The notes under the pieces are model-generated. The model ran no database searches and had not been told where the DNA came from. It was given only the letters and a program-made list of their open reading frames with translations. 64,000 nucleotides of DNA, from sequence record MT129654.1. One strand, 5' to 3'. The stretch comes from Escherichia phage MN04. Of the stretch, positions 1-64,000 are shown in pieces. The position numbers and the translations under genes were made by a program. The first letter of the stretch is position 1; every line of letters begins with the position of its first letter.

Positions 1-1097
1 AAGACTTTGTAATCCAAGAAACCGATAATGTTTCGATGGCATTTACTCCTTCTCCGGACGGGTTCCGTCAACTGACGTATGTAAACAATATCCATACTAA
101 GAACGGTGGTCACCACGTTGAATGTGTGTTTGATGATATCTGTGAGCACCTTCTGCCTGGTATTAAAAAGAAATATAAAGGAATCGAAGTAACTAAGGCT
201 CGTGTTAAAGAATGCCTTACTATGGTAATGTTCATTCGTGATATGAGCAATATGCGTTTTGATTCGCAGACTAAAGAGCGATTAACCTCTCCGTTTGGCG
301 AGATTCGTAACCATATCCAAATTGATGCTAAGAAAATTGCAACGGCTATTCTTAAGGTCGATGGGTTGATTATGCCTATCGTCGAAGCCGCTTTAGCACG
401 TAAACTCGCTGCCGAAAAAGCCGCCGAAACAAAAGCTGCTAAGAAAGCTTTGAAAGCCAAGGTCCATAAGCATATTAAAGCCAATATGTATGGCAAAGAT
501 GCTGATACGACTTTATTCCTTACGGAAGGTGATTCTGCAATGGGTCCTTTCATTGAAGTTCGTAATAAAGACCTCCAAGGTGGTTATCCGTTACGCGGAA
601 AGGTTATGAATACCTGGGGTATGACTGCTGCTGATATCATGAAGAACAAAGAATTGTTTGATATCTGTGCAATCACTGGACTGGTTATTGGTGAACCTGC
701 AGATAAAACCAACTATCGTAATATCGCTATCATGACTGACGCCGATGTGGATGGTACTGGTTCGATTTATCCTTCGTTATTAGCTTTCTTTAGTCAGTGG
801 CCGGAATTGTTTGAACAGGGACGAATTCGTTTCTGTAAGACTCCTGTAATCATTGCTCAGGTTGGTAAAGAACAGGAATGGTTCTATGATGTACCTAGTT
901 ATACCAAAGCTAAGGACTCTCTACCAAAACATTCCATTCGATATATTAAAGGTTTAGGTTCTCTTGAGAAAGCTGAATATCGTCGAATGATTCAAGACCC
1001 TAAATTTGATGTGGTTCAATTACCTGAAGATTGGAAAGAACAGTTCGAAATGCTCCTAGGGAATGACCCACAGCTGCGTAAGGCTTGGATGTCATAA
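1..1097 (+). CDS. 39: DNA topoisomerase II large subunit (GyrB-like, unsplit 39+60 form), 5'-truncated at window edge
   Basis: Reading frame open from window start; TOPRIM motifs EGDSA and IAIMTDADVDGTGSIYPSLL; C-terminus resembles T4 gp60 end; sits upstream of rIIA. Confidence 0.85.
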   Translation, partial: DFVIQETDNVSMAFTPSPDGFRQLTYVNNIHTKNGGHHVECVFDDICEHLLPGIKKKYKGIEVTKARVKECLTMVMFIRDMSNMRFDSQTKERLTSPFGEIRNHIQIDAKKIATAILKVDGLIMPIVEAALARKLAAEKAAETKAAKKALKAKVHKHIKANMYGKDADTTLFLTEGDSAMGPFIEVRNKDLQGGYPLRGKVMNTWGMTAADIMKNKELFDICAITGLVIGEPADKTNYRNIAIMTDADVDGTGSIYPSLLAFFSQWPELFEQGRIRFCKTPVIIAQVGKEQEWFYDVPSYTKAKDSLPKHSIRYIKGLGSLEKAEYRRMIQDPKFDVVQLPEDWKEQFEMLLGNDPQLRKAWMS

Positions 1098-1139
1098 TAA
1101 ATACGTACGGTACATGAGTACCGTATAAAAGGAGACTTT

Positions 1140-1301
1140 ATGAGAAAGTACTGGGTTACGCTCGTCACAGGTGAATATGGTTATCTCTGGACAGATACAC
1201 GTCCTCTTTTTGCAGAGTACGTTACTATCACAGTTGAAACATGGGACGGCGAAGTTTACCAAACCCGTGGTCAAGTTTATAGAGTCGATTCAAGCAACTA
1301 A
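1140..1301 (+). CDS. hypothetical small protein (53 aa)
   Basis: ATG with AAGGAG Shine-Dalgarno upstream; followed by terminator hairpin; below track size cutoff. Confidence 0.3.
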   Translation: MRKYWVTLVTGEYGYLWTDTRPLFAEYVTITVETWDGEVYQTRGQVYRVDSSN

Positions 1302-1304
1302 TTA

Positions 1305-1326
1305 AGGGCCGCAAGGCCCTTTTTTG
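1305..1326 (+). terminator. rho-independent terminator
   Basis: AGGGCC-GCAA-GGCCCT hairpin followed by TTTTTT. Confidence 0.6.
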
Positions 1327-1328
1327 GG

Positions 1329-1358
1329 GTTTACAACAGATTAAAAGTGTGATACGAT
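1329..1358 (+). promoter_or_regulatory. early-type promoter (GTTTAC -35, weak -10)
   Basis: GTTTAC + 17-nt spacer + TACGAT; precedes ORF at 1377. Confidence 0.3.
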
Positions 1359-1376
1359 TCTCTAAGAGGTGAGAAT

Positions 1377-1700
1377 ATGATTATGCAAGATAATAGTATA
1401 GTGAACACTGGCAACTTGGCTTTGTCTTTTATGGAGACCGCAATTCGCAATTGTAAAGACGAAGGAGTAGTGATTACAAGCGGCAAGGGACTAGAATATC
1501 TCAAGGCTGTAAAATCTATTGCCTTAAAGATTAAAGATAACCAGGCGCTCTCTCCTGTTGTCCAGGAAAAGGTTCTAGAGATATTGTATCGCCACAGAGA
1601 GCACAAAAGTACAATGGGTTCTATGAGAAGAATTCTGGCTGAACTAGGTTCTACCAGAGAATATGTTCAACATGAGGTAGTTAAAAATGACAAACTTTAA
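1377..1700 (+). CDS. hypothetical early protein (107 aa)
   Basis: ATG with AGAGGTGAG SD; downstream of early-type promoter. Confidence 0.4.
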   Translation: MIMQDNSIVNTGNLALSFMETAIRNCKDEGVVITSGKGLEYLKAVKSIALKIKDNQALSPVVQEKVLEILYRHREHKSTMGSMRRILAELGSTREYVQHEVVKNDKL

Positions 1701-1890
1701 AGTCAACATTGATTTGTTTGATAAAGCTGTCCACAAAGAATTCCGGCTAATCCAGAGATTTTTTGATATCAATGCAGCTGAAGATTTTAAAGAACGCTTT
1801 AAAGAAATCAGATATAAAATACTCAACGACATCGCTACTAAGGAAGAGCTCCTTGAAGTAGCAGATATTTTTAAACGTAACCTGAATTGA
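1687..1890 (+). CDS. hypothetical protein (rIIA.1 position)
   Basis: ATG-initiated ORF overlapping upstream stop; position immediately before rIIA. Confidence 0.4.
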   Translation: MTNFKVNIDLFDKAVHKEFRLIQRFFDINAAEDFKERFKEIRYKILNDIATKEELLEVADIFKRNLN

Positions 1891-1897
1891 GAAAAAT

Positions 1898-4108
1898 ATG
1901 ATTATTGAAACCGAAAAAGAACAAATCATTGGCAACGGCTCTAAGTCCACAGGATTTACTATCCAGGCTTCGCCTAAGGTCTTTAAAATTCTTTCATCAG
2001 ACCTTTATAGTAATAAGGTACGTGCCGTAGTTCGTGAACTAATTACCAACATGATTGATGCTCATATTCTGAATGGTAATAAAGAACGTTGGAAAGTACA
2101 GGTTCCTGGTAAGCTCGACCCTCGCTTTGTGTGCCGTGATTTCGGCCCAGGTATGAGCGATTTCCAGATTCGTGGTGATGAAAACGAAACCGGTTTGTAT
2201 AACTCTTATTTCGCATCATCTAAAACTGCTTCTAATGATTTCATCGGCGGCTTTGGCCTTGGTTCAAAATCTCCGTTCAGTTATACCGAAACGTTTAATA
2301 TTACCTCATGGCACAATGGCGAAGTTCGCGGTTATGTAGCTTATATGGATGGTGATGGGCCGCAGATTAAACCTACTTTCGTAGAACCTATGCAGCCAGG
2401 TGATAAAACAGGTATCGAAATCACGGTTCCTGTCGATGAAGAAGATTTCCGTAAGTTTGAAACTGAAGTTCGATATATCATGCGTCCGTTCATTGGACTT
2501 GGCGATGTTGACGGTGTTGAAGTTGATTATTTCCCTGAATTTGAAGACTACTATCCTGTAACCACTACAAATTATGGCAGCTTCGAACGTTCAGGACTTT
2601 ATGCAGTTTATGGTGGTATTGTTTATCCATTGGATTCTGCTTATAATAAAGGCACATGGATGCGTACTCGCCATGATGTAGTTTATATTAAGTTCCCTAT
2701 GGGTTCGCTGGATATTGCTCCGTCTCGTGAAGTGTTGTCTCTTGATAAACGTACGATGGAAAATATTGCAACCCGTATCGAAGCACTGGATGCAGTGGTC
2801 TTTAAAAACGATACACAAGAATGGGTTGAATCTGATAATCCACGCCATGTTTATCGCGACCTTTCTAACCTTGGTTACAGTGCTCGTGACTATCTTACCA
2901 AAAAAGGTGGGACTAGCCTGTTTACTACAGAAAAATTGACATATGAGAAATTATACCAACGTTACACACTTCAAAACGACCTTATTAATTTAGGTGTGGT
3001 TTACGAAATCGTTTCAGACCCACGTTTGAAACGAATTAAGCCGAGTGGTAATACTTCTTCGGTGGCAGGACTTAGTAGCCTATTAGGCATTAATAATAAA
3101 GAAATCCATATTGTTTATGATGATGAAAAGGGTCGTGTGCCACTAGTTCGAGGACTTTGGGCTCTGGCAATGGACAACAGTGCTTCGGCTAAGAAAATTG
3201 TTAAAGAGAACAATATTCCTAAATACGGAACCGACCTTATTTTTGTCGACCCAAATTCAATGCTGCAAATGCAACAACTTGAAAAGGTTAAAGAACTTTT
3301 TAAAGGTGACACTATTCATTTTTATAAAGTCTCTGAACTGAATAAAATTGTTAAGCCATGGATTCCGGTTACTGTCCGTTCATCAGAACCTCGTCCTAAA
3401 ACACCAAGTGCTTATCGTTGGTTCATTAAAGACGGACGTTGGCAACAAGAGACCTTGTACTTAACTGCTGCAGAAGCAGAAGAAATTACAGGGTACGTAT
3501 TGTTTGGTAGTCGTTCTGATATCATGGGAATGGACGAAGCTTATGGTATCTTTGACATCAACACCACTACCATGTGTCGTATGGCTAATTTGATTGGTGC
3601 TACCGAATTCCATATCATTCGTCCTCAAATTGCCAAAAAGATTAAAAAGTTAGGCCAATGTGAATGCTTGATGGAAACCACGTTAGAAGCTTATGCCCAA
3701 GCCTTAGACGAAGTAGATGTTGACGATTACCTTGGTAGTAACACCCGTGCAAGATATTATCTTGAAATCATTGCCAAGTTCCCTGAGCTAGGTTTCATGA
3801 CCAAGTATTTCAGTGATAAGCCGGTGTCTGAAGCATATACTCGTCTGAGCAATTTCTATGATATATTCCGTTATATGAATTTCCATGGCTATATCACTGA
3901 TGACAAGCTTTCAGTTATCAAGAAAATTTGTAACACGACGTTCTATACGTTAACCGAAAATGCTTCAAGTAACAATGATAAAATGACTATACAGTTTGAA
4001 TCTGATTACCATTTAGTTTCGGACTACATGTATCGTCGTGGAACATCCATTACCGAGGCTTCTGTAGCTCAAATCGTTAAATTCATGAAAGCCGTGGAAG
4101 CGGCTTAA
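1898..4108 (+). CDS. rIIA: rIIA membrane-associated protein (lysis-inhibition / rapid-lysis locus)
   Basis: 736 aa; N-terminal MIIETEKEQIIGNGSK...RELITNMIDAH ATPase-like region recalled for T4 rIIA; synteny. Confidence 0.9.
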   Translation: MIIETEKEQIIGNGSKSTGFTIQASPKVFKILSSDLYSNKVRAVVRELITNMIDAHILNGNKERWKVQVPGKLDPRFVCRDFGPGMSDFQIRGDENETGLYNSYFASSKTASNDFIGGFGLGSKSPFSYTETFNITSWHNGEVRGYVAYMDGDGPQIKPTFVEPMQPGDKTGIEITVPVDEEDFRKFETEVRYIMRPFIGLGDVDGVEVDYFPEFEDYYPVTTTNYGSFERSGLYAVYGGIVYPLDSAYNKGTWMRTRHDVVYIKFPMGSLDIAPSREVLSLDKRTMENIATRIEALDAVVFKNDTQEWVESDNPRHVYRDLSNLGYSARDYLTKKGGTSLFTTEKLTYEKLYQRYTLQNDLINLGVVYEIVSDPRLKRIKPSGNTSSVAGLSSLLGINNKEIHIVYDDEKGRVPLVRGLWALAMDNSASAKKIVKENNIPKYGTDLIFVDPNSMLQMQQLEKVKELFKGDTIHFYKVSELNKIVKPWIPVTVRSSEPRPKTPSAYRWFIKDGRWQQETLYLTAAEAEEITGYVLFGSRSDIMGMDEAYGIFDINTTTMCRMANLIGATEFHIIRPQIAKKIKKLGQCECLMETTLEAYAQALDEVDVDDYLGSNTRARYYLEIIAKFPELGFMTKYFSDKPVSEAYTRLSNFYDIFRYMNFHGYITDDKLSVIKKICNTTFYTLTENASSNNDKMTIQFESDYHLVSDYMYRRGTSITEASVAQIVKFMKAVEAA

Positions 4109-4122
4109 TCTAAGGAAATATT

Positions 4123-5091
4123 ATGTACAATATTAAATGTCTATCCGAATCTGAACAGGTTGAAATCGTTAAGTTATATATTTCTGGTAATTATACCCAA
4201 CAAGAACTAGCCGACTGGTATAGTGTATCAGTTGATACAATCCGCAGAGTTTTGAATAACCATAAAGAAGCAGGACAAGCACAAGTGGTTATTACCGGAA
4301 ATATTACGGTAACGGTTCCTAACGAGCCTCGTGTAGTTCCGGTTGAAGTTACTATTGGTGGCTCTCGTCCGGAAATTATCTGGAACGCCAGTTCTAAATT
4401 CGTATCCATCACTGAAGGTCGTACAGTATGGAATACTACTAATAAGAACAAACACTTTGATGCCATCGTACAGGCCCTTAAAGAATCCCGTTTTGATGAT
4501 GCGATTAAACTGATTTCCATTAAAGAAGCTGTTAAGGCTTTCGTTAAAGGTAACGTTCGTATTGAAGGTGGACGTCTGGTTTATCAAGGTATCGAATTGC
4601 GTTCAGGGTTGATTGACCGTATTATCACCTCAATGGAAAATGGCGAAGATTTTGAATTCTACCTGCCGTTCCTTGAGAATCTGTTAGAAAACCCAAGCGA
4701 AAAAGCTGTACAGCGTCTGTTCGACTTCCTGGTCGCGAACGATATCAAAATCACTGAAGACGGCCACTTTATCGCATGGAAAGTTGTTAATTCCGATTAC
4801 ACCGACTGCCGTACTGGTACGTTTGATAACTCGCCAGGTAAGCCAGTTAAAATGCCTCGTTCGCGTGTAAATGATGACGACGAAGTAACTTGTTCAAGTG
4901 GTCTGCACGTTTGCTCTCGTAGCTATATTGGTCATTTTGGTAACTCTAACTGTAAAGTAGTTTCATGCAAAGTTAACCCGCGTGATGTTGTTAGTATCCC
5001 AGTTGATTATGGTGATGCTAAAATGCGTGTATGTTATTATGAAGTTCTGGAAGACGTCACTGAACAGTTCGCAAACGAATACAAATACTAA
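4123..5091 (+). CDS. rIIB: rIIB protein
   Basis: 322 aa; N-terminus MYNIKCLSESEQVEIVKLY resembles T4 rIIB; directly follows rIIA. Confidence 0.9.
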   Translation: MYNIKCLSESEQVEIVKLYISGNYTQQELADWYSVSVDTIRRVLNNHKEAGQAQVVITGNITVTVPNEPRVVPVEVTIGGSRPEIIWNASSKFVSITEGRTVWNTTNKNKHFDAIVQALKESRFDDAIKLISIKEAVKAFVKGNVRIEGGRLVYQGIELRSGLIDRIITSMENGEDFEFYLPFLENLLENPSEKAVQRLFDFLVANDIKITEDGHFIAWKVVNSDYTDCRTGTFDNSPGKPVKMPRSRVNDDDEVTCSSGLHVCSRSYIGHFGNSNCKVVSCKVNPRDVVSIPVDYGDAKMRVCYYEVLEDVTEQFANEYKY

Positions 5092-5129
5092 ATCAATAAA
5101 CGGAGGCTCCGGCCTCCTAAGAGGAAATT

Positions 5130-5327
5130 ATGTTAGATTACCAAGCACGTGTAATTGATGAATATGCCCAACTGGTCTTGAAAATTAATGCACTTGAAGA
5201 GTTTATTAAAGGCGTCGTTTTTGAAACTCTTGATATCCGTCAACAAGGGTTACTGATTGCACAACTGGATGCAATGGGTGCATATGCTCATTGTTTAGAG
5301 GTTCGTATTTCTTATTTCGGTGAGTAA
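5130..5327 (+). CDS. hypothetical protein (65 aa)
   Basis: ATG 8 nt after GAGGAAA SD; preceded by GGAGGC hairpin. Confidence 0.35.
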   Translation: MLDYQARVIDEYAQLVLKINALEEFIKGVVFETLDIRQQGLLIAQLDAMGAYAHCLEVRISYFGE

Positions 5328-5328
5328 A

Positions 5329-5646
5329 ATGATTAATTTCATGAACGTCGGCGACGAAGATATCAAAGATAGTTATCTCCAAGGTAATCATGTGGCCGAT
5401 AAGGTTTATTGTGTGGATGTAATCAAATCTGATAAAGCTACAGGCCATCTTTTTGCAACAGATGTGATTTTCGATTCAGTTGAAAACCTTAAAAAATTAG
5501 ACCACAGTAAATTGAGTGAAAACTCTCGTATCTATTTTGGTAATGTTCACGTCGAAGAATTGTATATTGGTGGTGATTATGAATCCGTCAAATCCGGGAC
5601 TAGTTCGACTGTCGAAGATGCCGACATTTACCCTGAAGACATCTGA
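5329..5646 (+). CDS. hypothetical protein (105 aa)
   Basis: Track ORF starts at GTG 5320; first ATG at 5329 used. Confidence 0.35.
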   Translation: MINFMNVGDEDIKDSYLQGNHVADKVYCVDVIKSDKATGHLFATDVIFDSVENLKKLDHSKLSENSRIYFGNVHVEELYIGGDYESVKSGTSSTVEDADIYPEDI

Positions 5647-5659
5647 TTTAACGGGTGAA

Positions 5660-6136
5660 ATGAAGGTCAAGATTAAGGATACCGTATTGTATTCCTTAAG
5701 CCAGGACCCATCCCAAGATAAGAAAGAAGTATTGACTCGGTGTGTTATTGCAACGTATGCAGAGTACATGGTGGCTGATTGGTTGAAAGGATATGTCAAC
5801 AGTGGTCTGGAAGACCATGACGACCCTTATACCTACGCCTGGGACGTTTTAGCCCATCCTATGTACTGTGGACTACGTGTAGAGGTCAAGACCCACCAAT
5901 CTGATTCTAAGTGGATTTCCTGCACTACAGGATACTCAGGTGACTTCCCTTATGGAACAGGGATAAACCTAGGACCGCTCTTGAATCATAAAGTTGCAGA
6001 CTGTATAATTATATTCGACACTTCAGTAAATGAGGCAGGCGACGTCCTGTTCACTCCTAAGTTCTCTGGTGACAGAGAATCCATCAAAAAGCTAGTCCGT
6101 AAGAGTAATTACAACGGCTGGTATCTCGCCTTATAA
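5660..6136 (+). CDS. hypothetical protein (158 aa); occupies the T4 denB position but no nuclease motif verified
   Basis: First ATG in track ORF 5516..6136 with GGGTGA SD; positional inference only. Confidence 0.3.
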   Translation: MKVKIKDTVLYSLSQDPSQDKKEVLTRCVIATYAEYMVADWLKGYVNSGLEDHDDPYTYAWDVLAHPMYCGLRVEVKTHQSDSKWISCTTGYSGDFPYGTGINLGPLLNHKVADCIIIFDTSVNEAGDVLFTPKFSGDRESIKKLVRKSNYNGWYLAL

Positions 6137-6150
6137 TTTTAAAAATAAGT

Positions 6151-6180
6151 GTTTACATACACCATGGATGGTGTTACTAT
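6151..6180 (+). promoter_or_regulatory. early promoter cassette (GTTTAC, TACTAT-like -10, palindrome ACACCATGGATGGTGT in spacer)
   Basis: sigma70-like spacing; shared downstream core CCTATCAACTA. Confidence 0.5.
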
Positions 6181-6211
6181 CTTCCTATCAACTACATGAG
6201 AGGAAAACAAA

Positions 6212-6472
6212 ATGGATATCAAATTATATTACGCTAAACACAAAGTTACGGGTAAAGTTGTTGCCGCAATGTACGATGCATCAGGTGAAGATGTTATTAC
6301 GGAATTATCCCTTTCTAATTGTAGATTTCTTCGTCCTTTGATAGCGTCAAAAAAAGATTTACAAAAACTTATCGACGGTAAATTAGATAATGTCGATGAT
6401 ATAGATATCCATTATGAACTCCGCCATGCACTGAATGATGGGTTTATGGAAATAAAAGAGCTAGTATTATGA
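6212..6472 (+). CDS. hypothetical early protein (86 aa)
   Basis: ATG after GAGAGGAAAA SD, downstream of early promoter at 6151. Confidence 0.4.
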   Translation: MDIKLYYAKHKVTGKVVAAMYDASGEDVITELSLSNCRFLRPLIASKKDLQKLIDGKLDNVDDIDIHYELRHALNDGFMEIKELVL

Positions 6473-6562
6473 GTAGCAAAATGTGGTGCCTTATTTGGAT
6501 AGCCTGTATCCCAGTGATTTGCGTATGTTTTAGTTTATTGTTGTGGAAATTGGCATAAATCA

Positions 6563-6614
6563 GTATACATCTCCATTAGACATGATATTATAGACCTATC
6601 AACTAATGGAGATG
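6563..6614 (+). promoter_or_regulatory. early promoter cassette with long-range inverted repeat covering the SD
   Basis: GTATAC, 17 nt, TATTAT; arms CATCTCCATTAG 6568-6579 and CTAATGGAGATG 6603-6614. Confidence 0.5.
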
Positions 6615-6617
6615 ATT

Positions 6618-6728
6618 ATGAAAAACTTACTTAAAGCAATTTGGAACATGTTTGTGTTATTGGTTGTATTGAGCATTTTCCCAATAGTTTTTATGATTGA
6701 CCATGTACGTGTATTCTTTAACTTCTGA
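6618..6728 (+). CDS. hypothetical small membrane peptide (36 aa)
   Basis: ATG after GGAG SD; hydrophobic core FVLLVVLSIFPIVFMI; below track cutoff. Confidence 0.25.
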   Translation: MKNLLKAIWNMFVLLVVLSIFPIVFMIDHVRVFFNF

Positions 6729-6738
6729 GGAAAATATT

Positions 6739-6885
6739 ATGGGTAATCGAATTTATAAAGTAAAGTTGCATGGTAAAGTGATTACTACCGTTAGTTTTAA
6801 TTTTTATATCAGCGCTGACTGCGCCCGCGATATCCTCATCGAGGAAGGATATAGCGAATACATCCAAATTGAAGAAGTTCTTTAA
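6739..6885 (+). CDS. hypothetical protein (48 aa)
   Basis: ATG preceded by TGAGGAAAATATT cassette; track start 6697 is non-ATG. Confidence 0.3.
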   Translation: MGNRIYKVKLHGKVITTVSFNFYISADCARDILIEEGYSEYIQIEEVL

Positions 6886-6901
6886 TTCTGAGGAAAATAT
6901 T

Positions 6902-7126
6902 ATGAAACTTTTTAAAGATATCGCAGTTGGTGAAAAATTTGTCTTAGGTAATGGTCAACAATTGATTCGCATTTCTCCTTTAATGGATAATAGTGAGCGG
7001 CCCATTCGTACTGAAAACTGTTTGGATTATCCTTTTTATCAAAAGCGTTTTGCTATTGAAAATAATACCGAGTGTTTCACGGTTGATGAACTGATGGAAT
7101 TATCAGAAGAAGTCGACTCTGAATAA
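6902..7126 (+). CDS. hypothetical protein (74 aa)
   Basis: ATG preceded by TGAGGAAAATATT cassette; track start 6869 is TTG. Confidence 0.3.
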   Translation: MKLFKDIAVGEKFVLGNGQQLIRISPLMDNSERPIRTENCLDYPFYQKRFAIENNTECFTVDELMELSEEVDSE

Positions 7127-7140
7127 TTGAGGAAAATATT

Positions 7141-7485
7141 ATGTCTAAAGTATTTTTTGGTAATTCTAAAGTTATGTTCTTTGAGCAACTCAGTCTTAAA
7201 GAGGCATTGGCAGCCTTCAATCAAGAACTGGTTACTGGGTTAGATTCAAAAACTATGGCAAGTGCGGATTTCGTTTTCGTTCAAGACCCGGATACAGGGT
7301 TTTATCGATTCATCAAATTCCGTATGAGCATGGACCCTGACTATCGTAGTGCTTACTATGTGAGTTACGAAAATGTTATCGAAGAATTACGTGATACCTA
7401 TGGACGTGCTTTGAACCCACTGAATAAGGTTTATAATGCGTCCTTTTATACGAGCGGATTTATTTTAGAACAGCTACAAAAATAG
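7141..7485 (+). CDS. hypothetical protein (114 aa)
   Basis: ATG preceded by TGAGGAAAATATT cassette. Confidence 0.4.
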   Translation: MSKVFFGNSKVMFFEQLSLKEALAAFNQELVTGLDSKTMASADFVFVQDPDTGFYRFIKFRMSMDPDYRSAYYVSYENVIEELRDTYGRALNPLNKVYNASFYTSGFILEQLQK

Positions 7486-7513
7486 TTTACAACCTCGAGA
7501 ATCATGTTATAAT
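7485..7513 (+). promoter_or_regulatory. early promoter of ndd (GTTTAC, 17 nt, TATAAT)
   Basis: Perfect consensus hexamers; CGAGAA/TTCTCG inverted repeat flanks the -10. Confidence 0.6.
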
Positions 7514-7562
7514 GGTTCTCGTTGACTGGATAACAAAACATTAATCTACTGAGGAAATTGAT

Positions 7563-8012
7563 ATGAATACTTATATGACTCGCGGTAACGTTCTGTCTGC
7601 TGGTGCTACTACTGTTGCTTATGTTAAGAATGGCGAATACCAAAATGGTAAGCCTTCTAAAGAAATCTCAGCCCAGCCAGGCTTCTACTTCTTTGTTAAA
7701 GGTGAAGCAGATTCTCGTGTCGTAGCCGCTCGCTTTTATGTCGGCAACCAACGTTCAGCTCAAGGTCTTGATGGTATTGTGGCTAACATTCGTAAGAAAC
7801 GTTCGCAATCAGCTCGTACTATGGCTGTGAATGGTGTAGTGTATGAAGTTCTTTATGTACCTGCTTCTAAAATGAAACCACTGACTACAGGTTTTGGTAA
7901 GGGTCAAATTGCAATGGCTTTCACTCGCAACCATAGTTCCGACCTTCAGACCCTGGAAGAAATGAACCGCATGTTGGCTGATAACTTTAAATTCGTTCTG
8001 CAGGCTTACTAA
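7563..8012 (+). CDS. ndd: nucleoid disruption protein Ndd
   Basis: 149 aa; C-terminus [18 protein letters not shown]...[20 protein letters not shown] matches recalled T4 Ndd; TATAAT early promoter upstream. Confidence 0.85.
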
Positions 8013-8089
8013 TGAGCAATTTCCATAACGAACATGTGATGCAGTTCTATCGTAACAATCTTAAAACTAAAGGCGTCTTCGGACGCTAA
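8012..8089 (+). CDS. stp: Stp peptide (activator of host anticodon nuclease in T4)
   Basis: 25-codon [28 protein letters not shown], near-identical to recalled T4 Stp; start overlaps ndd stop (TAATG). Confidence 0.7.
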
Positions 8090-8099
8090 TGAGGAAAAT

Positions 8100-8261
8100 A
8101 TGATTATCCTAGTTTTTATTGAACTTATTATGGCTATGGTTTGTTCAGTTTGCTTCTTTTTAGGTGTATGGACCCCTGGTCCGGTATTCTTAAGTTTTCT
8201 GTTTATTGGCTGGGTTCTTTCTACTTTTGTCGGTTTACTTAAGACGATTAAAAATGATTAA
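8100..8261 (+). CDS. small hydrophobic membrane protein (ac-like by position)
   Basis: 53 aa, ATG after GAGGAAAA SD; sits between stp and gene 52 as T4 ac does; identity not verified. Confidence 0.35.
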   Translation: MIILVFIELIMAMVCSVCFFLGVWTPGPVFLSFLFIGWVLSTFVGLLKTIKND

Positions 8262-8394
8262 GAAAATCTTGGGCTACTCGGTAGCCCTTGCTGCTTTATT
8301 GGTAGCACTGTATTATGGAGTAATATTCGGTCTTATCCAAGTTGTGCTTTTTATTTCCGATGTTATTATGGTTATTCATTCACTAGTATGGTAA
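8254..8394 (+). CDS. small hydrophobic membrane protein (46 aa)
   Basis: First ATG within track ORF 8206 (TTG start); predicted transmembrane stretch. Confidence 0.3.
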   Translation: MIKKILGYSVALAALLVALYYGVIFGLIQVVLFISDVIMVIHSLVW

Positions 8395-8398
8395 AATT

Positions 8399-9778
8399 AT
8401 GGCTGATGTAATTGATACCCTTTTTAAACAATCCTTAGATGTTTACGATGATGCTTTTACTCGTCGTGACTTAAAAAGCATTATCGACAATGAAGCGCTG
8501 GCTTATGCAATGTATACTGTCGAAAACCGCGCCATTCCAAATATGATTGATGGCTTTAAACCTGTACAACGTTTTGTAGTTGCTCGTTGTCTTGATATGG
8601 CTCGTGGTAATAAAGAAAAATTCCACAAACTAGCTTCTATTGCAGGTGGTGTAGCCGACCTTGGATATCACCACGGTGAAGGTTCTGCTCAAGAAGCAGG
8701 TGCTCTGATGGCTAACACATGGAACAACAACTTCCCACTGTTGGATGGCCAAGGCAACTTTGGTTCTCGATTAGTTCAAAAGGCTGCAGCCTCTCGTTAT
8801 ATTTTTGCACGAATTGGAACTAATTTCGCAAAGGTTTATAAGGATACAGAATATGCTCCGGTTCATGCGGATGTCGAACATAAGCCACCAGCTTTTTATC
8901 TGCCTATTATTCCTACTGTTCTTCTTAATGGTATTTCCGGTATTGCGACTGGTTATGCAACTAATATTCTTCCTCATAGTTTTGATTCTGTTAAGAAAGC
9001 TGTATTGCAGGTTCTTCAAGAAAAACGCGTAACCAAGCCTAAGGTGGCTTATCCGGAATTCCGTGGCGATGTGGTTGAGATTGAACCAGGTAGTTATGAA
9101 CTACGAGGCACGTATAAGTTCACATCTCGAACCCAAATGCATATCACAGAAATCCCGTACAAATACGACCGTGAAACGTACGTGGCCAAGGTACTGGACC
9201 CTTTAGAAGACAAAGGGTATATCACGTATGATGACGACTGTGACGAGAATGGTTTCGGCTTCAAGGTTAAGATTCGTAAAGAATATGAATTGCCTACTGA
9301 AGAAAATAAGAAGCATGAAAAAATCATGAAGGACTTCGGGTTAATCGAACGTCGTTCGCAAAACCTGACCGTCATTAATGAGAAAGGTAAACTTAAGGTT
9401 TACGAAGATGTAGTTGAACTGATTCGTGATTTCGTTGAGGTCCGTAAGACCTTTGTACAAAAACGTATTGATGGTAAAATCATCGAAACCGAAGAAGCTT
9501 TCAAACTGGCATTGGCTAAAGCTACATTCATTAAAGATGTTATTGATGGTGTGGTGGTTATCCAAGGTAAGACCCGTAAAGTTTTAACCGAAGAATTGGC
9601 CAGCAATAAAGTCTACGGTGAATACGCTGATAAACTCGTAGCAATGAATATTTTCCATATCACGTCCGATGAAGCTAAGAAACTGGCTTTGGAAGCCAAG
9701 GCTAAGAAAGAAGAGCACCAATACTGGAAAACCACTGATGTTGTAACTGAGTATGTTAAAGATTTGGAGGCTCTATGA
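8399..9778 (+). CDS. 52: DNA topoisomerase II medium subunit (GyrA-like)
   Basis: 459 aa; N-terminal RAIPNMIDGFKPVQRFV GyrA-type motif; T4 gene 52 synteny. Confidence 0.9.
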   Translation: MADVIDTLFKQSLDVYDDAFTRRDLKSIIDNEALAYAMYTVENRAIPNMIDGFKPVQRFVVARCLDMARGNKEKFHKLASIAGGVADLGYHHGEGSAQEAGALMANTWNNNFPLLDGQGNFGSRLVQKAAASRYIFARIGTNFAKVYKDTEYAPVHADVEHKPPAFYLPIIPTVLLNGISGIATGYATNILPHSFDSVKKAVLQVLQEKRVTKPKVAYPEFRGDVVEIEPGSYELRGTYKFTSRTQMHITEIPYKYDRETYVAKVLDPLEDKGYITYDDDCDENGFGFKVKIRKEYELPTEENKKHEKIMKDFGLIERRSQNLTVINEKGKLKVYEDVVELIRDFVEVRKTFVQKRIDGKIIETEEAFKLALAKATFIKDVIDGVVVIQGKTRKVLTEELASNKVYGEYADKLVAMNIFHITSDEAKKLALEAKAKKEEHQYWKTTDVVTEYVKDLEAL

Positions 9779-9879
9779 GCCTTGGAGTCGAGTTCTTGTT
9801 ACTCTGTATCTTTGCTGTTATCCTAGGCCTGGCGACAGGCTTAGCTATAGGTTTAATAGCAGCCCACTTTAAAAAGTAA
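9775..9879 (+). CDS. hypothetical small membrane peptide (34 aa)
   Basis: ATGA overlap with gene 52 stop; hydrophobic; followed by terminator. Confidence 0.25.
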   Translation: MSLGVEFLLLCIFAVILGLATGLAIGLIAAHFKK

Positions 9880-9900
9880 GGAACCTTCGGGTTCCTTTTT
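9880..9900 (+). terminator. rho-independent terminator after gene 52 operon
   Basis: GGAACC-TTCG-GGTTCC hairpin + TTTTT. Confidence 0.6.
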
Positions 9901-9919
9901 GGGTTTAGTGCAAAAAAGT

Positions 9920-9948
9920 GTTTACATCTGCTTTAAACATGATACTAT
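9920..9948 (+). promoter_or_regulatory. early promoter cassette, repeat copy 1
   Basis: GTTTAC, 17 nt, TACTAT; contains TGCTTTA (MotA-box-like). Confidence 0.5.
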
Positions 9949-9975
9949 AGACCTATCAAATAAATGAACTGAAAC
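9927..9975 (+). repeat. 49-nt direct repeat, copy 1
   Basis: TCTGCTTTAAACATGATACTATAGACCTATCAAATAAATGAACTGAAAC identical to 10271-10319. Confidence 0.8.
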
Positions 9976-9996
9976 AAACAACCCGGAGATACAAAA

Positions 9997-10224
9997 ATGA
10001 AATTTAAAATCGAAAACGAAATCGTTAAAGCTAAAAATGCTCTGACTGCTAACAAACTGGTTGTAGATGGTATTGAATATGATATCTGTGGAGTTCGTGA
10101 AGAAAAACCCGGTGTTCTGACTTTCTTCACAATGATTTTTAAATTTAAAGGTGACACAGAATTCAAACAGTTTGATTTTGCCCCTGAAGACGAAATCGAA
10201 GTTCGTAATCTGAACATTAAGTAA
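9997..10224 (+). CDS. hypothetical protein (75 aa) flanked by duplicated promoter cassettes
   Basis: ATG after GGAGAT SD; bracketed by the 49-nt repeat at 9927 and 10271. Confidence 0.4.
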   Translation: MKFKIENEIVKAKNALTANKLVVDGIEYDICGVREEKPGVLTFFTMIFKFKGDTEFKQFDFAPEDEIEVRNLNIK

Positions 10225-10263
10225 GTACTTTATTAGAGCTCTTGAAAAAGAGCTCAAAATAAA

Positions 10264-10292
10264 GTTTACTTCTGCTTTAAACATGATACTAT
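10264..10292 (+). promoter_or_regulatory. early promoter cassette, repeat copy 2 (upstream of motA)
   Basis: Near-identical to copy at 9920. Confidence 0.5.
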
Positions 10293-10319
10293 AGACCTAT
10301 CAAATAAATGAACTGAAAC
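10271..10319 (+). repeat. 49-nt direct repeat, copy 2
   Basis: Identical to 9927-9975. Confidence 0.8.
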
Positions 10320-10329
10320 GGAGATTAAA

Positions 10330-10965
10330 ATGTCTAAAATTACTTATATCATCAAAGCTTCTGAAGACGCCCTGAATGAAAAAACCGCTTCAATCTTAGT
10401 ACATATCATCAAGCATAACTTCATCACTTCAGGCGAAGTCCGTGAAGCCCTGAGTGAACAATTTAGTGCAGCGGTAGTTAACTCTAACATTGGTGTATTG
10501 ATTAAGAAAGGATTCATCGAAAAATCTGGTGATGGACTGGTGGCTACGGGTGAAGCAATGGACCTAGTTCAAAAAGCTGCTGACCTGTTCGCTTCTGAAA
10601 ATGCTCCAGAGATGTTGGAAAAACGTAAAACTCGCAGTTCACGTGGTGTTACTCCTGAAATGGTAGTATTGGCTGGTGAAGTTAAATCTTTGTTAGAAGA
10701 CCGAATCGAGATTCGTGAAATCGCTGAAAACCGTAGCAATCTTGAAGTTCGATTCGCTAAACGTACCAACGGTATTCGTCAAATCGAAGTCCGTCGTGAC
10801 GGAATGATGCGTATCTTCGGTTATAATATGACCGATAAAGAAAAACAAGTGTTTACTTCCTTGAATCTTGATGTTAAGATTAAGACTGGTGGTAAGAATA
10901 CTTATATCGACTTCCAAAACGTATCATCTGAAGTTATCAAAACCGTAACCAACGCAATTATCTGA
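10330..10965 (+). CDS. motA: middle-transcription activator MotA
   Basis: 211 aa as in T4; N-terminus MSKITYIIKASEDALNEKTASIL and NSNIGVLIKKGFIEKSGDGL resemble T4 MotA. Confidence 0.85.
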   Translation: MSKITYIIKASEDALNEKTASILVHIIKHNFITSGEVREALSEQFSAAVVNSNIGVLIKKGFIEKSGDGLVATGEAMDLVQKAADLFASENAPEMLEKRKTRSSRGVTPEMVVLAGEVKSLLEDRIEIREIAENRSNLEVRFAKRTNGIRQIEVRRDGMMRIFGYNMTDKEKQVFTSLNLDVKIKTGGKNTYIDFQNVSSEVIKTVTNAII

Positions 10966-10979
10966 CTGAGGAAATTATT

Positions 10980-11309
10980 ATGAACAAGCTGAATATTGTT
11001 AATGAACTTCGTCGTTGTGCAGAACCTACTCAAGAAGGTTGGGATATTTGGTACCATGGCGCTTATCTCGGCACTATTGTTAAGATTAAAGCAGGTAAAT
11101 ACTTAATCATCCGTGGTGGTTCTGAAGCTTCTATGGGAATTCGTAAGAACTTTATGGCAGCCATCAGCACCTTTGTTCCAGCTGCTTATGAAGTCTATAA
11201 AGCCGACTACAAAGAATACCAGGAATCACAACCGGTTATTCGTTCAATTGGTGTTAATAAAGCTCAACAGAAAACTTTATGGCAACGTGTTAAAGGATGG
11301 TTCAAATGA
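10980..11309 (+). CDS. hypothetical protein (109 aa)
   Basis: ATG after GAGGAAA SD. Confidence 0.4.
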   Translation: MNKLNIVNELRRCAEPTQEGWDIWYHGAYLGTIVKIKAGKYLIIRGGSEASMGIRKNFMAAISTFVPAAYEVYKADYKEYQESQPVIRSIGVNKAQQKTLWQRVKGWFK

Positions 11310-11644
11310 TTCCGATGGAACTTAACTGGGACGGCGAAGGTCATTCCCTTAAATTGATTGAAGAACAGCGTAATGATTGGGACGAGCGTGTAGCTTTAGT
11401 AAACGGTATTAAGAAAATTTACCAACTCAACCTTCATATTGACAATGTTCATCTTGAATTTGGTATGCAGTTATTGCGGTTTCTTGAGATTATTTTTATA
11501 GAAAAGGTAAACATAACTTCGCATGGTGCTGGCCAATCGGTTGTTATTAAATTATCATCCTATTATAAAGGTGATTTAATTGAAACAGCCACCAAAATTC
11601 AAGAATTTGCTAAAGATAACGGCCATAAGGTGATTTTCAAATGA
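11306..11644 (+). CDS. hypothetical protein (112 aa)
   Basis: ATGA overlap with upstream stop (translational coupling). Confidence 0.35.
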
Positions 11645-12129
11645 ATCCATTAAAAGGTAAAGAATTATCCTTTAAAGACCGTATGGCTTTATTAGATAAA
11701 GCTCTTTCTCGTGAAACACCTGAAAGCTTAGCAGCTAAATTACGAGCCTATGGTGATTACACTGAATATTCGGAAGAGGATGTTTTGGAAGAGGTTCCTG
11801 AAATCTGTTGGCAGATTGCTCATTGGAACAACAATGAAAAATATCAGCGACGAATTGTGTGTGCAGCCAATCGCTTTAAGTTAAAAGACGGCGGGACTTT
11901 GGTTATTCCTGGCGCGCGTCATTATTCAAAAGATATGGCGGAAGTGCTTGACCAAGTAAGTGATAAACTTGTGTCAGAGCATGTTTGCGGTGATGACCAA
12001 GGATTTATCGACCAATACTCAAATTATTGGACTCGCGAAGAAGCAATGATTATTGCAACATATGCTAATCAAGTTCGTATTGAACGTGGTGGTAGTGAAA
12101 AAGAACTTTACTCTGAGGACCTTTACTAA
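11641..12129 (+). CDS. hypothetical protein (162 aa)
   Basis: ATGA overlap with upstream stop. Confidence 0.4.
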
Positions 12130-12410
12130 TGAATCTTAAACAACTCCAGATTGATGCAATCGAAGCCCATATCAACCATATTAAACGTCTGAATGTTATG
12201 GTGGAAGATAATTGGGGAACTTATGTCAACCAACCGGCTTGGGATGCATTAGATCATGAATATATAAAGAATATTAGTTCTAAGACAATTCATGGGAATA
12301 TGGAAGGGTTGAAGCCGTTCCTACGTGATATGTATATTGCAACTAATAAAGAAATTATCAGTTCTCTTGAATATCAATTAAGGAAATTACGTGAACAATC
12401 TTGTAGCTAA
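12129..12410 (+). CDS. hypothetical protein (93 aa); in the region where T4 encodes Arn, not verified
   Basis: TAATG overlap with upstream stop; positional inference only. Confidence 0.35.
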   Translation: MNLKQLQIDAIEAHINHIKRLNVMVEDNWGTYVNQPAWDALDHEYIKNISSKTIHGNMEGLKPFLRDMYIATNKEIISSLEYQLRKLREQSCS

Positions 12411-12499
12411 GCACGATTTCAATAAGGCTTCGGTCCATAAGGACAAGAAGAAAAATTTTAAAGAGTCCAAGCGTAAGCAGAAACATAAGGGTAAAGGGT

Positions 12500-12658
12500 A
12501 TGAGTCATAACTTAGAGAATACCGTAACAGGTATGCGTACGCGTGAGCAGGAGTGCTTTGAGGAATTCCTAGGAGCTGATTTTAAGTTCCAGGAACCTAT
12601 TGAAGAAATGTATCAGGAATATGTTAAAAAGAACGAAGAACATGTTTACAATCCATAA
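12500..12658 (+). CDS. hypothetical small protein (52 aa)
   Basis: ATG with AAGGG SD; below track cutoff. Confidence 0.25.
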   Translation: MSHNLENTVTGMRTREQECFEEFLGADFKFQEPIEEMYQEYVKKNEEHVYNP

Positions 12659-12672
12659 GGATATGTTATTAT
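12644..12672 (+). promoter_or_regulatory. early promoter of asiA
   Basis: GTTTAC, 17 nt, TATTAT. Confidence 0.5.
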
Positions 12673-12713
12673 AGCCTTATCAGATAATGTCGTACTGAAT
12701 TGAAGAGAATATT

Positions 12714-12989
12714 ATGACTAAAATTGAAATCGTTTCCGAAATTGCTACTATTGTTTCCATTTTGATTAAAACGGATTGTGAAGACATCATGCAACGCCGT
12801 GATGAGTTTATTGCCTTTTTGAATGAGTTGGGTATTCGTAATGAACATGGAAAGGAACTTAACGGTCTATCTTTTAATAAACTCTTTAAGTCTTTAACTG
12901 AAGATGAACGTGATACTCTTATTGAGCAATTTAATGAAGGGTATGAAGATATACACCGTTATCTAATGATGTATACCTCCAATTTTTAA
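12714..12989 (+). CDS. asiA: anti-sigma70 factor AsiA
   Basis: 91 aa; IVSEIATIVSILIK...FIAFLNELGI...LIEQFNEGYEDIHRYLMMYT closely resembles T4 AsiA. Confidence 0.85.
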   Translation: MTKIEIVSEIATIVSILIKTDCEDIMQRRDEFIAFLNELGIRNEHGKELNGLSFNKLFKSLTEDERDTLIEQFNEGYEDIHRYLMMYTSNF

Positions 12990-13639
12990 CGAGTTCGACC
13001 TAATGTCCTCCCGGCCTGACCACACATAGACGAAAGTCTAGGAAATCCTAAATCCGGTTTGATGTCATACCAGTATAATGATATCGAACCGGCATAGATG
13101 TTATCCAAATTAAAAAACGGACATGAAAACATATACGTGAAATGGGTTTTCTTCTTTGTAGGAAGGAACACAGTTTCTGTACTTGATTCAAAATAATTCC
13201 CGTTAACTCCCGCCATATACTCCACTGACGTTTTGTCAATCGGAAATCCTCCCGTATTTTTTGCGTCTACCGTTTCCGGTAATTTACCCTCATAAGCAAC
13301 CATGTCCACAAAATAATTCATGTTGGTTGGTCTAAAAGAATATATTGCTGTGAAGTCTGCGCCTGAAGAAGAATGCACTATTCGGAGCTGCTCGATAGCC
13401 GCAATTTTAAATCTATTGTCCTGGTCTTGTCTAATCATTTCAGTATAAGAGGCATAAGTTGTCTCTTTATAAAAGTTTAGAATATATTCGCCTTTATACC
13501 AAACCAGTGCCATAAAGAACAATAATATTACGACTAGGACCCGGGAAAAAACTACTTTCCCGGAAGAAGTATCTTTAAAAATTCTATCAAGAAGTCCAAA
13601 AAGTAGGTCTGATAATGAAAATCCTACTTTTGGTTCCAT
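12986..13639 (-). CDS. t: holin T
   Basis: 217 aa; N-terminal TM region plus large C-terminal domain; FVDMVAYEGKLP and CPFFNLDNIYAGSISLYWY resemble T4 holin; late promoter upstream. Confidence 0.9.
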   Translation of the reverse strand: MEPKVGFSLSDLLFGLLDRIFKDTSSGKVVFSRVLVVILLFFMALVWYKGEYILNFYKETTYASYTEMIRQDQDNRFKIAAIEQLRIVHSSSGADFTAIYSFRPTNMNYFVDMVAYEGKLPETVDAKNTGGFPIDKTSVEYMAGVNGNYFESSTETVFLPTKKKTHFTYMFSCPFFNLDNIYAGSISLYWYDIKPDLGFPRLSSMCGQAGRTLGRTR

Positions 13640-13657
13640 ACTTTTCTCCTTTAAAGA

Positions 13658-13665
13658 TATTTATA
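13658..13665 (-). promoter_or_regulatory. late promoter (TATAAATA) for holin t
   Basis: Reverse complement reads TATAAATA about 20 nt upstream of t start. Confidence 0.55.
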
Positions 13666-13681
13666 ATTTAATACTTTCGTA

Positions 13682-14455
13682 TTATAACCAAGAGCCGTAG
13701 ATAGTGCCTGTAGCGCCCCATGATGGGGCGGAACCGAATACTGCTCTACCAGGAGCACCACCACCCGACCTGGATAAGTTTTTACCCCATCCATCTCCGC
13801 CCCAACCTCCAGCATCACCGCCATTGCCTCCGCCGAATTGGGAAGTGTAACCGGCGCCACCTGGACCATCATAACTAGCATTGCCACCTGGCCAATTAAC
13901 ACCACCGCCGCCGAGACCAAATGGTCTGCCGCCACCGCCACCTGCTGTAGAATTTGCAGGCCAACTATTCTGTAATGATACGGCACCGCCGCCACCACCA
14001 CCGGAGGCTATCACACCATAATTCCAAATGCGAAGTCGCCCACCAATATCATTTTGGATTACGTCACCACCATTAGTGCCTGGGCTTCCATTTACGCTAC
14101 CATTACCACCTCGGCCCCACATATGAACACCACCATGAATATTCAAAGTAACATATTCGTTAGGGGTATCACCGTACATAAAGAACAACGGAACATCTTT
14201 AGTATATGATACTAAGTTGCCTGTGATATTAAACACTATAGGAGCACCGCCGGCTTCAAAACAACGGTCTCTAAACCATTGCCCGTTAAAGTTATGGTCG
14301 GCCCCAAGCGTGTGAATTACTTCAACAGATCGACCTATCATATTACTCATCCAAAAAGGAACACCCATTCTTAATCTTACGGCTGCTCCTGCCATCCAAG
14401 GGTCTCCAGTTTGTACCCTTGCAGACCATCCTACCCACGGTCCTTCAACTGCCAT
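13682..14455 (-). CDS. 38: gp38 receptor-recognising adhesin (T2-type, glycine-rich)
   Basis: Conserved [22 protein letters not shown] block followed by poly-Gly motifs; start set to ATG after GGAGG (track start is TTG); downstream of gene 37. Confidence 0.8.
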
Positions 14456-14486
14456 ATAAACCTCCAAGGGGCCTAAGCCCCTCTTA

Positions 14487-17400
14487 TTATTTTAACAATG
14501 ATTTAACTAAAGCTTTAAGTTCTTCAATCTCTGATTTCAATTCTGTTATTTCGGCAGTATGCTCATTGATTGCAGCTGTATTTAAACCAATTACACCGTT
14601 ATAGTTCAAACGAAGTAAAGCTTCACTATTAGGGTCACCTTCAACCAATTCAGGTAAAATAGCTTGAACTTCTTGGGCAATTAAACCAGCATTAGGTTCC
14701 CATTTCTGATTACCTTCCTCATCTAGGCCTCGCTTCTGCATATAAGTGTAACCGTTAATTTTAGAAAGCTTCTGAGAAGCATTTTCAAATTTAACAAGGT
14801 CTTTTTTAACGCGAATATCAGAACGAACATAAACATCACGGACATATGTAGAATAGGCATCACTTTGTTGGATTAAATGACCAAAAGAAATAATAGCCCT
14901 TCCTGTTTCGGTCCACAAAGCACCGGTGGTATCCCAAAGACCTTGATGGATATGGTAAGAGCTAGACCAAGATGCAATATGCATACCATTGGCAACCATA
15001 TTGATTCGGCCATCACCGCCGTGTGATAATCCTGTGTCATTATCACCAATAGCAATACTAGGAGAGCCTAATCCGTTAACAGTTCCAACACCAATGGCAG
15101 GAGTCTGGACTAAAGTCGGGGCGTAAAATAAACCGCTAGAGTGGAATTCGAAAATACCTACAGGACCGTCGCCACGCTCGGCATTACCTACTCGAATTAT
15201 CGCTTGTCCCCATGCTTGTGGAGTACGACGCATGCCTAATTCAACAGAAGTAGTATAACCCTGACCACTAATTACAGATCGGCCTTTAATAATGGGATAA
15301 TAACTGTCTTCACCCACACTACCAAACTCAAGGAAATAAGGTGCTTCTAAGCCCCATTGGTCACCCCATGCACCAGATTTATGTGCAATCCAGTTGGAAC
15401 CGTTCATATAAATACGGTCTCGGTTTACATTGAATACTGAAGCACCTTGTGGAGATAAAACAACCTCACCATTATGGGTGATATTAATACCACCTTGGGA
15501 TTGGAAGCTCCAGAAGGCTAAACCGTTATCAGCACCACCATTACCTACATACCAGTTATCAACACCACCTTTTTTACCCTTAACATAACCAGCTTCATCT
15601 GCCGGATAATCAATAACAATAGCGTCTGAATTGGTTTTAAGAGTTAAGCGGCCTGTCATTGTGTCCCCGCCTTTACCAACACGAGTATTCACCGCTGCGT
15701 CAAGGTTAGTAGCACCGCTATACTTGTTCCAAATAGAACCTGCAATATTACCATCAGTATTCATGAAAGCTGTACCGGCATATAAGCGGTTCTGAGCCAT
15801 GAAGTTACCTTCTTTGGTAAAGCGCCAATATTTTAATCCTGTAGCATCACCATCACCAAGCAAATCACCTTGAGCAACAATTCGATATTCACTTGTAGCT
15901 CGGTCCATACCTTGAGTAACAGTTACGTTCGAATCAATATTTTTCTGCTTAGTAATAGGGTAAAATGCTTGAGTTGCAGCATCGAGCGTTTGATATACCA
16001 GAGCTTTAGTCGTGTTCTGGTTGGCATAAGATGCACCGTTACTATTAGGGAATTCTAATGCACCATTACCCCTAAAATAAACCTGGTCTGCTTCTAAGTT
16101 AGGGATTTTAACCCGACCGGTGTCTAACATAATACTTAATGGGCGTAATGGACCCAATCCGCCACTTTCACCAGCATTAACATTGGTTGGGATAATATGT
16201 AGCTGGTCTTCTGAATTTCGAAAAATAACACCATACTTATCATTCCAAATACGAAGACCACTAGCAGCGCGGACTTTAATTTCATTGGAAACATATAGAT
16301 TGCGTTTTAAAGATGTATCTTGACTGACAGACAATCCTTCGACGATGTTCATCGTGCCGTTTAAATAAGATTCGACTTTACCTGCCGTATTTCGTTGAAT
16401 ATAGTGCATCCAGCCGGTAGCATCAGATGTTTCCAATACGTTTTTACGAGAACCACCTACCGTATTAAAAGTGTCACCCCAACCTTTGAGCTCTATATTA
16501 TCAACTGAACTATATCCTGAGGTACTTCCTTTAAAAAGCACAGTGGAAGCGTTACCACGACCGTCAATATTAACCGAACCACCACGGACTTCAACGTTAC
16601 CAGGAGTAACCAACAACCCACCATCAGTGTTAACGTTTGTTACACCTTTACCACGGAAATAATGGTGGTATTTACCACTCTGATGATAACCTAAAAGAGT
16701 CTGCCCATCACCAAAGCCGTTTTTATCATTAGTAGTATTAACAATAACTAATGGATAGTTTTGAGCTGTAGGAAGAATTAAATCAGAACCGTTGGTTGAA
16801 TAACCCGCAACTAACTGTTTAAGGCTTGTAACTTCAGTCGGAGTTGTAAGTAAAGTATAAGCTCCATTATTAACTGTATGGAACTGGCCGTCTTGTTTCC
16901 ATTTCAAACCTGTGTTATTGTCACCAAGAGCAATTGAAGCCGTCCCTAATTCAGAATATCCTTTAGGGCCACCTGGAAGACCTACAGAAATAGAATGACC
17001 GGCTTTCAATCCACCTGCCCAGTTAAACGACAAAATATAAGTGTCTAAGCCATCTCCGGAATACCAGGCTATTCCGTCATTAACATTAACTTCGTGGAAA
17101 ATACCTGCTCCTACAGCATTTCGCATAACACGGAGGTGGTTAATAGCCGTTTCGCTTTCTGCCAATGGAGTGTTATTTGATAATGAAGATATATCGTAAT
17201 CGCCGGCGGCTTTACCGTCGGTAATAACTTTATTAGTATAAATTATTGGAGATTTTACCGATGTTCCACCAGAAATAGATGGAGCATAAAATAAACCGTC
17301 ACCGTTGAATGCAAAAATATTAGATGTTGAATTAGTGTAATCCTGAACACGAACATTTAAGATTTGCTTGGTATCCCCAGCACGGTTTTGAGAATAAATT

Positions 17401-17801
17401 ATGCCTCTTTCACGCGCATCAGCCAAATCCTGGAATCGAACGTGGGTAGTTCCTGCACCCCGTACAAGAACTTCACCGTTATCTGTCATTAGGCGAGATT
17501 TTGCTGTGATATCACCATTTGCTGTTATACTTCCGGATGTCGTATAACTACCTGTTTGGGTAAAAGCACCCTTCAGGGCATAATCGCCGGTCTGGTTGTA
17601 GTTACCGTTATGAATAACGTTTCCGTCGATATTACCACCTTTAGCAAAGCCAAGGTCGATAATCGCTCCAGTGTCATCTTTGGTAAATAACAAACGGTCT
17701 TTTAAGTTAATAGCCAGCTCGCCTTCAGCCAACTGCGCTGGCGTAGGACGTACACCAGCTACTTTACTTCTTTTAAATTGTATCTGTTTTAAAGTAGCCA
17801 T
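14487..17801 (-). CDS. 37: long tail fibre distal subunit gp37 with C-terminal intramolecular-chaperone-like domain
   Basis: 1104 aa; synteny 34-35-36-37-38; C-terminal SDIRVK...GLIAQEVQ motif. Confidence 0.9.
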
Positions 17802-17809
17802 AATGCCTC

Positions 17810-18457
17810 TTAATAATAACCAAAATCTTGAATAGAATCTTTTTGAACAATCTGGTCAAAGCGAGGAACGTGTCCTGCACCAGAGGCCGGATTCCGTGAA
17901 ATAAAGTTAGGAGCCGCTAGCACTCCATCCATTATTTGCATGTCAGTATTATTTATTTGGACCTGTTTTGCGTTATCTACTAATGACAATCCAACTTGAG
18001 CTTTAGTAGGGGTGTTGCCTGGGCTGAATACGCGGCCTGATTCATCATATACTTGACGGAATAATGAATCACCCATTACGGTAAGACGTTTAGCCCCAAC
18101 TGTTGTATTTGGGTCAAATATCATAAACGGAGTACCATCTTCCGTTTCATATCCAAAAGCACCTTTAATACGGAAAGAAGCTGTGAACGGAGCCCCGCCG
18201 GTTCTTGCTCCTAATTTAATACCATATCCATTAGTATCATTAAAGGTCAAACCTTTTTCAAAATACACGTTGTTCTTATAATTACCGCCGTTAGCTTTTG
18301 AAACGAAATCGTTATCAACTGCTTGAGGTTTATTATACTCGGTGTAAACTTTATATGTTTTGTAAAGAAGGTCATTTGATACAGGCGTTAAGGGGAAATT
18401 ACCTTGGTGCCATAATACCGAACCTCCTGCTGTAGAACCTAATTTTAAATCTGCCAT
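17810..18457 (-). CDS. 36: long tail fibre hinge protein gp36
   Basis: 215 aa, size and position as T4 gp36. Confidence 0.8.
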   Translation of the reverse strand: MADLKLGSTAGGSVLWHQGNFPLTPVSNDLLYKTYKVYTEYNKPQAVDNDFVSKANGGNYKNNVYFEKGLTFNDTNGYGIKLGARTGGAPFTASFRIKGAFGYETEDGTPFMIFDPNTTVGAKRLTVMGDSLFRQVYDESGRVFSPGNTPTKAQVGLSLVDNAKQVQINNTDMQIMDGVLAAPNFISRNPASGAGHVPRFDQIVQKDSIQDFGYY

Positions 18458-18513
18458 TTTGAGTTTCCTTTGGGAGTTATAGCCTTTTATATATATTTAT
18501 GGCTGTAGAAAAC

Positions 18514-18537
18514 GAAAAAAAGGAACCCGAAGGTTCC
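18514..18537 (-). terminator. rho-independent terminator after gene 35
   Basis: GGAACC-TTCG-GGTTCC hairpin; T-run on minus strand. Confidence 0.55.
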
Positions 18538-19659
18538 TTAATATTTTTCTCTAAATTCAGCGACCCAAACCTGACCAGGTTTAGTGCCTGTTTTATCATA
18601 TAGCTGGGCTATGGTAGTACCCATATTTTTAGTTTCCGTACCAAAGTTCATACGAATACCGTTAACACCAAATTCAGCAGGTTTTGGCTGAGGTTCTGAT
18701 TCAGATATCTCACCGAACATAACATTTCGAACTCCGCCTTGGCCAGCCGAAGCTGTTTTTCTGGCATAAAGGGTAAAGTCTGTAGTACCTTCAGGAACCA
18801 TTACTACCCGTTCAAACGTCATCCATGCACCAGCAGGAACGTTGGAAGGAACGTCCATATTAACTGTCCCAGTTAAAGCACCTGAAGCATTAAAAAATCT
18901 AACAGACATCTGAGAAGTCCCGACGTCTTTTAAAGCCTGGTCGCACATCATTTGAAACTTAAGGTAAAAGAATTCACCTGGTTTCATATTATAATCTGTT
19001 AATGGGGTAGTAGGAGATTCGGTGGGAAATCGCTTAATTTCATCTCCCTCATTGCTTAGATAAGTGCTTTCGTCTTCAACAATTCTGACAGGATATCCTG
19101 TACCACCGACGTCGCTGATATCATCAAATACCACTTCTAATGGAGTAGAAACATCTTCGACAAGCACCCCATCATTATAAAGCACATGTTCCATTACTAT
19201 AGCATTCCTTCCCGAAACATAAAATGCTGAATAAGACGGCTCGAAGCGGTCTATTAGCCATTTAGATGGAAATGCGGTACTTCCTGCTGCATGGAACCAA
19301 TCGATAAGTTTTTGTGAAGCATTTAATCTACCGGAAGATACTAAACAAACTATTCTATTGGCTGGTATAGAATTTATATACGTTATAAAAGCTTCAGAAA
19401 TAACATCAAAATCTTTTGTAAAACTATAAGTTTTGTTAGCCACTATTTTGGGTTCAGCACTAACATCGATTTCTATAAGGTTTAATCCATTTTGAAAATT
19501 TTGGGAACCGAAGTTCCCATCTTGAAATTTAACATATGCCTTTGTGGTAGACTTAGTACAACTACCCGCTATACTAAGTTTATACCTTACGGCATTGTTT
19601 TCAGATAATGTAGGAACCTGGACATATCCTTGTCCAAATTCTGCCATAAATCTTTCCAT
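18538..19659 (-). CDS. 35: long tail fibre hinge connector gp35
   Basis: 373 aa (T4 gp35 is about 372 aa); position. Confidence 0.8.
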   Translation of the reverse strand: MERFMAEFGQGYVQVPTLSENNAVRYKLSIAGSCTKSTTKAYVKFQDGNFGSQNFQNGLNLIEIDVSAEPKIVANKTYSFTKDFDVISEAFITYINSIPANRIVCLVSSGRLNASQKLIDWFHAAGSTAFPSKWLIDRFEPSYSAFYVSGRNAIVMEHVLYNDGVLVEDVSTPLEVVFDDISDVGGTGYPVRIVEDESTYLSNEGDEIKRFPTESPTTPLTDYNMKPGEFFYLKFQMMCDQALKDVGTSQMSVRFFNASGALTGTVNMDVPSNVPAGAWMTFERVVMVPEGTTDFTLYARKTASAGQGGVRNVMFGEISESEPQPKPAEFGVNGIRMNFGTETKNMGTTIAQLYDKTGTKPGQVWVAEFREKY

Positions 19660-19667
19660 AATACCTC

Positions 19668-22600
19668 TTATTCAATCCACTCAAATTTAACGGATTTAGT
19701 GACCGGGTCAGGAATAATGCGAACGTTACCAATACGTAACCAATCAAGGATTGTAATGTTACCCATTGTAGCGTTATCAGCAGGCAATGCACCAACCTCT
19801 TCCGCAGAAGGAGGGTTATCTGCGGTATAGACCATAGAGAACGTAGTCCATGCGTTTTTATTTTTCTGCCAGGTGCGAGTATAACGAATAGTACCACCAT
19901 TCAATCCTGTAGGATAGCACACCCAATCCTGATAACATGAATCCAATGTATTACCAAACTGTGTTAACGTACCAGGATATTTAACTTCCTTATCACGAAC
20001 AGAATAATCAAACCAAGTACCACGTAATTTCTGACCTGATGTACCGAGAACTTCGTCACCAAAACTACCGTCTTCGTTACGATAACGAATAGCCGGGGAA
20101 CTAAATGCACCCGTTTCTGTCAACCAACCAGAAGCATTCCATATCTCATCAGAAACACCTGCAGGTTTAGTTTGGACCGTATCGATATTAACCTGACGTT
20201 TAGTTTTCATCGTCCAATAACCTGGGAACAGGTTAAATGTAGCCGAATCATTGATATCGACAGACCAGAAGCCAACTGTTTCTGCAGTAGGGGCCTGGGA
20301 TGCTAATGTAGGTTTAACACCAACAGAGCGGACGTATTTTTGAGCAACCAAACCATTGTTTGCCGATACTTGCCCTGTAGAAACGATAGTACCTGAAGTA
20401 GTTACGTTTTGCAATGAAGACAGAGCAGAAGCATTTAGTGTGGTTGTAGAAACACCGTTAGAAGTGGTTATACCTGTGATATTAGCATTCTTAGAAATAC
20501 TAATGGAACCACTATTAACAGCAAAGTCACCAGTCGTATTAAAGGTCCAGTAGGAAGATTCTAAAGAACCCGGCGATGGAAGATAATGTATTTTAAAATC
20601 ACGAGTTCCATCGTTTACAGTGCCTAAAGAGAATGTACCTTGCCCTAAACGTTGTTTAACAATAGGATGGAACTTGGCATCCGGGGTCGAATTTATCTCG
20701 GCAAAAATCGGAGCTAAAGTATCGCCTTGAGAGTTCCAAGTACCGGCACCTGACTGTGGTCCTACAAATTTAATAGATTTACCTGAGCTAACAGATACAT
20801 CATTTTTAAAAGTAGAATTCCCGGTTACTTCCAGAGAACCTAAAATAGTGTTGCCGGTAATATTAGCAGTACTAGAAGACACCAGAGGAGCCGCCAGGTT
20901 CAATTGTTTGGTCAGGATTAAAGAACCATTAACCGTTTGGTCGACGTCTCTACGAATGAACTGAAGTGAATCCAGACCATCCAATTTCTCGGAGTTCACA
21001 GCCGTAGCATTTATAGGTAAAAAGTTCTGTAAAGTTTTATTCATCTCGTAAGATGAAACCGCATAACCTGTTTTAGGATAGTTGGCTGCATTCAGAACAG
21101 TATCGTCGTTCTCATAAAGGCCTGTACCTGAGTTAAATTTAACACCAGAACCGGTAACTTTATTTCCTGAGTAAGTCAAAGCACCTTCGGTCAATTTAAC
21201 AAATCCACGACGAAGTGCAGTAGCTTCCCAAGTGGTTTCGGACTGTACTACATATTTTAAACCAGAAGGGCTTACAGCCAGAACTTTAGAAGTTCCTGCA
21301 GTGGTTTCGGTATTCGTTGCAACACGAATAATACCTTCAGAACTTTCAGTAGATTTTTTAGAGTGTAATTTCAAAGGAGTGATGATGGTTTTGTCATCAG
21401 TGCCAACATTGACTTCGGTCTGGGTAGCCAGACGAGCGGTACCACGTTGGGTCTCATTTGCTTCTCTAATATCTAGTGTATAATGGTTCCATAAGGTTCC
21501 TGATTCAATCAAACCGCTGGCTGCTGAGACAGAAGTTCTAGCAGTATCATTAAGTCTTGTTTTAATTTTCAACGGAGTTGAAATAACATTATCTAACGTA
21601 CCAGCATCAAATTCTGCTTGGGTTGCAATTCTAGCAATACCAGTCAATCCTTCCGTAGCTTTCCTGTCATTTAACGTTTTAGGCGTTACCGCACGAGTAT
21701 AATCTGTTCCAGTATCGGTCTCTACTTGCGTAGCAATTTCAATTAACCCTGTACGAGTATCAAGAGCCACACGGGCATGCAACGTTTCAGGAGAAACCGC
21801 ACTGTTAGCAAATCCGCTAGCAGACTGTCCAGTATTAACTTCTGACTGGGTAGAAAGATATACTGTACCTTGTTGGGCTTGAGTAGCTTTATATTGGTCA
21901 AGTGCTTTAGGAGAAATAACCAAATTGCCTACGTTCTTATTATAAACGTTAGTACCTACAGTGTCCCTAGCAGTCGCAGGAGTGGTGTCCACCGTAGAGG
22001 TATATTTTACAATACCTGAAAGACTTTCAGTGCCCTGGCGCGTCTGTAGCTTCTTAGGAGTAATAATGGTGGTATCGTCAACACCAGCATCAGTTTCCTG
22101 TTGCGTAGCAATTTCAGCTACACCACGACGAGTTTCGGTTGCAGTACGTTCGTTTAATTTCTTAGGAGAAATAATCAAATCGTCCTGGAATGCGAAGGTT
22201 GTGTCCTGGTTCACCTGAGCAGTAGTAGCAATACGAGCAATACCACGACGAGTTTCAGTGGCAACACGATTGGCTAAAGTCTGCGGAGTAATTGCAAGTT
22301 CTTTTTCAGGATTATTTTCATGGTCGACGTTTGCCTGGGTCTGAGACGCAAGGGCAATAACACCTAGACGAGCACGAGTTAAATCATCCTTAGAATCAAC
22401 ACGTTCTACCGTAGGAACGTTCTGAGCAACAACCCAATATTTACCACCTGTAGTGGTGTCTTCGATATAACTCAGTTCAATAACCGGGGTATAACTTATA
22501 TTACCATTAAAGGTCAATACATCATTCAACACCCATTCAGTATCTGGTGGATATTCAGAACGTTTAGGGAACTGGAGCAATTGAACCGAAGAAGCAATTT

Positions 22601-23717
22601 TATCACCTACAGCGGCCTTAATATTTACTGTCTGTGCTTTACGAAGATAGTTCAATGCGATTTTAATAGTATCGCCTTGTGCTACGCTAGTAGGTAAAGT
22701 GATGTTAATAGTTTGTGGAGTTGTGTTATTAGGACCAAAAACAATAATACTTTCGTTAGCCAAAAGTTCTACGTCATCACGAATAACACGCAGACGAGTT
22801 TGACGGTCACCGTCCCAAACATACCACATTTTTTCAACAGAGTTATAAACAAAGAATCCATCACCAGAGGTACGGAATTCCATGCTATGCTGGCCAGGCT
22901 TACCTAATGAAGATGACGCATCAAACGTTTCAACTACTAAATGGAACTTACTTCCAAGACCATCGATATCAACGGTTTTAACCATATCACCTTGGTTTGC
23001 ATACTTAGGAAGAGTAAATTTAATTACTGCACCTGAAGTATAACGACGTAAAACGTTATCACCTGCTTGAGCTTGGAACTGTGCAGTATTGGGCTCTACG
23101 CGAATACCACGTTCTTCGTTACCTGCTTCCCAGAAATGCCAAAGGCGGTTAGCAAAGATAAGCATGTTATAAGAAAAAGGCTTCGTAATTAAGGTCTCAG
23201 TAAACTGATTACCAAAACGAACAATTTTCTGGTTACCGCCACCAGGAGCAGAACTAGATTGGACCTTTATTTCGTTATAACCAACACGTCCACCGATATC
23301 TTTAATTACAACGGTATCGCCATCAGTAGGGTTCGGAGGCAGGGTAAATGTAGTAAAGCTAGCAGCAGAATCCACAGCAATATATTCACCGGAAGCCAGC
23401 TGGCGTGTAGGAGATGCTACGGTAATCCATTTAGGGTCAGTACGGGTAGCAGTCCAATAACCAGGTACAAAGGCTCCTGCTGGAGCATTGATATCACGTT
23501 GAGCAACCCAAATACGTTGGTCATGGATTACTGCAAACCCTTTCTTATATCCGCGCGTCTCGTCGTACGCCTGGATGGTGTTCTCATCTATAAAGAATTC
23601 AACGTTGACGCCATCATCTAATACATTGTAATCGGCTTTGGCAACATTGATAACTTTCTCGCCCGCAGCATCGAGTCCGGATGTAGCACGGAATGCAGGT
23701 TTTAAAATATCAGCCAT
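19668..23717 (-). CDS. 34: long tail fibre proximal subunit gp34
   Basis: 1349 aa; internal repeats ATETRRG(I/V)A(R/E)IAT; C-terminus PDPVTKSVKFEWIE; late promoter upstream. Confidence 0.9.
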   Translation of the reverse strand: MADILKPAFRATSGLDAAGEKVINVAKADYNVLDDGVNVEFFIDENTIQAYDETRGYKKGFAVIHDQRIWVAQRDINAPAGAFVPGYWTATRTDPKWITVASPTRQLASGEYIAVDSAASFTTFTLPPNPTDGDTVVIKDIGGRVGYNEIKVQSSSAPGGGNQKIVRFGNQFTETLITKPFSYNMLIFANRLWHFWEAGNEERGIRVEPNTAQFQAQAGDNVLRRYTSGAVIKFTLPKYANQGDMVKTVDIDGLGSKFHLVVETFDASSSLGKPGQHSMEFRTSGDGFFVYNSVEKMWYVWDGDRQTRLRVIRDDVELLANESIIVFGPNNTTPQTINITLPTSVAQGDTIKIALNYLRKAQTVNIKAAVGDKIASSVQLLQFPKRSEYPPDTEWVLNDVLTFNGNISYTPVIELSYIEDTTTGGKYWVVAQNVPTVERVDSKDDLTRARLGVIALASQTQANVDHENNPEKELAITPQTLANRVATETRRGIARIATTAQVNQDTTFAFQDDLIISPKKLNERTATETRRGVAEIATQQETDAGVDDTTIITPKKLQTRQGTESLSGIVKYTSTVDTTPATARDTVGTNVYNKNVGNLVISPKALDQYKATQAQQGTVYLSTQSEVNTGQSASGFANSAVSPETLHARVALDTRTGLIEIATQVETDTGTDYTRAVTPKTLNDRKATEGLTGIARIATQAEFDAGTLDNVISTPLKIKTRLNDTARTSVSAASGLIESGTLWNHYTLDIREANETQRGTARLATQTEVNVGTDDKTIITPLKLHSKKSTESSEGIIRVATNTETTAGTSKVLAVSPSGLKYVVQSETTWEATALRRGFVKLTEGALTYSGNKVTGSGVKFNSGTGLYENDDTVLNAANYPKTGYAVSSYEMNKTLQNFLPINATAVNSEKLDGLDSLQFIRRDVDQTVNGSLILTKQLNLAAPLVSSSTANITGNTILGSLEVTGNSTFKNDVSVSSGKSIKFVGPQSGAGTWNSQGDTLAPIFAEINSTPDAKFHPIVKQRLGQGTFSLGTVNDGTRDFKIHYLPSPGSLESSYWTFNTTGDFAVNSGSISISKNANITGITTSNGVSTTTLNASALSSLQNVTTSGTIVSTGQVSANNGLVAQKYVRSVGVKPTLASQAPTAETVGFWSVDINDSATFNLFPGYWTMKTKRQVNIDTVQTKPAGVSDEIWNASGWLTETGAFSSPAIRYRNEDGSFGDEVLGTSGQKLRGTWFDYSVRDKEVKYPGTLTQFGNTLDSCYQDWVCYPTGLNGGTIRYTRTWQKNKNAWTTFSMVYTADNPPSAEEVGALPADNATMGNITILDWLRIGNVRIIPDPVTKSVKFEWIE

Positions 23718-23749
23718 TTTATTTCCTTTTCGTTTTCAGGGTATAGAAC

Positions 23750-23757
23750 TATTTATA
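23750..23757 (-). promoter_or_regulatory. late promoter (TATAAATA) for gene 34
   Basis: Reverse complement reads TATAAATA about 35 nt upstream of gene 34 start. Confidence 0.6.
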
Positions 23758-23764
23758 GCAAAGT

Positions 23765-23793
23765 GTTTACTTCTTCCAGGGCCATGATATAAT
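23765..23793 (+). promoter_or_regulatory. early promoter of rnh
   Basis: GTTTAC, 17 nt, TATAAT. Confidence 0.6.
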
Positions 23794-23824
23794 AACCTTC
23801 TACACTAATTGGACAGAGGTTCAT

Positions 23825-24772
23825 ATGAACGATTTAGATTTTTTACTTCCTGAAGAAGACCAACAAAAAGATGGATTTTTACTCCTGGATTTCAGCCAAA
23901 TCATTATGGCGGCAGCCTTCCAAGAATTTGGTGAAAACGCTGGATTTCCTAAAGTAACAACAGCAATGCTTCGACATCTCGTCTTGAATTCAATCAAGAA
24001 AAACATTAAAGACTTTAAAAAACAAGGTTACAACCAACTAATCATTTGTGTTGATAACTCTAAATCAGGTTATTGGCGTCGTCGTTATTCTTCTTATTAT
24101 AAGAAAAACCGTGCTAAGGCACGTGACGAATCACCATTTGATTGGGAAGGCTTATTCACTGCAATGCATATTATTGTGGATGAGCTTGAACAAAACATGC
24201 CTTATATTGTTATGAATATCGACACAATCGAGGCCGATGACCATATTGCTGTATTGACTCGCATCCTTACGGCTTTAGGTCATCCTGTTATGATTGGCTC
24301 TTCTGATGGTGACTTTACCCAACTTCATAAATTCCCTGGTGTAAAACAATGGTCTCCAATGCAGAAAAAATTCGTCAAAACAAAATCTGGTGATGCTCTG
24401 CTTGATTGTGTGACCAAGGTTGTTAAAGGTGACCGCAAGGATAACGTTGCAAGTATTAAAGTTCGTGGTGATTATTGGTTGACAATGGTTGAAGGTGAAC
24501 GTACTCCTAGCACTCGTGCTAAGGAACTTGAAGCAATTGCTCTGAATTATTATGACCATGATATAATTAAAACACTTCTTACTGAGGAACAATATGAACG
24601 TTTCTGTGAAAACCAAATCTTAATTGATATGGACTTTATTCCAGATGATATTGTTGCTTTAATTACTGAAAGATATAATACGTATAACAAACCTTCGAAA
24701 TCTAAAGTTTATCCTTATTTCGTTAAATCAGGTTTGTCTAAACTAACTGCTACAGTAGCTGATTTTTATTAA
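23825..24772 (+). CDS. rnh: RNase H (5'-3' exonuclease / flap endonuclease)
   Basis: 315 aa; GYWRRRYSSYYKKNR, EADDHIAVL, SSDGDFTQLHK motifs match T4 RNase H. Confidence 0.9.
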   Translation: MNDLDFLLPEEDQQKDGFLLLDFSQIIMAAAFQEFGENAGFPKVTTAMLRHLVLNSIKKNIKDFKKQGYNQLIICVDNSKSGYWRRRYSSYYKKNRAKARDESPFDWEGLFTAMHIIVDELEQNMPYIVMNIDTIEADDHIAVLTRILTALGHPVMIGSSDGDFTQLHKFPGVKQWSPMQKKFVKTKSGDALLDCVTKVVKGDRKDNVASIKVRGDYWLTMVEGERTPSTRAKELEAIALNYYDHDIIKTLLTEEQYERFCENQILIDMDFIPDDIVALITERYNTYNKPSKSKVYPYFVKSGLSKLTATVADFY

Positions 24773-24782
24773 GGTGAATATA

Positions 24783-25052
24783 ATGGCTAAAGAAAAAGTG
24801 AAAGTTGAATTCAACCAAGAAGAACATGGTAATACCCTGGCCCAGTTGATTAAAACTGCTTCCGATACTAAATTAAAAATGGAAGCATATGGTGACGAAA
24901 TTAAAGATATCAAAGACCGTGCTAAGACTGAACTTGGTGTAGACGGTAAAATGTTTAACCAGCTGTTCTCCTTGTATCATAAAGGCACTCGTGAACGTTT
25001 CGAAGACGAAAAAACTGAAGTGGTAGAACTGTATGACACAATCTTTGAATGA
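24783..25052 (+). CDS. dsbA: dsDNA-binding late transcription protein DsbA
   Basis: 89 aa from first ATG (track start GTG 24774), same length as T4 DsbA; synteny rnh-dsbA-33. Confidence 0.7.
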   Translation: MAKEKVKVEFNQEEHGNTLAQLIKTASDTKLKMEAYGDEIKDIKDRAKTELGVDGKMFNQLFSLYHKGTRERFEDEKTEVVELYDTIFE

Positions 25053-25335
25053 TTTTGATGGAGCGGTTAATACCGCTTCTGAACCTGTCCATGTATTGGT
25101 AAACAAACAACAGAATGGCCTTGATATTGAGGCCTTTGTTGAGGCTGAAGGGTGTAGTTACCTCGAAGCGGCTACCGCATGGTTGGAAGAGAACAGCATC
25201 CCTGAAGGTAACTTTGCTCGTTATTTGCCTGCAGGAATTATTGATAAAATTATGAACGAGGCCATTGATGATAACTTGCTTCGTCCTTCAATGGCACGAA
25301 CGCAAAAAACTAATACTCTGGATTTCTTGTTATGA
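25033..25335 (+). CDS. 33: late transcription co-activator gp33
   Basis: 100 aa; C-terminus LLRPSMARTQKTNTLDFLL resembles T4 gp33. Confidence 0.7.
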   Translation: MTQSLNDFDGAVNTASEPVHVLVNKQQNGLDIEAFVEAEGCSYLEAATAWLEENSIPEGNFARYLPAGIIDKIMNEAIDDNLLRPSMARTQKTNTLDFLL

Positions 25336-25985
25336 TTAAGATTCGCATGCCACCAAACAATAACCGTATGGTGAATGGCAAGAGCGTATATTCACTATAC
25401 TTAATGCTCAAACATCACTTCAATGCCAAATACGACGTTATAAAATATAACTGGGTCATGCGAATCTCCGATACGGCTTACCAAAAACGTCGTGACAAAT
25501 ATTTCTTCGAGAAATTGAGTGATAAATACACTTTGAAAGAGCTTGCTCTTATCTTCATGAGTAACTTGGTGGCTAACCAAGACGCATGGATTGGCGACAT
25601 CAGTGATGCTGACGCCTTAGTCTTTTACCGAGAATATATCGGTAGACTTAAAAGAATAAAACAAGTTTTTGAGGACGATATCAAAAACATCTATTATTTC
25701 AGTAAGAAAGTGGAAGTTCAAGCGCTTTCTGAAATTTTTGATTATAATAAAAAAGTTAATTCGAGCTATATTTTTAAGCTCCTTCAATCGAATGTGATTT
25801 CATTCGAAACGTTTATTTTGCTTGATTCATTTATGGACATAATAAATAAACATGATGAACAGACTAACGATTTAGTGTGGTCTAAGTATTCGACTAAATT
25901 AAATGCTTATAAGAAAATCCTTATAATCGATAATTTAGAAGCTCGTAAATTGTTCATTGAAACTATCAAATCTTGCAAGTTTTAA
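25332..25985 (+). CDS. 59: helicase loader gp59
   Basis: 217 aa; DVIKYNWVMRISDTAYQKRRDKYFF and LVANQDAWIGDISDADALVFYREYIGRLK match T4 gp59. Confidence 0.85.
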   Translation: MIKIRMPPNNNRMVNGKSVYSLYLMLKHHFNAKYDVIKYNWVMRISDTAYQKRRDKYFFEKLSDKYTLKELALIFMSNLVANQDAWIGDISDADALVFYREYIGRLKRIKQVFEDDIKNIYYFSKKVEVQALSEIFDYNKKVNSSYIFKLLQSNVISFETFILLDSFMDIINKHDEQTNDLVWSKYSTKLNAYKKILIIDNLEARKLFIETIKSCKF

Positions 25986-26074
25986 TGCTTCAAATCAACT
26001 GTGTTAATATACTAACTCAATCTGTTAAAAACTGTCAATAAAATACAACTGCTAAATCTGCTAAGGTAAATAAT
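25986..26074 (+). promoter_or_regulatory. gene 32 5' leader (candidate autogenous translational operator)
   Basis: AU-rich unstructured leader before gp32 start; analogous to the T4 gp32 operator. Confidence 0.35.
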
Positions 26075-26980
26075 ATGTTTAAACGTAAAGACCCTTCCCA
26101 ACTGGCTGCTCAACTGTCTGCAATGAAAGGTGGTTCTTCTTTCTCTTCCGATGATAAAGCTGAATGGAAATTGAAAGATGACAATGGTGTTGGTACTGCG
26201 GTAATTCGTTTCCTACCTTCGAAAAACGAAGAAAATCCATCTCCATTCGTTAAGCTCGTTAACCACGGCTTTAAGAAAAATGGTCAATGGTACATTGAAA
26301 ACTGTACGTCTACTCACGGTGATTTCGATTCTTGTCCTGTATGTAAATACATGAACCAGAACGATACATATAATACTAATAACGCCGAATACAAACTGAT
26401 GAAACGTAAAACTTCCTTCTGGGCTAACATCCTTGTTATTAAGGATAGTGCAGTGCCTGCTAACGAAGGTAAAGTGTTTAAATTCCGTTTCGGTCAGAAA
26501 ATTATGGATAAAATCAACCAGATGGTTGAAGTTGATACTGATATTGGTGAAGTGCCGGTTGACGTAACATGTCCGTTTGATGGTGCTAACTTCGTACTGA
26601 AATCTAAGAAAGTTGGCGACTTCAAAAACTACGACGATTCCAAATTCATGGGTCAGTCTGAAATTCCTAACATCAATGATGAAGCTTACCAAGCTAAATT
26701 GATGGAAGAAATGCACGACCTTTCTAAACTGCTCGAGTTCAAATCCTTTGAAACTAACGAAGCCAAGTTTAAGAAAGTTGTTGGTACTGCTGCTCTTGGT
26801 GGTGCTGCCGCTAAAGCTTCTGCAGCTGCTGATAAGATTGGTGATGACCTGGACGCATTCAGTGCAGACCTTGATGCATATGATTCCAAACCGTCTACAC
26901 CGGCCCGTTCCACTACTCCTGAACCATCAGTAAGTCCTTCTGATGACGATGGTCTGGACGACCTGTTAGCTGGTCTATAA
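26075..26980 (+). CDS. 32: single-stranded DNA-binding protein gp32
   Basis: 301 aa; [36 protein letters not shown] and acidic C-terminal tail as in T4 gp32. Confidence 0.9.
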
Positions 26981-26997
26981 GTTATTGATTTATAATG

Positions 26998-27022
26998 GGA
27001 AGACTTCGGTCTTCCCTTTTTG
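26998..27022 (+). terminator. rho-independent terminator after gene 32
   Basis: GGGAAGAC-TTCG-GTCTTCCC hairpin + TTTTT. Confidence 0.65.
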
Positions 27023-27032
27023 GCATTTAATG

Positions 27033-27061
27033 GTTTACAATGCCTTTAAACATGATACTAT
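27033..27061 (+). promoter_or_regulatory. early promoter cassette
   Basis: GTTTAC, 17 nt, TACTAT, then TCCTATCAACTA. Confidence 0.5.
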
Positions 27062-27090
27062 AGTCCTATCAACTACATGAGGAAATAAAA

Positions 27091-27462
27091 ATGGAAATTG
27101 GTAAATTTTACGTATTAGACCCTGCTGCCAAAAAACAATTCATCGCTGGTAGTCCTGATGATAATTATAATTCGTGCATAGTAAGATTGTTGGAACAACA
27201 TGGCAATTCCTTCAAAGTCCTGGATATGAGTTATATTGAAGGTGATTATTTTGTTGAAAAAGTTGAAATGAAAGATGGCACCATCCTGAATAGTATGGGC
27301 GGTGCTGATGAGTACTTTGAACTCGGTGAATGGGAATTCTGTCACTTCCTGGAAGTTGATGGCGATGCTCCTGCCGTTGATACCCAAACTATCCATGTAC
27401 AGGTAAACCACAAAAATGCGGCAGAAGTTGTTGCCTTGATTAAAGCTACCTTTGGAATTTAA
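27091..27462 (+). CDS. hypothetical protein (123 aa), paralog A
   Basis: ATG after GAGGAAATAAAA SD; shares (E/D)EYFEL..E.EF..F motif with next ORF. Confidence 0.4.
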   Translation: MEIGKFYVLDPAAKKQFIAGSPDDNYNSCIVRLLEQHGNSFKVLDMSYIEGDYFVEKVEMKDGTILNSMGGADEYFELGEWEFCHFLEVDGDAPAVDTQTIHVQVNHKNAAEVVALIKATFGI

Positions 27463-27464
27463 AA

Positions 27465-27848
27465 ATGAAAATTGGTAAAAAATACGAACTTCGCCCTGAG
27501 TGTATCAAAGCTTTTATTAATATCACCCCTATCAATAATAATGATATGGTCGATATTATCCAAGAAAACGGCGGGTGGTTTGAAGTAAAGGATACAATGA
27601 CCACAGATGGGGATAAATTTGTAACTAAAATCAAATGTGCTAATGGCAAGATTTTTAGTGCAGATGGAACACTAGAGGAATATTTTGAATTGCATGAAGA
27701 TGAGTTCTATTGCTTCCGTGAATATGATGGACAAGATGAAGTTGACAAACCTGTTACTAAGACCGGCGTGACCCAAATCCATTGCATTGTCACTGAACAG
27801 AACGTCGACCAAATTATTGAACTTTTGCAAAAAACTTTTAAGGCCTAA
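27465..27848 (+). CDS. hypothetical protein (127 aa), paralog B
   Basis: Adjacent to paralog A, similar length and shared motif. Confidence 0.4.
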   Translation: MKIGKKYELRPECIKAFINITPINNNDMVDIIQENGGWFEVKDTMTTDGDKFVTKIKCANGKIFSADGTLEEYFELHEDEFYCFREYDGQDEVDKPVTKTGVTQIHCIVTEQNVDQIIELLQKTFKA

Positions 27849-27849
27849 C

Positions 27850-28110
27850 ATGACTAAAGATGATTTCCTGGATGCAGTAGAAAAAGCCAGTGAGAAATTT
27901 GAAGTGATGGGTGTACGAGTTCATAAAGACCGAAATTACGGCCTCGATATCCAAACGTATTCGTTATGGCTTGTAGGCGAACATAGTCTTGTAACCACCT
28001 TAGTTATGGGTGTTGATGCTCAACCCTTACTGGTTAAATTCAGAAGTATGGAAAAAGCTACCAAAGAAATGATTAAACTTGGTAAATGGCTTGATAAAAT
28101 TCAAAAATAA
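27850..28110 (+). CDS. hypothetical protein (86 aa)
   Basis: First ATG in track ORF 27787; overlaps upstream stop. Confidence 0.35.
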   Translation: MTKDDFLDAVEKASEKFEVMGVRVHKDRNYGLDIQTYSLWLVGEHSLVTTLVMGVDAQPLLVKFRSMEKATKEMIKLGKWLDKIQK

Positions 28111-28112
28111 AT

Positions 28113-28148
28113 GTTTACAAGGTCTATAGGCATGATACTATAGACCTA
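28113..28148 (+). promoter_or_regulatory. early promoter cassette with stem-loop around -10
   Basis: GTTTAC, 17 nt, TACTAT; AGGTCTATAG/CTATAGACCT inverted repeat. Confidence 0.5.
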
Positions 28149-28173
28149 TCAACTAACGAGTGAGGAAAATAAA

Positions 28174-28401
28174 ATGGCTAAGGTTAATATTGATATCGTT
28201 GATTTTGAATACACTTACGAAGTTATCCGTAATCGTTATCCTTCTTTGACTATGACTTATATCAAAGACACACAATTCTGTAGTATGCAAATTGAAGTCC
28301 AAGGTCCTCTTGAAGACCTTACCCGCTTTATGGCTGATGAATATTGCGATGGTATGCATGCTGAAGACGCTGAATTTTATATGGGCTTAATTCAAAAATA
28401 A
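28174..28401 (+). CDS. hypothetical protein (75 aa)
   Basis: ATG after GAGGAAAATAAA SD; own promoter cassette. Confidence 0.4.
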
Positions 28402-28403
28402 GT

Positions 28404-28440
28404 GTTTACCTAAGGCTATGGTAGTGATACTATAGCCTTA
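28404..28440 (+). promoter_or_regulatory. early promoter cassette with stem-loop around -10
   Basis: GTTTAC, 17 nt, ATACTA; AAGGCTAT/ATAGCCTT inverted repeat. Confidence 0.5.
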
Positions 28441-28459
28441 TCAATTTGAGGAGAATAAA

Positions 28460-28699
28460 ATGAAATTACAACGTGAATCAATTAAAGATTCTGAAGTTAA
28501 AGGCAAATGGTACTTCACAATCCAAGGTAACAATCCGGAAGCTCTGGAAAAAGCCGAACAAGCTTTGTGTGAAATGGGCTGGAAAGATGAGTGTGATGGA
28601 TGTCCTCTTTATGAAGATGGTAGCTCATCTGGTTTCTGGATTCACCATTCCGATGTTGATCAATTTAAAGCTGACTGGAAAGTCGCTAAGAAAGCATGA
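28460..28699 (+). CDS. hypothetical protein (79 aa)
   Basis: ATG after GAGGAGAATAAA SD; own promoter cassette. Confidence 0.4.
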   Translation: MKLQRESIKDSEVKGKWYFTIQGNNPEALEKAEQALCEMGWKDECDGCPLYEDGSSSGFWIHHSDVDQFKADWKVAKKA

Positions 28700-28709
28700 G
28701 GAAAATATA

Positions 28710-28954
28710 ATGCAAATTACTATAAATTTAAAAGAGTTTACTGGTACTGAAGCAGAATTAGATAGACTTTATAATAATACAGCATATGACGAATCCTTTT
28801 GGGTCAGGGACCGTTATGAAAACCTCCATAAGGTGTCTTTGGCCTGGGAGCAAGGCCGTGGTAATAATTATCGTTTTGTTAAGGGTGATATTTCCTATTA
28901 TAACCATCATGACATCATTTGGCCAAACGATATCACACATGTTGAGGTGCTATA

Positions 28955-28955
<1 letters not shown>
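28710..28955 (+). CDS. hypothetical protein (81 aa)
   Basis: ATG after GAGGAAAATATA SD; track ORF 28473 over-extends upstream. Confidence 0.35.
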
Positions 28956-30076
<1,121 letters not shown>

Positions 30077-30077
<1 letters not shown>

Positions 30078-30940
30078 TGAAACAATACCAATTTTTAATT
30101 AAAGATATCCTGGAAAATGGCTACGAAACCGACGACCGTACCGGCACCGGTACAATTGCACTGTTCGGTACTAAATTACGTTTTGATTTAACTAAAGGCT
30201 TTCCTGCAGTAACAACTAAAAAATTAGCATGGAAAGCCTGTATTGCTGAGCTCCTTTGGTTCCTTTCAGGTTCAACTAACGTTAACGACCTTCGTTTCCG
30301 TACTCACGGTTCATTAATTGACGGTAAAACTATTTGGGACGAGAATTATGAAAATCAGGCCAAAGATTTAGGTTATCATAGCGGTGAACTCGGTCCTGTA
30401 TATGGGAAACAATGGCGAGATTTTGGTGGTGTCGACCAGGTTGTAGAAATCATCGACCGTATTAAAAAGATGCCTAATGACCGACGTCAAATCGTATCTG
30501 CATGGAACCCGGCTGAAATCAACCAGATGGCTCTTCCACCATGTCATTGTTTTTATCAGTTCAACGTTCGTAACGGCCATCTTGACCTCCAGTGGTACCA
30601 ACGTTCGGTTGACGTGTTCTTAGGATTGCCATTTAATATCGCCTCTTACGCCGCTCTTGTGCATATTGTAGCTAAGATGTGTAATCTTATTCCGGGTGAT
30701 TTAGTGTTCTCAGGCGGCAATACGCACATCTATTCTAACCACGTTGAACAATGCCAAGAAGTATTGCGGCGTGAACCTAAAGAGCTTTGTGAACTGGAAA
30801 TACGGTATTGGCATAAAGATTTCCATGAGTGGACAACAGAACAACAGTTGGCTTGGGTTACCGGAATGATGTATCCTGAAGACTTCGTTCTTAAAGGTTA
30901 CGAATCACACCCTACTATTAAGGCTAAAATGGCTGTATGA
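30077..30940 (+). CDS. td: thymidylate synthase (intron-less)
   Basis: Start moved to ATG 30077 (track 30065 is TTG); MKQYQFLIKDILENGYETDDRTGTGT and PPCHCFYQFNV active-site region; ORF uninterrupted. Confidence 0.9.
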
Positions 30941-31001
30941 AAATTCAAATAATCTGTACTCTATTTTTGGTTATTATGGTCGGACTGAATTTGGTGCTAT
31001 A

Positions 31002-31295
31002 ATGAGAGTCTGTAGAGTTGTTAACAAGTATAAAGAAGATTTTGATGTCAATATCCAGCGTGGAACTATGTGGGGTAATCCATTTAAAGACGGTACCCGC
31101 GAGGAAAACATCAAGAACTTTAAAGAATACTTTATTGCTAAAATAAAATCGGGTGAAATTAAAAGAGAACATCTTGAAACCCTTAGAGGTATGCGAATAG
31201 CGTGTACCTGTAAACCTAAGGACTGTCATGGGGATGTGATAGCCCTGGTTGTTAACAAACTTTTCAAAGATACGTTCTCATTAGAAGACCTATAA
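31002..31295 (+). CDS. hypothetical Cys/His-containing protein (97 aa)
   Basis: ATG-initiated ORF; WGNPF and CTCKPKDCHGD motifs. Confidence 0.4.
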   Translation: MRVCRVVNKYKEDFDVNIQRGTMWGNPFKDGTREENIKNFKEYFIAKIKSGEIKREHLETLRGMRIACTCKPKDCHGDVIALVVNKLFKDTFSLEDL

Positions 31296-31361
31296 ATATC
31301 AGTCCATGCTTAACAGGTTCTATGATAGAATAATTGTAGAACCTAACATATTGAGGAAATT

Positions 31362-33617
31362 ATGCAAGTACAAAAGAGTAGTGGTGTATCCCAAGATTTT
31401 GACGCACAAAAAATTATTAAAGTTCTGACTTGGGGCTGTGAAGGAACCCAAATCGACCCCTATGAATTATACGAAGAAATCAAAACCCACCTTCGTGATG
31501 GTATGACTACCAAAGATATCCAAAATCTGACTGTTAAGGTAGCGGCCAACCTTATCTCGGTTGAAGAGCCTGACTATCAGTATGTTGCTGCAAAGCAATT
31601 GATGTTTGCACTGCGTAAAGAAGTTTATGGCCAGTTCGAACCACGTAGTTTTATCGACCATATTTCCTATTGTGTTAACGAAGGTAAATATGACCCTGAA
31701 TTGTTGTCTCGTTATTCTGCAGAAGAAATTACTTTCTTAGAATCTCATATCAAGCATGAACGCGATTTCGAATTGACTTATGCTGGCGCAATGCAGCTGA
31801 AAGAGAAATATCTGGTTAAAGATAAAACAACCGGTAAAATCTACGAAACTCCTCAGTTCGCTATCATGTGTATTGGTATGGCCTTACACCAAGACGAGCC
31901 GGGTAACCGTTTAGCACATATTATTCGTTTTTATGACGCTGTAAGTACTCGTCAGGTTTCGTTGCCTACTCCTATTATGGCTGGTGCACGTACTCCAACC
32001 CGTCAATTTAGTTCTTGTGTTGTTATTGAAGCAGGTGACTCACTGAAATCTATTAACAAAACTGCAAACTCAATAATTGAATACATTTCTAAACGTGCAG
32101 GTATTGGTATCAACGTTGGTATGATTCGTGCTGAAGGTTCTCGTATTGGCATGGGTGAAGTCAAACATACTGGTGTTATTCCGTTCTGGAAACATTTCCA
32201 GACTGCTGTTAAATCATGTTCACAAGGTGGAATCCGTGGCGGCGCTGCTACTGCTTATTATCCTATTTGGCATTTGGAAGTTGAAAATCTGCTCGTTCTG
32301 AAAAACAACAAAGGTGTCGATGAAAACCGTATTCGTCATATGGACTACGGAATCCAGTTGAATGACCTTATGATGGGACGTTTCGGTAAAAATGATTACA
32401 TTACCCTGTTTAGTCCTCATGAAATGGGTGGTGAGCTTTATTATTCTTATTTTGAAGACCAAGAACGTTTCCGTGAATTGTATGAAGCGGCTGAAAAAGA
32501 CTCTAGTATTCGTAAGAAACGTATTAAAGCACGCGACCTCTTCGAATTGTTTATGACCGAACGTTCAGGCACTGCACGAATTTATCCTCAGTTTGTTGAT
32601 AACACTAACAACTTCACACCATTTATTCGTGAAAAGGCTCCTATTCGCCAGAGTAACCTGTGTTGTGAAATTGCTATCCCGACTACCGATGTTAACAGTC
32701 CTGATGCTGAAATCGGGTTGTGTACTCTGTCTGCATTCGTATTGGATAACTTTGATTGGCAAGACCAAGACAAAATCAACGAACTTGCTGAAGTACAGGT
32801 ACGTGCACTTGATAACTTGTTAGACTACCAAGATTATCCTGTTCCTGAAGCTTTGAAGGCTAAGAAACGTCGTAACCTTGGCGTGGGTGTTACTAACTAC
32901 GCAGCATGGCTGGCAAGCAACTTTGCTTCTTATGAAGACGCAAACGATTTAACTCACGAACTGTTTGAGAGATTACAGTATGGACTTATCCGAGCATCAA
33001 TCAAGTTGGCCGAAGAAAAAGGACCTTGCGAGTATTATTCAGACACTAAATGGTCTCGAGGCGAGCTTCCTATCGACTGGTACAATAAAAAGATTGACCA
33101 AATCGCAGCCCCAAACTATGTTTGTGACTGGTCGTCGTTGCGGGAAGACTTGGCTAAACATGGCATCCGTAATAGCACATTATCAGCACTTATGCCATGC
33201 GAGTCAAGCAGCCAGGTTTCCAACTCTACCAACGGTATCGAACCTCCGCGTGGTCCAGTAAGTATTAAAGAATCTAAAGAAGGTAACTTCCGACAGGTAG
33301 TTCCTAATGTAGAACATAACCAAGGCCTTTATGATTATGCTTGGAGCCTCGCTAAGAAAGGTAATAAACCTTATCTTACCCAAGTAGCAATTATGTTGAA
33401 ATGGGTTTGCCAATCAGCATCAGCGAATACGTATTACGACCCTCAGAATTATGAGAAAGGAAAAGTTCCTATGTCAGTAATGCTTGATGACCTGTTATAT
33501 TTCTGGTACTTTGGTGGTAAGAACCTTTACTATCATAACACCCGTGATGGCTCTGGTACTGACGATTATGAAATCGAAACTCCTAAAGCCGATGATTGCG
33601 CAGCTTGTAAGCTTTAA
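31362..33617 (+). CDS. nrdA: ribonucleotide reductase large subunit NrdA
   Basis: 751 aa; ATP-cone N-terminus, SNLCCEIAIP, C-terminal DDCAACKL; matches T4 NrdA. Confidence 0.9.
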   Translation: MQVQKSSGVSQDFDAQKIIKVLTWGCEGTQIDPYELYEEIKTHLRDGMTTKDIQNLTVKVAANLISVEEPDYQYVAAKQLMFALRKEVYGQFEPRSFIDHISYCVNEGKYDPELLSRYSAEEITFLESHIKHERDFELTYAGAMQLKEKYLVKDKTTGKIYETPQFAIMCIGMALHQDEPGNRLAHIIRFYDAVSTRQVSLPTPIMAGARTPTRQFSSCVVIEAGDSLKSINKTANSIIEYISKRAGIGINVGMIRAEGSRIGMGEVKHTGVIPFWKHFQTAVKSCSQGGIRGGAATAYYPIWHLEVENLLVLKNNKGVDENRIRHMDYGIQLNDLMMGRFGKNDYITLFSPHEMGGELYYSYFEDQERFRELYEAAEKDSSIRKKRIKARDLFELFMTERSGTARIYPQFVDNTNNFTPFIREKAPIRQSNLCCEIAIPTTDVNSPDAEIGLCTLSAFVLDNFDWQDQDKINELAEVQVRALDNLLDYQDYPVPEALKAKKRRNLGVGVTNYAAWLASNFASYEDANDLTHELFERLQYGLIRASIKLAEEKGPCEYYSDTKWSRGELPIDWYNKKIDQIAAPNYVCDWSSLREDLAKHGIRNSTLSALMPCESSSQVSNSTNGIEPPRGPVSIKESKEGNFRQVVPNVEHNQGLYDYAWSLAKKGNKPYLTQVAIMLKWVCQSASANTYYDPQNYEKGKVPMSVMLDDLLYFWYFGGKNLYYHNTRDGSGTDDYEIETPKADDCAACKL

Positions 33618-33670
33618 TAAAATCTGATTATAATTGACTCATGGATGAGTCACTAACAAATGAGAATAAC

Positions 33671-34810
33671 ATGTCTACAGTTTTTAATACTACCCCAGTT
33701 GATGTTTTAGTCGAACCGATGTTCTTTGGTTCAGGATTGGGTATTGCTCGTTACGATATCCAACGTCATAAAGTATTCGAAGAGCTTTGTGAAAAGCAGT
33801 TGAGTTTCTTCTGGCGTCCAGAGGAAGTTAACTTGATGATGGATGCTGCCCAGTTTAATAAGCTTCCACAATTCCAACAAAATATTTTTACCAATAACCT
33901 GAAGTATCAATCACTTCTGGATAGTATCCAGGGACGTGCGCCGTCTGCTGCACTCCAAGCCTTGATTTCAGACCCTAGCCTTGATACTTGGGTGGCTACA
34001 TGGACCTTTAGTGAAACCATTCACTCTCGTTCGTATACCCATATCATGCGTAACCTTTATACAGACCCATCTAAGGTATTTGATGAAATTCTGTTAGATG
34101 AAGCTATCATGAAACGTGCTGAATCTATTGGTCGTTATTATGATGATGTTATTGAGAAAACCAGACTTTACCAGAATGCCTTAGAAGAATATCATGAGTT
34201 TAGCGAAGGCGTAAAACAGGCCAAATACGAACTAATGCGCTCTCTTTACCTCTGCCTGCATGTAATCAATGCATTGGAAGCTATTCGTTTTTACGTATCT
34301 TTCGCATGCACCTTTAACTTCCATAAGAATATGGAAATCATGGAAGGTAATGCTAAGATTATGAAGTTCATTGCACGTGATGAACAGCTTCACCTTAAAG
34401 GCACCCAATATATTATTCGTCAACTCCAGCTTGGTACTGATGGTGATGAATGGGTTAAAATTGCTCAAGAGTGCGAACAAGAAGCAGTTGATATTTTCAT
34501 GGAAGTTAACCGACAAGAAAAAGAGTGGGCTGCGCACCTGTTCAAAGACGGTACTTGCCCTGGATTAAATACTCAGAACATGGGTGCTTTTGTCGATTAC
34601 CTGACAGTTTCTCGTATGAAGCAATGTGGCTTACCATGTCCTATTACTGATGCTCCTACTCGCCATCCATATCCTTGGATTCGCGAATACCTGAACTCTG
34701 ATGCTGTACAGGCTGCTCCTCAGGAAGTGGAAATCAGTTCTTACCTTGTAGCACAAATTGATAATGATGTCGATGAAAAAGTAATGGCGTCATACAAGAA
34801 ATATTTTTAA
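33671..34810 (+). CDS. nrdB: ribonucleotide reductase small subunit NrdB (intron-less)
   Basis: MSTVFNTTPVDVLVEPMFFGS start as recalled for T4; in-frame ATG also at 33641; continuous ORF. Confidence 0.85.
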   Translation: MSTVFNTTPVDVLVEPMFFGSGLGIARYDIQRHKVFEELCEKQLSFFWRPEEVNLMMDAAQFNKLPQFQQNIFTNNLKYQSLLDSIQGRAPSAALQALISDPSLDTWVATWTFSETIHSRSYTHIMRNLYTDPSKVFDEILLDEAIMKRAESIGRYYDDVIEKTRLYQNALEEYHEFSEGVKQAKYELMRSLYLCLHVINALEAIRFYVSFACTFNFHKNMEIMEGNAKIMKFIARDEQLHLKGTQYIIRQLQLGTDGDEWVKIAQECEQEAVDIFMEVNRQEKEWAAHLFKDGTCPGLNTQNMGAFVDYLTVSRMKQCGLPCPITDAPTRHPYPWIREYLNSDAVQAAPQEVEISSYLVAQIDNDVDEKVMASYKKYF

Positions 34811-34837
34811 GGAATGGGGCTTCGGCCCCTTATTGCT

Positions 34838-35251
34838 ATGAAAGAAATCGCAGATGAATTTAGCTTTATCAAGTACGTTACACTGGAGCTCCAAACAGAT
34901 GCTACTATAGCCCCTATCACGGTTCCAAACAAACAAAATGTCATATATGCTATAGCGGTTGATGATATACTAGTCTACATCGGGAAGACTAAAAATCTTC
35001 GTAAGCGCATCAACTACTACCGAACAGCTATTAATCGTAAGGACCAAACGTCGGATTCGACCAAGTCCATTCTGATTCATGAAGCATTAATGGCTGGTAA
35101 AAAGGTAGAGTTCTATGCTAGACAGTGCTTTAATCTGTCGATGACTAACGAACTTGGAACTATGTCAGTTGAGACCATGTCTCTTGAAGAGCCAATGTTC
35201 ATAAAGAAATTTAATCCACCTTGGAATACCCAACATAGGATAAAGCAATGA
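34838..35251 (+). CDS. denA: endonuclease II (GIY-YIG family)
   Basis: MKEIADEFSFIKY...VIYAIAVDDILVYIGKTKNLRKRINYYR near-identical to recalled T4 EndoII; in-frame ATG also at 34814 inside a hairpin. Confidence 0.85.
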   Translation: MKEIADEFSFIKYVTLELQTDATIAPITVPNKQNVIYAIAVDDILVYIGKTKNLRKRINYYRTAINRKDQTSDSTKSILIHEALMAGKKVEFYARQCFNLSMTNELGTMSVETMSLEEPMFIKKFNPPWNTQHRIKQ

Positions 35252-36396
35252 TTGAATTATATGATAACTTGATGACTTTGGTTAAAAACTCGACTAAATC
35301 TAAGTTCTTCTTTAAAGACTTCCAGAGTGCTCTAGGAGTCAACTATCGCATCTTTAGTTATAACTATGCATCGTACAGCGATTGGTTGGAAGACGGCGCG
35401 CTAGAGTGCCGAGGCATTATGTTTGAAATGGACGAGAACGGTCCTGTACGTATCGCTGCTCGTCCTATGCAAAAGTTCTTTAATCTCGATGAAAATCCAT
35501 TGACTATTGGTTTGGATTTATCACAAGAAAATATCGACCTCGTAATGGCTAAGGAAGATGGTTCCTTGATTTCTACTTTCATGGACAGACAATATCTTTC
35601 TGTTAAATCTAAAGGCTCTATCCATTCGTCGATGGTACATGATTCTTTACGTTTCCTTCGACTCCCTGAAAACGAGGCCTTCGCTGCTCGTTTAGAAGAA
35701 ATTACTAAAGCAGGCTATACATGTAACCTCGAGTATGTTTCGCCTACTAACCGTATTGTGCTGGCTTACCAAGAAACAAACCTTATCTTACTGAACGTTC
35801 GTAATAACGAAACGGGTGAGTATATCCCTTACGCTGAACTGTTTAAAGATGGCGCTCTGCGTAAGCATTTGGTTAAAAGCTATGAACTCGCCGAAGGTGA
35901 TTTTGTTGACAATATCCGTAAACAAGAGGGTATTGAAGGCTTTATCTTTGTACTTAAAGATGGCACGTTCTTTAAACTCAAAACCGCTTGGTATAGCGCA
36001 CTGCATCATACCAAAGATTCCATTAACAATAACGAACGTTTATTTGAAGTTGTAGTGGCTGGTGGAACCGATGACCTCCGAGGTTTGTTCAGCACTGATT
36101 CATTTGCTATCGAGAAAATCAATGCATTTGAACGTACCCATTTAGACTACTTAGAACAGTCCTTGGCTTTGTTAGAAGCAGCATATTCCCAGCTCAAAGG
36201 CCGCGACCGTAAAGACTACGCTGTTACTGGTCAGTTAATCCTCAAAGACTTCCCAGGGCTGTTCTCTATTCTTATGCAGGCGTACGTAGACGGTATTAAT
36301 TATGATACGGTCGTGGACCAGATTAACTCTGTGTTCTTGAAAAATCATAAGGCCCAAATCCCTGAAAAATATTTGAAAGAAATTGTAATAGAGTAG
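35248..36396 (+). CDS. rnlA: RNA ligase 1 (gp63)
   Basis: 382 aa; YRIFSYNYASYSDWLEDGALECRGIMFEMDENGPVRIAARPMQKFFNL matches T4 Rnl1. Confidence 0.9.
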   Translation: MIELYDNLMTLVKNSTKSKFFFKDFQSALGVNYRIFSYNYASYSDWLEDGALECRGIMFEMDENGPVRIAARPMQKFFNLDENPLTIGLDLSQENIDLVMAKEDGSLISTFMDRQYLSVKSKGSIHSSMVHDSLRFLRLPENEAFAARLEEITKAGYTCNLEYVSPTNRIVLAYQETNLILLNVRNNETGEYIPYAELFKDGALRKHLVKSYELAEGDFVDNIRKQEGIEGFIFVLKDGTFFKLKTAWYSALHHTKDSINNNERLFEVVVAGGTDDLRGLFSTDSFAIEKINAFERTHLDYLEQSLALLEAAYSQLKGRDRKDYAVTGQLILKDFPGLFSILMQAYVDGINYDTVVDQINSVFLKNHKAQIPEKYLKEIVIE

Positions 36397-36447
36397 TTTA
36401 CATCTCCTCATGATGTGTTAGTATAGACTTACCAACTAATGAGGAGA
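36396..36447 (+). promoter_or_regulatory. early promoter cassette of alc with SD-covering inverted repeat
   Basis: GTTTAC, 17 nt, TAGTAT; arms TCTCCTCAT 36403-36411 and ATGAGGAGA 36439-36447. Confidence 0.5.
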
Positions 36448-36454
36448 AAACAAA

Positions 36455-36955
36455 ATGAATATGCAAATGATTACCAACGAAATGGTTGTTAAAGCTTTTG
36501 GTGACTCTACTGACGGTATCCAAGTTTTTAAAGGTTCTCGTGCAGTAGGTTATCTAACCGATCTTCGTGTTACTTTAGCTAAAAATGCTAAAAAGAAAAT
36601 TAAGCAAAAAGAATACTCTACCCGTTATGCAGAAGAAAAGCGTGAAGCCATGCCCGAAGCTGTTAACTCTATGGTTGAGTTTCTCCAAAACAACCTTTCT
36701 AAGTATGATGCTGAGGTATTCATTAATATTAGCCAACCTAATGTCAAAATCGCAGGAATCACTTTCTATTTGATTTGCGACCCATTAAGCGATAAGTTTA
36801 ATCGCCTTGGCATTTCGAGCCCTTACCATACCGCTGAAGAATTGTGCGTGATGTTCGAAACGTATAAAATCCAGTGTGAAAACCCTAAAACGGTTCTTAT
36901 CAACTCCCTGTCACGTGATGACATCATCGAGATTATTACTAAATGTCTAAATTAA
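36455..36955 (+). CDS. alc: probable Alc (host transcription unfolding/termination factor)
   Basis: 166 aa (T4 Alc 167 aa); located between rnlA and spanin genes as in T4; sequence not independently verified. Confidence 0.5.
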   Translation: MNMQMITNEMVVKAFGDSTDGIQVFKGSRAVGYLTDLRVTLAKNAKKKIKQKEYSTRYAEEKREAMPEAVNSMVEFLQNNLSKYDAEVFINISQPNVKIAGITFYLICDPLSDKFNRLGISSPYHTAEELCVMFETYKIQCENPKTVLINSLSRDDIIEIITKCLN

Positions 36956-37296
36956 GTATTTACCTTTTAGCTGGAGCCATTGCAGTAGGTGCTTACGGTT
37001 TTATTTCGTATCAATCGAGCCGTATTGATACATTAACCGAAGAACTGAAAACAACCCAGCAAACGGCTAAACAGAACGCTGAAGCTGTAGAGGACCTTCG
37101 TGGTCAATACTCTGATATTGAATTCCGTACTACTGAAATGAATGCCCGAATGGATAAAATTAAGGCAGAAAATGAAAAGCTCCGTAAAGATTCGAAGAAG
37201 GCGCACGTGGTGGCAAGTAAGCCAGGATTGGTCGAAAAACAAATCAACAAGTCCTTCGATTCCTTTACCCAAGACTTCAGGAGCATCACAGAATGA
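36943..37296 (+). CDS. i-spanin (inner-membrane spanin, pseT.3-like)
   Basis: 117 aa; N-terminal TM helix IYLLAGAIAVGAYGFI then coiled-coil region; overlaps downstream lipoprotein gene. Confidence 0.6.
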   Translation: MSKLSIYLLAGAIAVGAYGFISYQSSRIDTLTEELKTTQQTAKQNAEAVEDLRGQYSDIEFRTTEMNARMDKIKAENEKLRKDSKKAHVVASKPGLVEKQINKSFDSFTQDFRSITE

Positions 37297-37583
37297 TTAA
37301 ATTGACTGCTGTAATGTTATCTATTGGCTTGTTAGTTGGGTGTGCCCAGGATGTTCCTGTAGCGCCTAAACAACAACTCCACCCTTCATGGCCGCAACCT
37401 ATTGCCGAACATAATGTTAAATGGCAGGTTAAGGTAATCGACGGTAAGGCCTGGGTTGGTATGCCATTTGAAGACTCGCAAGAACACCGAATTTGGTTGA
37501 ACGACGTAAAAAGATATGTACAAGACCAGAAATCTATGTTATGTTATTATCGTTCTGGACTAAAAGAGGAGAAGTGCAAATGA
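37293..37583 (+). CDS. o-spanin (outer-membrane lipoprotein spanin, pseT.2-like)
   Basis: 96 aa; signal peptide with lipobox LLVGC; ATGA overlap with i-spanin. Confidence 0.65.
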   Translation: MIKLTAVMLSIGLLVGCAQDVPVAPKQQLHPSWPQPIAEHNVKWQVKVIDGKAWVGMPFEDSQEHRIWLNDVKRYVQDQKSMLCYYRSGLKEEKCK

Positions 37584-37686
37584 TTGAAGCCTGTATCGAT
37601 GGGTGGGATGTTTTTAAATTCGGTGCTGCATGTTTTTGCTTTGGCATCGTGTTCAGCCTGTGTATGAATGGTATTTTTGGGAAGTA

Positions 37687-37721
37687 GTTTACAAACTCTT
37701 GGGAGCAGAGTATAATGCTCC
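37687..37721 (+). promoter_or_regulatory. early promoter cassette
   Basis: GTTTAC, 17-18 nt, TATAAT; GGAGCA/TGCTCC inverted repeat flanking -10. Confidence 0.5.
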
Positions 37722-37750
37722 TACGGATTATAAAAATTGAGGAAATTATT

Positions 37751-38229
37751 ATGACTTTACGTGATAACAGTTTTGTAGCTAAGCCTGAATACATTTCAGG
37801 TGTTAAATCGCCCGCATTACAAAAGCTCCTAAAACTAGGGTCCTGTGCAAGTACACCACTTGAAAAGAAGGCAACTTTCGATTTTGCTTGGGCTATTGTG
37901 GACGGTATTGATGTAGTAAGACAGGTAACTTTTTATGCTCCAGGGTCTATTGAGCCTTCGCAGATTATTAATTTGAATGGAAGTAATTATATTACCATCC
38001 AACAGTGGTATCGTATGATGCGCCCAGTTTGGGAATACCCTGAATTCATTGAAGAGTACAATGAAAAAGAACGTATTCGTGAATTGGTGAAAAGTTTTGA
38101 ATACGCGGCTAAACGCCATGGCCAAATGCAATCCGCAGTAACTCTCGGCGATGTTCCTGAAAGTGTTGCTTATGAATCCGGTAAAACCCTTAAAACCTGC
38201 CGTGAAGAACTTTATAAGGAGCTTGGTGT

Positions 38230-38233
<4 letters not shown>
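37751..38233 (+). CDS. hypothetical protein (160 aa)
   Basis: First ATG with GAGGAAATTATT SD; track start 37715 non-ATG. Confidence 0.35.
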
Positions 38234-39433
<1,200 letters not shown>

Positions 39434-39434
<1 letters not shown>

Positions 39435-39631
39435 TGAATAATATCGAAAAGATTTTTCGTACAATCGAAGAAATTGAAAAACGTAAATGCTTTTTCTTCG
39501 GCGTGTGGCCTTTAACTGATGGACGTATTGGCCTGGATGTTATGGACTATAGAGATGAAGACAGGGTCGATGGTGGTATTTTTAAATCAGCGCCAGAACT
39601 CCTTGCCTTCTTGGAAAAACATTATGTATAA
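39434..39631 (+). CDS. hypothetical protein (65 aa)
   Basis: TAATG overlap with pseT stop; track start 39404 lies inside pseT. Confidence 0.3.
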
Positions 39632-39839
39632 CAAACACCATGAAGTTGAAGAAGAAGCTTATAAAGAGCTTCAGAAACTGGTAGGGCTTAATATGTCTCC
39701 TACCCTCATTAACTCTCTAGCAGCTCTCCGTAACGATTTGAATGAACGTTACAAAGGTGAGTACTATGTTGAGTTCGTTCCTCTGACTGAAGTCGTTGAC
39801 CGGTTTATTGTTAACGTGAAGGTCCATACAGTACACTGA
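39624..39839 (+). CDS. hypothetical protein (71 aa)
   Basis: First ATG of track ORF 39519; overlaps upstream stop. Confidence 0.3.
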   Translation: MYNKHHEVEEEAYKELQKLVGLNMSPTLINSLAALRNDLNERYKGEYYVEFVPLTEVVDRFIVNVKVHTVH

Positions 39840-39846
39840 GGTAATT

Positions 39847-40125
39847 ATGTTCCCTACTTATTCTGAAATTGTTAAAGTAGTTTTTAGTCAGATTGTATCT
39901 GATTACCTATACGAACCTGTCGACACGTCGATTGAATTAAAAGTGCACGGACGTTTGTCTGCTATTCTGGAAATCATGTTCCCAGATGCAGTTGATGCAA
40001 TCACTGTCCAACTCACGACTGGTGCAGCATTTGCAATTGTTCCATTTAAAATTGATGACCACATTTTGGCTATTTCATGCAAAATGGACTTCCAGAAACA
40101 AACGGTAGTTGTCGAAGCAATTTAA
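39847..40125 (+). CDS. hypothetical protein (92 aa)
   Basis: ATG-initiated ORF. Confidence 0.35.
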   Translation: MFPTYSEIVKVVFSQIVSDYLYEPVDTSIELKVHGRLSAILEIMFPDAVDAITVQLTTGAAFAIVPFKIDDHILAISCKMDFQKQTVVVEAI

Positions 40126-40127
40126 GT

Positions 40128-40165
40128 GTTTACATCATGGTAGGACTGTGGTATAGTAGTCCTAC
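40128..40165 (+). promoter_or_regulatory. early promoter cassette with stem-loop
   Basis: GTTTAC, 17 nt, GTATAG; GGTAGGACT/AGTCCTACC inverted repeat. Confidence 0.5.
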
Positions 40166-40187
40166 CGAAACAAATGAGGAAATCGAA

Positions 40188-40742
40188 ATGAGCAAGTTCT
40201 TTGAAGAGCGTAAGTTTTATAAGTTCGGTAGTGAATACACTAAAAACAAATTCACTAATAACGGCGCTTATGGCCTCAATACAGCTTTTGCCAAGTATGT
40301 AGGTATGAATCCGTTTGAAGTTGAAATTGATTACCATAATGGGCGTGAACGTGTAAGCCGAATTCGTGTATATGACGAGATGATGTTTGTCGACCCTAGC
40401 AAAATCACAGGTAATCCTGATGATGCAAATGCTGTTCTTTTTAATTCCTCAGGCTTTTTTGGCCATGAATTCGATTACTTTATTGAAGTGGTACGTCCAC
40501 TGGCCTCGGTGAGTATTCCTGAAAATGGTGGACCTAAACAGGTAAAAGCCACTGCGGATTGGAAAGTGCTTATCGTTAAAAATGGTAAGATTGAAGTTCA
40601 TTCTCGCCATAACACAAAGGAACAAGCCGATCGTCAGGCTGAAGAGCTTTTGACCAGTTCGTTCCAACAAGTGTGTTATATTGTTAAAGGCGACGTTATT
40701 CAAGCTACCACTACCAAACAACTTAAGTTGGAGACCATCTAA
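40188..40742 (+). CDS. hypothetical protein (184 aa)
   Basis: ATG after GAGGAAATCGAA SD, downstream of promoter at 40128; track start 40077 non-ATG. Confidence 0.4.
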   Translation: MSKFFEERKFYKFGSEYTKNKFTNNGAYGLNTAFAKYVGMNPFEVEIDYHNGRERVSRIRVYDEMMFVDPSKITGNPDDANAVLFNSSGFFGHEFDYFIEVVRPLASVSIPENGGPKQVKATADWKVLIVKNGKIEVHSRHNTKEQADRQAEELLTSSFQQVCYIVKGDVIQATTTKQLKLETI

Positions 40743-40975
40743 TGCTGAGCGAACAACCTATTACTGTAGAGCAGTTTCAAGTTAAAGTTAAAGAATTTGC
40801 TCAGGCCCTGATTAATAAGGTTTCTGTACGTTTTCCTGATGCGACTCTGCGAGTAATCCAGGAATCACCACGTGCGGTATTGGTTATCGTTAATCCTAAA
40901 AATGGCGGCCAGATTACCCAGTTAAAACTTGGTTCTGATGGTCTGGTCGAAGCGCAGCGAGTGTTCGTAGAATGA
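40742..40975 (+). CDS. hypothetical protein (77 aa)
   Basis: Overlaps upstream stop. Confidence 0.35.
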   Translation: MLSEQPITVEQFQVKVKEFAQALINKVSVRFPDATLRVIQESPRAVLVIVNPKNGGQITQLKLGSDGLVEAQRVFVE

Positions 40976-41517
40976 AAGCAAGCACATACCTTCAGATTGC
41001 CTATCTGATTTCTCAGGAATCAAAATGTTGTTCATGGAAAGTGGGCGCGGTTATTGAAAAGAATGGCCGCATTATTTCTACAGGGTATAATGGTTCTCCG
41101 TCTGGCGGTGTTAACTGTTGTGACCATGCAGTGGAACAGGACTGGACTCGTGTTGTGTATGACCCAGCACGAATGACCCATAAATCGATTCTTCTTAAAG
41201 AACATCGTATGGCTCATGCCGCATGGTCATCCAAAAATGAAATCCATGCCGAACTGAATGCTATCCTGTTCGCAGCTCGTACAGGAAGTTCTATTGACGG
41301 CGCTACGATGTATGTGACACTGTCCCCGTGTGCAGATTGTGCTAAGTCTATTGCGCAGTCCGGAATTAAAACTCTGGTTTATGCTGAACTCTATGACCGA
41401 AATCCTGAAGGATGGGATGATATCCTCCGTGAATCAGGCATCGAAGTTATCCAGTATAACCGTACTGGTCTCCGTTCTCTGAACTGGGAATCAATTCAAA
41501 ACTATTGTGGTGAATAA
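40972..41517 (+). CDS. cd: dCMP deaminase
   Basis: 181 aa; cytidine/dCMP deaminase zinc motifs HAELNAI and TLSPCADCAK. Confidence 0.85.
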   Translation: MKASTYLQIAYLISQESKCCSWKVGAVIEKNGRIISTGYNGSPSGGVNCCDHAVEQDWTRVVYDPARMTHKSILLKEHRMAHAAWSSKNEIHAELNAILFAARTGSSIDGATMYVTLSPCADCAKSIAQSGIKTLVYAELYDRNPEGWDDILRESGIEVIQYNRTGLRSLNWESIQNYCGE

Positions 41518-41750
41518 TGAAATTTCGATTAGTGAAGTTTTCAGGTCTGAATTCAAAAGGTGAAAGCTTAGTAGCCTATTCGGTAGAATACAAAAAGTAC
41601 TTTTTCTCTCGATGGAAATCGTACTATAAATCTGAGTGGGTCTATGCCAACATGAAATACAAAACGGTGCCTATTCTTGATAATTGCCATAGCCTACTAA
41701 GAGCTCTAAAAGAGCGTAATGCAACCACTATTAAAACTATTCTGGAATAA
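41517..41750 (+). CDS. hypothetical protein (77 aa)
   Basis: Start overlaps cd stop. Confidence 0.35.
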   Translation: MKFRLVKFSGLNSKGESLVAYSVEYKKYFFSRWKSYYKSEWVYANMKYKTVPILDNCHSLLRALKERNATTIKTILE

Positions 41751-41752
41751 TT

Positions 41753-42052
41753 ATGATTTTAACTGAACAAGAAACTATTCGACTCCGTGAAAAAGCCAAG
41801 ACTATTCTGTCTGTAGGTACTCACGAAGTTCTGTTTGAAAAGGCGGATGGTAGCGTTCGTCGTATGACTTGTACTCGCGACCTGGACCTTCTCCCGTATA
41901 AAGAAATTCAAGCACCGGGCCCAGAAGCTAATAAAGAACCGGTTAATTATATTCGTGTATTTGATACCAAGGTTAATGACTGGCGTTCATTCCGTTTCGA
42001 TAAACTGATTTCTATTAATGGGCTTCAGACTGAAACTCTGCTTGTCCTGTAA
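41753..42052 (+). CDS. hypothetical protein (99 aa)
   Basis: ATG-initiated ORF. Confidence 0.35.
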   Translation: MILTEQETIRLREKAKTILSVGTHEVLFEKADGSVRRMTCTRDLDLLPYKEIQAPGPEANKEPVNYIRVFDTKVNDWRSFRFDKLISINGLQTETLLVL

Positions 42053-42110
42053 TATGCTTTAAGAATAGCGTGTTATTATTAATCTATCAACAAAACAACA
42101 TGGATTAAAT

Positions 42111-42434
42111 ATGGAACTTCCTATTAAAGCGGTCGGAGAATATGTTATTCTCGTTTCCGAACCAAAACAAGCTGGTGATGAAGAAACTACTGCATCTGGT
42201 ATCGTTATTGGCAAACTTCATCAAGGTGAAATCCCTGAACTTTGTGAAATTTATTCTGTAGGACCTGATGTCCCTGAAGGTTTTTGTGAAGTAGGTGATT
42301 TGACTCCACTTCCTGTTGGTAAGATTGCTAACGTGCCACATCCTTTAGTTGCATTGGGTATTAAACAGCCTAAAGAAATTAAACAGAAATTCGTTACCTG
42401 TCACTATAAAGCTATTCCGTGTCTTTATAAGTGA
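42111..42434 (+). CDS. 31: co-chaperonin gp31 (GroES-like, capsid folding)
   Basis: 107 aa; [15 protein letters not shown]...[32 protein letters not shown] matches T4 gp31. Confidence 0.9.
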
Positions 42435-42442
42435 TATAAATA
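42435..42442 (+). promoter_or_regulatory. late promoter motif TATAAATA upstream of rIII
   Basis: Exact T4 late consensus just after gene 31 stop. Confidence 0.4.
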
Positions 42443-42580
42443 ATAATATGGATTGGCTGCCGGACTAGTTAGTTAACCGGAGAATCCTAAGCGGTGGACT
42501 ACAACTGAGAGACTTGCCGAAAGGAAGTGAAATTCAGAAGAACATGTCCACCAATCTTTATCTCGAATCGAGAATTTAAA

Positions 42581-42829
42581 ATGAACAAACATCTGAATCA
42601 CGCTCTTGAACTGCAACGCAACGCTTGGAACAACGGTCACGAAAACTACGGCGCATCTATTGATGTTGAAGCCGAAGCACTGGAAATCCTGCGTTATTTC
42701 AAACATCTTAATCCGGCTCAGGCTACTCTGGCTGCTGAATTGGAAGCAAAAGATGAACTGAAATATGCTAAGCCTTTGGCTTCAGCAGCTCGTAAAGCAG
42801 TACGTCATTTTATTATTACCCTGAAGTAA
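42581..42829 (+). CDS. rIII: rIII lysis-inhibition accessory protein
   Basis: 82 aa from ATG 42581, same length as T4 RIII; MNKHLNHALELQRN start; track start 42527 non-ATG. Confidence 0.75.
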   Translation: MNKHLNHALELQRNAWNNGHENYGASIDVEAEALEILRYFKHLNPAQATLAAELEAKDELKYAKPLASAARKAVRHFIITLK

Positions 42830-43183
42830 AATCGAGGAGCCGTCGAACTGTCTGATTAATGATTTGCGAATCATTATAGTTTTAAGACCCCCGGCAGTTT
42901 TACGGTGTACCTCTTGAATGGTATTTTATAGCGGCAAGTGCATGCTACCCCGAGGTGATGGCCAATCGGGAGTACGCCTCAAGGCCTATATATCCATCAG
43001 TATATATCTTATCCTCGAGAAATCGAACCCGGAACCTTTAAGCTAACGGTGTGCAACAGATAAGAGCTATGATGACGAGGTTTACGGTTATCCTGTCGTT
43101 AAATATCTAAAACCTATGTTCCCCTTGAGGGCTTGCGCAGGCAATGCCAATAAGTCCTGCATCCTAATTTAAGAGATTTAAAA

Positions 43184-43345
43184 ATGGCTAAGAAAGAAGT
43201 TAAAGTAGTTGACGGAACCTCTAAACGCGCTGGTTACAAGCGTGCGTCTAACAAGCGTATCAATCAGGTAGTTGATAAGCTTCAAGCTCGTGCTCGTGCA
43301 GTATTGCGTGCAGATGCTGCTTGCTTCGGTAAAGTTATTGCATAA
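43184..43345 (+). CDS. hypothetical small basic protein (53 aa)
   Basis: ATG after AAGAG; Lys/Arg-rich; followed by strong terminator; below track cutoff. Confidence 0.35.
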   Translation: MAKKEVKVVDGTSKRAGYKRASNKRINQVVDKLQARARAVLRADAACFGKVIA

Positions 43346-43350
43346 GTTAT

Positions 43351-43378
43351 GGGACTCTTCGGAGTCCCATTTTTGTTT
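43351..43378 (+). terminator. rho-independent terminator
   Basis: GGGACTC-TTCG-GAGTCCC hairpin + ATTTTTGTTT. Confidence 0.65.
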
Positions 43379-43396
43379 CTAAATCTTTAAAAAAGG

Positions 43397-43460
43397 GTAT
43401 ACATCTCCAGTAGGCATGATACTATAGACATGTACCAAATAATACGAAAACAAACTGGAG
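43397..43460 (+). promoter_or_regulatory. early promoter cassette with SD-covering inverted repeat
   Basis: GTATAC, 17 nt, TACTAT; arms CTCCAGT 43405-43411 and ACTGGAG 43454-43460. Confidence 0.5.
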
Positions 43461-43470
43461 AATAAAATGA
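43431..43470 (+). repeat. 40-nt direct repeat (leader/RBS cassette), copy 1
   Basis: TGTACCAAATAATACGAAAACAAACTGGAGAATAAAATGA identical to 43837-43876. Confidence 0.8.
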
Positions 43471-43799
43471 AAACTGTAAACCTGAATGCATCTGTTAAAG
43501 CTAAATGTTTCAACGGTGAATATCAAGAAACCATGTGGGTCCTGACTGCAGTTGAAGGTGATATCATCGAAGTTGAAACAACTGAAGGTATGGGTACTGA
43601 TTTCACATTTACCATCGAGCTTCACAACTTCTTTACAGGTTGGATTTATGAACTGAAAACTGTAATTACTGGTCGTATTGAAGAAAACAAAATTGGTGAA
43701 TTCTATTACGTTAATGCCCGTACACGTGCTGAACGTCTGATTGCTCAGATGAAAAAAGTTGGTAAACTTGATATGAAAAATTGGAATGTTGTGAAATAA
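43467..43799 (+). CDS. hypothetical protein (110 aa)
   Basis: ATG after CTGGAGAATAAA cassette, copy 1 of 40-nt repeat. Confidence 0.4.
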   Translation: MKTVNLNASVKAKCFNGEYQETMWVLTAVEGDIIEVETTEGMGTDFTFTIELHNFFTGWIYELKTVITGRIEENKIGEFYYVNARTRAERLIAQMKKVGKLDMKNWNVVK

Positions 43800-43802
43800 A
43801 TG

Positions 43803-43842
43803 TTTTACTTTGGTACAGGTTGTGTTATTATAGACCTGTACC
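43803..43842 (+). promoter_or_regulatory. early promoter cassette with stem-loop
   Basis: TTTTAC, 17 nt, TATTAT; GGTACAGGT/ACCTGTACC inverted repeat. Confidence 0.45.
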
Positions 43843-43876
43843 AAATAATACGAAAACAAACTGGAGAATAAAATGA
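43837..43876 (+). repeat. 40-nt direct repeat (leader/RBS cassette), copy 2
   Basis: Identical to 43431-43470. Confidence 0.8.
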
Positions 43877-44238
43877 ACTACATCAACTTCGAACGTAAAT
43901 ATGTTTCTAACGGTATCGCTGGTTCTTCTGAAGTTATTTGTCTGTGGAAACACAACAACGGCACAGTGTGCGAAATCGAACAGTGCATGACTCCTAACTA
44001 CGTTTATATGCGCTTTGAAAATGGTATCACGGTTTCAATCACTATGGAAGGTTCTACTTTTAAAATCGCTTTGGATGATGATTTCCGTCAACGTGATTTA
44101 GGTACCCATCCTTGCTGGAACGGTGATAATCGTAAGCTTCTGGTTAAAACCTGGATTCGTCACATCCTGAGCAACCGTGCTAAACCTGAACACCTGGAAG
44201 CAATCTTTGATGTAGTTCTGAATGAATTTGATATCTAA
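43873..44238 (+). CDS. hypothetical protein (121 aa)
   Basis: ATG after identical 40-nt leader cassette, copy 2. Confidence 0.4.
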   Translation: MNYINFERKYVSNGIAGSSEVICLWKHNNGTVCEIEQCMTPNYVYMRFENGITVSITMEGSTFKIALDDDFRQRDLGTHPCWNGDNRKLLVKTWIRHILSNRAKPEHLEAIFDVVLNEFDI

Positions 44239-44279
44239 TCTTAAAAATGGAGGCTTCTGCCTCCTTTGAGGAAAATATT

Positions 44280-44567
44280 ATGTTTATGACCACTTATTTC
44301 GATACTCGTAAAAATTTCTGTGAAGTTGTCTTCTCTAAGGCAGGTAAAGATGTTCCTGCTGACAAACAGCCTACTCGTGAATCCATTAAGGCCTATGCTG
44401 ATGTGGTTTGTCCAGTAGAATTCCGTACAGTCAATGGTCGTGACACCCTAGCAATCACTAAGCTCAACCGCGATATTAACATCGACCCAAGTGTCGCCCG
44501 CGAAGTCAATACTTCTGACATCTACGGCGGTAATGTTAAATCACATGGATTCCAGATGAGGTTCTAA
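44280..44567 (+). CDS. hypothetical protein (95 aa)
   Basis: ATG after TTTGAGGAAAATATT SD; track start 44247 lies inside an upstream hairpin. Confidence 0.35.
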   Translation: MFMTTYFDTRKNFCEVVFSKAGKDVPADKQPTRESIKAYADVVCPVEFRTVNGRDTLAITKLNRDINIDPSVAREVNTSDIYGGNVKSHGFQMRF

Positions 44568-44761
44568 TGCAACTATTCTTATCACAAACCGTTCAGTTAA
44601 AAGGTGTAGGTATTCCTGGTATGATTTCAAAGGTTTTACCTGCTTTTAAATTGGGTAATGCTACTATTAAAGAAGCCTACACGGTCCTATGGGTCGATGG
44701 CACTGAAGACGTTCGCATGGGTTCTGAATTGTCTGTAATCAAATGTTTGAAGCGAGGATAA
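44567..44761 (+). CDS. hypothetical protein (64 aa)
   Basis: TAATG overlap. Confidence 0.3.
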   Translation: MQLFLSQTVQLKGVGIPGMISKVLPAFKLGNATIKEAYTVLWVDGTEDVRMGSELSVIKCLKRG

Positions 44762-44762
44762 T

Positions 44763-44978
44763 ATGGTCAAGAAACTGATTCAGAAATTGTTAGGTACGGA
44801 AATGGTTGAAGTGACTTATCGTGTGACTGATGTTTCTCCTCATACGGCGGACCATTTAGAACCTTATATCATGACAATTAAAATGCCTAAACATGACGGT
44901 GGTTTATCCATTGAAGACCGACTGCCGGGTTATGGTTATTGGGCTGATGTTGAAATTATAAGTGTCAAAGATGTCTGA
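44763..44978 (+). CDS. hypothetical protein (71 aa)
   Basis: ATG-initiated ORF. Confidence 0.3.
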   Translation: MVKKLIQKLLGTEMVEVTYRVTDVSPHTADHLEPYIMTIKMPKHDGGLSIEDRLPGYGYWADVEIISVKDV

Positions 44979-45429
44979 GTTAGAAATTAGAAGTAACTTT
45001 CCGTGGCCATCATGTGCATTAAGTAACTTTGCTAAATGGCCTTTCGTTATGGATGGTATCCAATTTGGTGGACTTGAAGGATTCCTCCAAGGATGTAAGG
45101 TGAAAAATGTTGAACAACAAAGACGTATATTTAGGATGTCCGGGTTGGACGCGCAAAAAGCTGGACGAGCTTATGCTAGGGCTCAGGACCGTGGCACGTT
45201 GTTCTGGCTTGGAACCCCGTTTTCAAGATATTCCGAAGCGTGGAAAGAGCTTTACGAAAGTGCGTATTTTGAAGCAGCGCTCCAGAACAAAGGATTCCGA
45301 GAAGCTTTACAAGCCACTAAAGGTAAGGTTTTAAAGCATTCAATGGCAAGCCACCTCAAAGAATGTGATACAATACTAACTGAAAAAGAGTTTATCGACA
45401 TCCTAAACAAATTGAGAGATTTATTATGA
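44971..45429 (+). CDS. NADAR / YbiA-like domain protein (putative ADP-ribose or N-glycoside hydrolase)
   Basis: LSNFAKWPFVMDGIQFGGLEGFLQGCK resembles the YbiA/NADAR signature (FSNFAAWPI..DG......E..FQA.K); track start 44962 is GTG. Confidence 0.55.
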   Translation: MSELEIRSNFPWPSCALSNFAKWPFVMDGIQFGGLEGFLQGCKVKNVEQQRRIFRMSGLDAQKAGRAYARAQDRGTLFWLGTPFSRYSEAWKELYESAYFEAALQNKGFREALQATKGKVLKHSMASHLKECDTILTEKEFIDILNKLRDLL

Positions 45430-46064
45430 AACCAGTTATCTTAACAGATATCGATGGAGTATGTTTAAGTTGGCAGTCCGGCTTGCCTTATTTCGCACAG
45501 AAATATAATTTGCCTTTAGAACATATTTTGAATATGATTCAGGACGAACGTTTCTTATCTCCAGGTGAACTGTTTAATTGTGACGACGAATTAGGCGCAC
45601 GTTTAATTGAGAAATATAATCAGTCGGATTTTATTCGTTATCTGTCCCCTTACATGGACGCATTAAAACACATCAACAAGCTCAAAAAAGACTTCGATTT
45701 TGTAGCCGTGACTGCGCTAGGCGACTCAATTGATGCCCTGCTGAATAGACAATTCAATTTGAATGCTTTGTTCCCTGGCGCATTCAAGGAGATTCTGATG
45801 TGTGGTCATTCAGAATCAAAAGAAGACCTGTTCATAAGAGCTAAAAATACGTACGGCAAACGCATTAAGTTTTATGTTGACGATTTGGCTCACCACTGTG
45901 ATGCTGCATCTAATATTCTCATGGATATCCAAGTTTATTGGTTAGCCCGTGGTGAACGCGACTTTAAACCTAATTTAGCCGTAAAGGTTAATTCATGGGA
46001 CGATATCGCAGCAATCGAATCCCTTCGTAATAATGCAGCCGTTGAATGGATTGCACGAGGTTAA
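45426..46064 (+). CDS. HAD-superfamily hydrolase (putative nucleotidase/phosphatase)
   Basis: Motif I ILTDIDGV, motif II VAVTA, C-terminal K...YVDD; ATGA overlap with NADAR stop. Confidence 0.5.
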   Translation: MKPVILTDIDGVCLSWQSGLPYFAQKYNLPLEHILNMIQDERFLSPGELFNCDDELGARLIEKYNQSDFIRYLSPYMDALKHINKLKKDFDFVAVTALGDSIDALLNRQFNLNALFPGAFKEILMCGHSESKEDLFIRAKNTYGKRIKFYVDDLAHHCDAASNILMDIQVYWLARGERDFKPNLAVKVNSWDDIAAIESLRNNAAVEWIARG

Positions 46065-46065
46065 T

Positions 46066-46329
46066 ATGTTTGTTGTTCATACTATTACTGATGGAATCCC
46101 TAAATCCCATGATTATGGAAACTTTAGACAATTCCTTCGATTGAATCCTGTATATTTCCAAGCCAAAGATGAAGATATCTTTATCCAATGTGTTCGGCGT
46201 GGATTTATGTATGTTACTGAATATGATATTAAAGATAAGCGTATTATATCGTATCACAAAACTTTAAATGAGCTTTTAGATGAAGTAGCTTATAATAGAA
46301 GTACACAAACTGTAAGGACGGTAAAATGA
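46066..46329 (+). CDS. hypothetical protein (87 aa)
   Basis: First ATG of track ORF 46033. Confidence 0.35.
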   Translation: MFVVHTITDGIPKSHDYGNFRQFLRLNPVYFQAKDEDIFIQCVRRGFMYVTEYDIKDKRIISYHKTLNELLDEVAYNRSTQTVRTVK

Positions 46330-47849
46330 TTTTAGATATTTTAAACGAAATTGCTTCTATTGATTCTACTAAAGCTAAAGAAGCTATTATTGCTCGTGAA
46401 AAGGATAACGAGCTTCTGAAACGTGTATATCGTATGGCTTATACCCGTCGTTTGAACTATGGTATTAAAAAGTGGCCAGAACCTGGATTTACGTCTCAAT
46501 CCTTTGGTATGATTACACTTGAAGACCTTCTTGATTTCGCTGAGTTCACATTAGCCACCCGTAAGATTACGGGTAATGCTGCTATTGAAGAGCTTGCTCA
46601 AATTATTGCTGATGCTAAGGGTCCTGACGCTGAGGTATTACGTCGCGTAATGATGCGTGACCTTGAATGTGGTGCATCGATTTCTATTGCTAACAAGGTT
46701 TGGAAAGGTTTAATCCCTGAACAACCTCAAATGTTGGCTAGTTCTTATGATGAAGATTTGATTAAGAAAAATATTAAATGGCCTGCGTTCGCCCAATTAA
46801 AAGCTGACGGCGCCCGTTGTTTTGCTGAAGTTCGTAACGATGGCGTAACATTCCTTACTCGTGGTGGTAATGAATACCAAGGGCTTAATCTTTTGGCGGC
46901 TGAATTAATGGCCATGACCGAAGAAGCTCGACAGCGCCATCCTAATGGTGTTATGATTGATGGCGAATTAGTTTACCACACTCCTAAAGTAGAACCTAAA
47001 GCATCTAATGATTTGTTTAGTATGTTTGATGAGGAACTTCCTGAATTAAGTAAAGCCAAGGAATTCCAAACCGTAGCCGATCGTTCTACTTCAAACGGGT
47101 TGGCTAACAAGGCTCTTCAAGGAACTATTACTCCAACCGAAGCAGCAGGTATGGTGTTACAGGCGTGGGATTATGTCCCATTGGATGTCGTATATTCCGA
47201 AGGTAAAATTAAAGGCGATAAGTATGATGTACGCTTTGCAGCCTTAGAACTTATGGTTGCTCATAATGTCGTATTGCATGGTACAACGCGTGTTGAAGCT
47301 ATCGAAAACCAATGGGTTAATAATCTTGACGAAGCTAAAGTCGTTTATAAGAAATATGTCGACCAAGGCCTGGAAGGTATTATCCTTAAGAACATGGACT
47401 CCTACTGGGAAAACCGCCGTTCTAAGAATCTTATCAAGTTCAAAGAAGTAATCGATATCGCTTTAGAAGTGGTAGGTTATTATGAACACTCGAAGGACCC
47501 AAACAAACTTGGTGGTGTCGAGCTAGTATCACGGTGTCGTCGAATTACATCTGACTGTGGTTCAGGCTTTAAAGATACTACCCATAAGAAAGATAAATCA
47601 GGTAAAAAGGTATTGATTCCATTAGAAGACCGTCCTGATTTAGACCGTGAACTTCTTATGAAACAAGCCCGTGAAGGTAAATTGATTGGACGTATTGCTG
47701 ACTGTGAATGTAATGGTTGGGTTCATTCTAAAGGACGTACTGATACTGTAGGTATTTTCCTTCCAATTATTAAAGGTTGGCGTTTCGATAAAACAGAAGC
47801 TGATACATTTGAAGATGTATTTGGTGATTGGTCTCAAACTGGACTATAA
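46326..47849 (+). CDS. 30: ATP-dependent DNA ligase
   Basis: 507 aa; MILDILNEIASIDSTKAKEAII start; adenylation motif AQLKADGARC; EGIILKN; matches T4 ligase. Confidence 0.9.
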   Translation: MILDILNEIASIDSTKAKEAIIAREKDNELLKRVYRMAYTRRLNYGIKKWPEPGFTSQSFGMITLEDLLDFAEFTLATRKITGNAAIEELAQIIADAKGPDAEVLRRVMMRDLECGASISIANKVWKGLIPEQPQMLASSYDEDLIKKNIKWPAFAQLKADGARCFAEVRNDGVTFLTRGGNEYQGLNLLAAELMAMTEEARQRHPNGVMIDGELVYHTPKVEPKASNDLFSMFDEELPELSKAKEFQTVADRSTSNGLANKALQGTITPTEAAGMVLQAWDYVPLDVVYSEGKIKGDKYDVRFAALELMVAHNVVLHGTTRVEAIENQWVNNLDEAKVVYKKYVDQGLEGIILKNMDSYWENRRSKNLIKFKEVIDIALEVVGYYEHSKDPNKLGGVELVSRCRRITSDCGSGFKDTTHKKDKSGKKVLIPLEDRPDLDRELLMKQAREGKLIGRIADCECNGWVHSKGRTDTVGIFLPIIKGWRFDKTEADTFEDVFGDWSQTGL

Positions 47850-47850
47850 T

Positions 47851-48021
47851 ATGAAAGCTTATTTAGAAACAATTGTTGTAACAAACGCAAATAACACTGC
47901 GGCCTCTCAAATCATCCTAGAGTTTGAGGATGAAATAGCTTTTGCCGATTTTAAAGACGTGTTTGACGGCTATGAAAAAGGCCCGACATTCGAAGTATAT
48001 CGTACGTTGCTACCACTTTAA
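47851..48021 (+). CDS. hypothetical protein (56 aa)
   Basis: First ATG after ligase stop; followed by hairpin terminator. Confidence 0.3.
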   Translation: MKAYLETIVVTNANNTAASQIILEFEDEIAFADFKDVFDGYEKGPTFEVYRTLLPL

Positions 48022-48039
48022 GGCCTTCGGGCCTTTTAT
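48021..48039 (+). terminator. terminator-like hairpin after ligase operon
   Basis: AGGCC-TTCG-GGCCT + TTTTA. Confidence 0.45.
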
Positions 48040-48041
48040 GG

Positions 48042-48049
48042 CATAAATA
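48042..48049 (+). promoter_or_regulatory. possible late promoter variant (CATAAATA) upstream of alt
   Basis: 7/8 match to TATAAATA, 23 nt before Alt start. Confidence 0.3.
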
Positions 48050-48071
48050 CGGTTATTAAAGAGGAATTATT

Positions 48072-50159
48072 ATGACCGAACAATTAAATGAAGTGTTTGA
48101 GTCCGAAGGCACCCTGCCTACTGTAAACTTAAACCCAAAACTTAAAGTACCCCAGATTTGGAAGATTGGCGACGCCGAATCCCAATTAGTTGCTCGTATG
48201 GTATCTTATGCCTCTGAAGGCGATGCTATTAAACAGGTTAAATTAGGTGATAAATATGCCCACGTTATTTTGATGAGTTTATCAGCTAAAGGTACTCCAG
48301 CCGAACTTAAAGGTGGATTAGGCCCTACTCCTATTGATGCTATTAATACCATTTTCGACGTAGTATTCGAACAAGTTAAAAAGCTTCGTATGGATGCTGT
48401 GATGTTCCGTTTTCCAACCAAGAAAATGAAAGGACAAGGACCTATTGTCCAACGGATTATCCAACGTTTGGTAGCACAGAAAACCGGTGGACGTTTTAAA
48501 GTAGTTCCAGCCATGTACCAATTTACCGGTAAACATACTTATATCCTAGTAGTTCGTAAACAAGCTGATATCGAAGATATCAAAGGTATGCCTGGAATTA
48601 ATGCCGAATTATATACTAAGGTAGATTCTGATGTTGGTGAAGTTTATATTTCTAAAAAAGAAGGCGCTCAGGTTACTAAAGAAACCGCTATTGCCGGCAG
48701 TATTGCTAAAGTTGAAGAACGTCGCACTGATAAAATGGTTATAACCAAGACTAAGATTTCTCGTCGTGCGATTGCGGCAAGCCAGTCATTAGAAGCAGAC
48801 CGTAATGAAGGTGAATTATTTCAGAAATATGAACAAACTGCCAATGAGTTCAGTGCGCCTGCTACGGCGGAATTAATTCCACAAGCAGCCGAAGTTGAAT
48901 TATCATTATCATCCGAAACAGCTAAGGATAAGCTGGCTACGGCTATTGATTTTAAAATTTATAATACTATGGATGATTCATTTAAATTTGCGGATGAAGT
49001 TTCTTACGGTGATAAAATTAACTCTTCTTTAGAAAAATTTGTCAAAAAAATTAAAAATGAAAAAACCACGTCAGTTAAAGCTTTAGCCGCCTTTGTTGAA
49101 GCTGCTAATGAAATCGCAGAATCTATTAAAAGTGATTGGTTTGAAGATTATAGAAAAGACAATTTCCATTTGGAAAAAGAGATATTGAATGAAAACAGTG
49201 AAAGAGTATGGAAACAACGTAAGTCTTCATTCTTGTCTAAGATAATGTATACATACGCTATAGAATCAACTAGAGAAATTCTTAATATAACAACATCTCG
49301 AGACCCTAAACAATATACACTTGCAGAAAAACGAGCTATCAGAGAATACGCCTCTTCAGCTTATATTGATATTAACAATGTCCTTCTTGGCCGTTATAAA
49401 CCGGGCTTTTATGAAGTTTTGGACGAAAGCGAAGTTAAACGTGCTATTGATGGAATGGATTCTGCCTTTAAAAATGGTGACCGTTTACCTGAAGGAATAA
49501 TGGTTTATAGAGCACAATCTTTGCGCGCGCCTATCTACGAAGCATTAGTTAAAAATAAGGTATTCTATTTTAGAAACTATGTTTCAACCTCATTGGCTCC
49601 AATCATTTTTGGTGGCTTTAAAGAGAATGCGGCTATTGGTCTTGCTTCCGATGATGTTCGAAAAGAATTAAACATTGATAATAATGACGAAGGCGTTACC
49701 ATCTCTGCTAGTCAAGTGCGTACACATATGTATGCGCCGGATCAAATCCGTGTTGATGTTGGCTGGGCTATTAGTGGCGCTCATAAGGTTAACGTGATTT
49801 ATCCTGGCCAATTAAGCATGCATGCCAACGAAAAGGAAATAATTTTACCACGCGGGCTACTTGTAAAAATAGATAAAATCGTGGATGCATCAGCCAATAC
49901 TGGTTCTGGGGCGGTTTCTAACAATAAATTTATTCAAGCTGAAGTTATGACATCAGATGAGCTTCAAGAATCTGTAGTGTATGATGGTGACGTACTAATG
50001 GAAACCGGTGAGTTGGTCGTATACCAAGATGACTTCGATACTTCCGAAAGCCCTGTATCTTTTGATTCATTTGTTAAATCTACACGGTTTGACGTACTGC
50101 CTCTTTTGGCTTCATGCATAGACCTCTATGGCATACCAGAAAAATTCATCCAAGGGTAA
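48072..50159 (+). CDS. alt: Alt-like ADP-ribosyltransferase, copy 1
   Basis: 695 aa; locus between gene 30 and gene 54 as T4 alt; C-terminal R/S-x-S/E-x-E signature: VYRAQSL, YVSTSL, EKEIILPRG. Confidence 0.75.
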   Translation: MTEQLNEVFESEGTLPTVNLNPKLKVPQIWKIGDAESQLVARMVSYASEGDAIKQVKLGDKYAHVILMSLSAKGTPAELKGGLGPTPIDAINTIFDVVFEQVKKLRMDAVMFRFPTKKMKGQGPIVQRIIQRLVAQKTGGRFKVVPAMYQFTGKHTYILVVRKQADIEDIKGMPGINAELYTKVDSDVGEVYISKKEGAQVTKETAIAGSIAKVEERRTDKMVITKTKISRRAIAASQSLEADRNEGELFQKYEQTANEFSAPATAELIPQAAEVELSLSSETAKDKLATAIDFKIYNTMDDSFKFADEVSYGDKINSSLEKFVKKIKNEKTTSVKALAAFVEAANEIAESIKSDWFEDYRKDNFHLEKEILNENSERVWKQRKSSFLSKIMYTYAIESTREILNITTSRDPKQYTLAEKRAIREYASSAYIDINNVLLGRYKPGFYEVLDESEVKRAIDGMDSAFKNGDRLPEGIMVYRAQSLRAPIYEALVKNKVFYFRNYVSTSLAPIIFGGFKENAAIGLASDDVRKELNIDNNDEGVTISASQVRTHMYAPDQIRVDVGWAISGAHKVNVIYPGQLSMHANEKEIILPRGLLVKIDKIVDASANTGSGAVSNNKFIQAEVMTSDELQESVVYDGDVLMETGELVVYQDDFDTSESPVSFDSFVKSTRFDVLPLLASCIDLYGIPEKFIQG

Positions 50160-50162
50160 ATA

Positions 50163-52286
50163 ATGGAAAATTTAAACGAAGTTTTTGATAGTGATTCCGC
50201 TAAAAACTATCCAGTAACAAATCTTAAGCCGGGCTCCGGTATCCCACAGATTTTCTCTATCCAAGCACCAGGTAACGATAACCTGGTTGCTCGTATGGTA
50301 TCTTATGCGTCTCAAGGAGACGCTATTAAAATGGTTAAGCCAGGCGACAAATATGTCCATGTTATTTTAATGAGTTTGTCGAGCAAGGGTGCTCCAGCCG
50401 AACTCAAAGGTGGTCTTGGTTCCGACCCACTTGGTGCATTGAATACTATTTTTGATACGATATACGAACAAGTAAATAAACTTAAAATGGATGCGGTTTT
50501 GTTCCGTTTCCCTACCAAGAAAATGAAAGGTAAGGGCCCTACTGTTCAGCGTGTATTAGCTCGTTTGGCGATGGCACGTACCGGTGGTAAGTTTAAAGTT
50601 GTCGATGATATGTTCCAGTTTAGTGGTAAACATACATACGTTCTTTTAGCACGTCGTGGCACTAATATCGAAGATATCAAGGGTATGCCTGAAATTGATG
50701 CGGACCTTTATACCAAGGTTGAGTCTAAAGTCGGTGAAGTTTATGTTTCTAAGAAAACCGGCCAGGCCGTAAGTAAGGTCGAAGCCGTAGCGGCATCTAT
50801 TGCACAGGTTGAAGAGAAACGTACCGATAAGGCTGTTATCTCTCGTACTAAAATTTCCCGTCGTATGGCTGCAGCAGCGCAGTATTCTACTGCCGAACCT
50901 GAAACTTTATCACCTAAAGAATTGCAGGTTTATAACGAGTTTGAAGCTTCTGTCCCTGTTCACTCGGCCGAAGGCCCTGAGAACGAAGGTATTGAGCAGA
51001 TTAGTCAGAACTTTAAAAAAGGTGCTATTACTAAAATGCGTCAGGCCTCTCAGTTTAAATCTAAGAGTGAGGACCTTGCCAACTTTAGATACACCATTGC
51101 TCTCACGCACGCTTTAATGACTGATAGTAAATTTAAACTAAATTATGCTAATAGAGATAAACAAGGGTTTGAAATTTACTCTAATAATATGGCATTTTTT
51201 AATACGGAAGTCGATAGACTTTTAAGTGGCCTTTCTCAAATCAATACTACCAATAGTCTGGATATTATTAAGAGAATTGTTAATAACCTGAGTGCCCGTT
51301 TTCAGGGGTCTCCTTCAGAGAAAGCATCCCGAATTGCTTTCGCTATGGAAGCCGTTTATAAACTGATTAACGATTCTATTAGCGATGCATATGCTTATTC
51401 AGGCGAGCTCATTAAACCTAAGGGCTTGACCAAAGACGAAAGTAATGCCATTATTGAATATTGTGCGGCTGAATATGCTCCTATGAACTTATTCCTTTTA
51501 GGTAAACCTGAATCCGAAAACAATACAACAGCTATTAAATTGATTAAGGATTTAGACTCAGCATTTACCAAGGGTATTAAACTTCCTAAGGGTACTATTT
51601 TGTATCGTGGTCAGGATTTACCATACAAAATTCTGCGCCATAATATTGATAACAAAACATTTTACTTTAAGAACTTTGTGTCCGCTTCATTAAAGCCTAA
51701 TATCTTTGGCGAATTTGGTAAAAATTATATGGCCCTCGACAACCAAGCAGTTTTTGTTGGCGATGAAGGTTCTTTATCCTCCGCTGATGAGTTGTTTAAA
51801 TTAGCCAGTGGTAGTTCATCTGATGTAGGCGAAGTTGATGATGAAGAGGTAGAATGGGAAGAAGACGAGTTCGGTAATCCAATTGCACCTGAAGGCCCTG
51901 CAGACAGGATTGCTGAAATCGGTATGGTTATTCGAGGTGCTGAAGCAGTTAAAGTTATCGCTCCTGGTGACCTTACAGAATATTCCGAAGAAGCAGAAAT
52001 TATCCTTCCGCGAGGATTATTGTTGAAGGTTGATAAAGTAGCGGCTTTTGCTATGAATGATAGAGTATCTCACAAATACCTTATGGAAGCTACAGTGACA
52101 TCTCCTTCAGAACTCAGTGGGTCCGTTTACGATGGTGACCATCTGATGGAAACCGGTGAAGTTAAATTGATGAATGGGTTTAAAGAATTCCTAGTTTCAG
52201 AATCTGTTTCAGAAAGTAATGAGGCTATGGAAATCCTTGCTGCATCTTTGGACATCTCTTCTTTACCAAATAAATTCAAAATGTAG
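50163..52286 (+). CDS. Alt-like ADP-ribosyltransferase, copy 2 (divergent paralog)
   Basis: 707 aa; N-terminal region clearly homologous to copy 1; ART signature LYRGQDL, FVSASL, EAEIILPRG; central region unrelated. Confidence 0.7.
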   Translation: MENLNEVFDSDSAKNYPVTNLKPGSGIPQIFSIQAPGNDNLVARMVSYASQGDAIKMVKPGDKYVHVILMSLSSKGAPAELKGGLGSDPLGALNTIFDTIYEQVNKLKMDAVLFRFPTKKMKGKGPTVQRVLARLAMARTGGKFKVVDDMFQFSGKHTYVLLARRGTNIEDIKGMPEIDADLYTKVESKVGEVYVSKKTGQAVSKVEAVAASIAQVEEKRTDKAVISRTKISRRMAAAAQYSTAEPETLSPKELQVYNEFEASVPVHSAEGPENEGIEQISQNFKKGAITKMRQASQFKSKSEDLANFRYTIALTHALMTDSKFKLNYANRDKQGFEIYSNNMAFFNTEVDRLLSGLSQINTTNSLDIIKRIVNNLSARFQGSPSEKASRIAFAMEAVYKLINDSISDAYAYSGELIKPKGLTKDESNAIIEYCAAEYAPMNLFLLGKPESENNTTAIKLIKDLDSAFTKGIKLPKGTILYRGQDLPYKILRHNIDNKTFYFKNFVSASLKPNIFGEFGKNYMALDNQAVFVGDEGSLSSADELFKLASGSSSDVGEVDDEEVEWEEDEFGNPIAPEGPADRIAEIGMVIRGAEAVKVIAPGDLTEYSEEAEIILPRGLLLKVDKVAAFAMNDRVSHKYLMEATVTSPSELSGSVYDGDHLMETGEVKLMNGFKEFLVSESVSESNEAMEILAASLDISSLPNKFKM

Positions 52287-52315
52287 TTTACAACACCACA
52301 AGGATGTGGTACTAT
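52286..52315 (+). promoter_or_regulatory. early promoter cassette
   Basis: GTTTAC, 17 nt, GTACTA; CCACA/TGTGG inverted repeat in spacer. Confidence 0.45.
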
Positions 52316-52343
52316 TACCTTACACAAACATGAGGAGAACATT

Positions 52344-52634
52344 ATGAAATCTACATTCCGCTTTAACGGTCAAGAACTGGTAGTTGAAAACGTTATCCCT
52401 GCTTCTGAAGAGTTCGACAGTGCAGTCGGTAATGAATTACGTCGAGTTTTCGGCGAAGACAAACAGTTCGACTTACGCCCGGTTGAAAATTTTTCACAAC
52501 CTGAACAAACTGAAAATATCTTTAATGGTGTAGTAACCGGTCAGCTTGAATCTGAAGCTCCTATTTCTATTACGGTCTTTGTTAAAAAGCAGCCATTAAT
52601 GACCGCAGCAGGTTTTATCTCGTTCCGTAAATAA
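52344..52634 (+). CDS. hypothetical protein (96 aa)
   Basis: ATG after GAGGAGAACATT SD; own promoter cassette; terminator follows. Confidence 0.4.
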   Translation: MKSTFRFNGQELVVENVIPASEEFDSAVGNELRRVFGEDKQFDLRPVENFSQPEQTENIFNGVVTGQLESEAPISITVFVKKQPLMTAAGFISFRK

Positions 52635-52640
52635 ACCCCT

Positions 52641-52668
52641 AAAGGAGAGCGTAAGCTCTCCTTTTTTG
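52641..52668 (+). terminator. rho-independent terminator between convergent units
   Basis: GGAGAGC-GTAA-GCTCTCC + TTTTTT. Confidence 0.6.
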
Positions 52669-53622
52669 TTATAACAACCTGGATATTCCATTATTAATAG
52701 CACGCCCACCAAATGTATTAACCAATCCGGTCAATCCACTAGAAGCTCCTGAAAGTCGGCTTAATTTAGCTACAGAAGCACTTAATGAGTTACTCTCACT
52801 TATACCTGCTACGCCTTTAAGGACTTTATCTTCCAGCCATTCATAAGCAGCTTGTTTACCAACTGCACCTGTCTGCACACTTCTATAAGCAAATGTAACA
52901 TCAAACGAAGCAATTTGGTTATCACCATCATAGGATAATTCCGGCGATGAAACACTAACAGGAACACATCCATTAAGCATTACCACCGTATGTGGCAATC
53001 CATTACGAGAATGAAGGTTGACTTGGATGTCAGCTTCAACATCTTCAGGCAATGCTCTTAATTGTGTAATAGGGTCTTGGACACTATTGACCCAATCATT
53101 AAAAGCACGGTAGTTGGCAGCTTCAGAATCCATACGGAAGCTTAATACCAATGGGGAATATTCTCTTCCGGTAATTTTGATATTAGGCGAGTTGTGGTTC
53201 AAATCCATTTCATAGTTCAAAGTATTATCCGGAATTTTAACGGCATGGACTAAAAGACCTGCCGTAGGATAAGCCATATTGAAAAAATCCATAAGATAAG
53301 TCCCGACTTCAAACTCACCTAGTAAGCTCTGCACAACCCTGGATGACATAGCTCCAATCAGATATTTACTTATGCCGGACTTACGAATCAACTTCTGAGT
53401 GCCCGCTGTCACTAATGTCGTAACACCTTGGGTTAAATCTCCTTGGGTAATTCCAAACAAATCGGTATTCAACGGGATATTGTTAAATAAAGCTCCACCG
53501 AACTGGTCGAGGAGCGCTTGGGATTTAGAAGAAGGAACTGTAGCAAATACTACACTAAACAGGTTATTCCTTTGTAGGTCAATATTAATTGCCTGGTTTT
53601 GAAATTCTTGTAAAGTATACAT
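52669..53622 (-). CDS. 54: baseplate tail-tube initiator gp54
   Basis: 317 aa; MYTLQEFQNQAINIDLQRNNLFSVVFAT and LVLSFRMDSEAANYRA resemble T4 gp54. Confidence 0.8.
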   Translation of the reverse strand: MYTLQEFQNQAINIDLQRNNLFSVVFATVPSSKSQALLDQFGGALFNNIPLNTDLFGITQGDLTQGVTTLVTAGTQKLIRKSGISKYLIGAMSSRVVQSLLGEFEVGTYLMDFFNMAYPTAGLLVHAVKIPDNTLNYEMDLNHNSPNIKITGREYSPLVLSFRMDSEAANYRAFNDWVNSVQDPITQLRALPEDVEADIQVNLHSRNGLPHTVVMLNGCVPVSVSSPELSYDGDNQIASFDVTFAYRSVQTGAVGKQAAYEWLEDKVLKGVAGISESNSLSASVAKLSRLSGASSGLTGLVNTFGGRAINNGISRLL

Positions 53623-54716
53623 TAGAATCCTTCCGTATAAAGTGAGCCGCGGTTCAAAGTAATGATTTCACGGAAAGTAACTTCTAAACTAAACGTGGAT
53701 GGTAAGTTAGGAGCAATAGCCAAACCATTAAAATGTCCGTCGGGAGTTTTATCAAATCGTATACTTTGGATTTGGCACGGTCCGAAAATATCTTCACGTC
53801 CGTCATATGAACTTGTATTACCAAAGTTTCGAATATACCAAATAGTTGGGTTACTTACCACAATAACATTAGAAAGGAAACTTGTGATACCTTCTCCTAA
53901 TAGCTTGCCGTCAAAGTTATCAATAGCTTCTTTTTTAAACGTAGAACGGTACCATGTATCAATCTTCTCTTTTAATTCGCCGGCAAAGGCAGAGTTGCCT
54001 GTTTCACCATAAGAATAGTAATTAAAGATTTCGTATATTTTAATAATCTGAATAAGGTCTTGGGCGTTTCTAGGGGTCATTTCCCAAGTGAATACCTTAG
54101 TACGGTTATCCGGTCCTGCATACATACTACGTGCGGTAGTGTATATTTGCTCACCGGAATCGGCCATTACACCGTTAGTTACAGATTCCAATGCGCCAAA
54201 TACAGCAGTACTGGCAACGTTACTCAAAATACCTGTAGCAGTACCACCACCTTTAGTAATTAATGATTCGCCTACATCATTAAATTTATGCGTAACCGAA
54301 TCAACATCAGATTTGGAACGAGGGAGCAAAATATTGGCTAAAGCCTGGCTATCAAATTTAACTCCTTTAGAGTTGTTACTAAACAAGTTTTTAACAGCAC
54401 TGAACCCTCCAGTATTACCGGTAAGTTTACCTGCAGCTTTTGAAAACTTTTTGGTCATTTGGCTCGAGCGGTCGTTACGTAAATCAGGTGATACGCGAGA
54501 GCTAAAATTATATGCCGTAAAAAGTAATCCATTTTTATATAAATCGTTTAACACCATATCTGTAGAGGTATCATTGCCCGAGGCCCTTTCGGCTGGATAC
54601 TGGGCAGTTACCGTAGTTTGGGCCGGTTTAGCTTTAGATTGGCCCGCGGAGGTTTTTGAACCTCCTTTAAATAAGGAGGCTACGTCAATGTCAATTTCTT
54701 TTACTTTCATTATCAA
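53622..54716 (-). CDS. 48: baseplate tail-tube junction protein gp48
   Basis: 364 aa (T4 gp48 364 aa); synteny 29-48-54. Confidence 0.8.
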   Translation of the reverse strand: MIMKVKEIDIDVASLFKGGSKTSAGQSKAKPAQTTVTAQYPAERASGNDTSTDMVLNDLYKNGLLFTAYNFSSRVSPDLRNDRSSQMTKKFSKAAGKLTGNTGGFSAVKNLFSNNSKGVKFDSQALANILLPRSKSDVDSVTHKFNDVGESLITKGGGTATGILSNVASTAVFGALESVTNGVMADSGEQIYTTARSMYAGPDNRTKVFTWEMTPRNAQDLIQIIKIYEIFNYYSYGETGNSAFAGELKEKIDTWYRSTFKKEAIDNFDGKLLGEGITSFLSNVIVVSNPTIWYIRNFGNTSSYDGREDIFGPCQIQSIRFDKTPDGHFNGLAIAPNLPSTFSLEVTFREIITLNRGSLYTEGF

Positions 54717-54718
54717 TC

Positions 54719-56455
54719 CTAATTAACTTTAGTAGCTTGACGCATACCAGGAGCAGGAGTGGAAGACTGTGGTGGTAAATTATAACTAGTCTTACTCGTT
54801 TTCTTGATATTCGTTTGCTGATTTATTTGAGTTGGAGCTTGCTGACTATATTTAGCATTTTCCTTTGCTCTCATTTGCTCGTCAACCTTTTTAACCTGGG
54901 TATTTTCAGGAGATTCCGCTACAGAAGCAGGTTTAGGCTTTTCAGCTTCATTAAATTTCTCTAAAGATTTATTCATCTTATCAAGTAATTGCTGAATATT
55001 AAGGTCCTTAGGTGCTCCACCTTTAGCCATAATAGGGTCAGCCAATTGTTTCTCTATATCCGCTTTATATGCTTTAGCATTTTCGATATCTTTAGAATCA
55101 GGCTTCATTATATTATCGGCGGTTTGGGTTAAACGAATAATATCAGCCTGGGCTTTATCACGTTTCTTAAAATACTCTAAACGTTCTTCTTCAGGGAGGT
55201 CACGGAAGCTTGTGTCAATTCCACCAGCGCGTAATTGGTCGGCTTGTTCTTTAGTAAGGTTACCGTATTTCTCTGCCTGGTTTATAAGCTCAGGTTTACC
55301 CTTATACTTCTTATTCATTTTCTCGGCTGTTTCTAAAGCCTCAGCTGAACGTCTATCATGGTATTTGGCTACTTTAGTTTGGTCTTCGTCATCTAAAGTG
55401 GCTCCGGTATTTTGTTGATACGACATTAAAGCGGATGCCTCTACGTTTTCAGCCAAATCACCCATACCTGGTATTTTACTTAAAATAGCAGAAATCAATT
55501 TAGAAATACCGAGCATTAACAGCTGTGCCATATTTTTGGTAAGATTAACCATACCGCGAATAATAGCTTCTGCCAGACCTAGCCAATTTCTTTCGCTAAA
55601 CATAGCTTCAGCATTCTTGGCCCATGTCATTAATCCTTCAAGTAACGGACCCCACTCTTTAAACTTATCGTTAAATTTTTTCCATCCTTCATTAAATTGG
55701 TCCATGAAATATTGGAAGTATACGCGAATAGCATCTATACCAAATATTAAAAGGGCCAGGCCTGCTGCCAGTTTAGCGGCTTCTGCAGCAGCAGTAATAG
55801 TATACTTAAAAAGCATACCTGAAATTCTATCAGCGACGCCTATAGAAGCTTTAAATCCTTTTTCGGTTATTTTTGTAAGGGCTTCGATTTTATCGGAAAG
55901 AGAAGACTTATCACCTTCTTTACCTTCATCCGAATTTTTAGGAGGCTCTGGTACAAATTCAGCGTCAGGTTTATTATCTTCAGGCGGAAGAATATCTTCA
56001 ATAACAGCAGGGACTTTAGGAGTTTCAGCCTTAGGTTCTTCAGGAATAGAGTCTTCAATAACCTTTAATGAGCTCCCTTCCGGCGGAATAGAAATACCAG
56101 AGAATTTAGCCTCCAACATATTAGAAAGCTTATTAATCTTTTCGTTTAATGCATCCGAAAGAGCTTTAGATTGTTGGGTTTGTTCTGATATAGCTTCGGC
56201 TGTTAATTCTGTTCCGGCGACAACATCTTGAACACTTTTATCTACTCGGTCTATAGAATTAATAATCTGATTAGACTTTGTTTCAACAACTTCAGAGAGC
56301 AATTCAGACGCCGCCTGGGTTTCTGATAAAGCTTCTGTTATATTTCCTAATTCGTCGTTCTGGGTTTGGGCTAGCGCCTCAGCACGACGCTGAGGAGCCA
56401 TTTCTTCAATCAGTTTATTGCGACGAAAACTATTCTGATTAGATTCATTCTTCAT
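54719..56455 (-). CDS. 29: baseplate hub / tail length tape-measure protein gp29
   Basis: 578 aa; extended coiled-coil-like composition; synteny. Confidence 0.8.
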   Translation of the reverse strand: MKNESNQNSFRRNKLIEEMAPQRRAEALAQTQNDELGNITEALSETQAASELLSEVVETKSNQIINSIDRVDKSVQDVVAGTELTAEAISEQTQQSKALSDALNEKINKLSNMLEAKFSGISIPPEGSSLKVIEDSIPEEPKAETPKVPAVIEDILPPEDNKPDAEFVPEPPKNSDEGKEGDKSSLSDKIEALTKITEKGFKASIGVADRISGMLFKYTITAAAEAAKLAAGLALLIFGIDAIRVYFQYFMDQFNEGWKKFNDKFKEWGPLLEGLMTWAKNAEAMFSERNWLGLAEAIIRGMVNLTKNMAQLLMLGISKLISAILSKIPGMGDLAENVEASALMSYQQNTGATLDDEDQTKVAKYHDRRSAEALETAEKMNKKYKGKPELINQAEKYGNLTKEQADQLRAGGIDTSFRDLPEEERLEYFKKRDKAQADIIRLTQTADNIMKPDSKDIENAKAYKADIEKQLADPIMAKGGAPKDLNIQQLLDKMNKSLEKFNEAEKPKPASVAESPENTQVKKVDEQMRAKENAKYSQQAPTQINQQTNIKKTSKTSYNLPPQSSTPAPGMRQATKVN

Positions 56456-56966
56456 TTAAGATATCCATGATTTTAAGCAATCCTTTAATAGGACCATTAG
56501 GACCAGGGATAGCTACAGTAGAAGTTATATCGTCGGCCCATGTAGCAACAAAGGCAGGCATATCCAGAAAATCTGGTACATCGTCCCCAAGGTAAAGGGA
56601 TTGTAATACACTATCAACAGGACCAAATGTTTGGAACGGTTCATGTGATTTAAATTTAAATGTTTTACCTTGGAATTGGAATTCAAGACGTTGGCAGATA
56701 TAAAGGTCATTTAAGTTATACGTAAACCCATCCTTAGTTACCTTTTCTTTTAACCGTCCGTTGAATTCTAAAAGATGAAGAGCAGCGAAATCGGTTTCGG
56801 CTGCAGTTAAACCCTTATAAATGGAACTCATTAATATATGAAGAGCTTTATAAGGGTCTTTTTCATCTTTAACCAATTTTTGGTGTTTAAGACCCAATTT
56901 AGGAATGGAAATCTCTTTATCACCCAGCGTTATTTTCTTGATCGGGAGTATCAGTTTTAAGTTCAT
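56445..56966 (-). CDS. 28: baseplate hub distal subunit gp28
   Basis: Start set to internal ATG with GAAGG SD (173 aa; T4 gp28 177 aa); first ATG 57008 possible. Confidence 0.65.
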
Positions 56967-58089
56967 TTTTAACCTTCGGTGGCTCTTCAATCTTAATAGG
57001 CTTACCATTAGTAAACATATAAAGGTTTGTAATTGATGTATTGTTACTCACTTCATGAATAACTTCGTCTACATAAAAATCGTATTGGAATTGGTTTTTA
57101 GGGTCATAGAAGTTAATCTTATCACCCGGAGTTAATTCAAAGTTCCCGTATACCTTGCAATGTGCGTACCCATCATACTGGGCCATTGTAACTAATCTAT
57201 CAGCTTCTTCAAATCCGTTTCGGTAGGTATAATCGGAATATCCGCCTGAACGAGAAACCAATATACTGTTTTGTCCATCACCAAAAGTAATTCGTGTAGC
57301 GTTTTTATCTAAGAACGAATGGGCGTATACTGTAGCATTTTCGTACGGTTTTCGGGTATGTTGGTTAGCTTTAGTTAACCACTCAAAATCAAATGCAATA
57401 GGAGTATCCATATCTTGGACGTATTGGCCTATTAAACGAGGCTCACCAACCACAAAATTGATAGGCTCTTGATTAACCATAAATTCGTAGTCCATGATAG
57501 AAATACCATCTATATCTTCCCAGACAAATACAAATTTATCAGATTCAACAGCCATACCTACTTCTCGCACAAATTCCATATATCTGTCCATTGAATCACA
57601 CCAAGGAACGTTAGGAACGTAAACGTTTATTCCGTTCAAAGGAGGAGCAAGTAATGGGCGGTCTTGATAAATAACCCCAATCATTTCGGTTAATGTTTCT
57701 TGAACGCTAGGGAAGAACATACGTCCGAATTTAAGATTTTCTAAAAAGTGGATAGGGGCGAGTTGTATTGTTATGATATTGTCGCCCTTAGAATCCACCC
57801 CTACTGCAAAGTGTTTACTTCCGTAAATTCTTGATTGGGTACGTTCCGAGTTGGCATTCTTAACAGAAACTTGGATAATTTGTTCACCATCCATTTTAGT
57901 ATGAAGGTTTTTTGCATCATAAAACTGGAGCAATCCTTCATTATTACCATAAAGACCATCTCGCATTGTTAGGGTAGTAAATGTCGCGCCTAGTTCAACA
58001 AAACGATGCTCTAACCAGGCGTCATAATCTTCGTAAAGGCGTATACTAATATTAGGAAAGCCTTCACGCTGCATAGTTTTTGAACTCAT
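56920..58089 (-). CDS. 27: baseplate hub subunit gp27
   Basis: 389 aa; [49 protein letters not shown] matches T4 gp27. Confidence 0.85.
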
Positions 58090-58838
58090 TTCTTAAGGTC
58101 CTTTTCAACCAAAGACAAAGCAATACCACGTTCGATTGGAATCATCTGCATAATGCTTTCTAATGAATAGTTGTTCTTTACCAGTAAATGGTTTATTTGG
58201 TAAAATAAAAATATCTCATCCGGATTGACTATAAGTTTAAACACTTCTAAAATGTCAGTGTATGTAATTGTTCTACGATTACAGCACCCATATTTGAGCT
58301 CGAAATGAATAGGGCTTGTTTGTTTGACTATATCCTCTAAAGTAGATAAGTCTATAGCATCTATTACGGCTAACTGGTCTTCTTCAGAAAGGTCTGTCCA
58401 GTTATAAACCCCATTTTCATCTTCTACTGACTGGAGGGTATTCAAAATCAATTCAGATTTATCATGATATTCTATTTCAGGGAATTTGAATGTCAATTTC
58501 AAGCCGGCCACTTCAATTGTAGGGTTAACTAACTTGGTCTGCTTCAAATTGAATAAAACTTGTCTATCCTTTTCACACTTACTGCAAGTGTATCGGATAG
58601 GAATTTTGGTCTTGCCGAGAGATGACGTATACAATTCAATAAACATGTATGGGCGCCATGACACAGGGTACTCACCAAAGTATTCTTCCAGTAACTCATC
58701 TAAAATTTGTTTTTGCTCTTCAGGTGATTTATTATTCATATCATTTCGAATCAAAATAAAATCACGATAATCAGCTACTGTAAAAGGTTTAAATCGGTGG
58801 ACTCCATCAGGCATTTCGCAACGTACTATATTAGCCAT
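58086..58838 (-). CDS. 51: baseplate hub assembly catalyst gp51
   Basis: Start moved to ATG 58838 with AGAGGA SD (250 aa; T4 gp51 249 aa); track start is TTG; Cys-rich. Confidence 0.7.
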
Positions 58839-58858
58839 AGGGTATCCTCTTATTGATG

Positions 58859-58870
58859 TATTTATAAATA
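58859..58870. promoter_or_regulatory. overlapping divergent late promoters for gene 51 (minus) and gene 26 (plus)
   Basis: TATTTATAAATA contains TATAAATA on both strands (58859-58866 minus, 58863-58870 plus). Confidence 0.6.
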
Positions 58871-58888
58871 AGCTTAAAGGAGAAGACA

Positions 58889-59512
58889 ATGAATTATACT
58901 TTTGACGTAAAAATTAAAAACAAGACCATAAAATGCAGAGCATTTACCCTCAGAGAGTATAAGGACTTGCTCCAAGCTAAATTAGAAGACAGAATAGAGC
59001 CCTTTATCAATGAACTCATTTTGAATTGCACAGATGCTCGTGGTTTAAACAAGCAAGAATCTGAGCTCCTGGTGATAAACCTGTGGGCCCATTCACTAGC
59101 TGAAGTGAATATAGAACGTGAGTGGGTTTGTAGTTGTGGTCGCTCACAGATTGTCCCTATGACGTTAACTCGCGCTACATTAGGTAAAGAGCCTGATATT
59201 ATTAAGGACTTCGGCAACTTTAAAATAGTGTTCAGATATCCTAAGCTCTTTGAAGACAAAAATAGGGCTATGATGGTTGCAGGATGTATCGATTATATTT
59301 TAACTTCTGCAGGCGAAAAGCTTCTTCTTTCTGATTTAAGTGATGCGGAACTAGACGACCTTTATTCTGTGATAACGGAAAAAGATGTAAAAGAAATTTA
59401 TGATGCTCTAGTCGCCCCTAAGCCTATTTTGGCCATACCTATTTCTTGTGAATGTGGTGAGCATACCGTCCACGTTATTGAGGGACTTAAAGAGTTCTTT
59501 AAGGTGATGTAA
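58889..59512 (+). CDS. 26: baseplate hub subunit gp26
   Basis: 207 aa (T4 gp26 208 aa); ATG after AAGGAGAAG SD and late promoter TATAAATA. Confidence 0.75.
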   Translation: MNYTFDVKIKNKTIKCRAFTLREYKDLLQAKLEDRIEPFINELILNCTDARGLNKQESELLVINLWAHSLAEVNIEREWVCSCGRSQIVPMTLTRATLGKEPDIIKDFGNFKIVFRYPKLFEDKNRAMMVAGCIDYILTSAGEKLLLSDLSDAELDDLYSVITEKDVKEIYDALVAPKPILAIPISCECGEHTVHVIEGLKEFFKVM

Positions 59513-59901
59513 TGAATATCGATAAAATGTATTCAGATTTAGACCCTGAAATGAGGACGTCTTGGAATAGAGACGTCGCTAAAGCTACAGGGGCCCGTGC
59601 AGTAAAAAATAGTTTGTTAGGCATTATTACTACTCGTAAGGGTTCTCGCCCTTTTATGCCTGAATTTGGTTGTGATATCAGTAATCAACTATTTGAGAAT
59701 ATTACCCCATTAATCACGGATACCATTAAGCGTAATATAGTTTCCGCTGTGCGGAACTTCGAACCTAGAATTTCTGCTCTTGCCGTAGGCGTTACCCCTG
59801 TTTATGATGACAACTCTATTATAGTAACCGTCCAGTTTAGTATTGTTGATGACCCAGATACATTAGAGCAAATTAGAATCCAGATCTCACAGAGTGGTTA
59901 A
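59512..59901 (+). CDS. 25: baseplate wedge protein gp25 (lysozyme-like fold)
   Basis: 129 aa; LLGIITTRKGSRPFMPEFGCD and VRNFEPRI match T4 gp25. Confidence 0.85.
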   Translation: MNIDKMYSDLDPEMRTSWNRDVAKATGARAVKNSLLGIITTRKGSRPFMPEFGCDISNQLFENITPLITDTIKRNIVSAVRNFEPRISALAVGVTPVYDDNSIIVTVQFSIVDDPDTLEQIRIQISQSG

Positions 59902-59959
59902 TTGCTGTTCAAATGAATAGTGTATAATGGTCCTATGGTTATTACACAGGAAACATGCG

Positions 59960-60394
59960 ATGAGTAAAGAGATTGAATATAAATTGGAATCATTCCAAGA
60001 TGCATTAGATGAAGATTTAAAGATTGATGGGACTCGTTTACAGTATGAAGTACAGAACAACGTTTTGCTGCACAGCAAATGGCTAAGGCTGTATACGAAT
60101 TGTAAGAAAGAGATAATGCGATTAGAAATCCAGAAAAAGACCTCTCTTAAGAAGCGATTAGATTTCTACACGGGACGTGGAGAGCCTGGTGATGAGGTTT
60201 GTATGGACCAATACGAGAAGTCAGAATTAAAGACTGTAATGGCCGCAGATTCTAGCGTGATTAAAATAGATACATCAATCCAGTATTGGGCTTTATTACA
60301 GGACTTTTGTAGTTCGGCACTTGATGCTATTAAGGCGCGAGGTTTTAACCTTAAGACCATGCATGAGATGAGACAATTTGAGGCTGGCAAATAA
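59960..60394 (+). CDS. uvsY: recombination mediator UvsY
   Basis: 144 aa from ATG 59960; TRLQYEVQNNVLLHSKWL and LQDFCSSALDAIKARGF match T4 UvsY. Confidence 0.85.
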   Translation: MSKEIEYKLESFQDALDEDLKIDGTRLQYEVQNNVLLHSKWLRLYTNCKKEIMRLEIQKKTSLKKRLDFYTGRGEPGDEVCMDQYEKSELKTVMAADSSVIKIDTSIQYWALLQDFCSSALDAIKARGFNLKTMHEMRQFEAGK

Positions 60395-60492
60395 TGAGAC
60401 GTACTAAAAATACCAAACCCATTAAAGTAGATGCCGATAAGATGAAACTTCTCCAAGAATTCATTAATGCCGCTTTAGCAAGTAATAAATAG
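60394..60492 (+). CDS. hypothetical small protein (32 aa)
   Basis: TAATG overlap with uvsY stop; below track cutoff. Confidence 0.25.
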   Translation: MRRTKNTKPIKVDADKMKLLQEFINAALASNK

Positions 60493-60520
60493 ATATGTAA
60501 GTTAAACTAAGGAGACAATC

Positions 60521-60688
60521 ATGTCAGATAAGATTTGCGTTGTCTGTAAAACTCCAATCGATGCTGCATTGGTTGTTGAAACAGAAAAAGGCCCGGTTCA
60601 TCCGGGTTCATGTTATAATTACGTTCAAAGCATGCCTGTTACGGAAAACACTGAAGAACAGCTGAACGAAACACAATTATTACTTTAG
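60521..60688 (+). CDS. hypothetical small Cys-containing protein (55 aa)
   Basis: ATG after AAGGAGA SD; CVVC motif; followed by terminator. Confidence 0.35.
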   Translation: MSDKICVVCKTPIDAALVVETEKGPVHPGSCYNYVQSMPVTENTEEQLNETQLLL

Positions 60689-60718
60689 TCTAGTGTGTAT
60701 AGCCATTTTATGGTTATT

Positions 60719-60746
60719 GGCCCTTCCGAAAGGTTGGGCCTTTTTT
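60719..60746 (+). terminator. rho-independent terminator between uvsY unit and uvsW.1
   Basis: GGCCC...GGGCC hairpin + TTTTTT. Confidence 0.55.
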
Positions 60747-60748
60747 GT

Positions 60749-60976
60749 TTAGAAATCTTCCTCTTCCTCGTCGTCCATCGACTCCAATTCAGCTCTCTTA
60801 CCAGCCAATGCATCACGCACGCTAATATCGTCCGAATCACGAAGTTCAGCTTCCTTACTACGAGTTTTGTAATACTTCTCTAATTCCTCCAGACCTTCCA
60901 TGGTCTGACAGGAACTAATTTTAGACATGAAGCTCTCGATAGAGGCTTCATAGATAACTTCTTTAAAGGACTTCAT
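60749..60976 (-). CDS. uvsW.1: UvsW.1 small protein
   Basis: 75 aa acidic C-terminus; immediately downstream of uvsW as in T4. Confidence 0.6.
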   Translation of the reverse strand: MKSFKEVIYEASIESFMSKISSCQTMEGLEELEKYYKTRSKEAELRDSDDISVRDALAGKRAELESMDDEEEEDF

Positions 60977-62469
60977 AAATCCACCTGTTTCATTACGTAA
61001 TTAAATTTCTCGTCAGCATAACGTTGAATACGTTCTAAGGCATGTTTTAATGCATAATTCAAATGAACATATTTCTTTTTAGCATTTGCTGATTTAGGCT
61101 TAACGCCCATGTCGTCTATAATGTCCCAAACTTGTGCTGTTGATTTAGAAGCATGTTTACGGAGTACACGACCAATTGTCTGGAGTACAATGATTTTGGA
61201 TTTTACCGGATGAGCAAATACAACATGATGAAGGTTCTTAACGGAAATACCAGTAGAGAACACACCATAACTTGCCACAACAATAATACCCTTACCATTT
61301 TCCGCCATTACTTTCAGAGCATTACGCGTTTCGGTATTAACTTCACCTGATACGTAATAAACTTCTTTATGTTGCTCTTTAACCATTTCAAAAAGAGTTT
61401 TACCGTGTTCGATGTTTTTAAACATCAGGAATACGTTCTCTTCTTTCTTAGCGAGTTTAACAGCTAAATTAGCAACCCATTTATTACGACGAGTAGCCTT
61501 AGTAATGACCTTTATTTCTGATTGGTAATCTTTACCTTTCATCTTAACAGTGAATTCATCCGGATAACGAAGGAAAATACTGTTGATTTTAAGGTCTGTA
61601 ACCTGTCCTTCTTCCATTAACTGTGAAGTGGATACTGGCTTAAACACATCACCAAACAAACCCATATACTGCATTAAATTGGCTTTACCATCTTTTAAAG
61701 AACCGGACAAACCGAATTTAAACATACAATTGGTTAGGCCTTCGATGATGGTAGAAATTGATTTACCTGTCGCCAAATGGCATTCGTCGTTCATAAACAT
61801 ACCAAACTGAGCAAACCATTCTTTAGGTTGTTTAATAGCCGTTTGATAAGTTGAAACATAAATCATTGCATCGGAATCACGAGCAGTACCTGAACGAATA
61901 CCAAGCATAGCATCTTTAGGGAACAAACGATAATCAATGAAGTCATTAATCATCTGGTCGACAAGTGCAGTAGTAGGAACTAAGATAAGAATTTTACCTT
62001 CATAGTTCTCAACGTAATATCGACTAAGGAGCGCCTGAATCAATGATTTACCTGCAGATGTAGGTAAATTCAGAATTGCACGACGTTTTGTCAGACCGTT
62101 GTATACGGCTTCATTCTGATACCAATGTGGCTCAATCTTGGTAGAACCTGAATAAATCTCTTGTGAAGCTACCCATGAGTCAAAATCTTCACGTGAAATA
62201 TCTTCTTGTTCAAGAATTCGTGGGTCTATCCAAAGAGAGTATTCAAACTGGTCAGCGAATTTTTTAATTTGTGGGACTAGACCATACGGGAGTTTACGGT
62301 TATAATCTAGAAGACGAATTCTCCCATCCCATTGCCCGTAACGGTATTTAGGGTTAAATTTATATCCATCAGCTTCAAAGCTGAAATAGTCTCTGAGTTC
62401 GTAGAAGGTGGATTCATCACACTCAACACGAACATGACTAAAATTATCAAAATGTACTTGAATTTGCAT
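60973..62469 (-). CDS. uvsW: RNA-DNA and DNA-DNA helicase UvsW
   Basis: 498 aa; Walker A LPTSAGKS; DECH box MNDECHL; matches T4 UvsW. Confidence 0.85.
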   Translation of the reverse strand: MQIQVHFDNFSHVRVECDESTFYELRDYFSFEADGYKFNPKYRYGQWDGRIRLLDYNRKLPYGLVPQIKKFADQFEYSLWIDPRILEQEDISREDFDSWVASQEIYSGSTKIEPHWYQNEAVYNGLTKRRAILNLPTSAGKSLIQALLSRYYVENYEGKILILVPTTALVDQMINDFIDYRLFPKDAMLGIRSGTARDSDAMIYVSTYQTAIKQPKEWFAQFGMFMNDECHLATGKSISTIIEGLTNCMFKFGLSGSLKDGKANLMQYMGLFGDVFKPVSTSQLMEEGQVTDLKINSIFLRYPDEFTVKMKGKDYQSEIKVITKATRRNKWVANLAVKLAKKEENVFLMFKNIEHGKTLFEMVKEQHKEVYYVSGEVNTETRNALKVMAENGKGIIVVASYGVFSTGISVKNLHHVVFAHPVKSKIIVLQTIGRVLRKHASKSTAQVWDIIDDMGVKPKSANAKKKYVHLNYALKHALERIQRYADEKFNYVMKQVDL

Positions 62470-62483
62470 GTCTAATTCTCAGT

Positions 62484-62505
62484 TATAAATATAACTATAT
62501 TTATA
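62484..62505. promoter_or_regulatory. divergent late promoters for Inh-like gene (plus) and uvsW (minus)
   Basis: TATAAATA at 62484-62491 (plus) and reverse complement at 62498-62505. Confidence 0.5.
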
Positions 62506-62524
62506 CACCAACAAGAGACTAATT

Positions 62525-63196
62525 ATGGATACTCAATATATTGAAGAGCTTCGTGCACTCGAAGATAAAAAAGAAGCTAAAGCTAAGTTAATCGAATACG
62601 GCGAACAGTTCGGTTTAAAACTTAAGAAAACCCGTTCGTTTGATAATTTGATTATCGATATCTCTGAAGGCCTTAAAGCCTTGGCTGACGAACCACTCCC
62701 AGAAACCGAAGGTTTGTCTATTTCTGATTTGATTGATGCTGCTGACGAACTCACCGGTGATAACGATTTTATCGAAGGTGCAGAACCAGCTAAAGAAGAA
62801 GCAACCCTGTTGTTCGATGCTCCTGAGGCGGTTGTTGAAGTAATAGAGGTAGCCGAACTTCCTAAGGTAGAGATTATTGAAGAGGATGCCCCATTTGTCG
62901 AAGAGAAATTCAAAGAGGCTGTAGCCAAGGTTATTGAATCGGAAAAACCTGTGTTCTCTTTACCCGAAAACTTCAGTCCTAATCTTTTGCTTATCGGTAA
63001 GAACCCTGGATTCTGTACTGTTCCATGGTGGATTTATCAGTGGATTTCTGAGACTCCGGATTGGAAAGAACGTCCAACTGCTTTCCCACATCCTACTGCA
63101 CACCAAACACTATTCAGCTTGATTTATTACATCAATCGTAATGGGTCTGTTCTAATACGAGAAACTCGTAACTCATCTTTTGTCACTTTAAAATAA
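62525..63196 (+). CDS. acidic protein at the T4 inh position (possible prohead protease inhibitor Inh)
   Basis: 223 aa; located between uvsW and hoc; late promoter upstream; identity not verified. Confidence 0.4.
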   Translation: MDTQYIEELRALEDKKEAKAKLIEYGEQFGLKLKKTRSFDNLIIDISEGLKALADEPLPETEGLSISDLIDAADELTGDNDFIEGAEPAKEEATLLFDAPEAVVEVIEVAELPKVEIIEEDAPFVEEKFKEAVAKVIESEKPVFSLPENFSPNLLLIGKNPGFCTVPWWIYQWISETPDWKERPTAFPHPTAHQTLFSLIYYINRNGSVLIRETRNSSFVTLK

Positions 63197-63205
63197 GGGT
63201 TTATT

Positions 63206-64000
63206 ATGGCTTATACCGTATCTATTGCTCCTTTGGCGGCTACGGCCGTTATTGGAGCAACAACCAATTTCACTGCGACCGGTTCCGGTGCTGCAGCTGA
63301 AGGTACCGAATCATTTGTCTGGACCGTTGATGGCGTTCCTCAATCTTCTGTAACTGCAGCAATGGCTTATGTCGCTGTTGGTCCAGCAGGCAGTAAGACT
63401 ATTAAAGTTGTTGCAACTACCACTCCGGCAGACGGTGAACCGGAAACTGCTGAGGCTGAGACAACTTTAACTATCCAGAATAAAACAATGTCAGGTGTTT
63501 CTATTACATTAACCCCAGAATCAATTAATGTTCCTGAAGGAACTCCGGCTTCTTTTAAAGCTACTGTAGCCGGTGCGCCTGCTGGTGCTACTTTTGCCTA
63601 TTCTTGGAAGAAAGACGGTTCTCCTGTAGTTGGCACCACGGATACTTTAGCAATCGACACAAGCGCCGAAGGTTCCCAGTTAATTGAAGTTTCTGTTGTT
63701 GTATCTGCTACAGATTATAACCAGGCAACTGTCACAAAAACTGGTAATGTAACAGTCACAGCTAAAGTCGCACCAGTTCCAGATGGTGAATTACCTTACG
63801 TTCATCCATTGCCAGTACGCAATTCAGCTTATATCTGGTGCGGATGGTGGGTTATGGATGAAATTCAGAAAATGACTCTTGCCGGACAAGACTGGAAAAC
63901 TGATGACCCAGATAGCCCGTATTATTTGCACCGATATACACTTCAAAAAATGATTACCGATTATCCGGAGGTTGATGTACAAGAATCTCGTAATGGTCGA
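63206..64000 (+). CDS. hoc: Hoc outer capsid decoration protein (Ig-like domains), 3'-truncated at window edge
   Basis: Ig-like repeats; PYVHPLPVRNSAYIWCGWWVMDEIQKMT and DWKTDDPDSPYYLHRYTLQKM match T4 Hoc capsid-binding domain. Confidence 0.8.
   Translation, partial: MAYTVSIAPLAATAVIGATTNFTATGSGAAAEGTESFVWTVDGVPQSSVTAAMAYVAVGPAGSKTIKVVATTTPADGEPETAEAETTLTIQNKTMSGVSITLTPESINVPEGTPASFKATVAGAPAGATFAYSWKKDGSPVVGTTDTLAIDTSAEGSQLIEVSVVVSATDYNQATVTKTGNVTVTAKVAPVPDGELPYVHPLPVRNSAYIWCGWWVMDEIQKMTLAGQDWKTDDPDSPYYLHRYTLQKMITDYPEVDVQESRNGR

Follow-up and report, generated by a model that had tools for sequence, protein, structure and literature searches.

Paired late promoter boxes on opposite strands in the 51/26 and uvsW/inh gaps of Escherichia phage MN04

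How can two oppositely oriented late genes both be transcribed from within 50 bp of DNA, and does such a gap hold one shared site or two separate promoters? The question is raised by the gap between genes 51 and 26 of Escherichia phage MN04 (sequence record MT129654.1), of which a stretch of 64,000 nucleotides, hereafter the window, was analysed. A preliminary description of this DNA had proposed that overlapping divergent late promoters occupy the gap, that a similar pair lies between uvsW and an Inh-like gene, and that such an arrangement allows oppositely oriented late genes to be activated together from one site. Based on the sequence of both gaps and comparisons to related phages, combined with published work on T4, we consider it likely that each gap carries two independent late promoters of the T4 type, i.e. 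of the gp55 type, with one on either strand.

The two gaps and their predicted starts

A 2-kb stretch of MN04 around the 51/26 site displays 98.5-99% identity to the Dhakavirus phages JS98, JS10 and UP19, with ~1.5% divergence from published JS98 over the compared 2-kb stretch, and judged by this identity the window is that of a JS98/JS10-like Dhakavirus. Following the JS98 annotation in window orientation, a first run of minus-strand genes (54, 48, 29, 28, 27 and 51) is succeeded by 26, 25, uvsY and uvsY.-2 on the plus strand, uvsW.1 and uvsW on the minus strand, and inh and hoc on the plus strand, and the identities of gp51, gp26, UvsW and Inh are backed by family searches. Among the genes of the late apparatus, gene 33 is located inside the window (PF16805) and genes 55 and 45 outside it; the presence of gene 33 suggests that the phage has a T4-type late transcription apparatus. 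The protein gp55 is present in all sequenced T4-related genomes (PMC2988020). The genes referred to below are the following.

58086-58838, minus strand: gene 51, baseplate hub assembly protein (PF12322)
58889-59512, plus strand: gene 26, baseplate hub protein, paralogue of gp51 (PF12322)
60973-62469, minus strand: uvsW helicase gene (JS98 annotation, family search)
62525-63196, plus strand: inh, prohead protease inhibitor gene (JS98 annotation, family search)
25033-25335, plus strand: gene 33, late-transcription co-activator (PF16805)
24783-25052: dsbA, within the window

The 51/26 gap comprises 50 bp (58839-58888), bounded by the gene 51 start codon, which reads CAT on the plus strand at 58836-58838, and by the gene 26 ATG at 58889. 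In agreement with the preliminary description, TATTTATAAATA at 58859-58870 gives the late consensus on both strands with an offset of 4 nt, and both Shine-Dalgarno sequences, AAGGAG on the plus and GAGGA on the minus strand, were located within these 50 bp. The two boxes stand back to back with an overlap of 4 bp, having the central TATA in common.

58859-58870, no strand: 12-nt perfect palindrome TATTTATAAATA, which holds both 51/26 late boxes (from the sequence)
58863-58870, plus strand: TATAAATA box (exact match), predicted late promoter of genes 26-25
58859-58866, minus strand (reads 58866 to 58859): TATAAATA box (exact match), predicted late promoter of the 51-27-28-29-48-54 run
58877-58882, plus strand: Shine-Dalgarno sequence AAGGAG of gene 26, 6 nt from the ATG
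58845-58849, minus strand (58849 to 58845): Shine-Dalgarno sequence GAGGA of gene 51, 6 nt from the ATG

Transcription starts were predicted by placing the box at -13 to -6 (PMC1524935), the late consensus and this placement being those given in two sources (PMC1524935, PMC2988020). The predicted +1 of the gene 26 promoter is then the A at 58876, with a leader of 13 nt, and that of the gene 51 promoter the A at 58853, with a leader of 15 nt, i.e. the predicted starts are 23 bp apart.

The second pair is indeed present at 62484-62505, in the uvsW/inh gap (62470-62524), which separates the uvsW start codon at 62467-62469 on the minus strand from the inh ATG at 62525. It had been described as similar to the first, which does not hold for its geometry, as the uvsW/inh boxes face each other without overlap, unlike those at 51/26.

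62484-62491, plus strand: TATAAATA box (exact match), predicted late promoter of inh(-hoc)
62498-62505, minus strand (62505 to 62498): TATAAATA box (exact match), predicted late promoter of uvsW
62492-62497, no strand: 6-bp spacer TAACTA, start region (-5 to +1) for the promoters facing from either side

Here the predicted +1 is the A at 62497 for inh (leader of 28 nt) and the A at 62492 for uvsW (leader of 23 nt), and since the boxes face across 6 bp, the predicted transcripts overlap by ~6 nt at their 5' ends. We note that this facing arrangement also gives the predicted uvsW and inh mRNAs identical first nine bases, AUAUUUAUA, their 5' ends being complementary over ~6 nt.

All four sites thus combine an exact 8-bp box, a predicted start at an A, and a leader of 13-28 nt with a Shine-Dalgarno sequence, and the boxes, at distances of 18-33 nt from the start codons, face orthologues of T4 late genes (51, 26, uvsW and inh). 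In T4, uvsW expression is driven by a late promoter (PMC3016281), and inh has likewise been cited as having one upstream (PMC2988022). Each strand presents one promoter element inside a single polymerase footprint, and the gap offers no other candidate promoter for the gene that it faces. A scan for sigma-70-type promoters returned no candidate overlapping either site, by which a sigma-70-type reading is ruled out, and inspection by eye for a TGCTT MotA box upstream of the late boxes found none.

The T4 late promoter has no -35 element, only an 8-bp box located upstream of the start by about one turn of the helix (PMC2988020). As the 8-bp box suffices, two promoters and two short leaders with ribosome-binding sites can be fitted into 50-55 bp, making these gaps an example of how a promoter without a -35 element lets two transcription units begin within 50 bp. 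In the mechanism that we propose, drawn from T4 work, the boxes would be read by RNA polymerase carrying gp55, together with gp33, and would be activated by the gp45 clamp in an orientation-specific manner. At 51/26, the back-to-back boxes would start transcripts at 58853 on the minus and at 58876 on the plus strand, and at uvsW/inh the facing boxes would use the 6-bp spacer as start region in both directions, with starts at 62492 (minus) and 62497 (plus). The arrangement would then represent a compaction of two promoters rather than one switch serving both. As genes 26 and 25 point in the early direction, part of their expression could also come from read-through transcription.

Placement and conservation of the paired boxes

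Exact TATAAATA boxes are not enriched in the window, where 9 were observed and 7.1 are expected from whole-window shuffles. With the total so near chance, the count by itself is uninformative, and it is the placement of the boxes that informs. Eight of the nine touch non-coding DNA, which by crude gene calls makes up 7% of the window, and seven are wholly intergenic, compared to a mean of 0.88 when each intergenic segment was shuffled. The 12-nt palindrome appeared in 7 of 2000 shuffles of the intergenic DNA, and at least two opposite-strand box pairs within 30 nt in 0 of 2000. Pure chance as the source of the paired boxes is ruled out by these intergenic shuffles. Among the eight divergent gaps of the window, paired boxes are found in only two, namely those with late genes on both sides.

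The gap between late gene 34 and an early rnh-like gene (23715-23830) holds one late box, at 23750-23757 on the minus strand, which faces gene 34, together with a TATAAT hexamer oriented towards the rnh-like gene at 23788-23793. It provides a control, from within the same window, on the confinement of paired boxes to gaps between two late genes.

At 51/26, the identical 12-mer is found in T4 (record positions 116450-116461), in a gap of equal length (50 bp) between the same two genes; the leader sequences differ, and the arms on either side of the palindrome measure 17 and 21 nt in T4 versus 20 and 18 nt in MN04. The same 12-mer is present at this position in RB69, TH22 (Gaprivervirus), CIP9 (Kanagawavirus), Marfa, JD18 (Jiaodavirus) and TG1 (Tegunavirus), as well as in Meroveus and Henu6, two Acinetobacter phages of Twarogvirinae. 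When the gap was aligned across 11 phages, mean column identity was 52% and the sole fully invariant block was TATTTATAAA, the core of the palindrome. Further relatives were gathered from IMG/VR with a gp26 alignment, an earlier protein-based locus search having given only close relatives. The 12-mer is present in 42 of these 43 IMG/VR loci, and the palindrome lies within the scanned stretch in 29 of the 31 distinct upstream regions, with flanks that vary among the distinct sequences (15 on the left, 18 on the right). The sole exception, locus L059, reads TATAAATA-N7-TATTTATA, i.e. the palindrome is lost and both boxes are retained.

The gene-51-facing box is exact in every examined relative with a head-to-head pair except Aeromonas phage AS-gz, which carries a shorter variant palindrome, TATTTAAATA, at 51/26 (L065, 1551-1598). 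In the Krischvirus GEC-3S, only the gene-51-facing box is exact, and the gene-26-facing box is non-canonical, TATAAAAT; for RB49, of the same genus, the published predictions give a single promoter, at 104826-104868 (plus) near gene 25 (PMC1524935). Taken together, a consensus box is apparently dispensable for gene 26 in this lineage. In Aeromonas phage AS-zj, Vibrio phage nt-1 and a cyanophage, gene 25 adjoins gene 6 and no 26/51 pair was found nearby, which makes these three phages uninformative on 51/26.

At uvsW/inh, TATAAATA-N6-TATTTATA is common to JS98, CIP9, Marfa, JD18 and TG1. T4 has the same facing arrangement and 6-bp spacer at the orthologous position, reading AATAAATA-N6-TATTTATA as does RB69; the inh-facing box is there an A(-13) variant, a form found at 9 of 50 listed T4 late promoter sites (PMC2988020), whereas both MN04 boxes are exact. 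A further difference is that the homing endonuclease gene segE lies between the promoter and uvsW in T4, while uvsW directly follows in MN04. The uvsW-facing box is retained in all Tevenvirinae examined, and the spacer is conserved in its length of 6 bp and variable in sequence. In Acinetobacter phage Meroveus, the uvsW/inh boxes occur in reversed order.

Comparable pairs occur between other genes, outside the MN04 window. In RB69, the boxes of the gene 4/53 gap face each other across 7 bp, TATAAATA-N7-TATTTATA, and there, as at gene 4/48 of Aeh1, late genes flank the gap on both sides with one box per strand. Aeh1 has a CTAAATA consensus of its own, unlike the TATAAATA of MN04. We observed TATTTAGCTAAATA, two abutting CTAAATA boxes, both at Aeh1 4/48 (L018, 987-1038) and at uvsW/inh of Henu6 (L016, 9284-9352).

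Both elements of a pair are hence kept across genera and through changes of geometry, the exception being the gene-26 box in Krischvirus, and this pattern indicates that selection maintains the two of them. Because the back-to-back form and the facing form with 6-7 bp between boxes are interchangeable among relatives with both boxes kept, the comparison favours two promoters over one palindromic protein-binding site, and this represents a small comparative addition of the present work. It argues for a recurring rule, at the level of sequence, in which one box is placed on each strand wherever two late genes diverge and the geometry is free to vary.

Alternative readings of the pairs

The proposal that the promoters are divergent late promoters, each serving the gene that it faces, is sustained by the orthology to T4 late genes, the distances of the boxes to the start codons, the A at +1 and the conservation. 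The further proposal, co-activation of both directions from one site, conflicts with the published polarity of the clamp, its upstream docking and the footprint of the complex. According to the review by Geiduschek and Kassavetis (PMC2988020), the orientation in which the gp45 clamp is loaded determines the sole polarity that it activates. The clamp binds the complex at its upstream end and lengthens the footprint by 13 bp in the upstream direction, and cross-links of gp33 map to -39 and -36/-35. From the docking of the clamp and a footprint of about -40 to +20, an activated complex on either strand would cover roughly the whole gap, partner included. Judging from the published footprints, the partner promoter would therefore be occupied on the same DNA molecule, two activated complexes should exclude each other, and the two directions would take turns, with clamps loaded in opposite orientations driving one or the other.

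These considerations bear on the alternative that the paired boxes constitute one shared regulatory unit, in which a single activation event, or negative supercoiling behind a departing polymerase, starts both directions. The two promoters cannot be physically separated, and conservation of the precise 4-bp overlap is unusually high, both of which would suit such a unit; against it, the activated complex extends to about -40, over the partner promoter (PMC2988020), and relatives exchange one geometry for another (back to back, facing across N6 or N7, reversed order), which speaks against any requirement for one fixed shared structure. We consider a shared unit unlikely.

Just as unlikely, in our estimate, is that the 51/26 overlap has been selected as an either/or toggle between two units headed by the paralogues gp51 and gp26, with clamp orientation picking the direction. 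If this were true, the 51:26 expression ratio would be tied to the local replication direction or to the nicked strand, and the choice of late-gene direction would be linked to clamp orientation at replication forks.

Alternatively, a single box of each pair might work, and the other would have arisen by chance or from the A/T-richness of the upstream sequence. The chance-level total of boxes in the window, the Krischvirus lineage without a canonical gene-26-facing box, and the 2006 predictions, which list no inh-facing promoter in RB69 (PMC1524935), would all be compatible with this. However, the paired configuration is far beyond chance in the shuffles, and no variation across genera was seen in the four bases that each box does not share with the other, yet T4 late promoters are unconserved upstream of the box (PMC2988020). 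In addition, each flanking gene is the first in its direction of transcription, for which the gap holds no other candidate promoter. A single working box per pair is very unlikely on these grounds.

Least credible, and highly improbable, is that the 12-nt palindrome is mainly the operator of a dimeric DNA-binding protein, with the promoter-consensus match secondary. DsbA would be a candidate, its gene lying within the window and the protein being reported to bind A/T-rich sites that overlap two T4 late promoters (PMC2988020), and the palindrome is perfect, with a geometry that is invariant in most relatives; but the reported affinity of DsbA is low and dsbA is non-essential (PMC2988020), and changes of arrangement (L059, uvsW/inh and 4/53) keep both 8-mers and lose the palindrome, with spacers that vary. 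The operator was rejected, as dyad symmetry is not conserved where half-sites are kept: the boxes are split in L059 and stand in reversed order in Meroveus, and the uvsW/inh spacers are variable. Two independent late promoters per gap remain the reading that we prefer.

A separate matter is how the 51/26 pair arose. Both gp51 and gp26 match PF12322 end to end as well as PHROG 150, and BLASTP aligns them with 21% identity over ~200 aa (E = 9e-5); by this similarity the two proteins are paralogues, with the palindrome between their genes. An attractive idea is that one baseplate gene was duplicated in inverted orientation long ago along with its promoter, the palindrome marking the axis. In Klebsiella phage Roth23, which we take to be RB43-like, the two genes are arranged in tandem on one strand (L068, 900-1643 and 1640-2194), and an inverted-duplication origin is thus not established and not claimed here.

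Known pairs and solitary boxes

Late promoters of this kind on both strands are already known. Overlapping late promoters reportedly direct divergent transcription of a T4 base plate gene cluster, in work ascribed to Scarlato et al. in 1989. In the papers covered, phrase searches for divergent or overlapping late promoters gave no match. For T4, a dRNA-seq preprint provides 150 start sites (bioRxiv 10.1101/2024.04.04.588121). Nolan et al. (2006), in their Additional file 5, predicted RB69 late promoters at 118620-118662 (plus) and 118630-118672 (minus) (PMC1524935). These listed entries, Pl:118620 (plus) and Pl:118672 (minus), fall in the RB69 26/51 gap, where gene 26 ends at 118622 and gene 51 starts at 118670, and include TATTTATAAATA. 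The RB69 pair carries the same 12-mer as MN04; it differs in having been predicted by computation, and for a phage of a different genus, Mosigvirus. Similar opposite-strand pairs appear elsewhere among the listed predictions for RB69, where 4/53 is one such site, and for RB49, RB43 and Aeh1 (PMC1524935). The value of the present analysis accordingly lies in the correct annotation of a JS98-like phage, with four predicted late promoters and their likely starts, and little beyond.

Annotation of a relative may be touched as well. In Yersinia phage TG1 (L013, 8720-8764), the annotated uvsW start codon falls inside the spacer between the late boxes, TATAAATAcatataTATTTATA; this annotated start is probably wrong, the real one being further in.

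Other exact boxes of the window lie outside these pairs. The sole TATAAATA within a coding region, at 15407-15414 (plus), is antisense in a 1104-aa minus-strand open reading frame (14487-17801), has no plus-strand gene after it for 8.4 kb, and is probably a chance match. Two others are on the strand of the early direction, one at 31291-31298 (plus), 63 nt upstream of an nrdA-like gene, and one at 42435-42442 (plus), 138 nt upstream of a small open reading frame without a Pfam match (42581-42829); these two are possible late promoters for genes facing the early direction.
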